From: an uncultured Planctomycetaceae bacterium
Lineage (GTDB): Bacteria; Planctomycetota; Planctomycetia; Pirellulales; Lacipirellulaceae
Assembly: GCA_964650265.1 (NCBI GenBank)
Contig: CAZYQQ010000010.1
Span: 1 to 64,000, forward strand
DNA: 64,000 bases
Reading direction: 5' to 3'
The position numbers were made by a program, and so were the translations under genes. How positions within the stretch are numbered: position 1 is the stretch's first letter; the number at the start of each line of letters is the position of its first letter. Positions 1 to 64,000 of this stretch are shown one piece after another. The notes under the pieces are model-generated. The model had not been told where the DNA came from. It saw only the letters and a program-made list of their open reading frames with translations, and did no database searches.

Positions 1-43
1 ACGCGGGGCGTCCGTTCAGGTGATTTCGAGTCTATGGCGGGGG

Positions 44-106
44 GTGCCCAATTTCTACGACGAAGTGGTAAGAAAGTCGAAAATCGCGCCAGACAAGGCG
101 TTTTTA
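44..106. repeat. About 63-bp direct repeat, copy 1 (GGTGCCCAATTTC..GTCGAAAATCGCGCC..GTTTTT). Copy 2 is at 678-740.
   Basis: Read directly: the two copies are about 85% identical and 634 bp apart. The upstream leader is also rich in GAAAATCG / CGATTTTCG motifs (positions 80, 196, 259, 710). Confidence 0.6.
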
Positions 107-163
107 ACGTATCTCGATCCTCCGGATCGTGGGGAGTGCCAGCCCGGCCGCTACCTGATTCGA

Positions 164-213
164 TGGCCGGCCGCGTCCGCGCTGCGAACGATTTGGAAAA
201 TCGTTCCACAATC
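164..213. repeat. REP-like 50-bp element CCGCGTCCGCGCTGCGAACGATTTGGAAAATCGTTCCACAATCG. A second copy is at 58535-58588.
   Basis: The two copies match at about 46 of 50 positions. The element contains an internal hairpin GAACGATTT-GGA-AAATCGTTC. Confidence 0.6.
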
Positions 214-394
214 GTGCCTTCGAGCCGGGAGGGCATTTTTTCTTTTTTCGACAAAACACGATTTTCGTCGAAAAAGTCGCCTTGTTTTTCGACCTCTCGC
301 TGAGCGATTCCGCTGCAAATCAGGGGATGTTGGCGACGCCATGGTGAAACAATGTTGCGCTTTTGACTTTTGCTCCCCCAGACTTTGGGGACTG

Positions 395-440
395 AAATCG
401 GTCAGGGGGGAGGGATCAGGTGTCAGGGGGCAGGGATGAA
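395..440. repeat. TCAGG-rich short element (GGTCAGGGG..CAGGTGTCAGGG). A related copy is at 13467-13522.
   Basis: The shared string gtcagggg..caggtgtcaggg is visible at both loci. Confidence 0.45.
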
Positions 441-677
441 GGATGAGTACATTTGTCCGTGCGAGCGCGCACAACCGTTGCCCGGGCATCGTGGTGGGTT
501 CGAGTTGCCAAGGAACAGTAGGTCCACCCTGGTCCGGTCAACGCGGGCCGAACCGGACCTCGCAGCGCAAACAAACACTCCACCGGAGAAAGCCCCCGCC
601 GGGCCCTCCGACCTCTGGCCTCCGCTCTCCTGATAGATACATTTGTTCATGTTACTCGAAGTTTAACGGATCGGGTG

Positions 678-740
678 CCCAATTTCGATCGCGAAGTGGG
701 GAAAAAGTCGAAAATCGCGCCGGGCAAGGAGTTTTTGCGG
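678..740. repeat. About 63-bp direct repeat, copy 2 (see 44-106).
   Basis: Aligned by eye to 44-106. Confidence 0.6.
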
Positions 741-1011
741 TTTCAAAGTTGAGCGTCTCCTTCTGTCTCCGAACATGGCGTTGCTGGCCAGCTCGGCGCC
801 GCTCCTACTCGGACTCCAGAAGTTGCGTGCCGGAGTTGCACAGCGCCGGTTTGTGGTTCGGTAAGAGTATCAACACAGAGCGGGGGATGTCGTGAATGGC
901 TACCAGCCAAGCGGTTGTAGTGGCGGCATCAGAACGTGTTCATGCGTACCCAATCGGGGAATTTTTGCAAATTTGGCGACCACTTTTCGATTATACTAAA
1001 TCGCTGTTGCG

Positions 1012-3300
1012 ATGCACTCCAGCAACATCATGAATTCCTTGCGAACGAGGCGGAAAATGGTTGACTTCTCTCCCGCATATCGGTTAGGCTCCGTGGGTCC
1101 AACAAGGTATTTCATGCGACTGCTAGCGGCAATGGTGGTTTCCCTGGTGGTGGTCGACGCGGCCCGCGCTGGCGTCATCTTCCTGGGGCCCACCCCTTAC
1201 CTCTCGCGGGCTGATAGCCCGTTTCCGGTCGATGGGAGCAATCCGAATTTCTATTTGGAGGATTTCGAGGATGGGGAGCTCAATACACCGGGCATCAAGC
1301 CCGGCACTCCAGCGTTCCCGGTCGCTTCTGAAATGGGCGGGATTGTGCTGACTCCAGGCAGCTCCACTGATTCAGTCGACGGAGACGACGGAGCATTAGA
1401 TGGAAACGGGAACGCGGGACACTCCTTAAGGTCCGACCTGCAATTTTTCACGCCTACAAATCCGCCGCGACAACAATTGCAGATCGTTTTTGACTTCGAT
1501 TCAAATGAATTGGGATTCCTTCCCAATCATTTTGGCTTTGTTTGGACCGACGGCAGAGAAAACTCGTCACTGACGTTCAGTGTGACGACGTCGTCAGGGG
1601 CGGAGATTCAGTTTCCGCTCGTGCATGGCTTGGGTGACAGCTTTCGCGACGGTGACACATTTGAGGACCGATTCGTGGGAGTTGTCTCTACAGACGGTAT
1701 TGCAAGCGTTACGATATTCGGCGGATACGTAGGTGATTCTGCTGGGTTCGACTATTTCGAAATCGACCATGTGCAGTATGGCCGTGTGGCGATTCCCGAA
1801 CCAGGAACTTTGTTCCATGCTATTTTTGCCATCTCGCTCATCGTTGCCATCCCTCGAGTCTTGGGACGACGTCGATCGAATGGTGCTTCATTGGTTAGCT
1901 ATCTGCAGTTGATGCCGAATGACGCAACATCCATGCGACGGTTCGCTTTTTCCCTCGTCGCCTTGGCGGCATTCTCTGGCAATTTGGCGAGTGCGGTTTC
2001 CGCCAACTTGTTGTACAAGCTCACGGCGCCTGATCCGCAGCCAGGGGCGAGATTTGGCCAGGTTCTCAGCGTCATCGATGGAAGTATCCTTGTCGGAGAA
2101 CCGAGTCGGTTTCACCCTGACACTGGCGTGGGTCGAGCCTATCTGTTTGACGGCATAACAGGTGATCTCAAGTTTAGCTTGAACAACCCAGCGCTGATGG
2201 ACCACGATGAGTTTGCAGGGGCATTGACTGGAGGGGATGGGCAGATTTTTGTCTCTGCGCGTGGGCTTCAAGAACGGATCTACGTGTTTGACTCACAAGA
2301 CGGTAACATGCTAGGAGAAATTCGTGACCCCAACGGCCCGCTCCCCGGAACTCGCGGCGGTCTGACTGGCTTTGGATCGGGTCTTGGGTATGGCGATGGC
2401 AGCTTGTTGGTCACTGCGCCCTCATTTGACTTGAGTAGTGAACTTAGGAATGTTGGGCAGGCATATTCCTTTGATGGGATGTCAGGACAGCTCAAACATA
2501 CGTATGAGAACGTCGAACCCAAAGTAAATGACACTCTCGGTAGCGGAGTCTCGGTTGCAATGCTTCGAGACAAAGTCGTCATTGGTGCGATATTAGACGA
2601 CCTCCCTGGCGACGATGGACCAGACGGAGACAACCCCGGTCGCGTTTGGGTGTTCGATCGCGACTCCGGCAGCGTTGCCTTTACTCTTGAAAACCCAAAT
2701 CCCGAATCCAGGTTTTTCGATTGGTTCGGTTGGTCTGTCGCGGCGAATGAAGACATTGTCGTCGTTGGAGCGCGCGAAGACGGAACGAGTGGTATCGATG
2801 GTTCAGGAACAGTCTATGTCTTCGACACTCTCACAGGCGATCTTCGTCATACACTGTTCAGCCCCCAGCCTGAGGATAACGGGGAATTCGGAAATGCGGT
2901 CGCGATCACTCCTGATGGAAGCATCTTAGTTGGTGCTTGGGGAACAAGCGTGTCGGAGGTCGAAGGCGCAGGCCACGTCTACTTATTCGATGGAGTTTCG
3001 GGTGATTTGCTTCTCGATGTGCCCAACCCCGAACCGACAGAATTCGCATCCTTTGGCTGGTCTGTTACGGCACTCGACAACCGAATTGTTGTCGGGTCGC
3101 TTCAGGCTGGCATTGATGACATGCCGGCAACGGGTGCGGTTTATGTTTTCTTCACGGTTCCTGAGCCTACAACGGCAGTTTTCTCGGGAGCAGTTGTATT
3201 TCTGTTTTGGTTTTACAGTCGTATCCGCCGCTGGGCGGACCTTTGGTACTACGGTTCAAGCTCAAGGAGGCTCAAATCATGCGTTACTTCCGAAATCTAG
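1012..3300 (+). CDS. Two secreted PEP-CTERM-type proteins fused in one frame. Module 1 (probable start at 1114, MRLLAAMVV signal peptide) ends with ..VAIPEPGTLFHAIFAISLIVAIPRVLGRRRS. Module 2 starts at about 1912/1933 with its own signal peptide (MRRFAFSLVALAAFSGNLASA), has repeated GxAYxFDGxxGxL FG-GAP-like beta-propeller blades, and ends with VPEPTTAVFSGAVVFLFWFYSRIRR.
   Basis: There are two PEP-x-hydrophobic-RRR sorting tails, each preceded by a signal-peptide-like N-terminus. No stop codon lies between the modules. Confidence 0.55.
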   Translation: MHSSNIMNSLRTRRKMVDFSPAYRLGSVGPTRYFMRLLAAMVVSLVVVDAARAGVIFLGPTPYLSRADSPFPVDGSNPNFYLEDFEDGELNTPGIKPGTPAFPVASEMGGIVLTPGSSTDSVDGDDGALDGNGNAGHSLRSDLQFFTPTNPPRQQLQIVFDFDSNELGFLPNHFGFVWTDGRENSSLTFSVTTSSGAEIQFPLVHGLGDSFRDGDTFEDRFVGVVSTDGIASVTIFGGYVGDSAGFDYFEIDHVQYGRVAIPEPGTLFHAIFAISLIVAIPRVLGRRRSNGASLVSYLQLMPNDATSMRRFAFSLVALAAFSGNLASAVSANLLYKLTAPDPQPGARFGQVLSVIDGSILVGEPSRFHPDTGVGRAYLFDGITGDLKFSLNNPALMDHDEFAGALTGGDGQIFVSARGLQERIYVFDSQDGNMLGEIRDPNGPLPGTRGGLTGFGSGLGYGDGSLLVTAPSFDLSSELRNVGQAYSFDGMSGQLKHTYENVEPKVNDTLGSGVSVAMLRDKVVIGAILDDLPGDDGPDGDNPGRVWVFDRDSGSVAFTLENPNPESRFFDWFGWSVAANEDIVVVGAREDGTSGIDGSGTVYVFDTLTGDLRHTLFSPQPEDNGEFGNAVAITPDGSILVGAWGTSVSEVEGAGHVYLFDGVSGDLLLDVPNPEPTEFASFGWSVTALDNRIVVGSLQAGIDDMPATGAVYVFFTVPEPTTAVFSGAVVFLFWFYSRIRRWADLWYYGSSSRRLKSCVTSEI

Positions 3301-3714
3301 TGGACAGCTTGTTCCGTAATAGAAGGCACTTTGTCCCGTCAGAACGCCGACCCGCACCCGCAAAACATAGGGCAATTGCCTTTGAGTACCTTGAGCAACG
3401 GAACGTCTTGTCGGCAGCAACAGCAGTTATGCTGGGGCAAGAGTTTCAGCTCCCGTCATGGCTATCTGAAGACCAGGGCAAAACCCAGCCACTCAACTTT
3501 CCCATCCTATCGCTCACACCCCACCCCAGTCAACAAAAACAGCCCTGCCACCGCCAAGAAGACCTCTCCCGCCGTCAAGAACGGGCGTGGAGAGCGCCAA
3601 AGCGGCGCGCCAGCGCGCTAGAGTTGCGCAAGAAGTTGAACTCGGCACGTGTGACACCTCCTGCGATGTTGTGTCGCACGATTATTTACTTGTTCAGCGG
3701 CTCACACGTCGACT

Positions 3715-4284
3715 TCACTCATTTGACAGACCCAAGTACTTCTTCGCTGCACTCCGGATCCAACCCAGCTTCTCTTTTTCAAGAATCGCGGCAACAGATC
3801 TCTCGTATCCCAATGTTTTGCCTCGGATTAGTCCCTTCAACGCGTGCCCATAAACATCCACATCACTCAGCAACTTCCCCAGGACGTCGCCATACTCACC
3901 TTTCCCAAATTCGCCTAGGATAAGTACAAAATTCTGCCGACCTTTACCAAAACGTGAGTCGCTCGCAATCCTAACTATGGCATCGAGAAAAGCATTCTTT
4001 CCACGCAGCTTCCTGTTGTTTCGAAAGAACTCGCGTAGCTCCTCGCTCAAACGCCATAGATCCGTTTCGTATCCTTTCCAGTCTGGCGCTCCTTGGACGC
4101 CATTCATCGAAATATGCATTCTAAGGCTCAACAAATCGTGTGCAAGCTCAACAAGTAAGACGCCCGCTTCTTCTAAGTCAACATCACTCGCTCTCGCGGA
4201 CGAGAGATTGCAGATGAGTGACCATTTCTGCTCCGTACTAAGGGTGTTCATCGCTTCTTCTATCCGCCAGCTATGGTTCGACAC
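3715..4284 (-). CDS. Hypothetical protein (189 aa) in a lower-GC islet.
   Basis: Clean ORF. Local GC is clearly below the surrounding DNA. I recognise no motif. Confidence 0.4.
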   Translation of the reverse strand: MSNHSWRIEEAMNTLSTEQKWSLICNLSSARASDVDLEEAGVLLVELAHDLLSLRMHISMNGVQGAPDWKGYETDLWRLSEELREFFRNNRKLRGKNAFLDAIVRIASDSRFGKGRQNFVLILGEFGKGEYGDVLGKLLSDVDVYGHALKGLIRGKTLGYERSVAAILEKEKLGWIRSAAKKYLGLSNE

Positions 4285-4532
4285 GCAACTTGATGGGGCT
4301 GCCGAGGTTGAGATGTTCTCTTAACAACGGCGTCGATATCTTGGTTCGCGTATCTATGATTACCGATTTCCGGGACCGCTTCCGCCCCCAAGTCTATAAT
4401 CTTACTGAGCTTGCGGTACTTGTCAGCCCTGGGACCTCTCATCGCCGCGCTGGGAAATGTTGGCTCTGGAGTCTTAGTGTGATAAATTGGGGTAGTGTTC
4501 AATGTTGAGTGTCTGGAAGTCGGATACCCTGA

Positions 4533-5057
4533 GTGTCTGTGAGTCTGGGAGTCGGATACCCAATTGTGATCATCACCATCCACACCCTGTTCGGCCTCGG
4601 CGCGCTATTGGCGGGTGCCTGGAATCTGCTCGCCACCAAGGGAACTCGCCGGCATCGACTCGTGGGCTGGACGTATGTCGGCGCGATGGCCGGCCTGGTG
4701 CTGACCTCATTTGCCATCTATGACAATTACGGCCGGTTCGGGGCATTTCACGTATTGTCGCTCGTGAGTGGCGCGACCTTGGCCATGGCCATGTCCTATC
4801 CACTGTTCCGGCGGAATGACCCGAGCTGGATGGAGTCGCATTACGTCTGGATCGGCTATTCCTATATTGGCCTTTGGATGGCCATCGGTTCGCACTTCTT
4901 GCAATACGTGCCGACCTGGCCGACCGCAATCCAGTTGCTGGTGTTCTGGGGCTTGCCGCTGGGAATCGGCTCGGCGCTACTGTTTGGCCAAAAGCGGCGA
5001 ACACTCGCGAGATTGCAGCGACCAGACTCCAGGAAGCCGGCGCCCCCTGACGTGTGA
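4533..5057 (+). CDS. Polytopic membrane protein (4-5 TM helices), function unknown.
   Basis: Hydrophobic helices: IVIITIHTLFGLGALLAGAW, VGAMAGLVLTSFAIY, WIGYSYIGLWMAIG, LLVFWGLPLGIGSALLF. Confidence 0.5.
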   Translation: MSVSLGVGYPIVIITIHTLFGLGALLAGAWNLLATKGTRRHRLVGWTYVGAMAGLVLTSFAIYDNYGRFGAFHVLSLVSGATLAMAMSYPLFRRNDPSWMESHYVWIGYSYIGLWMAIGSHFLQYVPTWPTAIQLLVFWGLPLGIGSALLFGQKRRTLARLQRPDSRKPAPPDV

Positions 5058-5236
5058 GCATCTCGCGCGCCGAAGCGTTCAGAACCCTACGCCAGTCGAC
5101 ACCTTGATCGGCACCGTCACCGTTGACGTGACACGCGACCACAGGCCAGCGACGCGCGGCGGCAGGTAGCTTTCTTCTCCTCCGACCCTCGACCCGGCAA
5201 AGGTCGGTATAGTCTCCTGACGTGTCGGCGAGACCC

Positions 5237-5974
5237 TCAATCCTCCAATCGCGTCGGCCCCCAAATCGCTCGCAAGAGCGCGTAAGTCTCCGGTTCCGAC
5301 TGTTTCAGTTCACCATGGACGAACGGGTAGAAATCGTTGGTGCCGAAATAGGCCTCGGTCATTTCGGCGAAGAACTCCTTGTGGTTCGTTGTCGCGTAGT
5401 GGGTCGTGGTCCGGCCATCGACGTGCAGCACCTGGCGGCCGTGGCCCGAGGCGACGTAGTCTTGCCAGCATTTCTTAATCGCCCGGTCGTCGGACCCTAG
5501 CACCTGATCGTGGTAGGCGTGCGCCAGTTCGTGCAACACGCACCAGGGCTGGATGTGCTGGTGCTTGGGGCTGACGAACTGGGCCGCCACCGGGATGTGG
5601 ACCCCCTTGGCGAGATCGCGGCTGTAGCCGTTTTGCTCGAGCCAGTTGGCCGACGGATGATACTGCATGTTGTTCAGCTTGCCGTGGTCGAGGTCGAGCC
5701 AGATGGTGACCTTGCGGAGTTGGGCCACGCGCTCGGCGGGGACGACGGTGACGACATCGGCGAGTCGCGCCCGGAGAAGGGCGACGGCCCGCTCGCCGAG
5801 TTCGCGATGCTCGTCGGAGTGGAGTCGCTGATCGACCTCAACGGTCCAGCCTTCGAGGCGGATGGGGTCGTGGGAGATGGAGACCGGCTCGTCGGCTCGC
5901 CCGGGCGCCGGGGGAGAGACCAAGAGGAGAAAGACGAGGAAGGGCAGGTGGCGGAGGTGGGGGGATGGGTTCAT
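5237..5974 (-). CDS. Secreted zinc metallopeptidase (HEXXH gluzincin-like).
   Basis: N-terminal signal peptide (LPFLVFLLLVSPPAPGRA). HELAH zinc-binding motif (HELAHAYH) with a downstream Glu (EFFAEMTE). Confidence 0.6.
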   Translation of the reverse strand: MNPSPHLRHLPFLVFLLLVSPPAPGRADEPVSISHDPIRLEGWTVEVDQRLHSDEHRELGERAVALLRARLADVVTVVPAERVAQLRKVTIWLDLDHGKLNNMQYHPSANWLEQNGYSRDLAKGVHIPVAAQFVSPKHQHIQPWCVLHELAHAYHDQVLGSDDRAIKKCWQDYVASGHGRQVLHVDGRTTTHYATTNHKEFFAEMTEAYFGTNDFYPFVHGELKQSEPETYALLRAIWGPTRLED

Positions 5975-6154
5975 TTGTTTGGAGAGGTTGGGGGGTGGGG
6001 GGAGGTCAGAGGTGAGAGAGCGGAGGTCAGAGAGCGGGTTTTCAGGAGAGGATTTTATAGATGGTCTTGAATCGCGAGCAAAGGTTGCTGGGGGGTGTGG
6101 GCGGGGGGTAGGATGGAGTGGGTGCGTGGCTAACAGGTCATTAGGGGCCGCTAT

Positions 6155-6796
6155 TTGTCAGGCTATGAGAGTCCGATGTCCCATCTCGGTCGGTATGCCA
6201 AATATCTGGTTCCTTCGTCGGTCGGCGAAAAGAGGCTAGAGGTTCTGGAAAGCTTTTCGACCCTCGGATACTGGAAGTATGTACTTGTCGAGTGGAACCA
6301 GGCCGTCGTCGGCATTGGACTCTTTTCAACTGCATTGATCGCGCTCGGAGGCGTAAACCTGCTCCGCTTCTTTTGGGCTTTCCCCGCTCTGGTACTCGGA
6401 TTCGTCTTCTATTTTTCGATAGTCTCTGCAATTCGATGCGGATGGATGTTGTTAGTGCGGCGGCGTTTGATTTACACCACTGATAGGCAATTGTACTTGA
6501 CGAACTGCCTGACTTTTCAGAAATTGTCGGTTAATACTTGTCGATTGGCGAGTATGGCGGGTGACGACTTCGATCGCAGGGAACGGCTGTCCATGGGATT
6601 GCATCGCGAGCAGTGTTACTATGTGCTCGAGTTCCGGAAGGAGTGGCTGCGTCTGAAGTTCATCGAACAGAGACCGTTCGTGCTCGGAAAAGTCGGGGAG
6701 CTGGAATTTCCAGTATTGGCGTTTCTCCACGATTGCGAGCTACTCGCGGAACTCGTCGATTGGCGATCGCCGAATGAGATGGTGATGACTGCTTGA
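6155..6796 (+). CDS. Membrane protein with two TM helices followed by a soluble domain. It may be a bacterial PH-like (YdbS-type) architecture.
   Basis: The TM pair is VVGIGLFSTALIALGGVNLL / FPALVLGFVFYFSIV, followed by about 120 soluble residues. Local GC is lower. Confidence 0.4.
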   Translation: MSGYESPMSHLGRYAKYLVPSSVGEKRLEVLESFSTLGYWKYVLVEWNQAVVGIGLFSTALIALGGVNLLRFFWAFPALVLGFVFYFSIVSAIRCGWMLLVRRRLIYTTDRQLYLTNCLTFQKLSVNTCRLASMAGDDFDRRERLSMGLHREQCYYVLEFRKEWLRLKFIEQRPFVLGKVGELEFPVLAFLHDCELLAELVDWRSPNEMVMTA

Positions 6797-7282
6797 GGTG
6801 AGGGTCCGCGCGCGGAGTCCAGACAGCCAATGGCGGCACGGCGAATAGTGCAATGGGCCCGTGATCATGAACTTGTCTGACCTGCGACGTGGGATAACGA
6901 TGGCATGAACACGGGGCCGCCGACAGCGCGTTTTTAAATGGAGCGTCACCCGTAGCGGTCCGGTTACGGCAGGCGTTACGACTGGAGAAAGGGGGCACCT
7001 ATGGAAATGCACCACCAGCAGGTGGTACCCACTGGCCCGGTTCTGATACCCTGATGCCAGCCCCTTCCTTCGATCTGAGCTCATAATCGCGGGGGTCTCT
7101 GCGGGGCGGCTGGGAAGCCACCCGGTATCGTTTAGACCGGTTTTGACGGCTTGGCGGACTGCCGGCCACCACCGCCGGGCTGCGTGAGGCCGATCCATTT
7201 GCCGCCCCCCACGGGAGCGAATATACTGACAGACTCCCCCTAGCTTCCCTGAATTGCCTCCCCAGACGCGGTTTCTCCTCCC

Positions 7283-8218
7283 ATGCCTGTTCCTGCTCGA
7301 TACATCCTCGGCGCGCTCCTGGCCTCTTTGGCTTTGGGTGGATTCGCCGCGGCCCAGCCGATCAACAATGCCCCTATCGGCGAGTTTGCCCGGGGGGCGA
7401 TGACGACGATCGCGCCTGACGTGAAGGTCGAGGAGACGTATCACCTGCACGACATGATCGAGATCACGTCGAACACCGACCTCGAGTGGCAGCCACAGAC
7501 CTTTCCCCAGAGCCGCACCCTCCACGCCAGGGCCAAGGATGTCCGCTTTGGCCAGGAGGTTTGGGGGCTCGAGATTTCGTTCAAGCCGCTTCGCATGATC
7601 CGTGTCGGCGGCCGTCCGGTCTGGTACATGGTCTACCGGCTTAACAACACCGGCGTCCGGCTCCGCCCCGATCTGGGCGAGGGAGGGGAGTTCAACGCGG
7701 TGGCGGGAGATCCACAGCCGGTGACCTTCACGGGACAGTTTGTCCTCGAATCGCACGATATCGATGCGACCGGGTCGCGGATCTACAAGGCCTATCTCGA
7801 CCGGATCGTCCCCGAGGCGATCGAAGTGATTCGCGAGCGCGAACTTCCCAATGGCAAGCTGCTGACCACCCCCGAGTTCGCCGCCCGACCGATCGAGGTG
7901 AGTACCGAGTCGGAGGACAACAGCGTGTGGGGTGTGGCGATGTGGGAGCAGGTCGACCCGGAGATCAACTTCATGTCGATCTACGTCGGCGGGCTCACCA
8001 ACGCCTACCGGTGGATCGATCCCCCGGGGGCCTTTCAGGTGGGCGATCCGGCGGGGAAGGGGCGGCGGCTCGTTTCGAAGGCCTTGCAGCTCAATTTTTG
8101 GCGGACAGGGGACGAATTCGCCGAGGATGAGCGGGAAATGCGGTTTGGCATCCCCAAGGGACGGGCCAACCTCTACGGCGTGCCAGAGGGGGTTGCCTAC
8201 CGCTGGACCTTCCGGTAG
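7283..8218 (+). CDS. Secreted hypothetical protein (311 aa).
   Basis: Signal peptide ILGALLASLALGGFAAAQP. Codon usage is good. The long opposite-strand ORF 6740..8233 is an antisense shadow. Confidence 0.55.
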   Translation: MPVPARYILGALLASLALGGFAAAQPINNAPIGEFARGAMTTIAPDVKVEETYHLHDMIEITSNTDLEWQPQTFPQSRTLHARAKDVRFGQEVWGLEISFKPLRMIRVGGRPVWYMVYRLNNTGVRLRPDLGEGGEFNAVAGDPQPVTFTGQFVLESHDIDATGSRIYKAYLDRIVPEAIEVIRERELPNGKLLTTPEFAARPIEVSTESEDNSVWGVAMWEQVDPEINFMSIYVGGLTNAYRWIDPPGAFQVGDPAGKGRRLVSKALQLNFWRTGDEFAEDEREMRFGIPKGRANLYGVPEGVAYRWTFR

Positions 8219-8328
8219 ACTCTCTGGGCTCACAATCCACCTATTTCCCCGCGCCCAGTTTCGCCTCCCGGTCTAAATCCCTGGGGCAGCCTGGCGAGGG
8301 ATGAAAACGCTCAGAGAGGGTCTCACTC

Positions 8329-8580
8329 ATGGCACACAAAAAGGGTCAAGGCTCCAGCCGCAACGGACGCGATTCCAACGGCCAACGCCGGGGCGTCAAG
8401 CGGTTTGGCGGCCAGCACGTCACCGCCGGCAGCATCATCGTCCGTCAGCTTGGCAACAAGTTCCACCCGGGCAAGGGAGTCGGCCAGGGGCGCGACTACA
8501 CGCTGTTCGCGCTGGTCGAAGGGCACGTGATGTTCGACCGCGAAGGGCGCCGCGTCAATGTGGTTCCCAGCCAGAACTAA
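8329..8580 (+). CDS. rpmA: 50S ribosomal protein L27.
   Basis: [29 protein letters not shown] is the canonical L27 N-terminus. Confidence 0.9.
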
Positions 8581-8656
8581 ATCTTCCCTGGCTCCGCAAT
8601 ATTCTTCACAGGGATGGCCCGGCTAGGGTCATCCCTGTTCTTTTGGTACCACGCTT

Positions 8657-9655
8657 ATGTTTGTCGACCGTGTGGAAGTCGAAGCTCTGGCTGGCAACGG
8701 CGGCAATGGGTGTGTGAGCTTTCGCCGCGAGAAGTTCATCCCCCGTGGCGGACCCGATGGGGGGGACGGCGGGAATGGCGGAAGCGTGATTGTCGTTGCC
8801 AAATCAGGCGTCGACAGCCTCGCCATCCTCGCCCACCGCAAACACTGGCGCGCGCGGAGTGGCGTCCCCGGCTCGGGAAGCAACCGGCATGGGGCGAATG
8901 GCGAGGACCTGGTGATCGAGGTCCCCCCCGGCACCATCGTCCGCGACGCCCGCCACGATATCGTCCTCAAGGACCTGGTGAACGACGGCGAGCGGGTGGT
9001 CGCTGCCCGCGGGGGTGCCGGGGGGAAAGGGAATACGCGATTCAAGAGTGCCACGAACCAGGTTCCCCGCGAGTCGACTCCCGGTGGCGAGGGGGAGCAT
9101 CGTTTTCTGGTGTTCGAACTGAAGCTGATTGCCGACGTCGGTCTGGTAGGCAAACCGAACGCCGGCAAGAGCACGCTCCTCAGCCGCGTGTCGCGGGCGC
9201 ATCCCGAGATTGCCGACTACCCCTTCACCACCAAGAAGCCTCATCTGGGGATCGTGCAGATCGACGTCGACACCCAGCTCGTGATGGCCGACATCCCCGG
9301 GCTCATCGAAGGGGCCCACGCGGGAGCGGGGCTGGGGCTCGAGTTTCTGCGCCATGTCGAGCGCTGCCGGGTGCTGATTCACCTGGTCGAGCCGACCCCC
9401 ATGGATCAATCCGACCCCGTCGAGAACTACCACACGATTCGGAGCGAGCTCGAGCAGTACAGTCGCGGCCTCGCCGAGCGGCCCGAGATCGTTGCCGTTT
9501 CGAAGGCCGAGCTCCCCGATGCCGAGCCGGTGGCGCAAGCGCTAGCCGAGTCGATTGGCAAGCCGGTAATGAAATTCAGCGCCGTCACCGGCGAGGGGCT
9601 CAATCAGCTACTTCGCGAAGCCCAACGGCGGCTCGAAGAGCTTCCCGCCCCATAG
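8657..9655 (+). CDS. obg: GTPase Obg/CgtA.
   Basis: Obg fold N-terminus (FVDRVEVEALAGNGGNGCVSFRREKFIPRGGPDGGDGGNGG). P-loop GKPNAGKST and DIPGLIEGA. The rpmA-obg linkage is conserved. Confidence 0.9.
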   Translation: MFVDRVEVEALAGNGGNGCVSFRREKFIPRGGPDGGDGGNGGSVIVVAKSGVDSLAILAHRKHWRARSGVPGSGSNRHGANGEDLVIEVPPGTIVRDARHDIVLKDLVNDGERVVAARGGAGGKGNTRFKSATNQVPRESTPGGEGEHRFLVFELKLIADVGLVGKPNAGKSTLLSRVSRAHPEIADYPFTTKKPHLGIVQIDVDTQLVMADIPGLIEGAHAGAGLGLEFLRHVERCRVLIHLVEPTPMDQSDPVENYHTIRSELEQYSRGLAERPEIVAVSKAELPDAEPVAQALAESIGKPVMKFSAVTGEGLNQLLREAQRRLEELPAP

Positions 9656-9695
9656 TCGAGAACTTGTAGTCCAGAAGTTGTAGAGGCTAACGACC

Positions 9696-10121
9696 GTGCA
9701 TCTCGTTATCGCTCGTAGCTGGATTATCGCTCGAACGTGGCCCGATGCGTTCGACACGGCGGTGCTCGTCTATTGCATGGCCCTCTTCATCGGACTCCCG
9801 GCAGTTGGCTATTACTTCCTGGCCTGCGACGTCAGGGCACACTTGCGGCGGTTTCGCAACGCGATGGTCCTGGTAACGCGCTACGCGACCCGACTGCCGG
9901 CGTGGGTCACCAAGGAAAGATGGATCAGTGGGCAAACGCCGCGCTGCCTCGCCAGCTTGGGTTTGACCCTCCCTTTCACCGAAGCCGAACTGCTTCACGC
10001 CTACCGGCAGAGGGTCAAACAGGCCCATCCCGATCGTGGGGGCGACCCCGAGGCCTTTCTGCTGCTCCAGCGCTACTTCGAAGAAGCGAAGACATTCCTC
10101 GAACCGACTTCCGAGTCTTAA
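9696..10121 (+). CDS. Membrane-anchored J-domain protein.
   Basis: N-terminal TM segment (VLVYCMALFIGLPAVGYYF). C-terminal J-domain with the HPD tripeptide (LLHAYRQRVKQAHPDRGGDPEAF). The track start is GTG; an ATG at 9777 is an alternative. Confidence 0.55.
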   Translation: MHLVIARSWIIARTWPDAFDTAVLVYCMALFIGLPAVGYYFLACDVRAHLRRFRNAMVLVTRYATRLPAWVTKERWISGQTPRCLASLGLTLPFTEAELLHAYRQRVKQAHPDRGGDPEAFLLLQRYFEEAKTFLEPTSES

Positions 10122-10124
10122 CGA

Positions 10125-11042
10125 ATGAACGCACATCGCATGCCGCGACGTACTCTCTCCGACCTGCCCCACTGGGTGTTGCGCGCGGGTTTGCTGCTGA
10201 GCTCCACCAGCTACATCGTTTGGATGGCGAAGGTCGACGAAACTCCCCTCCTCGGTTGGTTGTGGAGTCCGGGGGATGTCGGCGGCCTGGGACTGGGGGA
10301 GACGACGGCGATGGGGGTCCAGCGCGCGATCGCCCTCGCGCTCGGTCTGGCCGCGCTCCTGCTGGTGTGGCGGCCTTGGCGAGTGTTGCTCGCCGCGATC
10401 TTTCTGTTTCAGTTCGTCTGGGCCACGGCCATGAGCCAGAAGCTCGAAGGCTATCCCCTCGATCTGGTCGCATGGGACGACACCCCGCTGGCTTTCCTGG
10501 GAGCGTGGCTTCCCTCCCTCTTTCCTTACGCCACCGAGGCGGCCCGCGTGGTCGCCCCCTTGGTCCTCTGGCGGATGGTGGTGGCCCGTCAAGCCGATCC
10601 CACGGGCTGGGGGCGATCTCCCAGTGCCGAGTGGCTCGCTCGGGGAGGGGTCGCGCTGACCTTTGCTGCCCACGGCATCGAAGCACTGCTTCACTATCCC
10701 GCGTTCGTCGACATGCTCATCATATCGTTTGCCAATCTTGGCTTCCCGACACTCAGCGAAGGGGCCGCGAAAGGGGCCCTGACCGCGATCGGCACGATCG
10801 ACCTCGGCCTGGCCGTGGGAGTACTTTTCACTCGTTGGCCGCCGATCGTCGCCTACATGGCCTTCTGGGGCTTTACGACGGCGATGGCGCGCGTTGTGAT
10901 GCGAGGGTGGGAATTAGGCGGGATCGACGCGGCAGTCCGCACGGCCCACTTTGCACTCCCGCTCGTATTGTTGATATGGTGGTATCAGACTCGCCGGGTT
11001 CCCACGGGGGCCCCACCCGTACCTTCCTTGGATTCCGCATGA
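10125..11042 (+). CDS. Polytopic membrane protein, function unknown.
   Basis: At least six hydrophobic helices. Its stop overlaps the next gene's start in an ATGA arrangement. Confidence 0.5.
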   Translation: MNAHRMPRRTLSDLPHWVLRAGLLLSSTSYIVWMAKVDETPLLGWLWSPGDVGGLGLGETTAMGVQRAIALALGLAALLLVWRPWRVLLAAIFLFQFVWATAMSQKLEGYPLDLVAWDDTPLAFLGAWLPSLFPYATEAARVVAPLVLWRMVVARQADPTGWGRSPSAEWLARGGVALTFAAHGIEALLHYPAFVDMLIISFANLGFPTLSEGAAKGALTAIGTIDLGLAVGVLFTRWPPIVAYMAFWGFTTAMARVVMRGWELGGIDAAVRTAHFALPLVLLIWWYQTRRVPTGAPPVPSLDSA

Positions 11043-12271
11043 GACCTCTCCCAACGATTGCCTGCTGGTTGTTCGCCGCATCCTTCCTATTGTCGGCCCT
11101 GTCGCCGGACTGCGCGGGCCAAGAGCCCCTGCCGGCCGGGCCCCACAATATCCGGGTTGTCTGGAAAGGGGACGCGCGCCATACGGCCACCGTTTCCTGG
11201 ACCACCGCCAGTGAGGGGGGGTCCCACATCCTTCGCTATCGACCGGCTGGCAGCGACGAGTGGACGTCGCTGGAGTGCCAGCGGAGCGGTCGCCATCTGG
11301 GGAGGCTGGAGGAAGGAAAGCGACTCTACTTCCATCACGCCCGCCTCGCCGATCTCGAGCCGGGAACGCGCTACGACGTGGAGTGCGAAAGCGACGGCGA
11401 GAAACAGCCGCGCAATCTGTATTTCAATACGGCACCGGCAGAGGATCTCCCGGTGGCGATTCTGTTTGGCGGCGATAGCCGATCGGGGACCGCGGCCAGG
11501 CAGTCGATAAATCGGATGATGGCCCGCATGGTCGCGGAACAGACGGCTGCCGGTCGCCCGACGATTCTGGCCCTGGCCCACGGGGGAGACTTCGTGGCCG
11601 ATGGTCGCAAGCTGCTCCAGTGGTACGAGTGGCTCACCGACCACGAGTTGACCATCGGTGCCGACGGGCGTCTCTTGCCCATCATCCCGACCAGGGGGAA
11701 CCACGACGTCGGCCCCTTGATCGACGAACTCTTCGACTTCCCGGTGGGGGATGGCAACTACTACACCACCGACATTGGCCCCCAAGTCCGCTTGACGACG
11801 CTCAATACCGAAATCTCCACCGCGGGCGATCAGCAGCAGTGGCTCACCGAGGAACTCGAAGCCAACCGTCGCAAGTTCCGCTGGTATCTGGCCCAGTACC
11901 ACACGCCGGCCTTCCCCGCCGTCAAAGTCCCCAGCACCGCCTATGGAAGCTGGGTGCCTCTGTTTGAAAAGCATCGCCTCGACCTCGTGTGCGAGGCCGA
12001 CGGTCACAACATCAAGCGGACCTCGCCGATACTCGGCAACAAGATCGATCCCGACGGGGTTGTCTACATTGGCGAAGGGGGATTGGGGGTCGGCCAGCGG
12101 ACCCCCAAGACCGATCGTTGGTACCTCAAGGAGGTGGCCGATAAGAATAGCGAAGGGCACCACGTCCACTTGCTCACATTTCAACAGGATCACCTCGATG
12201 TCCGCGTGATTCGCGAGGGGGGTGAAACCTTCGACAACTTCCAAATCTCTCCACGCAAGTGGAACGACTGA
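11039..12271 (+). CDS. Secreted calcineurin-like metallophosphoesterase (purple-acid-phosphatase-like, with an FN3-like N-terminal module).
   Basis: Signal peptide MRPLPTIACWLFAASFLLSA. Metallophosphatase motifs GGDSRS, GDFVADG, GNHD and GHNIKR. This is in frame with, and is the real part of, the long track ORF 9737..12271. Confidence 0.7.
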   Translation: MRPLPTIACWLFAASFLLSALSPDCAGQEPLPAGPHNIRVVWKGDARHTATVSWTTASEGGSHILRYRPAGSDEWTSLECQRSGRHLGRLEEGKRLYFHHARLADLEPGTRYDVECESDGEKQPRNLYFNTAPAEDLPVAILFGGDSRSGTAARQSINRMMARMVAEQTAAGRPTILALAHGGDFVADGRKLLQWYEWLTDHELTIGADGRLLPIIPTRGNHDVGPLIDELFDFPVGDGNYYTTDIGPQVRLTTLNTEISTAGDQQQWLTEELEANRRKFRWYLAQYHTPAFPAVKVPSTAYGSWVPLFEKHRLDLVCEADGHNIKRTSPILGNKIDPDGVVYIGEGGLGVGQRTPKTDRWYLKEVADKNSEGHHVHLLTFQQDHLDVRVIREGGETFDNFQISPRKWND

Positions 12272-12286
12272 CGGGGGAACGCGTTG

Positions 12287-13465
12287 ATGGCTCTCTTCGC
12301 TCGCGTAAGTCAGGCCGTGGGACGCTTCCGCCCCCGTTCGTCGTGGCGGATGTGGGCCCATGGAGCGATTGCCGCGGTGGTGGTCATCGTGCTGGTCGAG
12401 AGCTTCGTCACCTTCGGCCTGGTGGTCCCGGTGCGTGTGGCTGGGAGCTCGATGAGCCCCACCTTCGAGGGGGCCCATGCCGAGATCGACTGCCCGCGAT
12501 GCAATTGGCGGTTCGACGTGGGGCTCGACCAACTTCCCCTCGACCGTCCCCTGCTCTGCCCCGATTGCCGCGCGGAGTTCCCTCTGCCAGAAGAGATCGA
12601 CCACCAGCCGGGTGAGCGGTTGGTGATCGACCGCACACGGCACGCGGCGCACAACCCGCGGCGCTGGGAGGTCGTCGTGCTGCGCAGCTCCGAGCACGAA
12701 GGGGGCCTCTGCGTCAAACGGATCGTTGGGCTCCCCGGCGAGCGGCTCGCCTTTCGCGATGGCGACGTATGGGCCAACGGCCAAATGATCCGCAAGCCGC
12801 TCGACGACCAGCTCGCCCTGCGGCAACTCGTCCACCACGAGCGCGACGCGCTGCGGTGTTGGCACGCGACGGACCCCGCCTGGCGCTGGACTGATGAGGG
12901 CTGGCAGTCGGAGGGTGCCACCGCGGCCCTGCTCAGCTTTGCCCCGGCGACCGGCGCTCCGCTGACCGACGACCTCGCCACCAACCAGCGGGCGTCGCGG
13001 CGACCCCATTTGATAGCCGACCTGATGCTGACCTGCCGGGTCGCCCCCCTCGGACCCGCGTCGCTCCAGGCCCGCTGCACGTGGGACAAGCGGACTTGCG
13101 AGACGGCCCCGCTCTCCATGGCCACTGGGAAGGACGGTTTCGACCTCGTCGTCTCGTGGTTCGACCAACAATTGCTCGTGGCCATCGATGGCCAGATTGT
13201 CGAGCAACGAGTCTTCGCCGATCCCTGGCCCGGCTCTCCCGCGCTCGAACTCGCGGCAACGGGTTCGATGCGACTGTCGGATCTCCAGGTGTGGCGCGAC
13301 ATCCACTACCACACCAGGCCGGGAGATGCACTGCCGCGGGGCCCAATCCCGCGGGAGCATTACTTTGTCGTGGGGGACAACGTCGCCATCTCGTCCGACT
13401 CGCGCAACTGGCCGGGGGCGGGAGTGCCGCTCAAGAACCTCGTGGGGGGGATCGTCGGTTACTGA
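12287..13465 (+). CDS. lepB: Signal peptidase I (S26) with an inserted CxxC..CxxC zinc-ribbon and a long insertion.
   Basis: S26 boxes GSSMSPTF (catalytic Ser), VKRIVGLPGE, and GDNVAISSDSR at the C-terminal end. CPRC..CPDC sits between boxes. ATG at 12287 is preferred over the TTG at 12284. Confidence 0.75.
   Translation: MALFARVSQAVGRFRPRSSWRMWAHGAIAAVVVIVLVESFVTFGLVVPVRVAGSSMSPTFEGAHAEIDCPRCNWRFDVGLDQLPLDRPLLCPDCRAEFPLPEEIDHQPGERLVIDRTRHAAHNPRRWEVVVLRSSEHEGGLCVKRIVGLPGERLAFRDGDVWANGQMIRKPLDDQLALRQLVHHERDALRCWHATDPAWRWTDEGWQSEGATAALLSFAPATGAPLTDDLATNQRASRRPHLIADLMLTCRVAPLGPASLQARCTWDKRTCETAPLSMATGKDGFDLVVSWFDQQLLVAIDGQIVEQRVFADPWPGSPALELAATGSMRLSDLQVWRDIHYHTRPGDALPRGPIPREHYFVVGDNVAISSDSRNWPGAGVPLKNLVGGIVGY
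13440..13464. repeat. 25-bp direct repeat (CGTGGGGGGGATCGTCGGTTACTGA), copy 1, at the lepB 3' end. Copy 2 is at 13519-13543.
   Basis: Both copies encode ..VG(G/R)IVGY*. The 54-bp spacer between them is the TCAGG-rich element. Confidence 0.55.
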
Positions 13466-13466
13466 A

Positions 13467-13522
13467 GCGGAGAGGGGGCAGAGGTCAGGGGTCAGGTTTC
13501 AGGTGTCAGGGACAAGAACGTC
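13467..13522. repeat. TCAGG-rich element (AGCGGAGAGGGGGCAGAGGTCAGGGGTCAGGTTTCAGGTGTCAGGGACAAG) lying between the 25-bp direct repeats.
   Basis: Related to 395-440. Flanked by the duplicated lepB gene end. Confidence 0.5.
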
Positions 13523-13539
13523 GTGGGTAGGATCGTCGG

Positions 13540-15180
13540 TTACTGACTTGGTGAGGTCGCCGCCCACTCGGCGAGCCGCTCGCGTTGGATTTTCGCATTG
13601 TGGCGGATGTCGGTCGGCAACTTGGGATGGACCAACACACTTGTCACCTGACGACTCACGTCGTGCTCGTGCAGGAGCGCGAGGACCTGCGCCTGGATAC
13701 CTGCTGCTGAGGCGTTGTCGCGTAACTCGACGACCACGATCGGGGCCCCCTCGACTCCCACCAGCGCCGATCGCTTCACTGCGGGATGCGAGTTGGCGAT
13801 CCCCTCGACCTGCTCGGTGAAGAGCATCCCCGCGGATGTCACCACCCGCTGCGACTTCCGCCCGCAGTACCAGAACCTCCCTTCGGCATCGAAGTAGCCT
13901 ACGTCCCCCAGCCGGTGCCACAGATGCTCGCCGTCGGCGATCTTGCTCAGGGCATTCGGATCGACTGTCATCCAGGGGCTGGTGAGATAGCGCCGCGAAA
14001 CCTGCGGCCCGCGGACCACCAACTCGCCAATCTCACCCTGGGGAAGCTCTCGCGCTTCGTCGATCGTTTTGATCGCCTCGTCGGTGATTTCGATCACGCG
14101 CCAGTCGATCGACAGGGCCCGGCGCCCCACGCAGACCCCCCTCCCCTGGGCGGTCGCCTCGTCGGTCCCGCCGAGTAACTCCGCCGCTTCGATGGTCGAG
14201 ACAGGGAGCGATTCGGTCGCCCCATAAGGCGTGTGCAGCCGCGCGTCAGGGGCGACACAGACGAGTGTCTGCCGAATGACCTCCGCCGGCACCGGAGCAC
14301 CGCACGAAAAGACCTCTCGCAACGTGGGAATCGTCGTGCCGGTCGTCTCGCAGTAGGTACTTAGCCGGTCCCACACCGCCGGCGAGGCGAACGACTGCGT
14401 GACCCGCCACTTGTTGGCCGCCGCCACCAGCTTTGCCGGGTCGGCGCTCGCCGGGCGGCTGAAGTCCATCTCGGGGAGGACTGTCGTGATCCCCAGCGCC
14501 ACGTTGAACAGCCCGAAGAGGGGAAAGCAGGCGAGGTCAATTCCCCCCGGCGCGAGGCCGTACATCCGCTCGATTTCGGTAAGCTGGGTGACGAACGTCT
14601 CGTGGCGATACTCGACCCCCTTCGGTGGGCCGGTACTCCCCGAGGTGAAGACGATCGCCGCTGGGTCGTCGCCATGGGTGACCGGCAAATCGACTCGCCC
14701 GGTCCGCTCTCCCAGTTGCCGGAGTTTGGCCAGTGTCGTTCCCCCCCAGCCCCAGCGCGAGCCGACCATCACGTTGAGCCGCGCGCGGGGGAACTCCCGC
14801 CGCTTCGCGATCCGCAGCACGTGGCCGATGCCGATCGCGACAAATCCCTCCGGCTCGGTCGCGGCGAGACAGCGGACGATGTTCTCTCGCCCGAGCGCCC
14901 CGTCGACCAGCACCATCGCGGCCCCGCTCCGCAACAGTGCGAACACAAGGGTCACGAAGTCGATCCCCGGCTTCACCAAGAGCGCCAGCCGCATACCGGG
15001 GCGCACGCCAAGCTCAATGAGCCCGCGGGCCAGGAGGTCCGCGTCGCGATCGAGCTGTGCGAGCGTGACCCGCCGTTCCCGACCCCAAGCCTCGACCAGC
15101 GCGAGCCGCTCGGGCTCGCGCCGCGCCGACTCGGCCAGCCGGTCGGCGACGTTCACTCGGATTGCCGGGAATTCATCCAT
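13540..15180 (-). CDS. AMP-dependent synthetase/ligase (acyl-CoA synthetase family).
   Basis: AMP-binding signature TSGSTGPPKG. Adenylation core motifs YGATE and GELVVRGP, and a conserved C-terminal Lys region. Confidence 0.8.
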   Translation of the reverse strand: MDEFPAIRVNVADRLAESARREPERLALVEAWGRERRVTLAQLDRDADLLARGLIELGVRPGMRLALLVKPGIDFVTLVFALLRSGAAMVLVDGALGRENIVRCLAATEPEGFVAIGIGHVLRIAKRREFPRARLNVMVGSRWGWGGTTLAKLRQLGERTGRVDLPVTHGDDPAAIVFTSGSTGPPKGVEYRHETFVTQLTEIERMYGLAPGGIDLACFPLFGLFNVALGITTVLPEMDFSRPASADPAKLVAAANKWRVTQSFASPAVWDRLSTYCETTGTTIPTLREVFSCGAPVPAEVIRQTLVCVAPDARLHTPYGATESLPVSTIEAAELLGGTDEATAQGRGVCVGRRALSIDWRVIEITDEAIKTIDEARELPQGEIGELVVRGPQVSRRYLTSPWMTVDPNALSKIADGEHLWHRLGDVGYFDAEGRFWYCGRKSQRVVTSAGMLFTEQVEGIANSHPAVKRSALVGVEGAPIVVVELRDNASAAGIQAQVLALLHEHDVSRQVTSVLVHPKLPTDIRHNAKIQRERLAEWAATSPSQ

Positions 15181-15469
15181 GGCCCGATTCTCTCGCGAGT
15201 GACCATCAGGGGATAGGTGCCTCGCTCGACGGGGTGGCTGGGGTCAGGTTGCGCCAATTGCTTTCCACTGTTGCCGACGCCACCGCAACCTGCCCCCAGC
15301 AGGACTGAGTTTCACCTTGCAACTTGCCTGGGGGCAGATGGTTGCGAGGGAGCTGTTTTCTCAGGCCAAACCGAACATGCGCAACCATCTGACCCCAGCC
15401 ACCCTTGAGTACTTAACCTCGACGACCTTTGGATCACATGACTCGGCAACTCCGAGTGAGAATATGGAA

Positions 15470-17209
15470 TTACTCTCGGCGTGGGCGGGGGGTATCGCCG
15501 GCATCTCCTATCGGGCTGGTCGTTACGGGAACACCATTGGTAGGGGACTTCGCGATCGGCTCGTCCCGCCCGGTGCTACTCTCGCCGACCAGTTTGGCCA
15601 GGGCGTCGGGGATTTCGACTCCGCCGATGTCCTTCATCACCTGGAGCATCGGGGGGAGGGTTCCCGCCATGTTGTGCAGGAAGTCGGCGGTCGAACTGCG
15701 GCCATTCTTGCCGCCGTTTTCCCAGACGACGATCTTGTCGAACTTGATGTTCGAGATCGCCTTGGCGCTGGCGTCGGCCAGGTTGTCGAGGTGTTCGAGC
15801 ATCATCAGTTGGAACGCTTCCTTGGCCCCACCGCACGCCTCGACGATCTGCTTGAGACCCTCACCCTTCTTGGCCAGGATTTCGTACTGCCCGCGGGCTT
15901 CGGCCTCCAGCTTGGCGTAGATGGCGGAGGCTTCACCCATCGCTTCGAGCCGCCGCTTCTCGGCCTCGGCTTCCGCCTCGACCACGATGCGAGCCTTTTC
16001 GGCCTTCGCGGGGGCTTCGAGTTCGGCCCGCTTCTCCGCTTCGACGCGCTCCGCCTCGGCGAGGGCCGCCTTGGCCATGGCACGGTTCTGGACTTCGATC
16101 ACCGCCGCCTCGGCCTCGCGCTTCCGCGATTCCCCCTTCTCGTAGGCGTTGGCCCGTTCCATCATCAGGGTCGCCTGCGACTGGGCGATCTTGGCTTCAG
16201 ACAGGTTTTCGCCGTCGACCGCCAGGGCGTTGGCCTCGGCGACACGGATCCGTTTTTCCTGCTCCGCTTGCTTCACCTGGACTTCGCGCTGGAACTCGGC
16301 CGTTCGCTCACCAACCGTTTGATCCTTGAGCATCTCGGCCACTTTGACGGCCCGGTCGCGCTCGGCCGCCTTTTCGCCGACGACCTGCTCTTTCTCCAGT
16401 TCGGCGATCCGGACCGCCTGTTCCCGCATGGCATCGCGGGTGCCGATTTCGCGAAATTTCACGGCGTTGGCGACCTCGACATCCTTCTCGCGGTCGGCAT
16501 TGGCAACACGAATTTCACCCTGCTTCACCTCGTCGGCCACGTCGGCCCGGGCTTGCTGAATGGCCTGCGAGGCGGCCTTTTGGCCGATGGCGTCGATGTA
16601 GCCCGACTCGTCGGTGATGTCGGTGATGTTGACGTTGATCAGGACGAGGCCGATCTTTTTGAGTTCGGGCTCGACCGAGTTCTGAATGTGGGTCAGAAAG
16701 GAATCGCGATCACGATTGATGTCCTCGATACCCATGGAGGCGATTACTTGCCGAAGTTGGCCGAAGATGATTTCCTCGGCCTGCTTGCGGATCTGGGCGG
16801 TCGTCAACTTGAGCAATCGAATGGCGGCGTTGTTCATTACTGCCGGCTCGGTACCGATGGCTACCGTGAACACGCTGGGAACATTAACGCGAATGTTTTC
16901 GATCGAGAGTGCGCCACGCAACGGAATCTCGATTTGAATCGGTTCAAGGCTGAGGTATTCATACGACTGGATGACAGGCCAGACGAATTCACCGCCACCG
17001 TGTACCGTTTTGGCGGTGGCGCCCCCTTTGCCCGTCATCGCACCATAGATCACCAGCACCTGATTGCTGCTGCAGCGTTTGTAGAACAACTTCACAACGC
17101 TGGCGAGCAACATCAAGATCAAGCCGATTGCGAGCGCCCAGCCGATCGGCCCGACCCACTTCATGATCTCTTCAGGGATATCTTGACCCAGGAGCAGATA
17201 AGCTGACAT
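15470..17209 (-). CDS. Flotillin-like SPFH/band-7 protein (FloT/YqiK-like).
   Basis: N-terminal TM, SPFH domain, long Ala/Glu-rich coiled coil (EAEAEKRRLEA..), flotillin C-terminus. Confidence 0.8.
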   Translation of the reverse strand: MSAYLLLGQDIPEEIMKWVGPIGWALAIGLILMLLASVVKLFYKRCSSNQVLVIYGAMTGKGGATAKTVHGGGEFVWPVIQSYEYLSLEPIQIEIPLRGALSIENIRVNVPSVFTVAIGTEPAVMNNAAIRLLKLTTAQIRKQAEEIIFGQLRQVIASMGIEDINRDRDSFLTHIQNSVEPELKKIGLVLINVNITDITDESGYIDAIGQKAASQAIQQARADVADEVKQGEIRVANADREKDVEVANAVKFREIGTRDAMREQAVRIAELEKEQVVGEKAAERDRAVKVAEMLKDQTVGERTAEFQREVQVKQAEQEKRIRVAEANALAVDGENLSEAKIAQSQATLMMERANAYEKGESRKREAEAAVIEVQNRAMAKAALAEAERVEAEKRAELEAPAKAEKARIVVEAEAEAEKRRLEAMGEASAIYAKLEAEARGQYEILAKKGEGLKQIVEACGGAKEAFQLMMLEHLDNLADASAKAISNIKFDKIVVWENGGKNGRSSTADFLHNMAGTLPPMLQVMKDIGGVEIPDALAKLVGESSTGRDEPIAKSPTNGVPVTTSPIGDAGDTPRPRRE

Positions 17210-17268
17210 CGTTGACCTCGATAGTTGGAGTGAGCCGGTTTGTGCTTAACTTGTGGGAAACTTGTTGT

Positions 17269-17853
17269 TCAAGCCGAGCCGAGAGGCCGAACTTGGACCG
17301 TGTCGGAGTTGACGACATCAACGATTTCCACATGCTCGCCAGTGGCGAGGACGCGATCCTCGTCGGAACTTGCTTGATACTCGACAATGCGTCCCTGCAT
17401 TTCAAAATGGATCTTTCCCAAGCCCGCCCCATGGGGCGGGACAGGTACATAGATCTGACCACATCGTCCCACCGCATTGCGAATGTCTTCCGATCCACTC
17501 GATCGCAAACGGAACAGTTGTTTGAAGGCCCAATAAACCGAGTACATGGCCGCAAAGCCCGCGAAGAGTGCGAGCGCAAGGGTCACGTTCTCATTGAAGT
17601 TGTACGCTTGCCCGGTGAGTCCGGTCAGGCCAAAGAACATCGCAGCGGCCGCGAGTGTCCGAAGCGAAATAATCTCCAGCACCCATAAGCCGGCGTCGTG
17701 ATCCGCCGCGCCGTCACCTCCCAGGTCGAGGTCGAGATCGGCATCCCCTCCCCCCTCCCCCCCATCTTCGCCCCCGACGAACATGAACAGAAGCTGGAGC
17801 AGCAGAAAGACTCCACCGATCGTGGCAGCGTAGAAGTAGATTGTTCCCAACAT
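17269..17853 (-). CDS. NfeD-like membrane protein (YuaF/YqiJ-type partner of flotillin).
   Basis: TM helices plus a C-terminal OB-fold-like beta segment (GRIVEYQASSDEDRVLATGEHVEIVDV). It lies immediately upstream of flotillin on the same strand. Confidence 0.65.
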   Translation of the reverse strand: MLGTIYFYAATIGGVFLLLQLLFMFVGGEDGGEGGGDADLDLDLGGDGAADHDAGLWVLEIISLRTLAAAAMFFGLTGLTGQAYNFNENVTLALALFAGFAAMYSVYWAFKQLFRLRSSGSEDIRNAVGRCGQIYVPVPPHGAGLGKIHFEMQGRIVEYQASSDEDRVLATGEHVEIVDVVNSDTVQVRPLGSA

Positions 17854-18051
17854 GGCAGTTACCCGGAACAGAAGAAAACGTTACGGAAGTGTGCGTTGCG
17901 TTGAGAGAAGTTCGCCCCCCCTGGGCGAATCTTGCCAAAAATCGCCCCGGCAGGTTCTTCCCCCTGGGGCGATTCTAACGCATTTCCGGGCAGGGGGGCT
18001 CTACCCACCCCCCTTTCTCTCTCCCCAGAGGCCCAGCCAGCCCGACGATCC

Positions 18052-21000
18052 CTACCCGGGCCGCTCGTCCCCGAGTTCCCCGAAAGCGAAGTCGAGGGTC
18101 GCGCTTTCCGCATCCTCCACTTCCGCGTCACTCACCGGGAAGAACATCCAGGGTGCAGGCCGGACCGCGGCATCGCGAGGAGCGGTCTCCATTTGCCACA
18201 GCCGAAGCGCCGCTGCGCGCGGATCGACCTCGACGGGGTTTGCCATCACCAGTGGCATTCGCACCGCCGGCTGCCAGGGGGAACGCGTGGGAAGGAGATA
18301 TGGCGGCGCCAGCAGGTCGGATGTCGGCTCGGCGGCCACCGGTTCGGCGACTGGAGGTTCGGCAATTGGGGGTTCGGCAATTGGGGGTTCGACGGCCGCG
18401 ACAAGGGCCGCCTCGGGTTCGGGGGGAGTGTAAGTCTGGCCGTAGTGGGCCTTCCAGACGGCGTAGTCGAGCCCGTCGACCACGCCATCGCCGTTGCCAT
18501 CGGCGCCGGAGAACTTGGGGAGGGTCGTGCCGACAGTGTTGCGCCAGAGGGTGTAGTCGGCGGCGTCGACGCGGTGGTCTTGGTTGTAGTCGCCGGGGAG
18601 TGGGGGTGGGGTGGGGGAACTGAGATCGAATGCGAAGACTTCGACACCTTTCGTCGGGTGGCGGGCCCTGAAGAAGAGTTGTTCGCCCACGATCGCCGCC
18701 AGTTCTCCCGTTGATCCCGATGAAGAAACATGAGAAGAGACAGCCCCCGGGTTGGCATCGATGGTCGTCCAACTGAGGGAATTCACGTCGAGAATCCGAA
18801 GTTCTCGACCGTTGGCGGGATCGACGGCATCGACGAGCAGACCTTCGCCGACCACGAGCGGGCCGTAAAACTCCCAGGGATCGGAAGATATGGACCCTGG
18901 ATTGATATCGACCGTCTGGAGGGAGAGATCGACCGTGTCGAACAGACGCAGCTCGTGCCCGTAGGCCTCGTCTTCGGCTGCAAACAGAAGTTTATTGCCC
19001 ATGACGACCAGCCCGCCAGCCCCCGTGAGACGCATCCCCAAATCGGATTCCAGCGCGATGTTTTGAACGATCTGATTGTTTGCAGGGTCGAGTCCATAAA
19101 GGTGATGCGGTTGGGACCCCGAGGTCAAGAAATAAACAAAGTTTCCGACTTTCTTGAAACCGCTCAGATGCCCTGGATTGGACGATGCGGAACCTGGCAC
19201 AACATCGACCTTCACGAAGGTATCGTTTGTCGTGTCCAGAATCCGCACTTCGTTGCCATCGGTATCTCGGGCTGAAAAATAGAGCTTGTTGTCGATAAGG
19301 GTGTAGCCGCTCCCCTGGCCGGGGTCGTCTCCGATCTCGCTCAATGTGTCGATCGCGCCGCTCAGCGAATCGTAGACATGTAATGCACGACTGGAAGTAT
19401 GGCCTTTAAAGTAGGCTTTCGTTCCCACCACGGCAGGCAAGCCAATCGATGAACTTCCCGAACCCGGATTGCCATCGAAGGTGGCGATCGCGCCGCTCGC
19501 CAAGTCGAGGAATCGCCATTCTCTTCCGTATGCCGCATCAGTGGCACTAAACAGCAGCTTGCCACCGACGATCGTCAGTGAGTCGGGGTTGGATCCAGCG
19601 GTGCCGGTACGGATGTCGAATGTTGTGACGTTGCGAGTGACGAGGTTGAAAGCACGAAGCTCGGTGCCGAATTCCTCGTCTCGGGCGACGAAGTAGAGCG
19701 AGTCGCCAATCAGAGTGAGTTCTGTCGGTTGAGTGCTCGTGGCGCCAGGCATAATCAGCGAGACGTCATGGGTCGATAAATCAACAGAGTACAACCCGCG
19801 GCTCGAGTTAGGGCCGGCGGCGAAGAACAACTCGTCCTCTGTGTATGCCCAGCCACTCCTGCCTGGTGACGAAGAAGCGATGCCAGGCTCGATGTCTATT
19901 GTCTCGACTATTCCGGTCGATTGATCGAGCACGTGCAACTCGTCGCCAAGCTGATTGCGAAATCCAGAAGAGAAGAGCTTGTTGCCAATAGCGACAAAAC
20001 CGCTAGTAGTTGAGTTACCCGTTGAGGTCGCGCCAACATTCAGAGGAAATGTGGCGAAGTTTCTCGTCTCACTGTCGAATTCGTGGAGGGCGAATTCGAC
20101 AGTACCATTTTTTGCTGAGAAATAGAGGCTCTTGTCGACTGCAATGAGCGGTATAGGAAGTGTCGGGAGGGTTGCAACTTCCGAAACTACAAGTGTTTCC
20201 GTTTCAAGTTCAATTAACGAACGTTCATTAGTGGGACCAACGACGAAGTATAGTTTTGATTCAATTGTGGTGAAGGGGATAGACTCGAAGTGCGAACTCC
20301 AGGGCGAGGTGTCAATTGTTTCAACGGATTGCGTTGCTGAGTCGATGACGCGCAAAGCTCTTCCATGAGTGAGGTCATCGGCATCCAAGAAAAGACGGTC
20401 GCCAATGACGGCGAATCCACGCATGGGCGTGTTGCGGATCTCAAGGCCCTGCGAGGAGTTGTCGATTCGCTCGATTTCATGAGTCAGGACATTGATCGAG
20501 TGAAGGCGGAATGCCGTCGGTCCTGGACCTGTCAACGGTTTTGCAAAAAAGTAGAGCTTGTCACCCGCGGCCATGAATGGCGAATCAAACATTGGTACAG
20601 GTTCGCCGAAAGGTAATTCCACAACTTCATTCGTATGGGTGCCAATGTTGTAGACATTCAGCTTCCATCCTGGCTGAAAGCCCCAGAAGAAGATTTGGTC
20701 TTCGGCAAGCGCAAATCCGATTCGCGAACCAGGGCTCGAGCCGAGAGGTCCCGCCCTGAGATCAACGACCGTGTAGGCCTCGGTCGCGGTGTCGATGACG
20801 CAGAATTCAACCCCCGTCAGTTCCTCGCCCGCCGCAAGAAAAAGCTTGCCGTCCGCGGTTGCAAAGTGCCGCTGCGGATCGACAATCAAGGTCTCGAACG
20901 TCAACAACGAATAATCGCTCGTATCGAGCGACCGCAACCGCGATCCATGCTCCGCGTCGTACCCAACGAAGTAGACCTTCTCTCCCACCGCGGCGAACGG

Positions 21001-21474
21001 GCCCGCGAGTCCCGCGTTGAGGGAGCCACCCGAATTGTCGCCGTCGATCGACAGGAGCATGCCGGTCGACGTATCGAACGCCCGCAGCTTGTAACCGTTC
21101 TCCGTGTCGTACGCTGAAAAGTAAATCACCTCCCCCACCGCCACGAAGCCGCCAAGGTCCCCCGCCATCGAGTCCCCCGCCCCAGGGTTGATGTCAACGA
21201 CCAGCGCGATCTCGTTGGTCGCGAGGTCGAGCGCGTGGAGTTCCGCGCCGTAGTCGGGGTGGCTCTCCAGGAAGTAGAGCTTGCCGTTGTGGACGAGGGT
21301 CTCGTCGATCAGGGGCACGGGGGCCTGGTTGATGTCGAACACCGTAAGGTCGGCCGCCAGCAGATGCCGCTGTTCGAGTTGTTCCACCCGCAGCGGGCGA
21401 TGGGTGCGGGAGTGACGCACGCGATTGCTCCAGTTGACGATTGTCGATTGGGGAGTCGATGCGCAAGGGCGCAA
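18052..21474 (-). CDS. Giant secreted beta-propeller protein with degenerate ELWxxDGT-type repeats (G-x-ELRxFD..DINPGxxSSxP) and a C-terminal dockerin-like module. A Planctomycete N-terminal LEQRHLLAA motif is present.
   Basis: More than 15 repeats end in (D/N)INPG..SS.P. The C-terminus reads DYNQDHRVDAADYTLWRN..GDGVVDGLDYAVWKAHYG. The track start is TTG at 21474. A GTG at 21420 gives MRHSRTHRPLRVEQLEQRHLLAA and is the more likely start. Confidence 0.7.
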   Translation of the reverse strand: MRPCASTPQSTIVNWSNRVRHSRTHRPLRVEQLEQRHLLAADLTVFDINQAPVPLIDETLVHNGKLYFLESHPDYGAELHALDLATNEIALVVDINPGAGDSMAGDLGGFVAVGEVIYFSAYDTENGYKLRAFDTSTGMLLSIDGDNSGGSLNAGLAGPFAAVGEKVYFVGYDAEHGSRLRSLDTSDYSLLTFETLIVDPQRHFATADGKLFLAAGEELTGVEFCVIDTATEAYTVVDLRAGPLGSSPGSRIGFALAEDQIFFWGFQPGWKLNVYNIGTHTNEVVELPFGEPVPMFDSPFMAAGDKLYFFAKPLTGPGPTAFRLHSINVLTHEIERIDNSSQGLEIRNTPMRGFAVIGDRLFLDADDLTHGRALRVIDSATQSVETIDTSPWSSHFESIPFTTIESKLYFVVGPTNERSLIELETETLVVSEVATLPTLPIPLIAVDKSLYFSAKNGTVEFALHEFDSETRNFATFPLNVGATSTGNSTTSGFVAIGNKLFSSGFRNQLGDELHVLDQSTGIVETIDIEPGIASSSPGRSGWAYTEDELFFAAGPNSSRGLYSVDLSTHDVSLIMPGATSTQPTELTLIGDSLYFVARDEEFGTELRAFNLVTRNVTTFDIRTGTAGSNPDSLTIVGGKLLFSATDAAYGREWRFLDLASGAIATFDGNPGSGSSSIGLPAVVGTKAYFKGHTSSRALHVYDSLSGAIDTLSEIGDDPGQGSGYTLIDNKLYFSARDTDGNEVRILDTTNDTFVKVDVVPGSASSNPGHLSGFKKVGNFVYFLTSGSQPHHLYGLDPANNQIVQNIALESDLGMRLTGAGGLVVMGNKLLFAAEDEAYGHELRLFDTVDLSLQTVDINPGSISSDPWEFYGPLVVGEGLLVDAVDPANGRELRILDVNSLSWTTIDANPGAVSSHVSSSGSTGELAAIVGEQLFFRARHPTKGVEVFAFDLSSPTPPPLPGDYNQDHRVDAADYTLWRNTVGTTLPKFSGADGNGDGVVDGLDYAVWKAHYGQTYTPPEPEAALVAAVEPPIAEPPIAEPPVAEPVAAEPTSDLLAPPYLLPTRSPWQPAVRMPLVMANPVEVDPRAAALRLWQMETAPRDAAVRPAPWMFFPVSDAEVEDAESATLDFAFGELGDERPG

Positions 21475-21690
21475 GTCTCTAGGTTAGTCGGTCGCATGCG
21501 AGGGCGTCAACGATTTGCGACCAGATTGCAATCCTGGCTACCCGGAGAGACATCGAGATTTGCAGGAACGGAGGCTGCGGGGCGCCGCGGGTGAGGCAGG
21601 TTTTTCAGGGATGAGAGTGCTCGCCGCACACCCTTCGCAGGGTGTGGCACCCCAATGAGTTTCTCCTTCCTCCTTCATCCTTCCTCCTTC

Positions 21691-21734
21691 AAAAAAACCG
21701 ACCCTCGGCGGCGGGTGCCAAGGGTCGGCTTCTT
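21691..21734 (-). terminator. Rho-independent terminator downstream of the EF-hand gene.
   Basis: CCGACCCT..AGGGTCGG stem with a 7-nt A run on the plus strand, which is a U-tract on the minus strand. Confidence 0.6.
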
Positions 21735-21882
21735 GGGAAACGGCGACTTGAGAGGGAAGTGCGATGCGCCGCCCCCGTCGGAAAGGTATTCTGCTCGCGG
21801 GTGCGAGGCTGATCTCAGACGTGTCCGAGACGGAGCTTAGATCGTGTCGGTGGAGGTAGCCGGGAGTAATGATCTCTTCGGC

Positions 21883-22974
21883 TTAGGGTCGTTGCCGATC
21901 GCGGCGCGGGGCGTCGCCTCCGCGGCCGGGGCCGCGGCCATCGCGCGGTCCACCTTCTCGCCCGAACTCACGAGGGCCACGTCCGCGACCATCGCGGGGG
22001 CGGGCCTCGTCGCCGCGGCCACCACGCTCCCGTGGAGCCGCTTCAGCCCGGTCGCGACCGCGATCGCGCGATTCGGCGCCCGGGCCACGCCCTGCGCCCC
22101 GTCCGGCGTCGCCACGCTGCCAGTTGGCCGCGCGTTGCCAGGCGTTCCGGCTTCCAGGTCCACCGCCGCGGGCCATCGAACCGCGCTGGCCCTGCTGCCA
22201 CACCATCATGCCGCGGACGGCGCCGCTCATGGCTTCGAACTCACGACGGCTCAGTTGGCCATCGTTGTTGCGGTCGAACCGGTCGAACATGGCACTCGAA
22301 CTGGGAGGTCCGAACGGGCGACCCTGCGGACCGCGCCACACCTGGGGACCGCGCTGCACCTGGGGACCACGCTGGGCTTGCCGACCATCACGCGGGCCGC
22401 GCTCGGCCCAACGGGGGCCACCCGGGCCGCGGCGTTCGCCATCGCGGGCCTGTCGGTCGCCGTCGCGATTTCGCTGGCGAGCTTCCGGGCGGGCGCCAGC
22501 GCGGGGGCCGCGCTCACGAGCCCCTTCGCCACGAGCCTGCTCCCTGCGTGGCCGATCCCCACGTTCGCTGCTCTCGCCACGTTGACTTCTCTCGCCACGA
22601 TCGCGTCCGCCACGATCGGCACGCTCGCCACGTTCGCCGGGACCACGACTGGGCCGGGCTTCGGGCCTGGCGCCTTCACGGGGGCGCCTGGCACCCTCGC
22701 GGGGGCGGTCGCCACGATCGGCGTCGCGCTCCTCGACACGCTCGCGGCGGACTTGGCCTCGGGCTTCGCGGGCCGCGTCGCGTTCTTCGGCGCTTAATTT
22801 TCCATCGCCATCCTTATCGAACTGTTCGAGCAGGCGCGCCGACATGCCACCGCGCGGACCGCGAGTCCCTTCGCGATCTGGTCTTTCACGCGCGGGTCGA
22901 TCGGCTTGACCTTGCGCCACGCTGGCGACCAACAACATAACGATTGGCGCAATGGCCACCCTGATGCTTCGCAT
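21883..22974 (-). CDS. Secreted EF-hand calcium-binding protein with Arg/Gly/Asp/Glu-rich low-complexity repeats.
   Basis: Signal peptide MRSIRVAIAPIVMLLVASVAQG. Two EF-hand loops (FDKDGDGKLSAEE, FDRNNDGQLSRREFE). The opposite-strand Ala-rich ORF 21844..22797 is judged a shadow. Confidence 0.55.
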   Translation of the reverse strand: MRSIRVAIAPIVMLLVASVAQGQADRPARERPDREGTRGPRGGMSARLLEQFDKDGDGKLSAEERDAAREARGQVRRERVEERDADRGDRPREGARRPREGARPEARPSRGPGERGERADRGGRDRGERSQRGESSERGDRPRREQARGEGARERGPRAGARPEARQRNRDGDRQARDGERRGPGGPRWAERGPRDGRQAQRGPQVQRGPQVWRGPQGRPFGPPSSSAMFDRFDRNNDGQLSRREFEAMSGAVRGMMVWQQGQRGSMARGGGPGSRNAWQRAANWQRGDAGRGAGRGPGAESRDRGRDRAEAAPRERGGRGDEARPRDGRGRGPREFGREGGPRDGRGPGRGGDAPRRDRQRP

Positions 22975-23222
22975 CTCTCGAATCTCCTCTGCTGTGTCTT
23001 GCCCCGCCAGTCGCCGCCAGCCGATTGGACCCACTCCCCAATACGCCCCTCACTAAGGGGTGCTGCTAACCATGAAGAAACATGGTCGACTTGAGGTACT
23101 AAACCCCGAGTGAGTGGGCGGGTATCGACCAGGAGCAAGAAAAAAGGGGGCAACTTGCCCGGAGTGACAGCACCGGTTCCCCACGGTCCGCGGGATTTCG
23201 GTGACGAGATTGTCGTTCCTCG

Positions 23223-24041
23223 TCAGTTCGCGGGGACCAGATGCCAGGCAAGCGAAAGCGGCATTCGCCGCTCGATCAGTTCGTCGTGGGCGCGGTAATG
23301 GCGAACGGGCAGCGCGTAGCCAAGGACTTCGAGATCCAAACTCTCGACGGCAAAGGGCCACGGCCGCACGACCACTTGTCGCGGGGTGCCGCGCGACTGC
23401 GTCGAGGCCGGTACGAACGCGACCTCGCGCGGCGCGCCCCAAGTCGTCTCGGCCACGCATGGCTCGGCGGCCCGATCGTCGGTGGTGCCGGGGCACTCGA
23501 GGGAGAACCAGAGACTGAGCCAGTCGAACCACTGCAAACCGTGGAGGGATCGCGCGGCGACCTCATCGGCGGTTGCGGTGGTTGAGGGTCGCCACTCCTC
23601 GAGCCATCCCTGGCAGTGCGACTCCATCTCGGCCAGCCACTGCTGGGCGGCGGGGAGCGCCACGTCGTCGCTCGACTCGAGTAGCGCCATGAAGTGCCGC
23701 GCGACGCACCACGCGGCGAACGGCCCCTCGCGGCGCGCGAGATGAATCGAATCGCGCCAGAGGACCAGCGACTCCTCGCGCGGCAGGTCGAGAAACGAGT
23801 AGGGGCGCCCCTCGACCGGGTCGAGCGGCGGGTCGGCTTCCGAACTCCCCCAACCGTCGTCGTGGTGGTACACGGCGCGAAGCCACTCGTCGCGCAGGGG
23901 GTGGTCACCCGCGAGCACCGGAGGGAACTGGTCGTTGCCCCACACGCGGGCGAGATCGAAACTCAGCCGCGCGTGCTCGATCTGGGAAACGAGGAGCCAC
24001 CGTTCGGGGTTGTCGGCCAGCGGCAAATGACGGCGGAGCAT
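23223..24041 (-). CDS. Conserved hypothetical protein (272 aa, Trp/His-rich).
   Basis: Clean ORF with typical codon usage. I cannot place it in a family. Confidence 0.45.
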   Translation of the reverse strand: MLRRHLPLADNPERWLLVSQIEHARLSFDLARVWGNDQFPPVLAGDHPLRDEWLRAVYHHDDGWGSSEADPPLDPVEGRPYSFLDLPREESLVLWRDSIHLARREGPFAAWCVARHFMALLESSDDVALPAAQQWLAEMESHCQGWLEEWRPSTTATADEVAARSLHGLQWFDWLSLWFSLECPGTTDDRAAEPCVAETTWGAPREVAFVPASTQSRGTPRQVVVRPWPFAVESLDLEVLGYALPVRHYRAHDELIERRMPLSLAWHLVPAN

Positions 24042-24047
24042 GACGAT

Positions 24048-25091
24048 TCAGACCGCCGCGTAAAAGCTGGCGAACTTGTCGATCGACACCGGCTTGATCT
24101 TGTCGGCGTGCCCCGCCTGACCGAAGGCGACCATCCGGTCGATGCAAACCTGCTTCATCGCGTCGCGGGCCGGCTTCATGTAGTCGCGGGGGTCGAACTT
24201 CTCGGGGGTTTCCCACAACACCTTGCGGATGGCGCCGGTGATCGCCAGGCGATTGTCGGTGTCGACATTCACCTTGCGAACGCCATGCTTGATGCCGCGC
24301 TGAATCTCTTCCACCGGGACACCAAACGTCGGGTTAATCTTGCCGCCATACTTGTTGATGATGTCCTGCAAGTCTTGCGGCACGCTGCTCGAGCCGTGCA
24401 TCACCAGGTGGCAATTCGGCAGGCGGCGATGGATCTCCTCGATGCGATCCATTGCCAGCACATCGCCGGTCGGCTTGGTGGTGAACTTGTAGGCGCCATG
24501 GCTGGTGCCGATCGCCACTGCCAAGGCGTCGACCCCCGTCTCGGCGACAAATCGCTCCGCCTCGTCGGGGTCGGTGAGCAATTGGTCGTGCGACAGCTTG
24601 CCGGTGGCGCCATGGCCATCCTCGGCCTCTCCCTCGCCACTCACCAGCGAGCCGAGGCAACCGAGTTCCCCTTCGACGCTCACTCCCTGGGAGTGTGCCG
24701 ACTCGACCACCTCGCGGGTCACGCGGACGTTGTAGTCGAAGTCGGCGGGGGTCTTGCCATCATCCTTCAAACTGCCATCCATCATCACGCTCGTAAAGCC
24801 ATTGTCGATGGCGCTCTGGCAGGTCGCCGGGCTGTTGCCATGATCCTGATGCATGACGATGGGGATGCTGGGATAGAGCTCCGCCGCGGCGAGCATCAAG
24901 TGACGCAGGTAGGCGTCCTGCGAGTAGCTCCGCGCGCCGCGCGAGGCCTGCACGATGACCGGGGAGTTGGTCTCCTTGGCCGCTTCCATGATCGACTGGA
25001 TTTGCTCCATGTTGTTCACGTTGAAGGCGGCGAGGCCGTAGTTGTGTTCGGCGGCGTGGTCGAGCAAAAGTCGCATCGGAACGAGTGGCAT
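24048..25091 (-). CDS. fba: Class II fructose-1,6-bisphosphate aldolase.
   Basis: [34 protein letters not shown] and TDNRLA motifs of FbaA. Confidence 0.9.
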
Positions 25092-25301
25092 GGTGGGGAT
25101 CCTTAAATCAGAGTCTCAACTGGTATGTCAAGTGAAGGGATCAGCGCGATCCCTTACGTGCCTGGATGGGGGTTTGAACCACCCGCTGGGAAATACCTGC
25201 CCGCCGGATGGTCCAATCGCCGTGCAGTTTACCCCTTCGGGTTGCGCAGGGGCTAGGGCCACGGCAAACTGGGTAGGGCCCTAAGAATTGTGTTGCTGTG
25301 G

Positions 25302-25967
25302 TTAAGCCCACTCTGGCGGCCTTTTCAGTACTCGCCCGGACTTGGTCTGGACTTCGTCGGGGAATTGCGACTTCTTGAGAGTGCCCCGGCCAATCATGCA
25401 CTCGCCATCGGCAACTTGGATTAAGTGGGCCGACGATCGAGATGGTGGCATTGCGACGTTAATCCGTTTAGATGACAGGTTAGCCTTAATTGCCTTAATT
25501 GGGGGCGTCAGGTCACTGTCGCCGGAGATCAAAAGAGCAACGTCGTAGCGGTTCGCAAAGGCGTCAAAAATCATCTCCGTGGCAATGTTAACGTCGGTCA
25601 TTTTTTCTTCCGCCCAATTCCACGTTGCGCCACACTTGCGGCAATCTTCGGCCTTGTCTAAGTACTGCCCATAGATGATTTTTAAGTCGCCGACCGTGCC
25701 GAGTGCGTCCAAGTACAAGGACTGACGCTCTCGCCTTGAATTGCGCTTGGCCGCATAACTCGGATTGTCAGTTGGCCTGGCGCCACTGATGCGGGCGGTA
25801 AAGTACTTTGTACAGACGAGCTCTTGGTCGGGCCTGATTAACCTCTGTGCTAGAGTCCGAATGTTTATCCATAAGTATCGGCGATAATTGCTTTCGCAGA
25901 GCCCGTAATACAGGTTGAATCCGTCGACATACGCGATCACGCGTTTTTTTCGGGCTTGATCTTCCAT
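25302..25967 (-). CDS. NYN-domain (LabA/DUF88-like, PIN-related) protein in a low-GC islet.
   Basis: IAYVDGFNLYYG, TDVNIATEM and LISGDSDLTP motifs typical of NYN nucleases. GC is clearly lower. Confidence 0.65.
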   Translation of the reverse strand: MEDQARKKRVIAYVDGFNLYYGLCESNYRRYLWINIRTLAQRLIRPDQELVCTKYFTARISGARPTDNPSYAAKRNSRRERQSLYLDALGTVGDLKIIYGQYLDKAEDCRKCGATWNWAEEKMTDVNIATEMIFDAFANRYDVALLISGDSDLTPPIKAIKANLSSKRINVAMPPSRSSAHLIQVADGECMIGRGTLKKSQFPDEVQTKSGRVLKRPPEWA

Positions 25968-26043
25968 TTGTTGTTCTATAATTTGTTCGCGGGCGGGTTG
26001 AAAAAACGCCGATACCGGTTAAGCTCTATATTAGATATACCCC

Positions 26044-26100
26044 TCCAGGGAGAGCATCCCTGGACCGACGCTTCGCCCCAAAAGGCGAAGCGTTTTTTTA
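26044..26100 (+). terminator. Two consecutive hairpins, the second with a T run (ACGCTTCGCC-CCAAAA-GGCGAAGCGTTTTTTT).
   Basis: Read directly. It sits between two minus-strand genes. Its role is unclear. Confidence 0.4.
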
Positions 26101-26169
26101 TGCGCTCGAGTCCTGTGAACTGTTCGGAAAAGGCCGGCATAGAAGCCGTTGCCAACGCAGCACGCCCGG

Positions 26170-27036
26170 TTAATCCCAGGGCCACGCCGTGCGCTCCTGA
26201 GCTAGCGACTTAGTACGGGGGACCTGCGAAAGCCGTACCATGAGGATTCGCTGCTGGGGGCCATCGGCCCCGTGGGTGACGTGGAACATCCCCCCCAGCT
26301 TGCTCCCCGCGTCGGGGAGGGGTGCCACCAATAGCATCTCGCCACTCACCAGCGATACTCGAGTCGCGAGGTCGTCAAACACCTCGGTCTCCCTGCCCGG
26401 GCGCTGGATCACGACGCCTGGTCCGGCGGTCGTGTATTGCATCTTCGGCAGGCCGTGTTGGACTTCGGGGGTGAGCTCCAGTTCAATGCGGTCCCCTTCC
26501 TTGCGGAGCAGTTCGAGGGTGTAGATCCCTTGGGCCGTGGTGTAGGGGCGGCCCGTGAGTTCCCCGTCGTGGCGGCGAATCACGGTGCAGTTGATGGCCG
26601 AATCGGTCGCCTGGACCTCGCCTCGCTGATGAGGGCGAAGCGGCATCAGCCGCCGAGTGACCTTCGCCTCGCCACTGAGAGCCGCCTGCGCGCGCTCTTC
26701 GGGGGACGCGCTGGGGTCGGGATTCAGCAGCCGCGCGATTGTCGTGTTAGGGTTCCCCCCGACGACACCGGCACGCAGGCCATTTTCGGCAAGCCGGCGA
26801 CGCACCTCCACGGGAATGCGGTCCTCCTGCACCGACTCCCACATCGCCGTGTGCCAGTCGGGCTGCTGAGCGGCGGTGCGAGCCCAATAGATATCGAGGC
26901 TCACCGATTCCGAGGAGGCATGGGCCGTTTGCAGCAGCGACTCGGGTGTAATGTCGCCCGGGTTGCGCATCGAGCCGCAGCCCTGCGACACGAGCAGTGC
27001 AAAGACGACGGTGCCAGCCTGAACCAGCCTCCGCAT
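26170..27036 (-). CDS. Probable secreted protein or lipoprotein, function unknown.
   Basis: Signal peptide MRRLVQAGTVVFALLVSQGCGS. The lipobox is non-canonical. Confidence 0.5.
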   Translation of the reverse strand: MRRLVQAGTVVFALLVSQGCGSMRNPGDITPESLLQTAHASSESVSLDIYWARTAAQQPDWHTAMWESVQEDRIPVEVRRRLAENGLRAGVVGGNPNTTIARLLNPDPSASPEERAQAALSGEAKVTRRLMPLRPHQRGEVQATDSAINCTVIRRHDGELTGRPYTTAQGIYTLELLRKEGDRIELELTPEVQHGLPKMQYTTAGPGVVIQRPGRETEVFDDLATRVSLVSGEMLLVAPLPDAGSKLGGMFHVTHGADGPQQRILMVRLSQVPRTKSLAQERTAWPWD

Positions 27037-27385
27037 GAGGTGCCATCCGATCGCGAAAAGATAACGAGAGAAGAGGGGAGTCGAAGCATCGCGCGCATGG
27101 GGTCCCTAGGGAGGTCGAGGGACCGACCGCGCGGGGGGACGTTAGGAAAAGTGGGGCGATGCGTCAATTGCATTGTGCAGGCGGGGGGGGAGGGGTGCTA
27201 GCAGGAGGTCGCGAACTGGCCGGGGATTTGGGATTTGTCATAGCAGGCCAACGCGGTCGAGAACGTGAAGCGTGAGTTTTTGGACACTCTCGTTTTCATG
27301 TCGGAGGCCCTTCCTGCGAATTCGGCTGTGCTGGAACTGGAAAATGGCGACGTCCCTCTACAGTTCGCCAGTTGCCCTGGTTTTA

Positions 27386-28603
27386 TTACCTCGCTCGCAC
27401 CCGAATCCCATCGACAATCTGATCGCTCGGATGCAAAATCACCTGATCCCCCTCTTCCACCCCTTCCCGAATTTCCGCGAACAGGCCGTTCTGACGGCCG
27501 ACTTTCACCTCGGTTTCGATCGCGCGGCCGTGGCGGACGACGAAGATCGCCCACTCGTCGCCGGTGCGATAGAGCGAGCTGGCCGGCACCACCAGCACGT
27601 CGTCGGCCTCGTCGACCACGATCCGAGCCTCCACCCGGAACCCGTCACCCAGGGCCTGGCGGACCTCGATCGGGTCGGTGAGGTCGACGATCACGTAGAC
27701 CCGTTGCTCCTCGACCCCCAGGGTCGAAATTTTGGTGAAACCCGAGGGTTCGACCAGCCGTACGCGGCCATGGAGCGCCTCAGGGCCTCCCCAATGTTCG
27801 AAAATCACGGACGCCCCGGGCTTTATCTTCACCGCGTCGCTCGAGAGGACGTCGATTTCGACCTCCAGGTCGTCGGGGTCTCCCAACTCGATCAGGGGGG
27901 TGCCGGGGGTGACCACGGCGGAGCTTTCTTGGAGCACGCGGAGCACACGGCCCGTGATGGGGGAGCGAATGTGGAAGGTCCAGCCGTTGCCATTTCCTGC
28001 CCCCGCGGGGGGCGGGGTCGCTTCGTCGTGCGGACGCGAGCGGAGCAGGGCGGCTTGGGCTTGCTCGAGTTCGAACTGGGCGATCTCGCCGGCATACTTC
28101 GCCGAACGCATCCGCTCGCTCGCCGCCCGGTAGCGGGCTTCGGCGTCTTCGATGTCGGTCTCGGTAAAGGCATCGGGGGCGTTGCGAATGCGCGTGAGGT
28201 ATTGCTCGGCGTAGGTCTGTTCGATGCGGGCGTGCTCGAGTTCGGGGTCGGTGCGTGCCAGTATCGCCTCGGACGCGCTCACTCGGGCCTCGGCCTGGGC
28301 GATCGCCCGGGCGTCGAGGAGTTCGGGGGCACGGGGTTCGATGGTGGCGAGCAGGGTTTCGCCGGTGGTGACCGAGTCGCCCGCATCGAGCCCGATGCGG
28401 AGGAGCCGGCCCGAGAGGGGAGCCGAGACGACATACTTTTCGCGAATCCGCGTTTTGCCATCCTCGTCGACCGTGACGAGAATCTCGCCGCGGGCGACGG
28501 TCACCAGATCGACCTCCTTTGGCTTCGGCCAAAAGGAATAGCCGATCGCCCCCATGAGCGCCAGGCCGAACAGGATCAAGAAATAGGTGAGCCAGTTTTT
28601 CAT
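27386..28603 (-). CDS. HlyD-family periplasmic adaptor (membrane fusion protein).
   Basis: N-terminal TM, coiled-coil hairpin, beta-barrel/lipoyl segments (e.g. RSPITGRVLRV). It is the last gene of the ABC export operon. Confidence 0.8.
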   Translation of the reverse strand: MKNWLTYFLILFGLALMGAIGYSFWPKPKEVDLVTVARGEILVTVDEDGKTRIREKYVVSAPLSGRLLRIGLDAGDSVTTGETLLATIEPRAPELLDARAIAQAEARVSASEAILARTDPELEHARIEQTYAEQYLTRIRNAPDAFTETDIEDAEARYRAASERMRSAKYAGEIAQFELEQAQAALLRSRPHDEATPPPAGAGNGNGWTFHIRSPITGRVLRVLQESSAVVTPGTPLIELGDPDDLEVEIDVLSSDAVKIKPGASVIFEHWGGPEALHGRVRLVEPSGFTKISTLGVEEQRVYVIVDLTDPIEVRQALGDGFRVEARIVVDEADDVLVVPASSLYRTGDEWAIFVVRHGRAIETEVKVGRQNGLFAEIREGVEEGDQVILHPSDQIVDGIRVRAR

Positions 28604-28628
28604 ACAGTGTATGGGGGTGGATATGGCG

Positions 28629-30995
28629 TTATTCGCGGGACTTGAGGACCGCGACGAGGTCGAGGTGGTCTAGCTTGCGGCGAACCATCAGGGCCGACGC
28701 GAGCGAGGCGGCGAGGACGACGCTTACCGCCATTCCGTAGGTCGAGGACTCGATAATCAGCGGAAAACGGAACACCTCCTGGTCGAGATAATAAACCAAG
28801 AGGGCGGCAAAGCCAGTGCCGATAGCCATCCCCAGCGGGAGGGCGAGCAGCGTGATGACCCCTAACTCGCCGAGCAGAATGGCCGAAATCTCGCCGCGCG
28901 TGAACCCAATCACCCGCAGCGTCGCCAGTTCGCGGCTCCGCTCCGAAAGGGCGATGCGGGCCCCATTGTAGACGACCCCGATGGAAATGATGACGGCGAA
29001 CGTCAGATTGATCGCCCGCATCACCAGCATGTTCGCGGCGAAGGTGTTCTGGAAACTATCGAGGGCGTCCTGCTGCACGCTCACCCCCGCCAGCGCAGGG
29101 ATCTCCTTGAGCTCGCGATAGACGTGATTGGCCTTGTTGGAATCGATCCGCAAGTAGGCTCCTCCCGCCCGCGGCCCTTCGCGGAGCAGCGAGTTCATCT
29201 CGTCGAGATTCGCGTAGATATTGAGCCCCGCCACATCGTCGATCAGCGAGACCACCGGCATCCGGAGCGTCGGTTGATACCCTTCGAGGACTTCGATCGT
29301 CGCCAGATCGCCAAGCTCGATCCCCATGACCCGGGCGAGCTTGGTCGACAGGATGAGCCCACCCGGGGGAGGCTGCCAACTGGCGCCGTGGCGATCCTTG
29401 AGCCTGAGGAGCGAGACGTCGGCAGGGAGGGCGAGCACATTGACGCGCCGCGACTGATGGCCGGAGCGGATCCGCGAAGGGATGTTGCGGAAGGGCTCGA
29501 CATGTTGGACCCCGTCGATGCTCGCCAGATCGAAGCGGATATCCTGCGACAAGGGCTCGATGGTGGTGACCATGATGTCGTACTGCTGGATCTGGTAGTA
29601 CTGCAGGTCGATTACATAGTCGATCGCATTCCGCATGAAGCTGCCGACAACGACGATCCCCACCGCCATCGCCACGGCGACGATCGAAAAGGTGGTCTTC
29701 ACGCGCTGGCGGCCCACGTGGCGGATCACCATCCGGGCGACGTTGGGAAGCAGGTGCCCCACCCCCAGCCGCTCGAGGATCGTCGGGCCGTAATCGGCGG
29801 GGGGCTCGGGGCGCATCGCCTCGGCGGGGGGCAGCTTCACAGCCCGCCACACGGCCTGCGAGGCACCGAGGATGGCCGCGCACATGGCGACCGCGACCGC
29901 CGTCGCGACGATGTCCCAGTCGAGGCGGATGTAAAGCACCGGGTATTGATAGACGCGGGCGATCATCGTCGTGAAAAGCCGCGCGATGAACGCCCCCCCC
30001 ATCGTGCCGGCCACCGAGCCGACCACCGTGATGAGCAACACGAACTTGAGATAATGGAACCCCACGTTGCGGTTCGTGTAGCCAAAGGCCTTGAGCGCGG
30101 CAATCTGTTCGCGCTGCAGGCTCAGCAGCCGAGTGAGGGTGACATTCAGCAGAAACGCCGCCACCGCCAGGAAAATGGTGGGGGCGACGAGGCCCATCGT
30201 CTTGAGCCCTTCGATATCGCTCTCGAGCAACAGGTGGGAGAGTTGATCCTTGCGGCCGTAGGCGCCGCGGCCACCGTAGGGCTCGAGCAACTTGTCGAGG
30301 CGAAAAATCACCTCCTCCAGGCTGGCTCGGGGCACCAGCTCGATGGCGACGTCGTTGAAGCCCCCTTCCATGTCGAACGCCATCGACAGCGCTTCGTGAT
30401 TCATCCACAGGATGCCAAAGTGTTTCGCATCGGGGACGATGTCCCCCGGCTTGATCTGAAAGACAAACTCGGGCGACAACACGACCCCCACCATCCGCAG
30501 GCTCTTGCGACGACCGTTGATGATGGCCGTGATGTGATCCCCCACCGCAAGCCCGTTGGCCTCGGCGAATTTCTCGCTCGCCAGCACCTCGTCGTCGCGG
30601 CCCGGAGTGAGGAAACGGCCGCGGCGAAGGTAGAGCTTGTTGAGTAGCGGCGGGTGAGTATCGGGGACCGACAGGATCTGCCCGATCGCCGGTTTGTCGA
30701 CACCGGGGATGTCGAGGTTGACCCCTTCGACGATCCGCGTCTCGACATGGGCCACGCCGGGGATTTCAGCGATGCGGGCTTTGAGCGAGTCGGGGGCACG
30801 CTTCACCGAGGCGAAAACCTCGGCAAAACGGTAGCGCTCATAAAAGGCCGCCCGGGTCGACTCGAGCGAGCGGAGCATCGTTTGCGAGTTGACGAAGGTC
30901 GCCACCCCCGAGGCAATCACCAGCGCGATCGCCAGCCCCTGGCCCCACATCGAGCGGAGGTCTCGCAGCAGCTTGCGGTCGAGGGCAGAGGTCAT
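28629..30995 (-). CDS. ABC transporter permease of the FtsX/MacB type (two FtsX domains, DevC-like).
   Basis: 788 aa, duplicated 4-TM FtsX modules with large periplasmic loops. Confidence 0.8.
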   Translation of the reverse strand: MTSALDRKLLRDLRSMWGQGLAIALVIASGVATFVNSQTMLRSLESTRAAFYERYRFAEVFASVKRAPDSLKARIAEIPGVAHVETRIVEGVNLDIPGVDKPAIGQILSVPDTHPPLLNKLYLRRGRFLTPGRDDEVLASEKFAEANGLAVGDHITAIINGRRKSLRMVGVVLSPEFVFQIKPGDIVPDAKHFGILWMNHEALSMAFDMEGGFNDVAIELVPRASLEEVIFRLDKLLEPYGGRGAYGRKDQLSHLLLESDIEGLKTMGLVAPTIFLAVAAFLLNVTLTRLLSLQREQIAALKAFGYTNRNVGFHYLKFVLLITVVGSVAGTMGGAFIARLFTTMIARVYQYPVLYIRLDWDIVATAVAVAMCAAILGASQAVWRAVKLPPAEAMRPEPPADYGPTILERLGVGHLLPNVARMVIRHVGRQRVKTTFSIVAVAMAVGIVVVGSFMRNAIDYVIDLQYYQIQQYDIMVTTIEPLSQDIRFDLASIDGVQHVEPFRNIPSRIRSGHQSRRVNVLALPADVSLLRLKDRHGASWQPPPGGLILSTKLARVMGIELGDLATIEVLEGYQPTLRMPVVSLIDDVAGLNIYANLDEMNSLLREGPRAGGAYLRIDSNKANHVYRELKEIPALAGVSVQQDALDSFQNTFAANMLVMRAINLTFAVIISIGVVYNGARIALSERSRELATLRVIGFTRGEISAILLGELGVITLLALPLGMAIGTGFAALLVYYLDQEVFRFPLIIESSTYGMAVSVVLAASLASALMVRRKLDHLDLVAVLKSRE

Positions 30996-31041
30996 GATCG
31001 AACGGGCGTGGCAGAGCGGGAGGGAACCAAGGATGCGAGTC

Positions 31042-31782
31042 TTACCACGACAGTTCGTCGGCGCGGCGTTTGTGGGAGTTCGATTCGGTGCTTACGATGC
31101 GGCCGTCGGAAACGTGAATCACCCGATCGGCCATTTCGGCGATCACGGCGTTGTGGGTAATGACCACCGCCGTGGTGCCAAGTTCGACATTGATCCGCTG
31201 GATCGCATCGAGCACCAAAATGCCGGTGTGGACGTCGAGCGCCCCGGTCGGCTCGTCGCACAATAGCACGTCGGGCCGCTTGGCCACCGCCCGGGCAATG
31301 GCGACGCGCTGCTGCTCTCCCCCCGAAAGCTGGGCGGGAAAGTGATCCATGCGGTCGGCCAGGTCGACCATCGTCAGGGCCTCGGCGGGGTCCATCGGGT
31401 TGGTGGCGATGTCGGTAATCAGGGCGACATTTTCGCGGGCGGTGAGGCTGGGAATGAGATTATAGAACTGAAAGACGAAGCCGACGTGGCGGCGGCGATA
31501 GAGCGTGAGCGCCGTGTCGTCGAAGTCGGTGAGGGTCCGGCCCCGGTAGCGGATGGTCCCCGAGGTGGGGACATCGAGCCCCCCCAGGATATTGAGCAGG
31601 GTGCTCTTCCCACTCCCCGAGGCCCCCAGCAACACGACGAACTCGCCCGCATAGAGCGACAGGTCGACACCCCGCAGGGCATGCACGTCGACCTCCCCCA
31701 TGTGGTAGACCTTGGTGATGTTGCGGGCTTCGAAGACCAGTTCGGCGTCGATTTCAGGGGGAGGCGCGGAAGTGGGGGGCAT
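31042..31782 (-). CDS. ABC transporter ATP-binding protein (MacB/LolD-like).
   Basis: Walker [10 protein letters not shown], signature [14 protein letters not shown], Walker [12 protein letters not shown]. Confidence 0.9.
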
Positions 31783-31925
31783 TTGTTCATTTTAGTGCGG
31801 GTGGCCGGGTGGCGGCGAGGCTCGGAGCCTTCGACTTGGGAGCATAGTCGGGGTAGAACGAAAGGGAGAGGGGAGCATCGAATCCAAGCAACCCGTCCAC
31901 GCGGCCATTTTCGAGAGTATCCATC

Positions 31926-33665
31926 ATGCCCACCGCCAGCATTCGCGTCCCGATATTCCTGGTGGCGCTCCTCGGTCTCTCGGCCCCGGCGTTGGGAGGG
32001 GGTGGGTCGGAAAACGTGCTCTTGGTGGTCAATCAGAATAGTCACGACTCGCTGACGATCGCCAACCATTACGTGAAATTCCGTAAAATTCCCCCCACGA
32101 ATGTCGTCACTCTCGACTGGCGGGGGAGCGACTCGCAATGCACGGGGGAGGAATTCCGCGAGCAGATTCTCAAACCGGTGCTCAAGCAGCTCGCCGAGCG
32201 GCGAATCGCGCTGCAGATTGACTACATCGTTTACTCCGCCGGCTTCCCCTGGCGGATCGATCTTCGCGAGGACCTCAAGGAACAGGACCTGGTGAAGCAG
32301 TTCTCCCCCTACGCCAGCCTCACCGGGGCGACCTATCTGTGGCCCTATCTCTTGCAAAAGAATCCGGCGGTCGTCCTCCCCGAGGTCAACTTCTATGTCC
32401 CCCCCCCTGCCCGGGTCAATGTGGCCCGCTGCCAGCAGCTCGACGGTGTCGAGTCGCGGGCCTTTCGCTCGCGGTATGCTTGGAACCAGACCCGCGAGCA
32501 GACCGACGACGCGACCAAGGGGCAACGTTACTTTATTTCGAGCGTGCTGGGAGTGACCGTCGAGCGCGGGAATACAGTGGAGGAACTCATTCAAATGCTC
32601 CATGTCGCGTCGGAAGTCGACGGGCGACGGCCGGATGGGACCTTTTACTTGATGCGCGCGGCGCGCAACCCACGGACGACCCCGCGTCAAGATTGCTTCG
32701 AGACGGTGGCGGCCCAGATGCGGGCCGAAGGGGCGAAGGTGGAGATCGTCGATGGAGATCTTCCCAATGGGGCGACAGTGCAAGGCCTGATGGCCGGCAT
32801 TGGCAAATTCGACTTGGTGGCGCGGAATATCAAGGTGGCGCGTGGCGCCTTCTGCGACGACCTCACCAGCTATGGGGGCGAGTTCAGCAACCAGCATCAA
32901 ACCAAGCTCTCGGCCTTTCTGCGTGCGGGGGCGGCCGGGGCGAGCGGCACCGTGATCGAGCCATACAATATTCAGGCCAAGTTCCCCCTCCCCTCGCTCC
33001 ACCTCCACTACTATCGGGGCTGCTCGCTGGGAGAAGCCTTTTATCAATCGGTGCAGGGCCCCTATCAAATCCTGCTCGCCGGCGACCCCCTCACTCAGCC
33101 GTGGGCCAGGCCCCCCACGGTCGAGATCGAGGGCTTCAAGCCGGGGAGCCAGCTTACGGGAACCACCCTGGTCCGCGCCCAGGTGACACCCGCCCCAGGG
33201 ACCGAGCGAGGGCTGTGCGAACTCTACATCGACGGGCGGCTGGTGGTCCCCAAGCCCTTCCCCACGTCGCTACCGATCCCGCTCGACACGAGTCAGTTGC
33301 CTCCCGGCTACCACGAAATGCGTCTGGTCGCCGCGTCGGGAGACGAACTGGAGATGCAGGGGCGCAAAATCGCCGACTTTTGGGTAGGAGACGAGGCCTC
33401 CCGGGTCACCATCGCCATCGAGCCCAAACCAATTGTCCCCAAGGGGGACAAGCTCAAGGTGACCGTCAAGGCTCCCGAGGGGGTCAGCGGTGTCGACATC
33501 CTGCACTACCGCCGCGTGGTGGGGCATGTCGAAGGCCACCAGGGATCGATCATGCTCGATCCGCGGGATGTGGGGAGTGGCCCAGTCGGGCTGTCGGCCG
33601 AAACGACCCTGCCAGGGCAAACCGCGGCGAGCAGTTCGCAGATCTTCTGGGTGATCGTGGAGTAG
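31926..33665 (+). CDS. Secreted hypothetical protein (579 aa), transcribed divergently from the ABC exporter.
   Basis: Signal peptide IRVPIFLVALLGLSAPALG. No catalytic motif recognised. Confidence 0.55.
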   Translation: MPTASIRVPIFLVALLGLSAPALGGGGSENVLLVVNQNSHDSLTIANHYVKFRKIPPTNVVTLDWRGSDSQCTGEEFREQILKPVLKQLAERRIALQIDYIVYSAGFPWRIDLREDLKEQDLVKQFSPYASLTGATYLWPYLLQKNPAVVLPEVNFYVPPPARVNVARCQQLDGVESRAFRSRYAWNQTREQTDDATKGQRYFISSVLGVTVERGNTVEELIQMLHVASEVDGRRPDGTFYLMRAARNPRTTPRQDCFETVAAQMRAEGAKVEIVDGDLPNGATVQGLMAGIGKFDLVARNIKVARGAFCDDLTSYGGEFSNQHQTKLSAFLRAGAAGASGTVIEPYNIQAKFPLPSLHLHYYRGCSLGEAFYQSVQGPYQILLAGDPLTQPWARPPTVEIEGFKPGSQLTGTTLVRAQVTPAPGTERGLCELYIDGRLVVPKPFPTSLPIPLDTSQLPPGYHEMRLVAASGDELEMQGRKIADFWVGDEASRVTIAIEPKPIVPKGDKLKVTVKAPEGVSGVDILHYRRVVGHVEGHQGSIMLDPRDVGSGPVGLSAETTLPGQTAASSSQIFWVIVE

Positions 33666-34194
33666 TGGGGGCGAACCGGCCCCTTGTGGACCACCGCAGA
33701 CGAGGGACTCGGCCAACCAGCGAGACACCTACAATCGGCATATCTAGTGGTGAGGGACCGATTTGTGCGACCCGCTGTCACAATTCCCCCAAATTGCCGA
33801 ACATCTCGCGTGGTAGATTCGTAAGAACCAATCGCTGGCGAAATGGCGAACGGAGCCGTGGCCCGTGGCGCCGGGGAGTGCGAAGGAACCCCTTCGTTGA
33901 CACTCATGTCGGCACGGATACCATGAAAGGATTGAGGTCTGCGGGAAACTTGGGGCGACTCGTGGCAAGGTTCCCCCAACCGCCTCCAACTGGCGCCCAG
34001 GCATCGGAATCGCGAGGTACGAATCGAATTTGGGCGGACCTTGGACCGATCCCGAAATTCCCAGGGGCTGCAACCTGTTGTGACAACTCCTCGGCAGCCC
34101 CTTTTCGTGCGGCGGCAAGCGAACCACAAGCGGCATAACTAATCGGTTCTCAACCAGGCCCCCCACTTCTTGCGGGGGCACCAGGAACTACGCA

Positions 34195-37100
34195 ATGCAA
34201 CGTTATCGCGTCAACTACAAGCTCTTTGCTGGTTTGATCGTGGGGGTGATCGTGGCCGCCGGAGCCGTCTATGCGGCGCGGCAGGTGAACAACGCTCGCA
34301 ATGCCGACGACTTGCTGGCACGGGCCAACGACCTGGAGAAGAAGGGGGATCTGGCCGAGGCAACCAGGAACCTGGAGAACTACCTCGCGTTTCGCAAGGA
34401 CGACGTCGATTCGCAGATTCGCTTGGGGCAAAGCTACATCAAGCTCGCTCGGGAAAATGTGATAGCGGGGGAACCAGGAAACGCGATGGCCTACCGCAAG
34501 CGGGCCTCGACCCTGCTTGCGAAATACAGCGAACATCAGGAACTGCGACGCGATCTGGTCGATCTCGATCTGAAGCAGGGATTCTTCCAGTACGAAGAAT
34601 TCAACAAGGAGACGGCGGCCCACATCGGCATCCTGCTCGAATCCAATCGCGACGATGCCGAGTTGATTGAAGGCTTGGCATTTTGTTACGTGTTCCAAAA
34701 ACAGCCCGAAAAGTCCGCCGCCGAGCTTAATAAGCTCGTCGGTTACGACCCCAAATCGCAAACGTTCGACCTCGAACAGGCGATCGCCCCCAATCGGCTC
34801 GAAGCTTATCAGATTTACAGCCAGGTCGCCTTTCTTCCTCAAGGGGCGCAGATTCCGAGCCTCAACGACTTCCGCCTGGCACGGGCGATGGTCGATCAAA
34901 TGGTGGCGGCCAATCCCGACAAGGCCGAGGCCTATCTCCATCGCGGGATCTGGTACTCTCGCTACGACCAAGGGGCTGGCTCGCGCTACGATTTCGAATC
35001 GCTTGCCCGGCAGGACCTGCTGAAGGCGGTGGAACTCGACCCCGAAAGTGCTTTCGCCATTCATGCCGTGGCCTCGCACTTCATCAAACTGGCCCGCAAC
35101 GACCTGATGGAGGCCGACAAGGCGCGAGACAGCGGCAACGCGGCCGCTTACGAGGAACACAAGGCGAAGAGCGAGGAGCTGTTGAATACGGCCCGCGACT
35201 ACTACGAGCAGGGGCTGAAGGTCGATCCGACCCATGCCGAGTTCTACGTCCACCTGGCGAATCTCGAACGCCTCCGCAACGACAAGACAAAATCCGACGA
35301 GATCATCAATCAGGGACTGAGGAAACTGGAAGGGAAAGGCAAGACTCGCGTCATGCTTTCGCAGGCCGACTATTTTGTGCAGGACAACAAATTCGAGGAA
35401 GCCCGCAAGCTGATCGAACAGCTCAAAAACTCGCTCCCCCCCAGACATCCCTATCTGGCAAGTCTCCAGGGGAAATACAGTATCCAGAAGGGCGATTTCA
35501 AGACAGCACGCGACATTTTCAAGGAATTGGTGCCCCGCGTCGGGACGGACAAAGACCTCAAGGTCGATGCCCTGAATGCCCTCGGCCTCTGCCATCAGAG
35601 ATTGGCGGAACCCGAACTCGCCCGCAAGTGCTACGAGCAGGTCATCGCGATAGACCCCGAGAATGGCATTGCCCGAGGGAACCTGGCCCGATTGATCATC
35701 CGGCCGGCAGTGGCGAGCAAACAGCCCGGCCCCAGCGATCCGAATGCCGACGTGAATTCGCGGAACTTCATCGATCTCATGACAAAAGAGGCGGCGAAGC
35801 CCGAAGGCGAGCAGAATTGGGCTCCGATTGAAAAATTCCTCAAGAGTCGCGCCGAAATCGAGAAGTTCTCTCCCACCCGCGAGAAGATGGCGATGGCGGA
35901 GTACTACCGATTCCGCAAGATGTACGACCAGTCGGAGCGGCTGCTCTCCGAGGCGCTCAAGGCGGCGAACCCCGACCCGGAATCGAGCGAGCAGACCGAC
36001 GTGCTGTTGGCCGCCGTCAATCTGGCCGCCGTCAATCCCAAGCGCGGCCCCGACGCGGCGCTAAAAATGATGGACGATCTGATCGCCCGATTTGGCGACA
36101 ATCCGATGTTCAAGATTCAGCGCGTCCGTCTGCTGGGGGCGCGGAACGACGAGCGGATGGTCGAAGACGTGCTGGCTCTCACCAAGGAAACCGAAGGTTG
36201 GGACAAGCGGCACGTCGATACCCTGTGGGCGATTATCGCCACCATGTTCGAACAGACACGACATCCCGAGGAGGCGGAGCTCGCGCTCAAGGAGGTGGCC
36301 AGGCTCCGCGAGGGGGACCTGCCGATTCGCATTCGGCTCTTCAAGTCGGCGCTCGCCCGTAATGACAACGAGGGAATGCAGGCCGCCCAGGAAGAGATTC
36401 TCGAGATCGTGGGGAGCAAGAAAGACACCAACTGGGCCTACACCGAAGCGGCACGGCTCTTTGCCACCGGCAACAGCAACGACACCGAGCGGCAAGAGGA
36501 AGTCAGCCGTCTGCTCTCCGCCATCATTCGCGAGCGCGAGGATTGGCACGAGCCCTATCTGCTGCGGGCCAAACTGAAGCTCACCAAGGGGGATGCTGCC
36601 GGCTCGCTGGCGGACTTCGAAAAAGGCCTCTCTCTTGGCCAAGGGAACCTGGTCGATTACCGGGCCTACAGCCAACTGCTGATCGCCCAAAATCGTTGGG
36701 CCGACGTGGTGGCTCTCGTCGAGCCCCTTGGCCTCGACTCGCGGATCTTCGTGCTCGGCGAAAACTACGCGAAGGGGTTGTTTCTCAACGAACGGTTCAC
36801 CGACGCGATGGAAGCGGCCGAGCGCACCATTGCCTTGGCAACCCCAGCGCCGGCCGAGTTGCAGGTTTGGTATGCCCAGTTCCTCGACAGCATCATCGCC
36901 GTACCGATCGAAAAAATCCCCGCCGACGAACGAGCGCGGTTCGCCGACATGCAGAAAGACTGCCGCGCGAAACAGAGCGTGGCCATCGACGAGGCGATCA
37001 AACTGCGCCCCGACTCCCCTAACGTGTGGCTTTTCAAAGTGCGTCATCGCCTGCTGACCAACCAGTCCGACGAAGCGATTGCGACCGCGCAAGCAGCCCA

Positions 37101-38730
37101 ACTGCTGGTCGAAGAGGATGTCGAACCGCTCCTGATGGCCGAGTGTTATACCGTCCTAGGCCGCTGGTTCGACGCCGAGAACGTCTATCTCGGCATCTTC
37201 TCGCAGAACCCCGACAACACGACGGTGGCGCGGCAACTGGGAGACTTCTATCTCAGCCAGATATATTCTCGCCCCGACAAGATCGAAAAGGCGACCCGCC
37301 TGATTAACATGATTCTCGAAAAATCGGCCAAGAAGGACGATTCCGTCCCCGAAGCCGATGCCCAGTGGGCCCGCCGTGCCGCCGCCCGGGTGCTGGCCGC
37401 CAAGCGCGATTACCAGAGCCTGCGCGACGCCGAGAAGCTGCTCGCCTCCAACAGCAAGGATGGAGTGCTGCCGGTGGCCGACAAGCTGGAGATGGCCTCG
37501 ATTCTGGCTCCCCGTCCCGAGCAGGTTTCGAAGCTCAAGGCGATTCAACTGCTCGAAGAGATTCAAGGACAAATCACGCTCAACACGCAGCAGGACCTGA
37601 TCCTTGCGCAGCTCTACTTCCAAACCGACAATTGGCGCAACGCGCGGGCTCTGATGGAGCGGCTCACGGCGCAACATCCGAAGTCGCCCGAAGTTCGTGC
37701 GGTCTATGTCAATATGCTGCTCACGCGCAACCAAGCGGCCGAGCGCCAGACGCTCGAAACGCAGTTGCGACAGCTTCGCACGATCGATCCCACCTCGCTC
37801 ACCACACTCGAGCTGACGGCCAAGGTGGCCGACCGGCAAGGGAAAGGAAAAGAGGCCCGCGATTCGCTCCGCAAGCTCGTACCGCAGGATTTCAGCAAGC
37901 TCGACGCCAATGCCACGGTCTTGGTGGTGAAGATCGCCGAGTTGCTCAGCCAACTGGGCGACTTCGAGGGGGCCGAAGTGATCTACACGCGCCTGGCCAA
38001 CCGCGAAGGGGCCCGCTCCGAGCAGAAGGGGGTACTCGCCCAATTTGTGGGGACCTATCGCGATCCGGCCGCTGGTTTCGAGATGCTCGAGAATCTGCAA
38101 CACGACATCCCTCCCGTGCAGCTCATCGAAGCGGCGAGCCGGATCGTCGCCGCGCATCGCGAGACGATTGGCGAGGGGTACGACGAGCGCGTCGAGCGGT
38201 GGTTGAGCCGTGCGCTCCGCGAGGATCCCGAGTCGTATCAACTCGCCCTCAAGAAGGCCAGCTTCCGCGAACTTCAAGGAAAGTACGACGAAACCGCCGC
38301 CATCTACCGCGAAGTGCTCAAGCGCGACGACGTCGCTCCGAGCCATCGGGCGATGGTCCTCAATAACCTCGGCTACATGATCGGTCTCGGGATTGTCGAG
38401 GCGACCAGGTCGAACGAGGCGGTGGAGCTCATCAACGAGGCAGTCCGTCTGCTCGGCCCGGGGTCCGACATCCTCGACACGAGGGCGGTCATCTACATGA
38501 AGCGGCAAGATTTCAAATCGGCCGTCGAAGATCTCAAACTGGCCGTGATCGACGCCCCCACCGACTCGAAGTATTTCCATCTCGCCTTGGCCCATCTGGG
38601 GCTGGGGCAGAACGCCGAAGCCAAGGCCGCCTGGGAACAAGCGGTCAGTCTCGGGCTGACGCGCGATTCGATCGGCAAGTTCGAGCAGGAGGAATACGAC
38701 CGCGCCGAGGCCAAAATCAAGGCAAACTGA
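34195..38730 (+). CDS. Giant membrane-anchored TPR-repeat protein (1511 aa).
   Basis: N-terminal TM (LFAGLIVGVIVAAGAVYAA) followed by many TPR-like helical pairs (AEAYLHRGIWYSR.., ALNALGLCHQRL..). Confidence 0.75.
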   Translation: MQRYRVNYKLFAGLIVGVIVAAGAVYAARQVNNARNADDLLARANDLEKKGDLAEATRNLENYLAFRKDDVDSQIRLGQSYIKLARENVIAGEPGNAMAYRKRASTLLAKYSEHQELRRDLVDLDLKQGFFQYEEFNKETAAHIGILLESNRDDAELIEGLAFCYVFQKQPEKSAAELNKLVGYDPKSQTFDLEQAIAPNRLEAYQIYSQVAFLPQGAQIPSLNDFRLARAMVDQMVAANPDKAEAYLHRGIWYSRYDQGAGSRYDFESLARQDLLKAVELDPESAFAIHAVASHFIKLARNDLMEADKARDSGNAAAYEEHKAKSEELLNTARDYYEQGLKVDPTHAEFYVHLANLERLRNDKTKSDEIINQGLRKLEGKGKTRVMLSQADYFVQDNKFEEARKLIEQLKNSLPPRHPYLASLQGKYSIQKGDFKTARDIFKELVPRVGTDKDLKVDALNALGLCHQRLAEPELARKCYEQVIAIDPENGIARGNLARLIIRPAVASKQPGPSDPNADVNSRNFIDLMTKEAAKPEGEQNWAPIEKFLKSRAEIEKFSPTREKMAMAEYYRFRKMYDQSERLLSEALKAANPDPESSEQTDVLLAAVNLAAVNPKRGPDAALKMMDDLIARFGDNPMFKIQRVRLLGARNDERMVEDVLALTKETEGWDKRHVDTLWAIIATMFEQTRHPEEAELALKEVARLREGDLPIRIRLFKSALARNDNEGMQAAQEEILEIVGSKKDTNWAYTEAARLFATGNSNDTERQEEVSRLLSAIIREREDWHEPYLLRAKLKLTKGDAAGSLADFEKGLSLGQGNLVDYRAYSQLLIAQNRWADVVALVEPLGLDSRIFVLGENYAKGLFLNERFTDAMEAAERTIALATPAPAELQVWYAQFLDSIIAVPIEKIPADERARFADMQKDCRAKQSVAIDEAIKLRPDSPNVWLFKVRHRLLTNQSDEAIATAQAAQLLVEEDVEPLLMAECYTVLGRWFDAENVYLGIFSQNPDNTTVARQLGDFYLSQIYSRPDKIEKATRLINMILEKSAKKDDSVPEADAQWARRAAARVLAAKRDYQSLRDAEKLLASNSKDGVLPVADKLEMASILAPRPEQVSKLKAIQLLEEIQGQITLNTQQDLILAQLYFQTDNWRNARALMERLTAQHPKSPEVRAVYVNMLLTRNQAAERQTLETQLRQLRTIDPTSLTTLELTAKVADRQGKGKEARDSLRKLVPQDFSKLDANATVLVVKIAELLSQLGDFEGAEVIYTRLANREGARSEQKGVLAQFVGTYRDPAAGFEMLENLQHDIPPVQLIEAASRIVAAHRETIGEGYDERVERWLSRALREDPESYQLALKKASFRELQGKYDETAAIYREVLKRDDVAPSHRAMVLNNLGYMIGLGIVEATRSNEAVELINEAVRLLGPGSDILDTRAVIYMKRQDFKSAVEDLKLAVIDAPTDSKYFHLALAHLGLGQNAEAKAAWEQAVSLGLTRDSIGKFEQEEYDRAEAKIKAN

Positions 38731-38889
38731 GCCAGTTGGTCCCTGCTGGACGCAAATCGATCGCGGGGAATCCCGGGGTGGATTACGTTGTCGCGCCGGG
38801 GTGGCTCGATTACGATGGATGGGGGTCGCGGCGTAAGTTGCCCGGCCTCCAATCAAGAACCCCCGCGTTCACGTCCCGAGGCGCCTCGC

Positions 38890-40083
38890 ATGCCTAAGCT
38901 TTTTGCCGTTCACCTGGTAGTCGTTGCCCTGTGGGCCTGCACGTCGGTCACGGTGGCCCAAGAGAGGCCCAGGGACCCCTATTTGGCTGGCGTGAGCGCC
39001 TACAATGCGGGCGATCACGAGACGGCCGCCGAGCAGCTCACCACCGCCATCGAGGAGTCGCCCCAAGATCCTCGGGGTTACTACTTCCGCGGGTTGGCAA
39101 AGCTGGCCCTTGGCGAGCGCGCCGAGGGGACCGACGACTTGCGCCAGGCGGCGACGCTCGAGTTGGCCGGAGGCTGGGCCTATGCGTCCATCGACCGCGC
39201 GCTGGCGACAGTCCAGGGACCGGCCCGTACGACTGTCGAGCAGGTCCGTCGCGAGGTGCGACTGGCCGCCGAAAGAATCGCACGGTCCGAGCCTGCCCGG
39301 CAGCGCCGGGCCGCGTGGGAAGCCGAGGAAAAAAAGGTGCTGCGGACGCGCACCGAATTGCCGATCGAAGCGCTGGTCAACCAGCTTACCCCCGATCAAG
39401 CGCTGGCCGCGGCCAGCAAGTCGCAAGGGGCTGTTGAAGAGTTTGTCGCTTCAGCCGAGGAGCCGGCGGCAGTCGTCGCCGGAAGCACGGCGGAGGCGAA
39501 TCCCTTTGCCGACGAACCGAACCCGTTTGACCAGGATCCCGCCGCCGAGATGCCCGAGCCCGGCCCAGTGGTGGTGACCCAGCCCGACGACTCCCCCTTC
39601 ACGGATGATCCGTTCTTGCAACCAGGACCATCGTTGCCGCGTGCGAATCCCCCCGCGGGGGCAGCCCCCGGAGCCGGACCAAAGCCCGAGGATCTGGTAG
39701 CAGGGGCCGCCAGAAGCTACGGGGCTTTTCAGGGACAAGGAGGATTCTTGAAGTCGTTTCTCGATGGCATAACTGGCAGGCCACCATCCCTACCTGGTGC
39801 TGGTGATGGCTTTGGTCCTCCCAATGCTGGTGGCTTCGGCCCACCAGGTGGCGGTTTTGCGGAAGACCCCGCTGGTGGTTTCCCCCCGCCCGCGGACGAC
39901 GCCTTTCCCTTTGGTGAGGATCCTGGAATGGAGGAACCTGGGATGAACGAAGAGGAGCCCAGTCCCTTCGACTCCCCCGAAGCCGAGGGGGACGAGGCGA
40001 GCCCGTTCGACGCGGCCCCCGAGGACGAGGATCCGATGATGGAGGGTGGGGCGGACGCGAGTCCCTTCGACGCCCCCAACTGA
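38890..40083 (+). CDS. Secreted TPR-like protein with a long acidic, Pro/Gly-rich disordered tail.
   Basis: Signal peptide MPKLFAVHLVVVALWACTSVTVAQ. TPR-like helices. The C-terminal roughly 200 aa are low complexity (GFGPP, PFD repeats). Confidence 0.55.
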   Translation: MPKLFAVHLVVVALWACTSVTVAQERPRDPYLAGVSAYNAGDHETAAEQLTTAIEESPQDPRGYYFRGLAKLALGERAEGTDDLRQAATLELAGGWAYASIDRALATVQGPARTTVEQVRREVRLAAERIARSEPARQRRAAWEAEEKKVLRTRTELPIEALVNQLTPDQALAAASKSQGAVEEFVASAEEPAAVVAGSTAEANPFADEPNPFDQDPAAEMPEPGPVVVTQPDDSPFTDDPFLQPGPSLPRANPPAGAAPGAGPKPEDLVAGAARSYGAFQGQGGFLKSFLDGITGRPPSLPGAGDGFGPPNAGGFGPPGGGFAEDPAGGFPPPADDAFPFGEDPGMEEPGMNEEEPSPFDSPEAEGDEASPFDAAPEDEDPMMEGGADASPFDAPN

Positions 40084-40267
40084 CGCACGCCATCGGCATT
40101 GCGTGACGCCATCTCCCCTGCCCCATCTCCCACGACGCGGCCCCTTCTATTGCGCGCCGACAATCCGCTTAATCGGCAAAGTCGTTGCGGTCGACTCTGC
40201 CGATCGGGAAATTTGCGCATCGTCGCCAGCCGGCCCAAACTGCGCCATCCGATTTGTCGAAGATAAT

Positions 40268-41647
40268 ATGCGCAGTCTGCGTGATCTCGGTGTTTCGCGG
40301 CAACTTTGCAATGGCTCGGTGCAAGAGAGTTTGAGGCGCGGCATGAATCCCGACATGAAATCGGCCCACCTGCTTCCGCTCGAGGCCTTCACAGGCCCTG
40401 CGATCGCTCCCTGGAGCGAAGGGGTCGTCCCTCGCCACGATGCCGCCAAGGTTGTCGATCGCTCGCGGCAGAGCGAGCAGGGTGAATCGTCGCGGCTCAC
40501 CGGCCGCCTGGCCGCCGTCCTCCGCGCGGTGGTCGAGGGACTCGAGTGCGACGGTGCCGACTTCTACACGCTCGACGACGCGACAACGTGCCTCGAGCTG
40601 CGAGTCGCCCATCACCTGGCCCACCGTCAACCCGGCCCCCCCCAACGACCACTGGCCAAGGCGCTGGCCGACGTGGCCGCCATGGCCGGCAGCGCCATCG
40701 TGCTGGAGGACGAAGCCGCGATGGCCGACTGGCCCCTCCCCGTCTGGTGCGGAGCGGCCGTCTGTCTGCCGGTGGCAAGCGATCGCACGGTCTATGGTTC
40801 GCTGTGGCTCTACCACAGCGAGCCACGGAGTTTCTCCGACAGTCAAGTCCAAATGGCCGAAGTCGTGGCGGGCCGACTCGCCGCGGAACTCGAAATCGAC
40901 ACGTTGCGACAAAACTTGGGCCGCGGGCGCGGCGAAGTCCACAGCGATCCCTCCAACTCCGTGGGGACGATCAAGCTCCCCACACCTGGCAGCCGCCCCA
41001 TTCTCCGCACCACCGAAGAGTGGGACGTCGCGGGCTGGCAGGCGGAATCGCATTCGCCCGGCTCGTTCCACGATTGGCACGCGCTGGGGGATGGCCGGAT
41101 GCTGGTGGCGGCTGGGGCAACCTACTCGCAGCCAGAGGGAGCCCCGTCGCTGATCGAGTCGGCGCGGATCGCGCTCCGTTCGCTCGCCCCCCAGGCCTAC
41201 GACGCGGGCGAACTTCTCACCAACGTCAATCGCACCTTGTGGCTGGCCTGTCCCGGCGGCGCCGGGTTGTCGCTGGCCATCGCCCTGGTCGATGGCGAGG
41301 ATGCCCAAGCCAGTGTCGCCCTATCGGGTTCGGCGGCAGCCTTGTCGTGGCGGGCCTCGACCTGCGAGACCATACCGGCCACCTGCGCGCCGGTCGGCTG
41401 GTCGGAGCAATCGATTTACGTCCCCCGGCGGATGGAAGTCCTCGTTCGCCAGCGGCTGGTGCTTGCCGCCACCGGGGCCAAGCTCGCCAGCGCCGCACCG
41501 CTCGACGCCCTGGCCAAATCGCTGCGGCAGGAATCGACCGACGCGGTGCGCACAATGAGCGCCAAGCGGGCGATGCGAATCGTCGCCGGGGCGATCGACC
41601 GGCTGGGAACGCCACTCGATAGCGTGGCGCTGCTGCGACGGCCGTAG
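40268..41647 (+). CDS. GAF-domain protein with a C-terminal domain that may be a degenerate PP2C/SpoIIE-like module.
   Basis: GAF-like core (..SLWLYHSEPRSFSDSQVQMAEVVAGRLAAELE). The downstream region is only weakly similar to a PP2C fold. The start is uncertain. Confidence 0.45.
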   Translation: MRSLRDLGVSRQLCNGSVQESLRRGMNPDMKSAHLLPLEAFTGPAIAPWSEGVVPRHDAAKVVDRSRQSEQGESSRLTGRLAAVLRAVVEGLECDGADFYTLDDATTCLELRVAHHLAHRQPGPPQRPLAKALADVAAMAGSAIVLEDEAAMADWPLPVWCGAAVCLPVASDRTVYGSLWLYHSEPRSFSDSQVQMAEVVAGRLAAELEIDTLRQNLGRGRGEVHSDPSNSVGTIKLPTPGSRPILRTTEEWDVAGWQAESHSPGSFHDWHALGDGRMLVAAGATYSQPEGAPSLIESARIALRSLAPQAYDAGELLTNVNRTLWLACPGGAGLSLAIALVDGEDAQASVALSGSAAALSWRASTCETIPATCAPVGWSEQSIYVPRRMEVLVRQRLVLAATGAKLASAAPLDALAKSLRQESTDAVRTMSAKRAMRIVAGAIDRLGTPLDSVALLRRP

Positions 41648-41707
41648 TCGTTCAGCGCGTGAGTTGGCGTTTGCGAGTTGACGAGGGGAACGTTGTGCGA
41701 ATCGGGG

Positions 41708-42496
41708 CTACTTAATCTCCGGCGTCACGACCAGCAGCCTAGCGATGCGATTCTCTCGCTCCACGATTTTCCGCCGGCCGTACCATGTCTGCTTCTCGAT
41801 CGCTTCGGTTCGCTCTTCGACCGGTCCAATCCAAATGGTTGGTTGTCCTGCCGGTTGTACGGTGTCGACTTGCCAATCCTGCTGTTCGATAGGGGCGGCT
41901 TGTTGCCAAATATCATCCGAATCACGCACCTCTGTTTGCATCACGAATTGGACGCGAAGATCGAGTGCGATCGTGCCTTCGTCTCTTTCAACAGCATAGA
42001 AGCTCATTTTGCTACCCGACTTCGTTCGCGTCTTCGTGCCAACGTCTGCCATTGTTTCCAAGCCCCCAGCGACCAACCGATTGGCTGGGCCAGTCGCCGT
42101 GGTTTGCCCAACCGAAGTCAGGGGCCGAGCGATGTTGTGATTCTTCACCACATCGAGAAACGCCTGCGCGTCGACCGGGCGCGCGGCCGCCGATGGGGAA
42201 GGATCTTTCTCTGATCGACTCAGTGCGTCGACAATGGCTTGCATGTCCTCGAGTGTGAGTTCCCCGTTGGGACCTTCGGCGAGTTGGATACCCGTCGTCT
42301 GCTCGAGCTTCGTGAGGCTGATCTCGAACAACTCCGTGGTGACCCCGATCGGCGCCGCCCCTTTTGGCACCCGCTCTGCCTCGGAAGTGACATTCCGCAC
42401 GGGGAGGAGCATCTCGTCGGCCCCCCGGGCACGGAGTGTTGGAATCGCGAGCAAGACCACTGCCATTGGGATTACGACGCGGATCATCGAAGCCAC
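41708..42496 (-). CDS. Secreted hypothetical protein (262 aa).
   Basis: Signal peptide MIRVVIPMAVVLLAIPTLRARG. Confidence 0.5.
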   Translation of the reverse strand: MASMIRVVIPMAVVLLAIPTLRARGADEMLLPVRNVTSEAERVPKGAAPIGVTTELFEISLTKLEQTTGIQLAEGPNGELTLEDMQAIVDALSRSEKDPSPSAAARPVDAQAFLDVVKNHNIARPLTSVGQTTATGPANRLVAGGLETMADVGTKTRTKSGSKMSFYAVERDEGTIALDLRVQFVMQTEVRDSDDIWQQAAPIEQQDWQVDTVQPAGQPTIWIGPVEERTEAIEKQTWYGRRKIVERENRIARLLVVTPEIK

Positions 42497-42712
42497 CTCC
42501 TGGGGAATTCGGTCTCGCGGGAAGAGCGAAACGGCGGTGGAGCGTATCGCTGTGACCTCGAGTCAACAAGCCCAATGATTTCTGCGGCACTCCGCACCAC
42601 TGATCGCTCCCCCAACTGCTGACACGAAGCCCTGTTGCCCGTATCCTGGAGAACTAATCACCCCACTCGAGGGGTCGGACCGCGCGGGCAAAGTTTGACG
42701 AGGTTTGTTGGC

Positions 42713-43975
42713 ATGTCGAAACTCACACTCTGGTTGTTTCTGGTGGGCTGCTTGCTGCTGGCGTCCGATGCCCTAGCCGACCGCTGGCCCTCGTGGCGCG
42801 GCCCCGCTGGGAACGCGGTTGCCCCGGAAGGGGACTATCCCGTGAACTTCGGCCCTGAAGAGAACTGCGCCTGGTCGATCGACCTGGGAGGAGAGGGAGC
42901 GAGCACGCCGATCGTGTGGGGCGACGCCGTGTTTGTCACGGCTTCGGTCGATGGGCAGGACACCCTCACCTGCTACGACCTGGCGAGCGGCGACGAGCGC
43001 TGGCGGAAAAAATTCGGCAAAGCCCGCGAAGGAAAGCATCGTGCCGGCACCGGGAGCAACCCTTCGCCAGTGACCGACGGAGAGCACCTGGTAGCCTACT
43101 TCAAGAGTGGGCTGGTGACCTGCAGCGATCTCGAAGGGAATCTCTTGTGGGAAGTCAACCTGCAGGAGCAGTACGGCAAAGACACCTTGTGGTGGGATCT
43201 CGGCACCTCGCCTGTCCTGACGTCGAAGGGAGTCGCGATTGCCGTCGTCCAAGAGGGGGCGTCTTATCTGATCACGCTCGACCTCAAGTCGGGTGATGTC
43301 GTCTGGAAGCAAGACCGCCAATACAAGACGGCCCAGGAATCGGATCAAAGCTACACCACACCCGCGGTCGAAACGATCGACGGCGTGGAAACCATCGTCA
43401 CCTGGGGGGCCGACCACCTCACGGGGCACGATGCCAAGACGGGCAAGCTGCTGTGGGAATGCGGCGGCTTCAACCTGCAGAACGAAGGGATGTGGCGAAC
43501 CATCGCGTCGGCCACCGTGGTCGATGGCGTCGCCTATGTCCCCTTCGGTCGCGGCGCCCACTTGGCCGCGATCAAGCTGGGGGGCGAGGGAGACATCACG
43601 GCAGGGAGCGAAATCTGGAGGGAAAGTGGCCGCGCCGTCGCGGCGGATGTTCCCTGTCCCATTGTGGCCGACGGCAAGGTCTACCTGCTCACCGACAAAG
43701 GGGACGTCAGTTGCCGCGACGCGAAGACCGGGGACGAACTTTGGTCCGGCCGGCTGCCACGGGGGAGCGCCCCCTTCTTCAGCTCACCGCTGCTCGCCGG
43801 CAGCAAGCTTTACGCCGTCCGCGAAAATGGAACGGTCTACGTGTGCGACGTCACCGATGGCATGAACCTGCTTGCCGAAAACGAACTCGAGGGGCCGATT
43901 GTCGCCACCCCAGTCCCCGCGGGTGATTCGATCCTCATCCGCACGCGGACACACCTTTATCGATTCGGCAAGTAG
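42713..43975 (+). CDS. Secreted PQQ-like beta-propeller repeat protein (BamB-like).
   Basis: Signal peptide MSKLTLWLFLVGCLLLASDALA. Repeated blades of the form W..G..GDVVWK, TGKLLWE, TGDELWS. Confidence 0.75.
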   Translation: MSKLTLWLFLVGCLLLASDALADRWPSWRGPAGNAVAPEGDYPVNFGPEENCAWSIDLGGEGASTPIVWGDAVFVTASVDGQDTLTCYDLASGDERWRKKFGKAREGKHRAGTGSNPSPVTDGEHLVAYFKSGLVTCSDLEGNLLWEVNLQEQYGKDTLWWDLGTSPVLTSKGVAIAVVQEGASYLITLDLKSGDVVWKQDRQYKTAQESDQSYTTPAVETIDGVETIVTWGADHLTGHDAKTGKLLWECGGFNLQNEGMWRTIASATVVDGVAYVPFGRGAHLAAIKLGGEGDITAGSEIWRESGRAVAADVPCPIVADGKVYLLTDKGDVSCRDAKTGDELWSGRLPRGSAPFFSSPLLAGSKLYAVRENGTVYVCDVTDGMNLLAENELEGPIVATPVPAGDSILIRTRTHLYRFGK

Positions 43976-44111
43976 GAAGTTCCACCGAAAAGTAGGTCCC
44001 GCTTGCCGAGCGGGACCTTGCGCGATGCAAGAGCCTCAACCTGCTCTGAGGTCCCGTCCGGCAGACCGGGACCTACTGAATGGTCCGGCAGACGGGACCT
44101 ACTGAATAAGC

Positions 44112-44420
44112 TCACGCCTCCTCGATGATTTCCTTCACCGGTTGGACGAAGTGGGGGGACTTGCCCGAGGTGCTCAGTTCCTTGGCCTTTTTTTCGGCTT
44201 CCTTTTTCTGGTTGAAGTCGTAGAGGGCCACTCGGCGGAGCGACTGGTTGAACACCCCCCAAAAGGCCTTCAGGCGGACTTCCTTGGCGGCCTTGGCGCG
44301 ACTCTTGCGCTTGGCCGGGGCCTTTTTCTTGACCTTCTTGCCCCCTTCCAGGGCGTCGAGGGCTTCGGCTGCTTCGGCTTCCGCACGTAGCTCTTTGCGG
44401 TTTACGACTTTGCGTGCCAT
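44112..44420 (-). CDS. Small basic Lys/Ala-rich protein (about 102 aa), possibly nucleic-acid binding.
   Basis: MARKVVNRKELRAEAEAAEALDALEGGKKVKKKAPAKRKSRAKAAKE.. Internal ATG chosen over the longer TTG-type track ORF. Confidence 0.4.
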   Translation of the reverse strand: MARKVVNRKELRAEAEAAEALDALEGGKKVKKKAPAKRKSRAKAAKEVRLKAFWGVFNQSLRRVALYDFNQKKEAEKKAKELSTSGKSPHFVQPVKEIIEEA

Positions 44421-44544
44421 GGGAGGCTTTCGACGGTGGGAATTTAGGGAAAATTGGGGCGCAAACTGCCCGGTCTGCCCTAGATGATACCCCCCGCGGC
44501 ACAAATCGCCTACCGGGGGCGCTCCGAGTCGCCTCGCCCCATGG

Positions 44545-44883
44545 CTACAACTCGATCCCCAGTTTCTTCGCCCGGGCTTCCATCCCAGGCCGGAAGTAGA
44601 TCATGGGATTGTTGGCCGTGTAGCGATTTCTGGAGGCTCTTTTCCGGGCCCAGAAAAAGGTCGAGTCGACCAGTTTCAGCGGGAGCTTCCCCTGCTCGAC
44701 GAGTTGCACCACGCGAGCGACGAACGCGCGATCACTGCTCGACTTCGCCCGCAACCCCACCAGCAGCCGCTCGAGGAGTGCCGGGCTCCGTTCGAGCTGA
44801 GCCCGGGCTGTCGAAGCAAACGAGACGCAGGCGAGAGCCAGCGAGCCCCCCAGGCATTTCAAGATTTGACGGCGTGAAAACAT
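44545..44883 (-). CDS. Small Tat-signal secreted protein (112 aa).
   Basis: Twin-arginine motif SRRQILKCLGGSLALACVSFASTARA. Confidence 0.45.
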   Translation of the reverse strand: MFSRRQILKCLGGSLALACVSFASTARAQLERSPALLERLLVGLRAKSSSDRAFVARVVQLVEQGKLPLKLVDSTFFWARKRASRNRYTANNPMIYFRPGMEARAKKLGIEL

Positions 44884-45394
44884 GGGCTAGGGCTCGTCCG
44901 ATGGGAGTCTGTCTGATAGGAATCAGCGCAGCAGGCCGCCGCGCGAGGCGAATCAGTAGCCGAAACGCGCGGACCGGGCAAGGTCAGTCGTCGAGTGGCG
45001 TATGGTACGAAGTTTGCTCTATGGCGGAGTTCCACAGAATTGAGAAAAACAGACCGAATGCGCGTAAAAACAGTGCGATTCGTCCTGTTGCGAACTACAA
45101 TTTTGCTGTAGGCTTGCCCCCCTACTGGTGGCTCGCAATTTCGACTGCTGTCGCCGGTACCGCTTGCCGATAAACAACCAGCCGCTACGATTGATGTCCA
45201 CAGACAACTTTCGCGTTCCCCACGATAGGGACGCGAAATCACAACTCAAACTTTCCGGTCAAAATTCCGTCGGGAGGACCTAAAAAATCGATTGGCCCGA
45301 GCCGATTCAAAGGCAGCGCGCAGCGCTGTTCGGCTTGCGTCTGTCTTCGAGTGACTCCACTCCGTCGCAATCGACCGGAAGTTTGTTATTTGCC

Positions 45395-45438
45395 AAGGGC
45401 CCCCTTCGATGCGTCGGAGTGGGGCCCTTCGCTTTTTG
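45395..45438 (+). terminator. Terminator-like hairpin AAGGGCCCCC..GGGGCCCTT followed by CGCTTTTTGG.
   Basis: Read directly. No annotated plus-strand gene lies upstream. It could be a small-RNA 3' end. Confidence 0.35.
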
Positions 45439-45486
45439 GAAGTTGGAAGTTGGAAGTTGGAAGTTGGAAGTTGGAAGTTGGAAGTT
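45438..45486. repeat. Seven perfect tandem copies of the heptamer GGAAGTT.
   Basis: (GGAAGTT)x7 directly after the hairpin. The 7-bp unit is not a multiple of three. It lies intergenic, 3' of the HTH gene. Confidence 0.9.
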
Positions 45487-45631
45487 GGAAACGCGTGCCG
45501 CGTTTCCCCTGACCTCTGGCCCCTGACCCCTTTTTTGGGTGTTTTGAGAAATCGATTTCCGCCAAACAATTCGCGCTTTTCTTGCCGTCTCGCGGGGGGT
45601 GAGGCTGTCATGCGAGGGATTTGCGAGCCAG

Positions 45632-46558
45632 TCATTCCAAAAAACCCTTCGACTTTAATTTCTTTTCCCACTCTTCTTGGGTTCCGAAATCGATCTCGAC
45701 GAAGGGGAGCATGCGGGCCAGTTCACGGGTGAAATTGCAGTAGCAGGCCATGAAGGTGTTCTTGATGCGGTGCCGTTGGTCAACATCTGGGATCTCCTCA
45801 TGCAGCCGCGTCAGGAAAGCCAGGCGGAAGTCGCGCAGGGATTGCTGTTTGAACTCTGTCGACATGATCGCCTTCTTTTGATCGTCGCTCAGCCTGTTGA
45901 GCAGGAACGCCGCGGCGCGCCAGTTTGACCTTGCCTTTTGGCGAATCGAATTGATCGGCTCCATTTCGGCTTCCATCTCGGCCCGGCACAGTTTCTCGGC
46001 GAATGCGGGGTCGCGACGCTTTTCGTTGGCGATGGTTTCGTCACTACACCCCACGTACCTGCTCGCACGGGTAATGCTGGCGCCGGCAGCGACCAGGGCA
46101 CAGATTTCCCGTTTTTTCGCTTCGTCGAGCACGCGGGGGCGGCCCGGTTTTTTCGACGCGGCGGTGGGTGGAGGGGGATCAGCCGCCGGCGACGCGTCAA
46201 ACGTGGGAAAAGTGAGTGGGGGTCGCGGATCGTTCATCACATGCTCCTTTCTCGGGGGCAGCGTTACAGGCTGCCGGTCGGATTCTGGTGCCCGGCCACT
46301 GGCGACCGGGCATGTGGTCAACAGTATACTACTCGCACTGGAGCCTTCTTGGGCAATTTTTGGGCACGCACCGCCCCACTGGCTAAAGGTCGGCCGCCGC
46401 TCCCGGCGGACCGGGACGCGCCCCTCCGTCGGCTCCTCCTTCACCCGGACAAGTTCGGCCCCCGGGTTGGCCGCCACCAGGGCACCAGATCCGGTGGCTG
46501 TTGGTTCTGGGGCTTTGGGTTCCGGGGTTTTGCGGCGTCGACGTCGTATACGGCTCAT
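45632..46558 (-). CDS. Pro-rich protein with a resolvase/Hin-type helix-turn-helix (GRPRVLDEAKKREICALVAAGASITRASRYVGCSDETI) and no recognisable catalytic domain.
   Basis: GRPR + HTH pattern. The N-terminal region is disordered. It sits at the edge of the low-GC island. The start is uncertain (track ORF extends to 46636). Confidence 0.45.
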   Translation of the reverse strand: MSRIRRRRRKTPEPKAPEPTATGSGALVAANPGAELVRVKEEPTEGRVPVRRERRPTFSQWGGACPKIAQEGSSASSILLTTCPVASGRAPESDRQPVTLPPRKEHVMNDPRPPLTFPTFDASPAADPPPPTAASKKPGRPRVLDEAKKREICALVAAGASITRASRYVGCSDETIANEKRRDPAFAEKLCRAEMEAEMEPINSIRQKARSNWRAAAFLLNRLSDDQKKAIMSTEFKQQSLRDFRLAFLTRLHEEIPDVDQRHRIKNTFMACYCNFTRELARMLPFVEIDFGTQEEWEKKLKSKGFLE

Positions 46559-47524
46559 GGCAGGGGTTCTCCGGTAGATTGGAAAGGAAAGGGAAGAACA
46601 GGGGTACCCGGCGGTAGAGATACACCGGTACACCAAAAATCCAAGCTACCGGGCGGGGTGCCCGATTTCGACAAGAAAGTGGGGAGAAAGTGGGAAATCG
46701 CGTGGGGGAAGGGGATTTCAGAGATTTTTAGTGTGGCGCGACCGTTTCGGTCGCGAAGATTGGAGTCGCATCGAAGTACCCCTTTTTGCTATCTTACCAG
46801 CTTTAGTCATGCCAGCCCGCAAGGATGCGTCTGAGTTCATGCTACACCATCGCGAACTTTCCAAGCCGCATCTTCGACTACTTCGAGTTTACCGCCGAAA
46901 TCGAGAAGATTCGCGAGTCGAACATCCTCTACCTGATCGTCTCCAAGTTTGCTGACGTTGACTTGAGCCGTATGCTGACAGGTACCTAGGGCTCCAGAAG
47001 CGAAATGGCGGGTTTGCAATGCTTCCATTCACAACCAAGAACAAGTATTCGCGCTAGATTGGGTTCCGGTATCTGATTGTTCGACTGATTTGCGCATCGA
47101 ACTCCTCGATTATGTCGATGCACTTCTTAAATCGCTTGTCGTCTCAAATGAAGAGTATGTCCCTGAATTAGAGCAAGCGGTGGCAAAGGCCCACCGAGTG
47201 CTTGAGAGCCTTGGAATTACCAAGGCCAAGTAGTGCTTCGAACTTCTCTCGCACTCAATTCAGTAGTCCCTCGATGGAACATTTTATTCCAGCGGTAATG
47301 ACGGTCATCATGGCTATTGGGGTGTGGATTCAGTATTGGAGCTACCGCGATCAACACAAAGCTCCACCACCGCCACCCGACGAGACACGCAGTAACTGAG
47401 TCGACCGCGCCCGGCGACCCTATGTCAGGCTTCCGCAAAGTTGCTCCATCCCTAATAATGGTGCCACCTCCACGGATCAGGAGGTCAATTGCATCAATAA
47501 ACGCTGAGTCGTGGGCACCGCGAT

Positions 47525-50500
47525 ATGCTGGACTTGAAAACGGCCATTGCTCGCTTTGGCGCCGACGCGAAAGCAAAACTCGCCAATCCGGCCGCAACCG
47601 GCGAGCCGGAGGATCAACTCCGCGCTCCGCTGGAAGCGCTCTTTGCCGATTTGGCCGAGCTTTGCGGATTCAAACGCGATTGGGTCACGGCAGTCGGTGA
47701 ATCGTCGCTTTCCGCGCTCAAGACTCGGCCCGATTACGCGATCACCTTGCGAAACGTCCTCGTCGGTTATGTGGAGATCAAGGCACCGGGCAAGGGAGCC
47801 GACCCGCGTCGCTACAAAGGGCATGACAAGGAGCAATGGGAAAAGCTACAGTCGCTCCCGAACTTGTTGTATACCGACGGCAACGCCTTCAGCCTTTGGC
47901 AGGATGGGGAGCTCGTCGGTTCGATCGTTGAACTGGAGGGGGATGTCGAAACTTCGGGAGGCAAGCTCGCCGCTCCACTCGAGTTGGTGGCCCGGTTCGA
48001 CAACTTTTTGCGCTGGGAACCGATTCCGCCGAAATCGGCAGCGGAGTTAGCCAAGGTCTCCGCCCGGCTCTGCCGTCTATTGCGCGATGAAGTGACCGAG
48101 CAACTGGCGGAGAAAGATCCCGCCCTCACCGATCTCGCGGCCGATTGGCGCCACCTCCTGTTTCCCGAAGCGAACGACGCCCAGTTTGCCGATGGCTACG
48201 CCCAGGCCGTGACCTTCGGCTTGCTGATGGCACGGTCGAGCGATATCAAACTCGCTGGCGGGCTCGACCAGGTTGGCAAGCAACTTGGCAAGACCAACTC
48301 GCTGATCGGTGCCGCCTTGCGTCTGCTTACCGACGAAGTCGGCAGCGAGTCGACGCTCAAGACTTCGCTCGGCGCCTTGGTCCGGGTGCTCGATTCAGTC
48401 AATTGGCTAGCGATCAGCAAGGGGAATCCCGATGCCTGGCTCTATTTCTACGAAGACTTCCTAGCCGTTTACGACAACCGGCTGCGAAAGCTCACGGGGT
48501 CCTACTACACGCCGCCAGAGGTAGTCGAGCCAATGATTCGGCTCGTCGACGACGTGCTCCGGAAGTATTTCGCTCGCAGTGCCGGGCTTGCCTCTGCCGA
48601 CGTGACCCTTGCCGACCCCGCCGTGGGGACAGGCACGTTCATCCTGGGCGTGCTCCGCCGCATTGCCGCCGACGTCGAGGCCGACCAGGGTCCGGGTGCT
48701 GTGCCGCAGGCAATTGAGTCGGCCATCGGGCGACTGATTGCGTTTGAGATGCAACTCGGACCCTTTGCGGTGGCTCAGCTTCGTGTGTTCGCCGAGCTGA
48801 GGGAACTGATGGGCAAGCCACCCCGCGCCGTCCCCAGGATGTTTGTTACCGACACGCTCGATAACCCCTACGCCAAAGTCGAGGAGATGGGGTCACTCTA
48901 CCGGACAATCTCGCAATCCCGACTGCAGGCCAACGAGATCAAGGCGAACGAGCCGATTACCGTCGTGATCGGCAATCCCCCCTACAAGGAGAAAGCGAAA
49001 GGACGTGGCGGCTGGGTTGAAGAAGAGCAGCTTAGTAAATGGATGCCGCCCGCCGCTTGGGGTGTCGGAGCCCATGCCAAGCATCTTCGCAATCTCTATG
49101 TCTATTTTTGGCGGTGGGCGACGTGGAAGGTGTTCGACCGTGACGCACCTAACGATACAGGGGTCGTCTGCTTCATCACGGTCGCTGGCTTTTTGAATGG
49201 CCCCGGCTTTCAAGGAATGCGGGCCTATTTGCGCGAGAAGGCCGACCGCATCTGGGTTGTCGACTGCACGCCAGAGGGGCACCAACCGGATGTGCCGACG
49301 CGGATCTTCCAGGGGGTGCAGCAGCCTGTTTGTATCGTGCTGGCGGCGCGATCGAAGTCAAAAGGGGTCAAAAAGCCGGCTACGGTGAAGTACACACTGC
49401 TACCCGCCGGCAAGCGGGAAGAGAAGTTTGCGTCGCTCGCGAAGCTCAAGTTGAATTCAAAGGCATGGCAAGAATGCTCGACCGACTGGCGAGCCCCGTT
49501 TCTTCCCGCCGCCACGGGCGATTGGGTAAGCTACCCTGCACTCGACGAATTATTCGCTTACAACGGCTCGGGGGTCATGCCAGGGCGCACATGGATTATA
49601 GCTCCAGATGCGGAATCGCTGCACCTGCGCTGGCGAATATTGACGAGGGCGAAACCTGACCAAAAGCAAGATCTGTTCGTACCACACCTGAACAAGGGAA
49701 AGCTGGGGGATCGCCACATCGATCGCGAAGTGAAGAAGGGTCTACCCGGTTACCCTGATAATGCAACTTCCATTGCAAATGAACGAGGTAATTCTCTGGC
49801 CCCCGTTTTATATGGATTTCGATCATTTGATCGACAGTGGATCATTCCCGACAATCGCGTTCTCAATCGCCCAAACCCCGAGTTGTGGCGCTCTCACGGC
49901 ACACACCAGCTGTATTTAACGGCGCCGAGCGATCGTTCACCCACGGCCGGACCGGCGATTTCGTTCACAACGGGCATTCCCGATTTGCACCACTACAACG
50001 GCCGTGGCGGGCGTGTATTTCCCCTTTGGCGAGACTCAGAAACTACGCAGCCCAATCTGCCGCCCAAGCTCCTGGAGTTCTTGTCGGCAACCTACAAGAG
50101 ACCCGTCGCACCAGAGGACGTCGTCGCCTATCTGGCGGGCGTGGCCGCCAATCCCGCCTATACCGCGAGATTTCAGGACGATCTTGCCCAACCCGGACTG
50201 CGGATTCCGTTCACGGCCGAGCCAAGTCTATTTGCAAAAGCGGTCGAACTCGGTCGGCGTGTTATCTGGCTTCACACGTTTGGTGAGCGGTTTGCCGATC
50301 GCAAGGGGGGTCGACCTCCAGGGCCACCGAGACTGCTGAAAGACCGGGCTCCGCGGATTCCGAAGGATGGGGCCATTCCGGACGACCCGGAGTCGATGCC
50401 CGACACCATGACCTACGACGAAGCGCACCGCCGCTTGAACGTTGGGGCTGGGTTTATCGAGAATGTGCCCCGCGAAGTGTGGCAATACGAAGTCTCCGGG

Positions 50501-50740
50501 AAGCGGGTGTTGACGCAGTGGTTCAGCTATCGTAAGAAGAATCGTGAGCGGCCAATCATCGGCGACCGGCGACCCCCGTCGAAACTCGGCGACATCCAAC
50601 CCGACCATTGGCTGGCGGAGTACACGACCGAGCTGCTCAACGTGTTGAACGTTCTGGCGATGCTCGTCGAAATGGAGTCGGATCAGGCAAAACTCTTGGA
50701 GGCCATTTGCGATGGGCGGACGATTGATTTCCGTGGATGA
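47525..50740 (+). CDS. Single-polypeptide restriction-modification enzyme of Type IIL/IIG (MmeI-like). N-terminal PD-(D/E)xK endonuclease, gamma-class N6-adenine methyltransferase, and a C-terminal target-recognition region.
   Basis: The nuclease motif is RPDYAI..VGYVEIKAPGK (D..ExK). MTase motif I is DPAVGTGTF and motif IV is VIGNPPY, plus the SYYTPPEVVEPMIRL region. 1071 aa with no helicase motifs. GC is low. Confidence 0.75.
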   Translation: MLDLKTAIARFGADAKAKLANPAATGEPEDQLRAPLEALFADLAELCGFKRDWVTAVGESSLSALKTRPDYAITLRNVLVGYVEIKAPGKGADPRRYKGHDKEQWEKLQSLPNLLYTDGNAFSLWQDGELVGSIVELEGDVETSGGKLAAPLELVARFDNFLRWEPIPPKSAAELAKVSARLCRLLRDEVTEQLAEKDPALTDLAADWRHLLFPEANDAQFADGYAQAVTFGLLMARSSDIKLAGGLDQVGKQLGKTNSLIGAALRLLTDEVGSESTLKTSLGALVRVLDSVNWLAISKGNPDAWLYFYEDFLAVYDNRLRKLTGSYYTPPEVVEPMIRLVDDVLRKYFARSAGLASADVTLADPAVGTGTFILGVLRRIAADVEADQGPGAVPQAIESAIGRLIAFEMQLGPFAVAQLRVFAELRELMGKPPRAVPRMFVTDTLDNPYAKVEEMGSLYRTISQSRLQANEIKANEPITVVIGNPPYKEKAKGRGGWVEEEQLSKWMPPAAWGVGAHAKHLRNLYVYFWRWATWKVFDRDAPNDTGVVCFITVAGFLNGPGFQGMRAYLREKADRIWVVDCTPEGHQPDVPTRIFQGVQQPVCIVLAARSKSKGVKKPATVKYTLLPAGKREEKFASLAKLKLNSKAWQECSTDWRAPFLPAATGDWVSYPALDELFAYNGSGVMPGRTWIIAPDAESLHLRWRILTRAKPDQKQDLFVPHLNKGKLGDRHIDREVKKGLPGYPDNATSIANERGNSLAPVLYGFRSFDRQWIIPDNRVLNRPNPELWRSHGTHQLYLTAPSDRSPTAGPAISFTTGIPDLHHYNGRGGRVFPLWRDSETTQPNLPPKLLEFLSATYKRPVAPEDVVAYLAGVAANPAYTARFQDDLAQPGLRIPFTAEPSLFAKAVELGRRVIWLHTFGERFADRKGGRPPGPPRLLKDRAPRIPKDGAIPDDPESMPDTMTYDEAHRRLNVGAGFIENVPREVWQYEVSGKRVLTQWFSYRKKNRERPIIGDRRPPSKLGDIQPDHWLAEYTTELLNVLNVLAMLVEMESDQAKLLEAICDGRTIDFRG

Positions 50741-50938
50741 ATTGCGGGCGGCTGGGGCACTGGACGTGCCGCCAGAGTGGCGGAAGTCGCTGGGGGGCGG
50801 GAAGTCGCGTGATGACCAAGGGCAACGGAGTTTGTTCGACGATTTAGTGGACGATCCGACGGGCGAGGCGCCATCGTCCGAGTCGACTAGCGCCGTCGGC
50901 GATGAGTAACGGAGAAGTACGTTTGGTAATCCCGGATT

Positions 50939-51601
50939 TCAGACGGCCTCCTCACTGCTTGGCATATCAGGCTGCGGCATAAGAAGATCGGGCCAGTATC
51001 GTTTTCGCAGTCCCTCGTGTACCTTGCTGAGGCTCCAAGGGACAAGTGCAGCAGAGGAGGTGACCTCTTCTCCGCGCGTCAGTCTGACCGTCCAGTCACT
51101 TGCGTAATAGGCGTCCGAATTGAACGTAAGTTGAGGAAACACACTAACGAGACGTTCCGCGTCGTTGTCACGTTTGTTGCGGGTTGTCCACGCGAAGTGC
51201 GCAGCCACCTTGTCGCGGAAAGGCTTTACTTCTGGCAGTACGGCCTTAACGTACGCCTCATTGTCTCGCGCCGGATCGCACTTCTGAGCGATGATATTCA
51301 CCGTGCGGACGTAGTTGCAAGCCGAGACCGCGTACCAATGAAACGCACACGTAAGGAGAGCTTTTGGAATATCCGCATCCATTCCGGAGTTCCCGAAATG
51401 CACCACATGCACACCCTTGGGTGTCCGAGAGGCTACGACGTTCTCAGCACGCTGTACTTGCCGGCACAAGAACTCCATCCCTTCAAACATGCAGAGAAGC
51501 GCCCAGTATTCATTCGTGGGTTCTTCAAACACGTTTCCGGGTACTCTTATGTCGTCGATGTGATCGAGCACCGTAATGTCTAACTCTTTCACGTATGCCA
51601 C
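50939..51601 (-). CDS. Hypothetical protein (220 aa), second gene of a tight two-gene cassette next to the RM gene.
   Basis: Clean ORF in low-GC DNA, 3 nt downstream of the preceding gene. I recognise no motif. Confidence 0.5.
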   Translation of the reverse strand: MAYVKELDITVLDHIDDIRVPGNVFEEPTNEYWALLCMFEGMEFLCRQVQRAENVVASRTPKGVHVVHFGNSGMDADIPKALLTCAFHWYAVSACNYVRTVNIIAQKCDPARDNEAYVKAVLPEVKPFRDKVAAHFAWTTRNKRDNDAERLVSVFPQLTFNSDAYYASDWTVRLTRGEEVTSSAALVPWSLSKVHEGLRKRYWPDLLMPQPDMPSSEEAV

Positions 51602-51604
51602 GTT

Positions 51605-52213
51605 TCAACTCCTTTCGTCGTCTATTTCCACAAAATACTTGTGATGCTCTATCACATTGGCGTACTGCGTAGAAACATTGAGCACATCGCATGCATACAT
51701 CAAGAACGATGCCATGACAAACGGCTCATAGTCTAAAAGCTTCCCAGCGTCTTCTTGGAGTTCGTGGTCAGAGTGGAATATGACGCCGTTAAAGAGGATG
51801 TCGCATATCTTCTGTGGCGTGTAGGGCACTTCGGACCCAGGTGCGCCGATCGCTATCTTTAGTGGAGGGTCCTCCGCTGCCTCCTTCAACGCACTCTTAA
51901 CACGTTTGAAAGTCGGCCGTACATCCTCTGGCGCATACTGGACCAGAATGTTCATCACCCTAAACAGTTGCGTCGGTTCCCGCTTCGCGACTAACTTACG
52001 AAACAATGTGGCAAACGAGCGGAAGTCGTCACGATCATACTCTGGGTACCGGCCTTCTGTACTATCACGAGTAACACGGATCGTATGGTCTTGCTCTCTG
52101 AGTTGTCTGACGAAGCGGCACGCGTGCAGTTCGCCAACAACCTTATGAAAGGCGCGAAGTATTTGTACATTGGTTTGCTTTTGCATCGTTGTCTTTCTCG
52201 CTTGGCCTTCCAT
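51605..52213 (-). CDS. Hypothetical protein (202 aa), first gene of the two-gene cassette.
   Basis: Clean ORF in low-GC DNA. I recognise no motif. Confidence 0.5.
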   Translation of the reverse strand: MEGQARKTTMQKQTNVQILRAFHKVVGELHACRFVRQLREQDHTIRVTRDSTEGRYPEYDRDDFRSFATLFRKLVAKREPTQLFRVMNILVQYAPEDVRPTFKRVKSALKEAAEDPPLKIAIGAPGSEVPYTPQKICDILFNGVIFHSDHELQEDAGKLLDYEPFVMASFLMYACDVLNVSTQYANVIEHHKYFVEIDDERS

Positions 52214-52405
52214 TACTAGATTGTGCGATTGAGATCGAGGTTCGCATCTTGGACTGGATTATATCTCAAAATGTGGATCTCCGAAGGCGCCTACGTCGCT
52301 TTGATTGGTCGAGACAGACCTTTCCGGGTGTGGCACGCGTCCCGGTCTTCGATTAGAAAGCGGGCCGATGGAGCAAATTCCACGACCGGGACGGTCGTAC
52401 CACAC

Positions 52406-53062
52406 TCACCCCACTGGCACCACGCAAATACTCTCCAGCGCCCGCGGCTCCAACCTCAGCGGTGCCGCTCCCAGGTCGAGCGTGCGGCTGCCGTCGGCGT
52501 GGGTTTGTCTTACTTCGCCGGTGACGCCGATGCCGATGCCCGACTCGGTGAGTTCTCGCAGGAACTCGGGGGACTGTTCCAGCACCCGGACGATGCGGAA
52601 CTCCTGGCCGGTGTCGCATTCGGCCAGCGGGATCGCCCCCCACTCGACGATCGCCCCGTCGGCGGTGGGGATCGGGTCGCCGTGGGGGTCGAACTTGGGA
52701 AAACCGAGGAACTGGTCGATCCGATCGACCAGCCGGTCGCTTACGGCGTGCTCCATGTGCTCGGCCTCCTCGTGGACCTCGTCCCAGGTGAGGTCGAGGG
52801 TGTGGGCCAGAAAGTGCTCGATCAGCCGGTGCCGCCTGATAACCCGCAGTGCGAGGGCCCGACCGGCGGAGGTGAGCTGCACCCCTTCGTAGGGGCGGTA
52901 GGTGGCGAGATTGCCATCGGCCAGGGTCTTGAGCATGCTGGTCACCGTGCCGGGGGAGACCCCCATCGCCTCGGCAATCCGGCCGGTCGCGATCGATTGG
53001 CCACCCGTCGCGTCGAGTTGAAAGATGGTCTTGAGATAGTTCTCGACAGTCAGACTCGCCAC
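52406..53062 (-). CDS. DtxR/MntR-family metal-dependent transcriptional repressor with a C-terminal FeoA/SH3-like domain.
   Basis: MASLTVENYLKTIFQL.. HTH. Metal-site residues in ..HEEAEHMEH... C-terminal SH3-like FRIVRV segment. Confidence 0.85.
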   Translation of the reverse strand: MASLTVENYLKTIFQLDATGGQSIATGRIAEAMGVSPGTVTSMLKTLADGNLATYRPYEGVQLTSAGRALALRVIRRHRLIEHFLAHTLDLTWDEVHEEAEHMEHAVSDRLVDRIDQFLGFPKFDPHGDPIPTADGAIVEWGAIPLAECDTGQEFRIVRVLEQSPEFLRELTESGIGIGVTGEVRQTHADGSRTLDLGAAPLRLEPRALESICVVPVG

Positions 53063-53076
53063 GCCGCTCGCCTCCA

Positions 53077-53160
53077 GAAAAAGGTGTCAGGAACCTTTTT
53101 CTTATGTGCATGCCTCACTGCAAAGCGATTTGCTGAAAAAAGGTTCCTGACACCTTTTTC
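53077..53160. repeat. 85-bp paired-palindrome element. Two inverted copies of AAAAAGGTGTCAGGAACCTTTTT are separated by a 33-nt spacer containing GCAAAGCGAT. A second family member is at 58806-58880.
   Basis: Exact reverse-complement arms, read directly. Each 23-bp arm is itself an 8-7-8 palindrome (AAAAAGGT..ACCTTTTT). It lies in the divergent dtxR/hydrolase promoter region, 15 nt upstream of the dtxR start. Confidence 0.7.
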
Positions 53161-53269
53161 GTTCGCCCGATGGGTTGCCTGCCTCGCTGGCGACCCTGTA
53201 CCCTAGTCTAGCCGACGCCCCCACGGCTGAGAACGACACCTCCCGCAGCTCGCCCGCGATCCACACGGC

Positions 53270-54178
53270 ATGACAACATCTGACTGGCGAGCCCTCTACC
53301 CGTTCGACTCGATTTGGCACCAGCTCCCCGCCGGGCGGATGCACTACATCGATCGGGGAGGGGTCGACCAAGGCGCCCAGCACGGCGATCGGGGGACGCT
53401 GCTGTTCGTTCACGGCAATCCGACCTGGTCGTTTCATTGGCGGCGACTCGTCGCCGCGTTCGAGGGTCGCTATCGCTGCGTGGCCGTCGACCATCTCGGT
53501 TGCGGGCTCAGCGACAAGCCGCCGCAAGCGTTCCGCCTGGCCGACCACATCGCGCACCTCGTCTCGCTGGTCGATGCCCTGAAGCTCGACCGGGTCACCT
53601 TGGTAGCCCAGGACTGGGGTGGAGCAATCGGCCTGGGGGCGCTGCTCCAGCGGCCGGAGCGATTCGAACGGATCGTCCTGTTCAACACCGGGGCATTTCC
53701 CCCTTGGTTCATCCCCTGGCGAATCGCCCTCTGCCGGGTGCCCGTCGTGGGACGCATCGCCGTGCAGGGGGGGAATGCCTTCGCCCGGGCGGCCCTGCGG
53801 ATGACCTTGAACCGCCGGCGGCGGCTCGACCGAGCGGTCGAGGCAGGTTGCCTCGCCCCCTACGACAGTTGGGACCACCGCCGGCAGATTTACGAATTCG
53901 TGGCCGACATCCCGATGAACGAGCGTCACCCGACCTGGGAGACATTGGCCACAATCGAACGAGGGCTGCCGACCCTGGCCCCTCTGCCCAAGCTGCTGGT
54001 TTGGGGAATGAAGGACTGGTGCTTCCGCCCCGATTGCCTGGAGAAGTTCGTCGGCTACTGGCCCGAGGCGGAGGTCCATCGGCTGGAGGATGTGGGGCAC
54101 TGGGTGGTGGAGGATGCGCCGGAGGAGGCGCTCACCTTGGTCGAGCAGTTTCTTGAGCGGACAGTCGCCCCGTCGTGA
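53270..54178 (+). CDS. Alpha/beta-fold hydrolase (haloalkane-dehalogenase-like).
   Basis: HGNPTWSFHWRRL and the nucleophile elbow VAQDWGGAIG, with a catalytic His near the C-terminus (VGHWVVEDAPE). Confidence 0.8.
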   Translation: MTTSDWRALYPFDSIWHQLPAGRMHYIDRGGVDQGAQHGDRGTLLFVHGNPTWSFHWRRLVAAFEGRYRCVAVDHLGCGLSDKPPQAFRLADHIAHLVSLVDALKLDRVTLVAQDWGGAIGLGALLQRPERFERIVLFNTGAFPPWFIPWRIALCRVPVVGRIAVQGGNAFARAALRMTLNRRRRLDRAVEAGCLAPYDSWDHRRQIYEFVADIPMNERHPTWETLATIERGLPTLAPLPKLLVWGMKDWCFRPDCLEKFVGYWPEAEVHRLEDVGHWVVEDAPEEALTLVEQFLERTVAPS

Positions 54179-54260
54179 GATTTCCCGAAACGATGGGACA
54201 CGGATGAACACTGGTTGTTCGGGTCACCACGGATCGGAAAGCATGCTTTAGGGGGGCACG

Positions 54261-54675
54261 CTTTGAGAAGGGGGCTTGGTTGGTGGGAAGAATGGGACGG
54301 GGATTTACCGGATTGGACAGGATTGCCAGGATCAGACCCAATCGGGCGCGCAAGAAAATCCGAGCCGGGGACGTGAGTCCCCGGAGTAGGTGCATAAAAA
54401 AATAGGCCACGGATTAAAGCGGATCGTTCGGGTCACCACGGATCAGACAGAACAGGGCATTTGGGGCGCCCCTGTGAAAGGTGTGCGCTTTCTGATCCGT
54501 GGTGATCTGTCGCATCCGTTTCAATCCGTGGCCTATTTTTTCACGCTCCTCCGGGGCTGACACCACCCGGCTCAGGTTTTTGCTGTCCCTCCCGCTCAGT
54601 CTGATCCTGCCAATCCTGCCAGATCCTGAAAATCCGCGTCCCATTCTTCCCACCAACCAAGCCCCCTTCTCAAAG
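54261..54675. repeat. About 415-bp nested foldback (palindromic) element. The outer perfect 39-bp inverted repeats are 54261-54299 and 54637-54675. There is an inner imperfect IR (54396-54452 and 54489-54544) and a central GGGGCGCCCC palindrome.
   Basis: Reverse-complement relationships verified by eye along the whole length. Direct repeats of GTTCGGGTCACCACGGATC occur at 54218 and 54426. It lies intergenic between the hydrolase and purE. Confidence 0.65.
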
Positions 54676-54781
54676 TGGGTCGCGGAATTGGTCCGGTTGA
54701 CAACCTCCCGTCCGGCGGTCGATTATTGAGCTTTCCCCGCTGTTCGTTCCGACTCCGTCACCACTCGCCCTGCGTAAGCCG

Positions 54782-55279
54782 ATGACCCCCAACAAACAGC
54801 CCCTGGTGGGCATCATCATGGGCTCCTCGAGCGATTGGGAAACCATGGCCCAGGCGGTCGAAGTGCTACAGGAGTTTGGCGTACCGTACGAAGCCAAGGT
54901 CGTCTCGGCCCATCGCACCCCGCAGGACATGTTCGACTACGCCAAGGAAGCCGAACAGCGGGGGCTCGAAGTCATCATCGCGGGCGCCGGCGGCGCGGCC
55001 CATCTGCCGGGGATGGTCGCTTCGCTCACGGTGCTCCCCGTGCTTGGTGTGCCGGTGCAGAGCCGGGCCCTCAGCGGGCTCGACTCGCTCCTCTCCATTG
55101 TCCAGATGCCGGGTGGAATTCCCGTCGGCACGCTCGCCATCGGCGCGGCTGGCGCGCGGAATGCGGGACTTTTGGCCGTGCGAATCCTTGCCACCTCGCG
55201 CGAGGAACTGCGACAACGACTCCGCAGCTTCAGCGAGGCGCAAGCCGCCTCGGTCCGCTCGCAGACGTTGCCGGAGTAA
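54782..55279 (+). CDS. purE: N5-carboxyaminoimidazole ribonucleotide mutase.
   Basis: [33 protein letters not shown] canonical PurE. Confidence 0.9.
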
Positions 55280-55287
55280 GTCTGCCC

Positions 55288-56433
55288 ATGATCCCTCTCG
55301 CGCAACCGCTGCCCGCCGGTTCGATGCTCGGAGTCTTTGGCGGAGGGCAGCTTGGCCGGATGTTTGCCCAGGCCGCCGAGCGAATGGGCTACGGAGTCCA
55401 CGTCTATTGCCCCGAGGCAGACTGCCCCGCGGGTCAGGTCGCCGCGCGGCATACGCAGGCCGACTACCACGACTTCCAATCGATAGCCGAATTCGCCCAA
55501 CAAGTCGCCGCAGTGACGCTCGAGTTCGAGAATGTCCCGGTGGCGGCGGCCGAGGCGGCCGCCTACTACGTGCCGGTCTGTCCCAGTGGCGAGGCCCTCT
55601 ACACGGTGCAAGATCGATGCCGCGAGAAGGGCTTCCTCACCGCGGCCGGGGTCCCTTGTGCTCCCTATCGCAACGTGCGAACAGCCGACGAACTTCATGA
55701 GGCGATTGCCAGCGTCAAATGCCCGGCAGTCCTCAAGACGACGAAGTTCGGCTACGACGGCAAAGGGCAGGTGGTGATCCAGAGCGCCGACCAGGCCGAC
55801 GACGCCTGGGCACGGCTCGGCAGACACAAGTGCGTGCTCGAGAAGTTCATTCCCTTCAAGCGCGAGATCTCCGTCCTCGTCGCCCGCGGTGCCGACGGCG
55901 CGATGGAGACCTTCGGCCCGATGGAGAACACGCACACCAATCACATACTCGACGTCTCGATCTACCCGGCGGCGACCGACCCGGTGGTCGCCCAACAAGC
56001 GATTGTCGCCGCGCGACGCGTGGCGACCGAGCTCGACCTGGTGGGAATCGCCTGCGTCGAGTTCTTCGAAACCGAGGAGGGGGCAGTCCTGGTCAACGAG
56101 ATCGCCCCCCGCCCCCACAACTCGGGGCACCTGACCATCGAGGCCGCCACGACCAGCCAGTTCGAGCAGCAGGTACTCGCCCTGGCGGGGCGCCCCTTGG
56201 GCAAGATGGAGGCCTCCCGCCCGGCGGCGATGGCCAACCTGCTGGGGGACCTGTGGGCCAGCGGCGAACCCCACTGGGACCGAGTGGCCGACTTCCCTGG
56301 GGTCGTGCTCCACCTCTACGGCAAGCACTCCGCCCGCCCGGGCCGCAAAATGGGGCACCTCACGGCCCTGGCCGACAGTCCCGACGACGCGGCCCATCTG
56401 GTGCGGGCAGCCCGCGACGCGGTAATCCAGTAG
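55288..56433 (+). CDS. purK: N5-carboxyaminoimidazole ribonucleotide synthase (ATP-grasp).
   Basis: GVFGGGQLGRM.., ATP-grasp motifs, and the ..NEIAPRPHNSGH.. signature. It follows purE after 8 nt. Confidence 0.9.
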   Translation: MIPLAQPLPAGSMLGVFGGGQLGRMFAQAAERMGYGVHVYCPEADCPAGQVAARHTQADYHDFQSIAEFAQQVAAVTLEFENVPVAAAEAAAYYVPVCPSGEALYTVQDRCREKGFLTAAGVPCAPYRNVRTADELHEAIASVKCPAVLKTTKFGYDGKGQVVIQSADQADDAWARLGRHKCVLEKFIPFKREISVLVARGADGAMETFGPMENTHTNHILDVSIYPAATDPVVAQQAIVAARRVATELDLVGIACVEFFETEEGAVLVNEIAPRPHNSGHLTIEAATTSQFEQQVLALAGRPLGKMEASRPAAMANLLGDLWASGEPHWDRVADFPGVVLHLYGKHSARPGRKMGHLTALADSPDDAAHLVRAARDAVIQ

Positions 56434-56458
56434 GTCCCGTGCAACTCTTCAGCCAACT

Positions 56459-56635
56459 GAAGCGAAATAGCCCCGTCCCAAGGATTTCAACACGGAGGCA
56501 CTGAGACACGGAGATCAACGAGCGGGTTTTGCAGCGAATCCTATCTCTTGGTTTTTTGAAATAACTCAACATCAACGCACACGCCAACCCGCCAATAACA
56601 TCTCCGTGCCTCTGTGTCTCCGTGTTTTTTATCCA
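56459..56635. mobile_element. MITE-like repeat element of about 177 bp, flanked by a 12-bp direct duplication CTTCAGCCAACT. An inverted homologue is at about 60295-60484.
   Basis: Direct repeats at 56447-56458 and 56636-56647. Internal inverted ACACGGAG-rich ends. The body aligns in reverse complement to the element upstream of the DUF1501 gene. Confidence 0.55.
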
Positions 56636-57022
56636 CTTCAGCCAACTCAGTCGGCTGAAAAGTTACGCCACTGTAAATAGAAAGCCGCTCCAACCAGTTT
56701 GACCGATTGGAGCGGCAAAGAGCAATCTCGCCTAATGAAGTCGACGGTACGCACCGACGCCGATCAAGCCGAGCACCGACCAGACCACGATCGTTGTCGC
56801 CTCGGGCACCGGGGCCGGAGTGAAGACCACACTAATGATCAGGTCGTCATGATTGTCGTCAAAGTTGGCTCCATTGTCGTCATAACCGAAGTACAGTCGA
56901 TTCGCATCATGCCCATTACCTGGTCCTACAAAGATTCCAAATTGATCGCTGCCAGGACCATGCACACCCGCAGGAACGGTAGTAGCGCCATCAACGCCCC
57001 CCCCAGTGAAAAACTCAACCAC

Positions 57023-57166
57023 GACAATCCCAGACACGCAACATTGGCGTTGCTGTCAGATCGAATTAAATCGTTGCGACAGTTGGTGTTGCGCTGCCCG
57101 GTCTGATTTAGCGCGCCACTGCGGCTCGGGATGAAAGGTTGACTGTCTGCGTTTGGGCCGTGGGAC
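57023..57166. repeat. About 140-bp direct repeat, copy 1 (GACAATCCCAGACACGCAACATTGGCG..GATGAAAGGTTGACTGTCTGCGTTTGG). Copy 2 is at 58373-58530.
   Basis: About 95% identity, read directly. The two copies bracket the SUKH-1 gene. Confidence 0.75.
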
Positions 57167-57421
57167 GATTTTCTAAATCGTCGGCGGTGCCAGCCGACGT
57201 AGCGATCAAGAAGAAGGAGGTCGGGGGGATGTTCGTGGAGGTCAGCCAAGGGGGCGTGTTTTGAATTGGCTTGTAAGGATCACGAAAACGCGAAAGATCG
57301 AAAGCTCCGATCGAGTCCGTGTGCCACGCAACGCGGGACCAACACCAAGGAACTTTCGTGTTTTCGTGCTTTCGTATTCGTTGCAATCCATGTGAAGGCT
57401 GAGTGCCTCGGATTGCGTCAA

Positions 57422-57895
57422 TCAATTGTGAGTAGTATCAATGCGGCTCGCAAGCCACGCATCGAATGCATAGCTTGTTAGTTCACCGACATCTAATTCA
57501 TCCCAGCATTTTGGCATTTCAGGGACTAGGACGATTTCAGCGTCGTGTTCACTATCCATTTTCAGTAGCAACAACTGCCCTGTCTCACGGTCCCTGCCGA
57601 TAGGTATGTACTTTGAAAAGACGTCGTGCTGCTTTTGCCTAGACCAGGAAGCTACTATATCAAGCATGTCATCAATGCGGCGTAGCTCCAGGCCAACTTG
57701 ACAGTCGCCTAGCGTTGAGAAATAAACGCCGGAGCCGAGTTCACGCAAAAATTCCCTATAAAATCCTGGCAACTTGATCGACCGCTTCTTTTCGATTGCA
57801 AGCAATTCTTCTTCATTGAACTGCTTTTCAACGCCACACCACCCTCGTTCTCTCGTTTGAACACGAGACTTATCGGTTTTTGATCGCTCAACCAT
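57422..57895 (-). CDS. SMI1/KNR4 (SUKH-1) family protein, an immunity-type protein of polymorphic toxin systems, in a low-GC (about 45%) segment.
   Basis: ..EEELLAIEKKRSIKLPGFYREFLRELGSGVYF.. fits the SUKH-1 LP..Y..FL..G pattern. No toxin gene is adjacent. The start was chosen at an internal Met; the track ORF extends to 58075. Confidence 0.6.
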   Translation of the reverse strand: MVERSKTDKSRVQTRERGWCGVEKQFNEEELLAIEKKRSIKLPGFYREFLRELGSGVYFSTLGDCQVGLELRRIDDMLDIVASWSRQKQHDVFSKYIPIGRDRETGQLLLLKMDSEHDAEIVLVPEMPKCWDELDVGELTSYAFDAWLASRIDTTHN

Positions 57896-58372
57896 TCGGC
57901 GGATACTGGATAGTATATGGTGTGACATTTGACGTGGTGAGTTCCTACAGGTCGAAGATGATTTCAAATGGCTCGTTGTTCCTAGCAACTTTCTTGCCGC
58001 TAATGACAAGGGTGCGTGAAGTGAAACGCACCAAATGGCGCCGTACCCCAATCGGTGCGTTCCGCTCCGCTTCACGCACGCTACGGTACTTTCGATCTTT
58101 CGTGATCCTGATAAGCCAATTCAAGACACGAAACCTTGGCTGCCCGCCACGGCCATCCCCCCATCCCACAACATCCCCCGCATCTCCTTTTGGAAACGCC
58201 CCGCTTCGGTGACTCACGTCACCGGCTCAGTGTTGGGACAAAACCAGACACTCCGCTTTCCCCACCCGTCAATATATCAAATTGTCCCCCACCGCCAATC
58301 TTCCTCAAACAAGAGGGGGGGACAATCCCAGACAGGGGGGACAATCCCAGACACGCAACATTCGACAATCCC

Positions 58373-58530
58373 GACAATCCCAGACACGCAACATTGGCGT
58401 TGCTGTCGGATGGAAGTAAATCGTTGCGACAGTTGGTGTTGCGCTGCCCGGTCTGATTTAGCGCGGCCGCCGTGGCACGGGATGAAAGGTTGACTGTCTG
58501 CGTTTGGTGCGTTTGGGCCGTGCGTTTGGG
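58373..58530. repeat. About 140-bp direct repeat, copy 2. It carries extra tandem partial copies of GACAATCCCAGACA upstream and GTTTGGGCCGTGC downstream.
   Basis: Read directly. Confidence 0.75.
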
Positions 58531-58534
58531 CCGA

Positions 58535-58588
58535 AATGGCAGGCCGCGTCCGCGCTGCGGACGATTTGGAAAATCGTCCCACAATCGG
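58535..58588. repeat. REP-like 50-bp element, copy 2 (see 164-213).
   Basis: Read directly. Confidence 0.6.
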
Positions 58589-58805
58589 CACCTCTCTTTC
58601 GTGCTGTTAACGCGGCATGCTCCGGGGCCTCACGGCCCCAGCTCTGAAGTGCGGATGAGAGAGGGGGGGACAACCCCTTCAAGCGGGTGACTGAAGTCGG
58701 CGGGTGGACCGGGGAGTGGGGCCCTGGGTCTCAAGCACGAAGTTCCTGGTCGTGCAATCGCCGACATCCCGCAAGAGTGGTTGTCCCCCCAGGCACAGTA
58801 CGAAG

Positions 58806-58880
58806 GAGAAAAAGGTGTCAGGACCCTTTTGCTGCAAGCTAAGCGATGGGGTCGAAAAAAGGGTCCTGACACCTTTTTCT
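58806..58880. repeat. Paired-palindrome element, second family member (arms AAAAAGGTGTCAGGACCCTTTT, spacer with GCAAGCTAAGCGAT). It lies just 3' of the DUF1501 gene.
   Basis: Same architecture as 53077-53160. It could also act as that gene's terminator. Confidence 0.65.
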
Positions 58881-58887
58881 CTTTTTC

Positions 58888-60294
58888 TCAGGCAAATATC
58901 TCGCGGGCCACGTTGCCCGCCACGTCGGTCAGGCGGAAGTCGCGGCCGGCGTAGCGATAGGTGAGTGACTCGTGGTCGAGTCCCATCAGGGCCAGCAGGG
59001 TGGCATGCAGGTCGGTGGTGTGCATTTTGCCCTCGGTGGCGTGGAGCCCGTACTCATCGGTCGCGCCGTGGGTGAAGCCGGGCTTCACGCCGGCACCGGC
59101 AAGCCACATCGGATAGCCGGTGATGTTGTGATCGCGGCCATCGGGTCCCTGAGCGGTCGGCAGTCGGCCGAACTCGCTCCCGAACAGGACGAGCGTTTCC
59201 TCGAGCAGGCCCCGCTCCTCGAGATCGGCAAGCAGGGCCGCGGTCGGCTGATCGGTGGCCCGCGAGTTGCGAATGAGCCCGTTATGAAGGTCGGTGTGCT
59301 GGTCCCACCCGGGATGGCAGATCTCGACGAACCGGACCCCCGCCTCGCTGAGCCGCCGGGCCATGAGGCACTGCCGACCGAAGCTCGCCGTGGCGGGTGA
59401 GTTGACTCCGTAGGCCTCGAGTGTGCCGGCCGATTCGCGCGACAGGTCGAGCAGGCCGGGGACCGCCGTTTGCATTTTGAAGGCGAGCTCGTACGACTCG
59501 ATCACCCCGTTGAGATGGTCGGGGGCATGGGGAGTCGCCGCCAGGTCGCGGTTCATCCGTTGAACCAGGTCGATCTGTTTACGTTGGAGCACGGCATCGG
59601 TCCGCGGCCGCAGGTTCGGGACGTAACCGGCATCGTTGATCCTCAACCCCTGGTAGTAAGCGGGCAGGAACGCGCTGCCGTAGTTGGCCGCGCCCCCAAA
59701 GCCGGGCGGGGGATTGATGGTGACGTAGCCGGGAAGATCCTGGTTCTCGGTGCCAAGGCCGTACAGGAGCCAGGAACCCATCGAAGGTCGCGTGAGTGTG
59801 ACGAGCGCCGTCCCCGTGTGGAGTTGCATCACCGCTTCGGGATGGGCCGGGGTGTCGGTGTGCAAACCCCGTAGGAAACAGAACTTGTCGACGTGCTCCG
59901 CCGTGTGGGGAAAAAGTTCCGAGACCCACCTCCCGGTCTGACCATGCTGGGCAAACCGGAACTTCGACGCCGTGAGGGTTCCTCCCCCTGGTCCCGATTT
60001 GCCATGATCCTGCTGCAATTTTGGTTTGTACTCCCACGTGTCCATTTGGGAGATCGCCCCCTGCATGAACAGGAAGATGATCCGCTTGGCCTTCACCGGA
60101 AACTCGGGGGGCTTCGGCGCGAGGGGACCGGGTGCTCCCTGCGAGGGGGACGCGGCGGTGGCGGATCGACCGAACATTCCGGCAAGGGCCAGGTAACCAA
60201 ACCCGGCACTCGCCGACTTGAGGGCCGCGCGGCGCGACAGTAGCGAACTCGTTGGAGTTGCATGGGAATTCACTCGGTTCATTTGGTTCTCCAT
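58888..60294 (-). CDS. DUF1501 sulfatase-like protein with a Tat signal.
   Basis: SRRAALKSASAGFGYLALAG twin-arginine signal. DUF1501-typical body. Paired with the downstream PSD1-type gene. Confidence 0.85.
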   Translation of the reverse strand: MENQMNRVNSHATPTSSLLSRRAALKSASAGFGYLALAGMFGRSATAASPSQGAPGPLAPKPPEFPVKAKRIIFLFMQGAISQMDTWEYKPKLQQDHGKSGPGGGTLTASKFRFAQHGQTGRWVSELFPHTAEHVDKFCFLRGLHTDTPAHPEAVMQLHTGTALVTLTRPSMGSWLLYGLGTENQDLPGYVTINPPPGFGGAANYGSAFLPAYYQGLRINDAGYVPNLRPRTDAVLQRKQIDLVQRMNRDLAATPHAPDHLNGVIESYELAFKMQTAVPGLLDLSRESAGTLEAYGVNSPATASFGRQCLMARRLSEAGVRFVEICHPGWDQHTDLHNGLIRNSRATDQPTAALLADLEERGLLEETLVLFGSEFGRLPTAQGPDGRDHNITGYPMWLAGAGVKPGFTHGATDEYGLHATEGKMHTTDLHATLLALMGLDHESLTYRYAGRDFRLTDVAGNVAREIFA

Positions 60295-60484
60295 AAAAAA
60301 CCACAGAGCACACGGAGCGACACGGAGGAAGGGAGAATAACGCGGAGACGCAGAGACACGGAGATGTTATTGGCGGGGCGGAGCAAGTCCTGTCGCCTGA
60401 GTTATTGAAATAATGAAGGGGACGATTCGATTCAAAACCCGCTCGTTGATCTCCGTGTCTCTGCGTCTCTGTGTTGAAATCCTT
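60295..60484. mobile_element. MITE-like element, inverted homologue of 56459-56635, carrying extra CACGGAG-type internal repeats.
   Basis: The ends ATAAAAAAC.. and ..GTTGAAATCCTTG, and the core CACGGAGATGTTATTGGCGG / CAAAACCCGCTCGTTGATCTCCGTGTCTC, match the reverse complement of the 56.5-kb element. Confidence 0.55.
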
Positions 60485-60521
60485 GCGCCTCGCAGTAGGT
60501 GCATTGGTATTGAAGTATTAC

Positions 60522-63167
60522 CTATCTTGCGTAGCGAAATTCGACCGAGCCCAAGAGGGCCTGGCAAAAGCTCGCCCACGCGGCGGTGTGGGGGTCGACC
60601 GGGCCCAGCGACTCTTCGACCACGGGGGCTTCGACCGGAACGATCTGGTCGGGATCGAGCGGGGGGTCGTCTGCACCCGGCGATGGGGAGCTGCCGGCCT
60701 TCGCGGCGGCAATCGGTTCCGATGTCGCCGCAAGGGTATTCGCCGCGATGGCCCCTGCCTGCTCGGCGTCGCGAGCGGCCAGTTCGTACTCGGCAAGGTA
60801 TCCGGCCGCGCGCTGCAACTCGGTTTCGGTCGGCTCCCGGCCCAAGGTGAGCCTGTAGGCTAGCTTCACACGCTCGGAATCGGTGGAAACTTCCGACAAA
60901 AGTCGCCGCGCCATGTTGAGCGACTCGCGACGCACGAAGGGATCGTTCAGCAGATAGAGGGCCTGGGTGGCGACGACGGTCACGTCGCGGCTGCCGGTCA
61001 CCATCCCCTGCTCGGCAAAGTCGAACACATGGAGCGACGTCGGGGTCAAACCGCGAACCAGCGGCAAGTAGAGGCTGCGATGGGTGCTTGCCCGTCCCCG
61101 CTCCTCGATTCGCCGGGCAAGGCGGCTGGTGTTCTGCAATTCGACCACTTTGAGCTCTCCCGCGAGCGATCCCTCCGGTCGGGCGAGATCGAGCCGGCCA
61201 GAGGCGGCGAGCATCGCATCGCGAATCTCCTCCGCGTCGAGCCGGCGCGGGTTGTGCCGCCAGTAGTGGCGATTCGCGGGGTCCTTTATCTGGTTCTCGG
61301 CCACGACCGACGAATCGAGCCCGTAGGTGCGGCTGAGGACAATCTGGCGAATGAGCCGTTTGGTCGACCATCCTTCCTCGGTAAAACGAGCCGCCAAGTA
61401 GTCGAGCAGTTCCGGATGGGAGGGGGCATCTCCCGTGACCCCGAAGTTGTCGACACTCGCCACCAAACCCCGGCCGAACAGATGCTGCCAGACGCGATTG
61501 ACAATCACTCGCTGTGCGAGGGCGTTCTCTTGGTGTGTGAGCCACTGGGCAAGTTCGAGCCTGCCACTCTGTTCGCTCGGTATCACCAGCTCGTGCGCGA
61601 AATTGGGAATATCGAGCAGCCCGCGCGGTACGACCGGACCAAGTTGTTCCGCTTCGCCACGGATGCGGACCTCGGTGTCGGCGATCCGCGACGCCTCGCG
61701 AACCCCCATCGCCGCCCCTCCTCTGAAAGTGGGGTCGGTGAGGGAGAGGAGTTCGGCCTGAAGCCGCTCCATTTTGAGTCGGTAGGGACGTTGCTTGGGG
61801 CGGCCGTTCGGTCCCTTGGCGAGACCTTCGGGGGTGCCGCGGATGGCGAGCCATTCGCGCCGCGCTTGCTCGAAGGCTTTCTGAACCCTGGCAATCCTAG
61901 CCGGATCGACCTCGACCGGATCCGACTCGAGCGCGATCAGGCTTTCGGGATTGTAATAGTCGAGACCTCCGCCCCCCATCTTGTTACGAACCCCAGCGCA
62001 CAAGTCGGTACTCTTGAAAATCCCGGCGAGGGCGTAGTAGTCGGTGGTGGCAATCGGATCGAACTTGTGGTCGTGGCAACGGGCGCAGCTTACCGTGAGG
62101 CCGAGGATCGAGCGACTCACCGTGTCGATCTGCTCGTCGATGTTGTCCATCACGAAGCGAACCTTGAACCGCTGATTCACATCCTTGACCCCCACGGCGA
62201 GAAAACCGGTCGCCACGAGATGCTCCTCGCGCTCCTCCACCGTCTCGGCGGGGAGCAGGTCCCCGGCAATCTGCTCCCGCACAAACTCGTCGTATGGCTT
62301 GTCGTCGTTGAAGGCGTCGATCACGTAATCGCGATACCGCCAGGCGTGCGGGAAGGGAAGATTCCGCGACGAGCCGGTCGATTCTCCGAACCGGGCCACG
62401 TCGAGCCAGTGGCGTCCCCATCGCTCGCCGAATGCCGGCGAGGCGAGCAATCGATCGACGACTTTCGTGAAGGCCGCGGGAGTATCGTCCTTCACGAAGT
62501 CGTCGATCTCACGTGGGGTCGGGGGAAGACCCGTCAGATCGAAAGTCACGCGGCGGAGGAGCGGAACCTTGTCGGCATCGCCGACCGGTTGGAGTCCCTC
62601 TGCCTGGTGTCGCTCCCAGATGAACCGGTCGATGTCGTCGCGAGGCCAGGGATCGCCAGACTCGGGGGGGGCCACCTGCTGCAAGGGCTGCCACGCCCAA
62701 TGGTCGCGTTTCAGCCGCTCGTACCGCTCTGTCGGAACACTGGCAACATGGTGGGCATGCGCGAGTGGCGTCCAGTGAGCCCCCTCCTTGATCCAGCGCG
62801 TGAGATCGGCGATCTCGTCGTCGCTGAGCCGCTTCTCGGGGGGCATCTGGAGCCCCTTCATCTCGTGGCTCACCGCCCGCAGGATCAGGCTCCCCTCGGG
62901 ATCGCCGGCGACCACGGCCGGGCCGCGGTTGCCTCCCTCCAACAGGCCGTTGCGATCGTCGACGCGCAGCCCGCCGCGGGCATTGGTATTGGCCGAATGG
63001 CAGTTGTAGCAGTTGGCGACGAGCAGCGGCCGAATCTTGGTTTCGAAAAACTCGATCCGCTGCTGGTCGATCTTCACTTCCTCGGCACGCGCGAATGCGG
63101 CTGGAAGAGCCAGTATCGTCGCGACCAGCGCGAACCAGAGGTGCCGAGAGTGGCCAGTCGTGCTCAT
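60522..63167 (-). CDS. Planctomycete PSCyt1 + DUF1549 + DUF1553 protein (PSD1 family).
   Basis: N-terminal signal and CxxCH heme motif (ANCYNCHSAN). Long DUF1549/DUF1553 body. Classic pairing with DUF1501. Confidence 0.85.
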   Translation of the reverse strand: MSTTGHSRHLWFALVATILALPAAFARAEEVKIDQQRIEFFETKIRPLLVANCYNCHSANTNARGGLRVDDRNGLLEGGNRGPAVVAGDPEGSLILRAVSHEMKGLQMPPEKRLSDDEIADLTRWIKEGAHWTPLAHAHHVASVPTERYERLKRDHWAWQPLQQVAPPESGDPWPRDDIDRFIWERHQAEGLQPVGDADKVPLLRRVTFDLTGLPPTPREIDDFVKDDTPAAFTKVVDRLLASPAFGERWGRHWLDVARFGESTGSSRNLPFPHAWRYRDYVIDAFNDDKPYDEFVREQIAGDLLPAETVEEREEHLVATGFLAVGVKDVNQRFKVRFVMDNIDEQIDTVSRSILGLTVSCARCHDHKFDPIATTDYYALAGIFKSTDLCAGVRNKMGGGGLDYYNPESLIALESDPVEVDPARIARVQKAFEQARREWLAIRGTPEGLAKGPNGRPKQRPYRLKMERLQAELLSLTDPTFRGGAAMGVREASRIADTEVRIRGEAEQLGPVVPRGLLDIPNFAHELVIPSEQSGRLELAQWLTHQENALAQRVIVNRVWQHLFGRGLVASVDNFGVTGDAPSHPELLDYLAARFTEEGWSTKRLIRQIVLSRTYGLDSSVVAENQIKDPANRHYWRHNPRRLDAEEIRDAMLAASGRLDLARPEGSLAGELKVVELQNTSRLARRIEERGRASTHRSLYLPLVRGLTPTSLHVFDFAEQGMVTGSRDVTVVATQALYLLNDPFVRRESLNMARRLLSEVSTDSERVKLAYRLTLGREPTETELQRAAGYLAEYELAARDAEQAGAIAANTLAATSEPIAAAKAGSSPSPGADDPPLDPDQIVPVEAPVVEESLGPVDPHTAAWASFCQALLGSVEFRYAR

Positions 63168-63368
63168 CGTAGTCGTGACACCGTGCAGGGAATTGGAGAG
63201 GAATCGGGTAAGTCGAGCGACAGTTGAACTTCCATCGTAGGGTAGGCTTCCAGCCTGCCATTTGTTGAAAAACTCGGCAGGCTGGAAGCCTACCCCACGA
63301 GGATTTGCAGGTAAGTTCTCATCTGTTGTTCGCCTAGGAATATGTCGTACGGTCGCGCCAGTTTGTCG

Positions 63369-64000
63369 TCAGAGCGCCTGCTGTGCTCTTCGCTGACGAC
63401 GTGGCCCTTGCCTTACTTTTCCATCGTCAGTGATGTTCTCGTTCTTGGTCGGCATCGGTGCCTTGATCTCTTCGCGCCACGAGGTGAGTTTGTCGTGAAG
63501 TTCCTTAACCCGTCCGGTTTCGCGCGCCGCGCGGTTGTCTTGTTCGCTCACGTCTTCACGCAGGTTGTAGAGTTCCAGGCGCCCCTCCTCGTGATACTCG
63601 AGTAGTTTCCAATCGCCAGCACGCACAACGCTCACCGGCGTGGTTCGCCACTGCCCTGGGCCCGCGCCGAGGTAACCGGGGAAGTGCCAGAAGATGGCGT
63701 CGCGAGCCAATGTCTCTCGCTCCCCCTTGAGCAGCGGCAGATAGCTCTCCCCATCGAGTATGTAGTCATCCGGTGGAGTCGCACCGGCCACGTCGAGCAG
63801 GCTCGGATAGAGATCAACCGAGTTGATCGGGGTGTTGTTCACTCCCCCGGCCGGAATCGTCCCAGTCCAACGGAAGAGGTAGGGAACACGAATCCCCCCT
63901 TCAGCAAGCGTTCCCTTTCCCCCCTTGAGCGGGGCATTATCGGTGATGCCATCCCGATCGAGTCCCACGCGCCGGTAGCCCCCCACGCCACCGTTGTCGC
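63369..64000 (-). CDS. Sulfatase (C-terminal part). The gene continues beyond the window end.
   Basis: Sulfatase signature LKGGKGTLAEGGIRVP. The frame stays open to position 64000. Confidence 0.75.
   Translation of the reverse strand, partial: DNGGVGGYRRVGLDRDGITDNAPLKGGKGTLAEGGIRVPYLFRWTGTIPAGGVNNTPINSVDLYPSLLDVAGATPPDDYILDGESYLPLLKGERETLARDAIFWHFPGYLGAGPGQWRTTPVSVVRAGDWKLLEYHEEGRLELYNLREDVSEQDNRAARETGRVKELHDKLTSWREEIKAPMPTKNENITDDGKVRQGPRRQRRAQQAL

Follow-up and report, generated by a model that had tools for sequence, protein, structure and literature searches.

The window, by which is meant the whole 64,000-nt stretch of DNA analysed here, derives from an uncultured Planctomycetaceae bacterium and carries, between a restriction-modification (R-M) gene and a gene for a metal-dependent repressor, two short genes referred to as ORF202 and ORF220 (Table 1). 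The sequence-only reading had described them as a tight minus-strand cassette of 202 and 220 aa, separated by 3 nt, without transmembrane helices and outside any familiar family, and these points were borne out: coordinates and strand agree, the gap spans 51602-51604, no transmembrane helix was found in ORF202 or ORF220, and no model of Pfam, PADLOC, NCBIfam or PHROGs recognizes either protein (in PADLOC-DB v2.0, no family matched at E <= 1). Both are real genes and not chance ORFs, because they have homologues with E values of 1e-70 to 1e-74, confident AlphaFold2 models (mean pLDDT of 91.6 for ORF220 and 93.4 for ORF202) and, in the case of ORF220, a Shine-Dalgarno sequence. The true start of ORF202 is probably at 52186, giving a product of 193 aa, since Met10 is the first residue both in its homologues and in the NCBI gene call.

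Table 1. Features of the gene pair and its surroundings, in window coordinates.
Feature	Position	Strand	Remarks
ORF202	51605..52213	-	Upstream gene of the pair; 202 aa counted from the first ATG
ORF220	50939..51601	-	Downstream gene of the pair; 220 aa; GTG start
AGGAG Shine-Dalgarno sequence of ORF220	51613-51609	-	Within the 3' end of ORF202; 7 nt separate it from the GTG; read from the sequence
TATAAT hexamer, perfect	52258..52263	-	Precedes the first ATG of ORF202 by about 45 nt; in the 190-nt spacer after the DtxR-like gene
Type IIG restriction endonuclease-methyltransferase	47525..50740	+	Intact; from PADLOC PDLC03631, Pfam domains and motifs in the translation
DtxR/MntR-family metal-dependent repressor	52406..53062	-	FeoA domain; upstream of the pair; GC3 0.85 (core-genome)
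24-nt inverted repeat, perfect	53077-53100 / 53137-53160		GAAAAAGGTGTCAGGAACCTTTTT / AAAAAGGTTCCTGACACCTTTTTC; 36 nt between the arms
Heptamer tandem repeat (TTGGAAG), exact	45436-45490		7.9 copies
HTH gene	45632-46636		334 aa; weakly similar to Sf6 small terminase/HTH_23
26-nt direct repeat	44056-44107		Two copies; overlapping short inverted repeats (43991-44103)
SUKH/SMI1_KNR4-family gene	57422-58075	-	Polymorphic-toxin immunity type; GC 0.48, GC3 0.49

At the junction of the two genes (coding strand, ...GAAAGGAGTTGAAACGTG), the Shine-Dalgarno sequence of ORF220 is placed as in the standard arrangement for coupling, which indicates that the two genes are translationally coupled. The TATAAT hexamer is a possible -10 box of a promoter belonging to the pair itself; a promoter consensus scan did not call it, and the -35 element is poor. 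No RNA components, tandem repeats or att-like flanking repeats were found to accompany the pair. The lower GC content reported from the sequence was confirmed, with sliding-window values of 0.49-0.55 over the pair against 0.60-0.68 in the flanks; GC3 is 0.56 in ORF202 and 0.61 in ORF220, compared with 0.69 in the R-M gene, 0.69 in the 334-aa HTH gene and 0.78-0.85 in core genes. By this measure the composition is foreign, and the pair is judged to be horizontally acquired, because its GC3 lies below that of core genes and ORF220 is spread patchily across phyla at about 50% identity.

The neighbouring R-M gene had been read as an MmeI-like, Type IIL enzyme with the pair immediately downstream. 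An intact R-M enzyme does adjoin the pair: it matches PADLOC REase_MTase_IIG with E = 0 over residues 7-1065 and carries the Pfam domains Type_ISP_C, N6_Mtase and Eco57I, while PD..ExK (D70, E84-I-K86) and NPPY are visible in the translation. One polypeptide unites an N-terminal PD-(D/E)xK nuclease with a gamma-class N6-adenine methyltransferase (NPPY) and, at its C terminus, a Type ISP-like specificity domain, the make-up of a Type IIG enzyme. No Pfam model bearing the MmeI name gave a match to this gene at E <= 1, and Type IIG is therefore the safer label. Nor was the arrangement as described: the R-M gene lies on the opposite strand and converges on ORF220 from 198 nt away, so that the pair is not downstream of it in the transcriptional sense and, judging from this orientation, is not co-transcribed with it. 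The pair lies downstream, on the same strand, of the metal-regulator gene that the earlier reading had correctly named, which encodes a DtxR/MntR-type repressor with a FeoA domain. The flanks (DUF1501, PQQ/BamB-like, GAF-SpoIIE and PurE genes) are typical planctomycete chromosome.

Several other features of the region were recorded. The inverted repeat lies in the intergenic region from which the DtxR/MntR-like gene and an alpha/beta-hydrolase gene diverge, and could act as an operator or as a terminator-like element for both directions. The heptamer tandem repeat is in a low-GC stretch beside the 334-aa HTH gene, and this stretch may be a remnant of a mobile element that delivered the R-M gene. 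The direct repeat marks the left edge of the low-GC variable region, and the SUKH/SMI1_KNR4 gene, about 5 kb from the pair, lies in a second low-GC islet.

A second copy of the pair was found on an unrelated contig (L001; loci of relatives are numbered in this way), in the same order and with the two genes overlapping by 8 nt (ATGGCTGA); both proteins are 54-56% identical to their counterparts in the window. For two rare families, the recurrence of a coupled pair can hardly be due to chance. All other ORF220 loci examined lack the pairing: an ORF202 relative lies within 10 kb of an ORF220 relative in 0 of 38 species-representative (GTDB) genomes, and 7 of 9 distinct ORF202 contexts are without it as well. 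An all-against-all BLAST of the flanking ORFs revealed no recurring neighbour of ORF220; apart from alternate-frame artefacts, it brought up only one ABC-ATPase family at 4 loci and integrases at 3. With respect to type II toxin-antitoxin modules, the pair has two small, adjacent, co-directional genes with coupled translation; consistent co-occurrence across genomes is absent, the pair being present in the window and L001 only, and ORF202 has no DNA-binding or known antitoxin fold. The candidate defence module of the sequence-only reading thus survives in part: the genes are real, foreign-looking, unannotated and coupled, and they are neighbours again in L001, but they do not form a conserved two-gene module. 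It is plausible that ORF202 and ORF220 represent an occasional defence-type pairing of two families that usually live apart.

The surroundings of the pair in L001 were also noted. The gene immediately upstream (765-2522) encodes a protein of 585 aa that ends in a PNP_UDP_1 phosphorylase domain and matches the PADLOC 'Effector PN-superfamily' and the candidate system PDC-M60C. Downstream are two genes for PT-HINT polymorphic toxins and one for a Uma2 endonuclease.

The rarity of the pairing bears on the alternative that the two genes are independent single-gene cargo of an island, with defence or other accessory roles, that share one transcription unit with no functional interaction. Each family occurs overwhelmingly without the other, ORF220 keeps no constant company, the ORF220 proteins of the window and L001 are not each other's nearest relatives, and relatives of ORF202 precede a series of unrelated genes (AlbA_2, Zn-ribbon/trypsin-like, small transmembrane protein, DUF5677). 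Set against this, the rare families are adjacent twice in unrelated contexts, in the same order and coupled each time (a 3-nt gap with an internal Shine-Dalgarno sequence in one case, an 8-nt overlap in the other), and the two proteins have diverged to a similar degree, a combination that would be unlikely without selection for co-expression. We regard independent cargo as rather unlikely.

ORF220 belongs to a family of at least 361 clusters at 90% identity (word-indexed search). In an alignment reaching down to 30% identity, the invariant residues are D13, L35, G41, F87, W89, A91, Y117, R129, K131, A134, H135, D145, S153 and W189. Four of these (R, K, A and H) fall in the block R129-D-K131-V-A-A134-H135, and R129-x5-H135 is invariant in 29 sequences at this depth; in a larger set of 120 sequences, H135 is invariant and R129 at least 90% conserved. 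Position 130 is mostly D, with N in many members and H in one (L038), so that the family motif reads R-[D/N/H]-K-[V/I]-[A/G]-A-H. In the signature of HEPN domains, Rx4-6H, the Arg is followed by a polar residue, in most cases N, D or H (Anantharaman et al., PMC3710099), and ORF220 is a candidate HEPN-type protein because its motif fits this signature. The earlier statement that no nuclease motif could be seen by eye was therefore mistaken for ORF220, in which an Rx5H motif is invariant. HEPN domains also have a second conserved acidic residue, as a rule within an Ex3[KR] motif; among the conserved acidic residues of ORF220 (D13, D145 and E149-R150 in 'DNDAER'), none is in a clear Ex3[KR] arrangement.

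The structural model of ORF220 has two long helices and several short ones bearing the R129...H135 block, together with an N-terminal beta-hairpin and a four-stranded beta-meander that form a small beta subdomain on the helical core. Six further chains of the HEPN superfamily stood in a top 60 (5yep, 6nlt, 1ylm, 8xdj, 3jyy and 7y16), which counts in favour of a HEPN-like fold. In a Foldseek search of the PDB, nothing was significant (best E = 1.4) and HEPN toxins appeared only in the noise, with TM <= 0.37. No Pfam HEPN model (clan CL0291 or related) matched members of either family even at E <= 10, the 120 ORF220 members included; Pfam at relaxed thresholds gave no consistent family for all 120, 33 and 133 family members; and sequence-profile searches of the PDB with four alignments returned chance matches only (NohD, PIP5K, tocopherol-transfer protein and similar). 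The conserved His triad on a four-helix bundle that would mark a DinB/YfiT-like metalloenzyme was not found in ORF220. ORF220 is probably a HEPN-type RNase and toxin, although this assignment is tentative.

Relatives of ORF220 occur in 38 species-representative genomes, namely 22 of Planctomycetota, 7 of Chloroflexota and 9 of other phyla, the last including Nitrospirota, Spirochaetota, Desulfobacterota, Rickettsiales, a CPR lineage and Cloacimonadota. The spread is patchy, over at least 10 phylum-level groups, with many relatives about 50% identical to the window protein. In phage and plasmid collections (tblastn) there was no match to ORF220, and 2.9 million viral contigs contained just two remote relatives. 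The same phage and plasmid collections (tblastn with ORF202 and three remote superfamily members) held no match to ORF202 either, and the viral contig scans no relative of it; a metagenome scan for ORF202 gave two weak loci only. On these searches, neither family is typical of phages. The wide spread at about 50% identity, together with the near-absence from phage, plasmid and viral collections, suggests that ORF220 is a horizontally mobile cellular gene.

Some individual copies of ORF220 are altered. Homologues in a Cloacimonadota MAG (L027, 9965-10597) and a Sedimentisphaerales MAG (L035, 9932-10641) are each interrupted by a frameshift or stop that leaves two ORFs, and appear to be pseudogenized, which is consistent with ORF220 being dispensable. 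In a Dehalococcoidia MAG (L040, 9713-11074), the homologue has an in-frame extension at its C terminus that weakly matches retropepsin-like aspartyl proteases (E = 1.5e-4, below the Pfam cut-off), and could be a protease fusion.

The neighbourhoods of ORF220 consist of housekeeping genes and a minority of defence and mobile-element genes. Among the 137 nearest neighbours annotated in bulk were DEAD/ResIII helicases (4), integrases (3), Abi_C (2) and HNH (2), along with Hsp70, cytochrome bd, chorismate synthase and other housekeeping genes; R-M genes were not recurrent among the nearest neighbours at 44 loci. Some individual loci are plainly of a mobile-element or defence character and carry ArdC, integrases and AbiJ (L011), PDDEXK, DUF932, a giant helicase-DUF559 protein and HsdM (L008), or HNH and an antitoxin-like gene (L002). 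The earlier proposal of a defence-island context is supported by relatives of ORF202, some of which sit in clear defence settings (see below), and not by the mixed neighbourhoods of ORF220; adjacency to R-M genes is not conserved.

Some ORF220 relatives have ArdC, DUF932, integrases and PDDEXK around them, in regions of an integrative or conjugative type, which raises the alternative that these are conflict genes of the other polarity, that is, immunity proteins against polymorphic toxins, or anti-restriction or anti-defence cargo of integrative elements. PT-HINT polymorphic-toxin genes lie a few kb from the pair in L001, and an immunity-type SUKH gene is found 5 kb from the pair in the window. 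However, in no locus is a toxin gene directly adjacent, both families have invariant residues of a catalytic type that would be atypical for immunity proteins, plasmid and phage collections gave no match and viral contigs almost none, and neither an integrase nor a conjugation gene is present at the window locus, nor any tRNA in the window. We consider this the least probable of the readings set out here.

ORF202 is all-helical, and its close family (34 clusters in a profile search) is one branch of a large unannotated superfamily, for which an exhaustive profile search gave 850 representatives at E <= 1e-3 and 208 at E <= 1e-10. Members mostly stand alone, at 185-215 aa. Across the superfamily only R72 is invariant, while N142, F146 and H147 (the 'NGxxFHxD' block) reach a conservation of 90% or more; the close family adds D60, D62, K73, E79 and P133 to the invariant positions. 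From this pattern the conserved residues look like an active site or a ligand-binding site. ORF202 has neither the Rx4-6H motif nor a HEPN-like fold: the motif Arg is absent, with N-x4-H in its place, and a profile-profile comparison found the ORF202 and ORF220 families to be unrelated.

The genes that follow ORF202 relatives are diverse. In L004 the gene encodes an AlbA_2/Schlafen-like protein (SLFN_AlbA_2) and has TIR and PDDEXK genes nearby; L005 and L007 have one for a Zn-ribbon plus trypsin-like protein, L055 one for an 80-aa transmembrane protein and L061 one for a DUF5677 protein; in L056 no same-strand gene follows. Two ORF202-like proteins are fused to HEAT repeats. At one locus, a two-TRD HsdS has a C-terminal ORF202-like domain (E = 5e-49), the only true R-M fusion, and one that involves the ORF202-like domain alone.

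Two of these contexts have further features. The Type I R-M island that holds the HsdS::ORF202-like fusion (L058, 1-11646; also L059 and L060) is packed with inserted genes, in the order HsdM, SLFN_AlbA_2, HsdS::ORF202-like, a 40-aa ORF, a pPIWI-associated nuclease (pP_pnuc_1), an M78 peptidase, DUF4411, HsdR and an AAA_13 ATPase. The Zn-ribbon plus trypsin-like protein (L005, 8820-9839; L007, 1279-2298) is 339 aa long and has an N-terminal CxxC...CxxxxC zinc ribbon, ..AGHT.. and ..GMSGGG.. motifs and no Pfam match; from these motifs it may be an unannotated protease effector.

In L056 (1862-6564), an ORF202 relative is found about 2 kb from Nramp and DUF892 (ferritin-like) genes, with a DDE transposase and a group II intron maturase in between. 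Proximity of this kind, and the position of the window pair after a DtxR/MntR gene, would fit a non-defence reading in which ORF220 is a four-helix-bundle enzyme or binding protein (DinB-like, metal- or stress-related) and ORF202 an unrelated helical enzyme, the two serving accessory metabolism or stress responses that are perhaps tied to the metal regulator. This reading could also draw on weak DinB matches in 3 of 120 ORF220 members (E of about 0.09), on the conservation of several His, Asp and Glu residues and on the housekeeping genes that make up many neighbours of the homologues. The metal-homeostasis surroundings (L056, and DtxR/MntR in the window) may be coincidental, and we think it unlikely that the pair has a function of this type.

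More doubtful still is a heterodimeric RNase formed by ORF202 and ORF220 as two divergent domains of HEPN type, in which ORF220 would contribute the canonical R..H half-site and ORF202 a gating, non-canonical one made of N-x4-H and a distal invariant Arg. Were this so, the superfamily of about 850 clusters would be an unrecognized, R-M-coupled regulatory clade of HEPN-like proteins, as the HsdS fusion suggests, and ORF202-type proteins could plug into HEPN, Schlafen/AlbA_2, protease or small membrane protein effectors.

The explanation that we favour, tentatively and with less than even confidence, is a facultative operon of a toxin-antitoxin-like or abortive-infection-like kind, made up of a HEPN-like RNase (ORF220) and a protein that controls it (ORF202), with the Type IIG enzyme as an island neighbour and no functional partner. 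Such a pair would be a small, horizontally acquired operon assembled from two families that usually live apart. ORF220 would be the effector, a predicted HEPN-like, metal-independent ribonuclease with the invariant Arg129 and His135 as its catalytic site, probably placed across a dimer interface as in other HEPN enzymes; its small beta subdomain could have a part in regulation or in binding the substrate. The active enzyme would cut RNA of the cell or of an invader and thereby stop growth, with a toxin or abortive-infection outcome. ORF202, coupled to ORF220 and translated just ahead of it, would most likely restrain or license the effector, its own credentials being an unrelated helical superfamily, a conserved cluster of Arg, Asn, His and Asp residues, and recurrence in R-M and defence islands. 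The earlier suggestion that companion genes beside R-M systems are often toxin-antitoxin or effector pairs is upheld insofar as ORF220 is a plausible HEPN-like RNase effector; the usual separation of the two families speaks against it. That ORF220 is mostly solitary also counts against a constitutively toxic RNase, which should need a partner everywhere.

If the assignment is confirmed, ORF220 would define a new, large HEPN family, found mainly in phyla that are poorly studied, such as Planctomycetota and Chloroflexota, while ORF202 would offer a way into an unannotated superfamily wired into R-M loci, the HsdS fusion included. The theme of restriction backed by an RNA-targeting second line would then reach lineages with almost no tested defence biology, and facultative pairing would illustrate how the genes of an island come together in new operons. 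HEPN clades tied to R-M systems number at least 16 (PMC3710099); HEPN beside R-M is an established theme, and the find is interesting and not surprising.

In its proposed mode of action the pair most resembles HEPN toxin modules, both HepT/MntA and the solitary HEPN Abi proteins. Among the closest known systems are the HEPN-MNT (HepT/MntA) toxin-antitoxin modules of type II/VII, such as SO_3166/SO_3165 (PDB 5yep, 7ae2; PMC4621449). Unlike MntA, ORF202 is all-helical and of an unrelated superfamily, not a minimal nucleotidyltransferase; ORF220 is about 90 residues longer than HepT, has added beta elements and no DUF86/HEPN profile match, and lacks the Tyr of the RX4HXY motif two residues after the His (F-A-W here). 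The pairing, moreover, is facultative and not obligatory as in HepT/MntA. Like the single-gene abortive-infection proteins AbiJ, AbiU2, AbiV and ApeA (PMC3710099; bioRxiv 10.1101/2024.05.05.592566; 10.64898/2026.03.20.713152), ORF220 is mostly solitary and horizontally spread, is sometimes found in R-M or defence neighbourhoods, and has a predicted HEPN-like core with an extra, possible sensor domain. It differs from them in matching no Abi_C, AbiJ_NTD, AbiU2, AbiV or ApeA model (Pfam, PADLOC) and in a family limited to uncultured Planctomycetota, Chloroflexota and similar lineages.

The third comparison is with HEPN domains linked to R-M systems. A putative RNase gene beside an R-M enzyme recalls the anticodon nucleases PrrC-EcoprrI and RloC, and the fusion of an ORF202-type helical domain to HsdS recalls DUF4145, which is fused to REase and helicase subunits (PMC3710099). 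In contrast to PrrC and RloC, the window pair has no ABC-ATPase domain, is convergent with the R-M gene and separately transcribed from it, and the R-M adjacency of ORF220 is not conserved, so that ORF220 is not embedded in an R-M system; ORF202, for its part, has no DUF4145 match and lacks the Arg of Rx4-6H. Because there is no profile match, no MNT partner and no ABC-ATPase domain, and because linkage to R-M is not conserved, the pair can be filed in none of the HepT/MntA, solitary HEPN Abi or R-M-linked HEPN families. ORF220 probably represents a new HEPN family, joined here by a partner, ORF202, from an unannotated superfamily.

Follow-up and report, generated by a model that had tools for sequence, protein, structure and literature searches.

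The window analysed here, a 64,000-nt stretch of DNA from an uncultured Planctomycetaceae bacterium, carries a gene for an alpha/beta-fold hydrolase of 302 amino acids (53270–54178, + strand; Pfam Abhydrolase_1, 2.5e-32), then purE of the AIR carboxylase family (54782–55279, + strand; Pfam AIRC, 7.7e-67), with purK directly after it, as judged from the ATP-grasp and PurK_C matches of Pfam in the next open reading frame. In the 603 nt between the hydrolase gene and purE lies a lineage-specific inserted block of ~500 bp (54179–54675), in which a solo repeat unit and a spacer are followed by a 415-bp palindrome. A promoter-like site for purE (TTGACA-N18-GATTAT, 54697–54726, + strand) was found by a promoter scan between the palindrome and purE.

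The original prediction placed a foldback element at 54261–54675, between the hydrolase gene and purE, and we find a near-complete palindrome of 415 bp at exactly this interval. The perfect 39-bp terminal inverted repeats that it described are present: the left tip (54261–54299, + strand) and the right tip (54637–54675, − strand) are complementary throughout, both by exact pattern match and by arm alignment, with the first mismatch at 54300. A 38-nt pattern from 54261 matches exactly at 54261–54298 (+) and 54638–54675 (−), with 0 matches expected by chance. The outer arms as a whole span 77 nt at 91% complementarity. The further imperfect inverted repeats take the form of inner arms at 54388–54450 and 54488–54550 (63 nt, 81% complementary), and these enclose a 37-nt centre (54451–54487) whose palindrome, GGGGCGCCCC at 54463–54472, coincides with the geometric centre of the element, as had been claimed. 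Almost the entire interval can indeed pair with itself, since global alignment of 54261–54675 against its own reverse complement gives Watson-Crick pairs at 170 of 198 aligned positions and leaves 19 nt unaligned. The direct repeats reported inside and outside the element are exemplified by the 19-mer GTTCGGGTCACCACGGATC, which occurs twice without mismatch, at 54217 (outside) and 54426 (inside), against 0.05 occurrences expected.

When folded as RNA, each strand of 54261–54675 is predicted to form one long hairpin, with minimum free energies of −320 kcal/mol for the + strand (z −17.7) and −313 kcal/mol for the − strand (z −18.7); the corresponding DNA fold reaches −159 kcal/mol (z −20.3). This is the largest palindrome in 583 kb of the host family's DNA, the runner-up measuring 121 bp. 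An assembly artefact can be ruled out because the arms are imperfect and because the left junction recurs in L001, a separate Logan contig assembled from the same sample. That contig breaks 30 nt into the tip, presumably the place where a 31-mer graph would be expected to fail, if Logan's k is as we assume.

The layers of the palindrome and the solo block together resolve into five homologous units of ~55–60 nt, three in forward orientation followed by two in reverse (> > > < <); the layers are thus paralogs of a single unit, and weak palindromy persists in the segments that separate them. Each unit follows one plan, with an A-rich head (AAT-GG-C-CGGAT), four GGAT cores 9–10 nt apart and a CA-GGATCAGA tail, which gives the consensus AA.AAT.GGAC.CGGAT..AC..G..T.G....GGAT..CCA.GGATCAGA. 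Pairwise identity among the units ranges from 51 to 84%. The five units of the window and two from the related contig L005 align to this single consensus with invariant head, GGAT and tail columns, and a seven-unit nhmmer profile recovers its own members at E values of 1e-13 to 1e-15; relatedness across unit types is weaker (the U model finds the B units at E 0.09–0.78).

Unit 1, the solo copy (54185–54244, + strand; nhmmer E 1.3e-15), begins 7 nt past the hydrolase stop codon and has no adjacent inverted partner. It is followed by a variable stretch that comprises the spacer and the outermost tip of the left arm (54245–54282), carries the local direct repeat CTTTAGGGGGGCAC / CTTTGAGAAGGGGGCTT and is unalignable with L005. 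The core of the outer left arm is unit 2 (54283–54344, + strand), with GGAT cores at 54301, 54310, 54320 and 54329. Unit 3 (54395–54454, + strand) forms the inner left arm and starts with an A7 tract (54396–54402), and unit 4 (54485–54545, − strand) forms the inner right arm, ending on the + strand in GGCCTATTTTTT with a T6 tract at 54536–54541. Unit 5 (54595–54653, − strand) is the core of the outer right arm, its cores reading ATCC on the + strand at 54604, 54613, 54623 and 54632. Unit 2 pairs with unit 5 and unit 3 with unit 4, which yields a hairpin of two storeys; unit 1 is 71% complementary to unit 4 and could compete with unit 3 for it. Taken individually, the units fold weakly (−8 to −22 kcal/mol) and these folds are not conserved, with no covariation in the fold of unit 1 itself between the window and L005.

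GGAT is enriched ~4-fold in the element, and the GGAT or GGAT-like cores are spaced 9-10-9 or 10-10-9 nt in all five units. Across the 583 kb, chains of at least three GGAT cores occur 8 times, against 1.4 in shuffled sequence, and chains of at least four cores at 8–12-nt spacing are confined to the two arms described here and one other foldback (L030). A cluster of DnaA boxes or of Dam/GATC sites was also considered and dropped, since the motif does not fit TGTGGATAA and GATC is only ~2.3-fold enriched in the element.

Two smaller structures are embedded in the palindrome. The first, situated between the layers, is a mini hairpin with a GNRA-type loop, GAGCCGGGGAC-GTGA-GTCCCCGGAG (54362–54386, + strand), which has a degenerate mirror copy at 54549–54573 (− strand) and further copies in the window at 58620 (−) and 58204 (−), with covarying stems. 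A weak match to the Acido-Lenti-1 family is not significant (22 bits against a gathering score of 37). The second is the inner hairpin (54396–54541), which consists of A7, an imperfect stem of ~63 nt and T6; 13 perfect base pairs at its base (TAGGCCACGGATT/AATCCGTGGCCTA) are abutted by the two homopolymer tracts. In its predicted fold this hairpin looks like a bidirectional intrinsic terminator, with stem and loop lengths that fall outside the range of a consensus terminator scanner.

The element is non-coding. The open reading frames across it had been called artefacts, and this holds: Pfam gives 0 matches, substitutions relative to L005 show no codon periodicity, and the short frames are interrupted by stop codons in L005, so that we rejected coding potential. 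Six-frame peptides have no counterpart at E <= 1 among 5.8 billion predicted proteins, from which the genome's own open reading frames at this position are also absent. No sigma-70-type promoter is predicted inside the element or at its tips, and a search of Rfam, at the gathering threshold and under permissive settings, returned only sub-threshold matches to generic hairpins (plant miRNA models, Acido-Lenti-1 and CsrC). Of the 28 mismatches between the arms, 5 would form G-U pairs on the + strand, 7 would do so on the − strand and 16 are of other kinds. This lack of G-U bias does not point to strand-specific selection for RNA pairing, and together with the absence of an Rfam match at threshold it leaves the proposal of a large structured RNA without support.

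Homologues of the hydrolase place the organism within Pirellulales, close to genera of Lacipirellulaceae that include Aeoliella, Lacipirellula and Bythopirellula, and the protein collection contains only five close relatives at 79–83% amino-acid identity. The comparison with empty sites that the original prediction had called for is informative: L002 and L006 both lack the element, and their gaps between the hydrolase gene and purE measure 46 and 88 nt, respectively. The ~500 bp at 54179–54675 are therefore an insertion in the window lineage, and the inserted block starts ~80 nt to the left of the palindrome, with the solo unit. The promoter-like site of purE is intact downstream of the insertion, with hexamers and spacing identical in L002 and L006. 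In L002 this promoter overlaps the end of the hydrolase gene, which extends across it, and the C-terminus of the window hydrolase is unlike that of its relatives; judged from these alignments, the insertion evidently remodelled the 3′ end of the hydrolase gene.

The relative L005 (82–83% hydrolase identity) carries the left part of this arrangement. Its stop codon is followed by a copy of unit 1, a spacer and a copy of the outer-arm core, where the contig stops short of the inner layers. Both loci share an identical left boundary, with GA..CCG.AACGATGGGACACG after the stop codon, and the L005 spacer is similar in length to that of the window and unalignable in sequence. In a neighbour-joining tree of the hydrolase, the window and L005 are weakly grouped sisters and L002 and L006 form the neighbouring clade. 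The shared left boundary, the common order of unit 1, spacer and unit 2, and this sister placement fit a single acquisition in the ancestor of the window organism and L005. Other members of the clade have different repeats here: GTAG-tagged hairpin repeats occupy the same intergenic spot after the hydrolase gene in L007, and unrelated 22-nt tandem repeats lie upstream of purE in L090 and L091. Among purE homologues, the closest is 93% identical, and the next closest carries such tandem repeats. The interval between the hydrolase gene and purE thus appears to be a position that collects repeats in this clade.

The units are far more similar between the window and L005 than the four-fold degenerate sites of the hydrolase gene. 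Unit 1 is 83–86% identical to its orthologue, and unit 2 is 80% identical over the whole unit and 90% over the core block, whereas identity at the 136 four-fold sites is 54%, essentially at saturation. Set against this background, the values for unit 1 (86%) and the unit 2 block (90%) have binomial P values of 4e-7 and 7e-9. Such conservation next to saturated four-fold sites suggests either selective constraint on the unit sequences or a homogenising process that maintains their likeness. Pairing alone is insufficient to explain it, because unit 1 is conserved without an adjacent partner. The outermost 18 nt of the perfect tips are unconserved in L005, in contrast to the interior units. A perfect run of 39 nt in arms that are otherwise ~82% alike is modestly unexpected (~0.02–0.07 by our own estimate), and recent arm-to-arm copying would fit the perfect tips better than a conserved transposase end.

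We searched widely for further copies. No second copy of the unit or of the arms occurs elsewhere in the 64-kb window, nor in 520 kb of DNA from 80 related genomes and clade contigs, apart from weak matches in L030 and L063. In L030, a foldback of two storeys behind fliG is matched by the unit profile in each of its arms (E 0.003 and 0.012), and L063 has one matching site (E 0.011); the pairwise score of the L030 foldback lies at z ~2.7 over shuffles; these loci may be distant relatives, or may merely share the same style of repeat. Pattern scans with the arm core gave 0 matches in GTDB genomes and 0 in viral contigs. The 2 matches in JGI metagenomes both fall within protein-coding sequence (LRWEELDEDITV), and we rejected them as chance. 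A blastn search for distant matches to the whole element in PLSDB plasmids and INPHARED phages found no match, and of 80 GTDB loci with hydrolase homologues, which served purely as background, 0 had an adjacent purE and 0 had similar DNA. The lack of further copies in the window counts only against a high-copy family: if the genome is assumed to measure ~6.5 Mb, ~300 copies would place ~3 more in the window, where we found none.

Hairpins of this general style are part of the genomic background of the family. Hairpins of 60–120 bp with arms of tandem 7–10-mers are common in the 583 kb, and other repeat families in the window are multi-copy. Several hairpins of the window lie just past the 3′ ends of genes, for example after purK (a foldback plus T6) and after the DUF1501 and sulfatase genes; one other window hairpin sits inside a divergent promoter region. 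A GGTGTCAGGAACC doublet is found twice in the window and once in L005, there at a non-orthologous site between duplicated TGTAGTCTA motifs, and true GTAG-tagged hairpins occur nearby (window 63243–63292) and also in L007. Some hairpin families of the clade are clearly multi-copy and probably mobile. Families of REP and TIR repeats and many tyrosine-transposase genes are reported in Rhodopirellula baltica, a member of Pirellulales, and REPs are reported to be located mostly downstream of coding sequence, where they frequently combine by pairing into larger structures (PMC3733652).

We propose, with about even confidence, that the element is a lineage-specific, non-coding, BIME/REPIN-like cluster of five diverged units of ~55 nt that affects transcripts in cis. 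In kind it would be a palindromic intergenic repeat of the BIME/REPIN type, such hairpins being common in Pirellulales. The block would have been acquired once, in the common ancestor of the window organism and its sister L005, and would have entered downstream of the hydrolase gene's 3′ end and upstream of the purE promoter. It may then have grown or been homogenised locally, through inverted duplication or arm-to-arm copying, with the perfect 39-bp tips as the latest event. The unit pairs 2/5 and 3/4 would build the two-storey hairpin or cruciform of 415 bp and leave unit 1 alone behind the stop codon. RNA that reads through from the hydrolase gene would fold into the nested hairpins and so exert its effect in cis: the inner hairpin (A7-stem-T6) could halt transcription arriving from both sides. 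This would shield purEK, whose own promoter is retained, and would also protect the upstream mRNA at its 3′ end. Against such insulation being essential, there are relatives without any terminator between the hydrolase gene and purE.

The resemblance to BIMEs and REPINs extends to several properties. The element is non-coding and intergenic, and it lies mostly past the 3′ end of a gene; it contains several copies of a short unit, some direct and some inverted, which together fold into larger hairpins; target-site duplications are absent; and it is confined to one lineage, relatives having empty sites. The head of the unit, ATAGGCCACGGATTAAAGCG, also resembles the head of E. coli REPs, GTAGGCC(G/T)GATAAG(A/G)CG, a likeness that we take as a lead and not as a test. 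There are also differences. Units of ~55–60 nt that are not palindromic themselves stand against repeats of 20–40 nt, the element occupies one locus in 64 kb with no RAYT gene to link to it, and the 415-bp hairpin is several times longer than a REPIN. The tag of the unit is ATAG/ATGG, and not the GTAG/CGTC of REPs (PMC3733652). REP clusters and inverted doublets, which RAYT tyrosine/HUH transposases mobilise, are known from E. coli, Pseudomonas and Stenotrophomonas and are also reported in Rhodopirellula baltica (PMC3733652, PMC3116915).

Other systems share single aspects of the element. Like bacterial MITEs with full-length foldback, for example Correia/NEMIS of Neisseria, ERIC/IRU, RUP and Nezha, it has terminal inverted repeats, measures less than 600 bp, contains no open reading frame, folds end to end and lies between genes, and it could likewise affect termination and mRNA processing. 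It differs from these MITEs in the lack of a target-site duplication, in tips that are unconserved in the orthologue, in having no other detected copies and in the related solo unit outside its repeats. The inner layer shares with bidirectional intrinsic terminators the succession of A-tract, GC-containing stem and T-tract between two genes; its bulged stem of ~63 nt and its 37-nt centre go far beyond the canonical form, and it is enclosed by a second, outer hairpin. Long inverted arms built of short tandem sub-repeats of ~10 nt are also known from eukaryotic Foldback (FB) transposons, but these belong to another domain of life, span kilobases and exist in many copies, so the likeness is an analogy only.

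Two alternatives to the proposed cluster concern its mobility. The original prediction suggested a foldback MITE; in its classical form this would be non-autonomous, would move by cut and paste and would depend on a transposase encoded elsewhere that recognises the 39-bp ends. Such an element would account for perfect terminal repeats on a small element without coding capacity, for the empty sites of close relatives and for the company of other clade hairpin repeats that look mobile, such as the L005 copy between duplicated motifs. The non-coding, foldback, layered and inserted nature of the element all stand; the assignment to the MITEs, in the form suggested, lacks support. No target-site duplication is present at 54260/54676, where the flanks read ...GGGGGGCACG / TGGGTCGCGG..., at any boundary offset tried. 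The repeat tip is the least conserved part in the orthologue and the interior is conserved, the opposite of what a transposase-recognised end would show. The left edge of the inserted block lies ~80 nt beyond the left repeat, further copies turned up neither in the window nor in the GTDB, JGI and viral pattern scans or the plasmid and phage searches, and no transposase is present among the neighbouring ORFs tested, though a parent element may lie elsewhere in the genome. We consider a MITE distinctly improbable. At the other extreme, the element could be a purely local palindrome with neither mobility nor a function of its own, a terminator hairpin of oligomer repeats that was enlarged by inverted duplication or template switching during replication. 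Several observations suit this: the single locus in the window and the 520 kb of related DNA, outer window units that are 84% alike and thus slightly closer to each other than to their orthologue (78–80%), tips whose lack of conservation in L005 suggests recent arm-to-arm copying, and arm mismatches that look like unfiltered mutation (12 of transition type and 16 others, with no wobble bias). We nevertheless regard this history as unlikely, given that the units, unpaired unit 1 included, are 83–90% conserved where four-fold sites have dropped to 54% and the spacer no longer aligns, and given that the L030 foldback, which occupies a different locus in a different genus, is weakly matched by the unit profile in each arm.

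Two further readings give the units a dedicated function. One is that the element contains one or more RNA genes, for example two convergent small RNAs that share the inner hairpin as a bidirectional terminator and whose single-stranded GGAU motifs titrate a CsrA-type protein. CACGGAUGA fits the CsrA/RsmA consensus, CANGGANG. The left half carries 9 GGAT motifs on the + strand and the right half carries 8 on the − strand, a transcript of the left half would leave unit 2 weakly paired, the unit sequence is conserved beyond the needs of pairing, the permissive Rfam search gave a faint CsrC match (10 bits, E 1.7), and CsrA has been reported in Planctomycetes (PMC4682653). However, no Rfam family reaches threshold, no sigma-70-type promoter is predicted inside the element or at its tips, the putative −35 region is unconserved in L005, and a full-length transcript would bury every GGAU in the stem, so we hold RNA genes to be very unlikely. 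The other reading treats the units as a DNA-level array of twenty GGAT cores with a ~9.7-bp period, arranged in direct and inverted sets, to which a regulator or a nucleoid protein would bind ahead of the purE promoter. Regular core spacing in all five units, conservation at the level of sequence and a location 20–500 bp upstream of a conserved promoter are what such an array would predict, but relatives with the same promoter have none, the 9.7-bp period does not equal the helical repeat, no candidate binding protein is known, and the similar L030 array lies behind fliG and not near purE. To this array we assign very little probability indeed. Overall, the element is probably neither a classical TIR transposon nor a dedicated RNA gene, and the BIME/REPIN-like cluster is the reading that we prefer.

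As an example of a palindromic intergenic repeat from a little-studied phylum, the element is fairly ordinary in kind. Its description averts false ORF calls in annotation. Palindromes of this sort are also a probable cause of breaks in short-read assemblies, as two of the contigs studied here terminate within the element. The element also offers an entry point to the oligomer-repeat hairpins that are frequent in the intergenic regions of Lacipirellulaceae. Conservation of the units past synonymous saturation, the unpaired unit included, hints at recognition by a protein. There is a slim chance that the units are recognition arrays for a dedicated protein, either an enzyme of the HUH/RAYT kind from planctomycetes that acts on very long hairpins, or an RNA-binding protein of the CsrA type that the units, once transcribed, would titrate. 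If this were so, they would represent a new REP-like family in Lacipirellulaceae in which the sequence, and not just the pairing, is under selection, and they would offer a way into the question of how Planctomycetota generate and maintain REP-like repeats.

The 24-nt unit GAAAAAGGTGTCAGGAACCTTTTT folds into a small hairpin by itself, and its inverted doublets are REPIN-like. We identify two such doublets in the window (53077-53160 and 58803-58884), whose loops differ, and the family is also found at 658-773 of L005, a contig from the weakly supported sister among close relatives carrying the hydrolase homologue. Because the L005 copy lies at a site that is non-orthologous to the window copies and carries duplicated TGTAGTCTA on both flanks (L005 638 and 779), the sequences suggest that this doublet family is mobile.

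The non-coding region at 53160-53269, between the hydrolase gene and a divergent DtxR-family repressor gene, retains a motif, GGGTTGCC...CCTGTAGTCTAGTCGA(A/C)GCC...CTGAGAACGAC...CTCGCC, that is conserved in the same region of the relatives' contigs L002, L005, L006, and L007 and is likely an operator/promoter region. Around it, each lineage has its own, different hairpin insertions. Immediately 3' of the hydrolase stop codon, L007 carries GTAG-tagged REP-type hairpins (1440-1535) comprising three GTAGCACGGGCAATCT... units, and a hairpin of this type, reading GTAGGCTTCCAGCCTGCC...GGCAGGCTGGAAGCCTAC, is present in the window at 63243-63292. Directly upstream of purE, another relative has tandem 22-nt repeats (TCTTTCCCCCCCTCGCTGAACA; positions 1-90 of contigs L090 and L091), and the contig ends fall within this array.

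Larger foldbacks were also observed. A ~150-bp foldback with arms of CACGGAG-type 8-mers is present in two oppositely oriented copies, about 90% alike and separated by 3.7 kb, one 3' of the purK stop codon with T6 at its end (56479-56629) and the other between the PSD1/DUF1553 and DUF1501 genes (60336-60485). Behind fliG in a different genus lies a two-storey foldback (L030 6586-6781), possibly related at a distance to the ~55-nt GGAT-phased unit before purE. Its outer arms (GGCCGCGGATGAACGCGGAT) carry four phased GGAT cores and surround a palindrome of 94 bp. Much smaller is a mini hairpin family of the form GAGC(C/T)GG-stem-GTGA-stem-CCG(G/A)AG, with members at 54362-54386 (+), 58620-58644 (-), and 58204-58228 (-) of the window. 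The loop is of the GNRA type, and positions in the stem covary between members (GGGGAC/GTCCCC, GGGGCC/GGCCCC, and GGTGAC/GTCACC). The similarity of this family to Rfam Acido-Lenti-1 falls below threshold and is not significant.

At 57223-58162, a segment of low GC content (46-51%) lies between inverted repeats that are 74 nt long and 82% complementary. The segment contains a SUKH-1/SMI1-KNR4 immunity-type gene (57422-58075, - strand) and resembles a small cassette gained by acquisition. On either side of it, 1.35 kb apart, lies a ~146-nt direct repeat (57016-57161 and 58366-58512; 87-95% identical), adjoined by perfect tandem repeats of 19 nt (58316-58353) and 13 nt (58507-58533).

Tandem arrays elsewhere in the window include an intergenic, perfect (TTGGAAG) x 7.9 repeat (45436-45490) and GGTCAGG-type 7-mers (403-435, 6002-6056, and 13473-13511). 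The window also has three copies of a 92-nt repeat (14-105, 645-736, and 46628-46719) that are 66-75% identical and all keep the core GGGTGCCCAATTTC...AAGTGG..AAAGTCGAAAATCGCGCC. This repeat, which has no Rfam match, could be a motif that the three sites have in common, whether as a promoter, a leader, or a small RNA.

Follow-up and report, generated by a model that had tools for sequence, protein, structure and literature searches.

The window (the whole 64-kb stretch of DNA analysed here, from a Lacipirellulaceae-like planctomycete) contains, between purK and a DUF1501 gene, a single very divergent gene of the SUKH-1 family which is probably (at a rough probability of 0.6) an orphan immunity gene left over from an acquired toxin-immunity cassette; under this reading, the direct repeats of 140 nt that flank the gene are the product of a local duplication, and the surrounding DNA is a decaying zone colonised by repeats. 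The locus represents a known kind of self-defence leftover, and no evidence was found for a new mobile system.

A solitary SUKH-1 gene of atypical composition

The stop codon of purK (56433) and the DUF1501 gene (58888-60294, minus strand) are separated by approximately 2.45 kb that are devoid of host-like coding sequence and have a GC content of 53.5%, compared with 61% across the window as a whole and 65-68% in the adjoining genes. This stretch encompasses only one intact gene:

57422..57928, minus strand: SUKH-1 / SMI1_KNR4 gene, intact, 168 aa, GC 46.7% (Pfam, alignment, AF2/Foldseek)

The translated ORF, which includes the segment LPGFYREFLRELGSGVYF, matches the SMI1_KNR4 profile (PF09346) over 121 of the 125 model positions with a score of 38.8 bits (E 1.7e-9), well above the curated Pfam gathering threshold of 25.4 bits, and thus bears out the SUKH-1 identity that had been proposed in a sequence-only reading of this DNA. 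The SUKH_5 profile also passes its cut-off (28.3 bits vs 27), whereas SUKH_6 falls slightly below (26.6 bits vs 27). The AlphaFold (AF2) model of the protein (pLDDT 88.4, pTM 0.84) is predicted to adopt the alpha/beta fold of SMI1/KNR4 and resembles YobK and BF1740; the top Foldseek matches, all with a probability of 1.0, are 3D5P (SMI1/KNR4 family), 2PRV (YobK), 2ICG and Knr4. Comparison of the subfamily profile with the PDB yielded the Bacillus subtilis immunity protein YobK (E 0.0024). By both profile HMM and fold, the protein is a true member of SUKH-1. All 12 relatives used for the alignment match the ORF from end to end, and the gene therefore is full length.

The low GC content noted in the sequence-only reading extends to codon third positions, where the SUKH gene has a GC3 of 47%, as opposed to 80-84% in the host genes purE, purK and DUF1501 with their overall GC content of 65-68% (purK, GC 67.5% and GC3 84%; DUF1501, GC 64.8% and GC3 80%). 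The neighbours had likewise been named correctly, as Pfam agrees on purK, DUF1501 and the PSCyt/PSD1 protein. An identical SUKH gene is found on a Logan contig from SRR16798009, which corresponds to positions 57161-58076 of the window at 100% identity and terminates at the border of the left direct repeat and inside a palindrome (at 58076); these termini are consistent with assembly breaks at repeated sequence.

The PurK protein of the window shares 72% identity with its counterpart in Aeoliella mucimassa (Lacipirellulaceae) and 91% with the one encoded on a JGI metagenome contig. In both the closest relative (contig L007) and A. mucimassa (L008), a peroxidase-type gene comes after purK, and neither of these purK loci contains the SUKH gene. 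The homology between the DNA of L007 and the window ends at position 56440, just past purK, and the peroxidase gene occupies that place instead, so the 2.4-kb stretch is a synteny breakpoint, a feature that the sequence-only reading had not noted.

Relatives of the protein and their genomic contexts

The protein is very divergent, with at most 39% identity to any of approximately 1.8 billion representatives. A word-indexed search of 5.8 billion proteins returned the query alone, an exhaustive phmmer search of ~1.84 billion representatives yielded 15 proteins at E values up to 0.001 (33-39% identity for the best of these), and scanning of metagenomes with the subfamily profile recovered only two short contigs.

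The contexts of the relatives are informative. The gene for one of them (P0003, 35% identity, on contig L020) is located 15 nt downstream of the gene for a 396-aa PT-HINT protein with a C-terminal domain of about 110 aa that has no family assignment (FDDVNFNELAGNTLVKK...FDLLK). The segment of L020 that encodes the toxin-CT and the immunity protein has a GC content of 48-50% within a contig of 62-66% GC and is bracketed by direct repeats of 149-160 nt that are 88-89% identical. These repeats are coding and correspond to a conserved pre-toxin segment, LDV[IL]ASTFWDSDYFDARKNAAWERSGLA.TWVPLIVE; such a segment is the usual homology handle in orphan toxin modules. Among the other relatives, P0008 is followed in tandem by an Imm11 gene, P0002 is solitary and forms a low-GC islet amid ordinary genes, and P0004 adjoins an IS3 transposase. 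These contexts indicate that members of the subfamily behave like immunity genes that travel with polymorphic toxin cassettes and outlive them. Given that the window protein is a true SUKH-1 member, that its gene is solitary and that its relatives are found in immunity contexts, next to the PT-HINT toxin and Imm11, 'orphan immunity-type gene', as the sequence-only reading had it, is a fair description. Isolated SUKH genes have been proposed to provide immunity against non-self toxins (Zhang, Iyer and Aravind, 2011; PMC3113570), expansions of SUKH in planctomycetes have already been noted (PMC3113570), and the orphan SUKH proteins of the rAID arrays of Bacteroidales have been shown to protect (PMC12247911).

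Two distant members (P0136 and P0138, 20-26% identity) are located immediately behind purA, a placement that is conserved across two lineages and hints at a role other than immunity for some of the SUKH proteins in this group. If extended to the window protein, such a cellular role (like that of Syd or Smi1/Knr4), with the repeats as irrelevant clutter, would fit the proximity of its gene to another purine gene, purK; however, a GC3 of 47% is not what a housekeeping gene of long residence would be expected to show where the genome has 80%, the closer relatives are linked to a toxin or to Imm11, the gene is missing from the purK loci of the related genomes, and the subfamily is very small and patchily distributed (15 of ~1.8 billion representatives), all of which makes a cellular function quite improbable.

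A possible toxin remnant upstream of the SUKH gene

Pfam scans of the 30 larger ORFs across the window detected neither toxin nor recombinase domains, in agreement with the earlier observation that the SUKH gene stands alone. In the window, the gene does not directly follow a toxin gene or toxin-CT, whereas its relative P0003 does. The sequence-only reading had considered, as one explanation, that a toxin was displaced, and the DNA immediately upstream of the gene is relevant in this respect:

57945..58008, minus strand: 3' end of an upstream ORF, last 22 codons (TLVISGKKVARNNEPFEIIFDL*), in the low-GC segment

The support for this proposal is weak. The ORF lies on the same strand as the SUKH gene, has a low-GC tail and terminates 16 nt ahead of the SUKH ATG, a geometry that matches the 3' end of a toxin gene; its similarity to the L020 toxin, however, is marginal and ambiguous. 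The BLASTP match between the two is weak (E 0.02-0.05), Smith-Waterman comparison gives a shuffle P of 0.005-0.009 with two mutually exclusive alignments, and among 1385 random ORF tails, 6-26 equal the score of the stub against this toxin. The 22-codon tail could be the 3' stub of a toxin gene, and these values amount to no more than a hint in that direction.

The flanking direct repeats

The SUKH gene is enclosed by two long direct repeats (DR_L and DR_R), the right one of which is accompanied by short partial copies:

57023..57161, plus strand: left direct repeat DR_L, ends without stutter
58373..58512, plus strand: right direct repeat DR_R, 93-95% identical to DR_L
58316..58372, plus strand: partial restarts of the repeat start, a 19-nt unit x2 and a 9-nt unit x2.6
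58499..58535, plus strand: stutter copies of the repeat end, 9-nt and 13-nt units (TGCGTTTGG / GTGCGTTTGGGCC)

In the BLAST alignment of 57016/57023-57161 with 58366/58373-58512 (E 2.5e-55), identity between the two copies is 95% in the first 100 nt and 87% in the 47 that follow; across 142 gapped columns it is 93%. The existence of direct repeats of about 140 bp around the gene thus stood, but the ends assigned to them in the sequence-only reading did not: an end at 57166 adds a few non-homologous bases to the left copy, and an end at 58530 takes stutter units into the right one. The slippage-type copies reported at the right repeat are real and are present at both of its ends. At the start of DR_R, GACAATCC... 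is restarted three times (58316-58386), twice with G6 ahead of it, and the motif that precedes the restarts, GGGGGGACAAYCCC, occurs four times, always within 58316-58790, including one occurrence at 58664 and an inverted one at 58777. At the end of DR_R, there are additional TGCGTTTGG(GCCG) units (58499-58535). The stutter is restricted to DR_R; DR_L has none.

The repeats contain stop codons or lack a protein-like frame, and Rfam searches (E up to 1) assigned no family to them, the only matches being spurious ones to miRNAs on the terminator hairpin adjacent to DUF1501. Neither the RNA nor the DNA folds of the repeats are better than those of shuffled sequences, which led to the rejection of both an attC site and a structured RNA (hairpin energy z -0.5 to -1.0). 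The hallmark of integron attC sites, a pair of R'' RYYYAAC and R' GTTRRRY boxes 50-150 nt apart, was not detected on either strand of 56440-58890. Similarly, the repeats do not represent the TR/VR pair of a DGR, given that the mismatches between them (A/G, C/G, T/G, T/C, C/T, T/A) are not adenine-specific and that a reverse transcriptase domain was not detected. A tRNA-linked att site was also rejected, there being no tRNA gene in the window.

The sequence-only reading had suggested a search for the same repeats around a different cargo or at an empty site; neither was found, nor any further copy, and the purK locus of the nearest relative, with its different downstream gene, offers no empty site for comparison. 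Within the window, the 23-nt start of DR_L, GACAATCCCAGACACGCAACATT, is confined to this locus, and the remainder of the 64 kb contains no other copy of the repeat. Among 185,579 representative genomes, a 20-mer from the core of the repeat matched five times, in each case over 20-22 nt, by chance and in unrelated taxa; two patterns derived from the direct repeats had no match in viral contigs, a DNA search of plasmids was negative, and a protein search of plasmids was empty as well. The repeats show no similarity to the handle of L020 or to the other fetched SUKH loci, and a tblastx comparison of the whole 2.4-kb region with all fetched SUKH loci revealed the gene as the only common part.

These results bear on the proposal that the direct repeats are recombination sites or homology handles for the exchange of immunity-gene cassettes, with a recombinase encoded elsewhere, as a counterpart of rAID or integrons. 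Two repeats of 140 nt in direct orientation do enclose one short foreign gene, the related SUKH cassette of L020 also lies within direct repeats of ~150 nt, and the rAID arrays are defined by orphan immunity genes with conserved intergenic motifs (PMC12247911). However, there is a single cassette, the 30 scanned ORFs of the window encode no recombinase domain, the repeats lack attC boxes and a hairpin superior to shuffles, and they recur neither elsewhere in the window nor in the representative genomes and viral contigs; the L020 repeats share no sequence with them and, being coding sequence of a toxin gene, are a different thing. Cassette exchange accordingly appears rather unlikely. Its more specific form is less plausible still: the non-coding 140-nt repeats would be handles of an undescribed cassette system, analogous to rAID or integron cassettes but unlinked to its recombinase, through which Lacipirellulaceae-like planctomycetes would acquire and discard individual orphan immunity genes at sites in the chromosome, and the stutters would be traces of successive rounds of exchange.

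Direct repeats that bracket DNA of foreign composition at a synteny breakpoint would also be expected of attL and attR in an integrative element that lost its integrase and decayed to a CIME-like remnant. The interval, however, spans only 1.2 kb, the repeats have diverged by 5-7%, the window contains no integrase remnant and neither a tRNA nor a tmRNA target, and site-specific recombination does not leave stutters like those that border DR_R; such an origin is very improbable. The direct repeats most likely are scars of local recombination or replication.

Other repeats and fragments

Several additional repeats, together with a gene fragment, share the stretch between purK and DUF1501:

56479..56629, unstranded: element A, palindromic intergenic element with a second window copy at 60336-60485, found also in contig L007
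56732..57037, minus strand: PEP-CTERM-like ORF, 101 aa, GC3 56%, start inside DR_L
57160..57190, minus strand: hpB hairpin element, copy abutting DR_L, inverted orientation
57214..57309, plus strand: left arm of an inverted repeat, inside the direct repeats
57281..57368, unstranded: hairpin just past the SUKH stop codon; overlaps the left inverted-repeat arm at its inner end
58009..58082, unstranded: GC-rich 72-nt palindrome, directly upstream of the low-GC DNA
58084..58189, minus strand: right arm of the inverted repeat, with a 16-nt internal duplication
58536..58587, plus strand: hpB copy abutting DR_R, 94% identical to window positions 163-214

The 101-aa ORF is probably a gene fragment: it resembles the C-terminal end of PEP-CTERM proteins (..PAPVPEATTIVVWSVLGLIGVGAYRRLH), with a weak NCBIfam match to the PEP-CTERM tail (E 0.06), and has no N-terminal part, signal peptide, Pfam match or paralogue within the window. 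The hairpin that follows the SUKH stop may be a transcription terminator; its fold is not significantly better than those of shuffles. The 72-nt palindrome has a DNA fold of -23.9 kcal/mol (z = -4.4) that was equalled by 0 of 200 shuffles. A promoter-like site, from which the SUKH gene may be transcribed, is located at 58298-58271. The hpB element is dispersed, with three copies in the window, the third at 163-214; the two that abut the direct repeats are in opposite orientations.

The inverted repeat (90-105 nt) also flanks the SUKH gene, with a 74-nt ungapped core (57223-57296 vs 58089-58162) that is 82% complementary, and no further copy of the arm was identified in the 64-kb window or in viral contigs. 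This arrangement raises the possibility that 57214-58189 forms a MITE-like transposable unit of the non-autonomous type with the SUKH gene as a passenger. The inverted repeats do closely flank the low-GC cargo, and the adjacency of P0004 to an IS3 element associates this gene family with mobile DNA. Nevertheless, the arms are just 82% alike, there is no transposase, no target-site duplication is apparent on reading the sequence outside the arms, and the window and the collections scanned hold no second copy of the unit. Since element A and hpB also occur in pairs around this locus, the arms may equally well stem from a short repeat that inserted twice independently, and overall the transposable unit is an unlikely interpretation. 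The inverted repeats, the palindrome and hpB, none of which the sequence-only reading had mentioned, together mark the locus as a general junk zone full of repeats, not as a clean cassette.

A scenario for the origin of the locus

In the preferred reading, that of an orphan immunity gene with locally duplicated flanks, we infer a horizontal origin, loss of the toxin, a protective function and the mechanism that produced the repeats. A low-GC polymorphic-toxin CT/immunity cassette would have entered the high-GC genome of a Lacipirellulaceae-like planctomycete by horizontal transfer. The toxin part would have been lost later, with the 22-codon stub possibly left behind. In line with what is established for SUKH proteins, the gene would have been kept because the SUKH protein binds and neutralises the matching toxin domain delivered by competing bacteria.

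The 140-nt direct repeats would represent a local duplication that could have arisen by one of two routes, namely single-crossover insertion of a DNA piece bearing one copy, or template switching during replication at the microhomology GACAAYCCC. DR_R would be the derived copy because the stutters sit at both of its ends, and its junction may, judging by the sequence, have formed at microhomology; this origin of the repeats is put forward from one locus only. No activity can be predicted for the repeats other than RecA-type loop-out, by which the gene would be deleted and a single repeat retained. As for hpB, the palindrome and the inverted repeats, the simplest reading would assign them to short intergenic repeat families that have colonised the non-coding zone.

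Orphan immunity genes reveal which toxins are met in nature and can shift the outcome of bacterial competition. The new elements here are a very divergent example of SUKH-1 in a little-studied planctomycete lineage and a small subfamily that is found in several states, namely toxin-linked, in tandem with another immunity gene, adjacent to an IS, and solitary. If the flanking repeats did mediate exchange, acquired defence of the cassette type would extend beyond Bacteroidales.

Comparison with known systems

In chromosomal integrons (e.g. the VCRs of Vibrio), cassettes are accompanied by near-identical attC repeats. The window locus resembles these cassettes in that direct repeats of ~120-140 nt surround a single small ORF of atypical composition, but differs from them in having two repeats only and in the lack of R''/R' boxes, of a significant hairpin and, among the scanned ORFs of the window, of an integrase.

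Orphan toxin-CT/immunity modules of the Rhs and CDI systems reportedly recombine through shared homology, a property said to have been described by Koskiniemi et al. in 2014. The L020 cassette has exactly this design, with a conserved coding segment before and after the toxin-CT/SUKH pair. The repeats of the window are similar in length and in their spacing around the SUKH gene; however, they are non-coding, there is no main toxin gene and no HINT or RHS, and the toxin stub, if it is one, comprises 22 codons at most.

[quoted passage not shown] Common to these arrays and the window locus are orphan SUKH immunity genes and a presumed protection against the toxins of others, whereas the window locus has one such gene, no recombinase domain among the scanned ORFs, and a host of a different phylum. 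Its two 140-nt repeats may be compared with the conserved intergenic sequence between rAID genes, but with one unit such an arrangement is indistinguishable from local duplication.

The window gene differs from the isolated or supernumerary SUKH immunity genes described previously (PMC3113570; YobK, 2PRV) in its divergence, in its long direct repeats and in the lack of a toxin within 57 kb, as far as the ORFs scanned are concerned. It is nevertheless like them in Pfam family and fold and, in common with them, is a small, stand-alone gene of foreign composition with close relatives that are linked to toxins or to other immunity genes.

SUKH-1 genes beside purine genes and in a toxin cassette

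Two distant relatives of the window's SUKH-1 protein, P0136 and P0138, are encoded 41-48 nt downstream of purA and co-oriented with it in two different lineages (fetched loci L013, 3689-4267; L014-L016; L017, 1093-1626; L018; L019), and the SUKH-1 gene of the window likewise adjoins a purine gene, purK. This proximity may be fortuitous, or it may point to a hot spot for insertion or to a link in function.

In MAG GCA_040901665.1 (locus L020), an orphan cassette consisting of a PT-HINT toxin and a SUKH gene lies between coding direct repeats (172-331 and 2110-2268 of the locus). No Pfam family matches the C-terminal domain of this toxin (about 110 aa), a domain that accordingly may represent an undescribed toxin family.

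Other distinctive segments of the window

Homology to L007, the syntenic contig of the closest relative, leaves off at 45449 and resumes at 52419, so that about 7 kb (45490-52400) has no counterpart there; this segment, in which 3-4 further ORFs have no Pfam match, looks like a defence island. Its features are:

~45436-45490, 7-nt tandem repeat at the left edge
47525-50740, Type ISP restriction-modification enzyme (1071 aa)

Besides the surroundings of the SUKH-1 gene, other parts of the window contain low-GC DNA. The gene of an NYN-domain protein (25302-25967) is located in a 1-kb patch of 53.7% GC with housekeeping genes on either side, and that of a secreted 1140-aa protein with a dockerin domain and the planctomycete extracellular motif (18052-21474) is partly low in GC (53-55% across 19-21 kb).

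Hairpins and palindromic elements

Three groups of repeats were observed:

58803-58884 and 53076-53160, two long hairpins related to each other, whose 28-nt arms are 96% complementary
56479-56629 and 60336-60485, and 6129-6177 of L007, intergenic palindromic element of ~150 nt with arms of the CACGGAG type
163-214, 57160-57190 and 58536-58587, short dispersed hairpin hpB, core GGACGATTTGGAAAATCGTCCCAC

The long hairpins, one at the 3' end of the DUF1501 gene and the other at that of the iron-dependent repressor gene, probably constitute a shared terminator-type repeat; they gave rise to the spurious miRNA matches in Rfam. The palindromic element is common to the window and a relative only ~80% identical to it in coding DNA, so that this family of elements is conserved between species. 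The hpB hairpin, with three copies in the 64-kb window, may belong to a REP-like family of the source genome.
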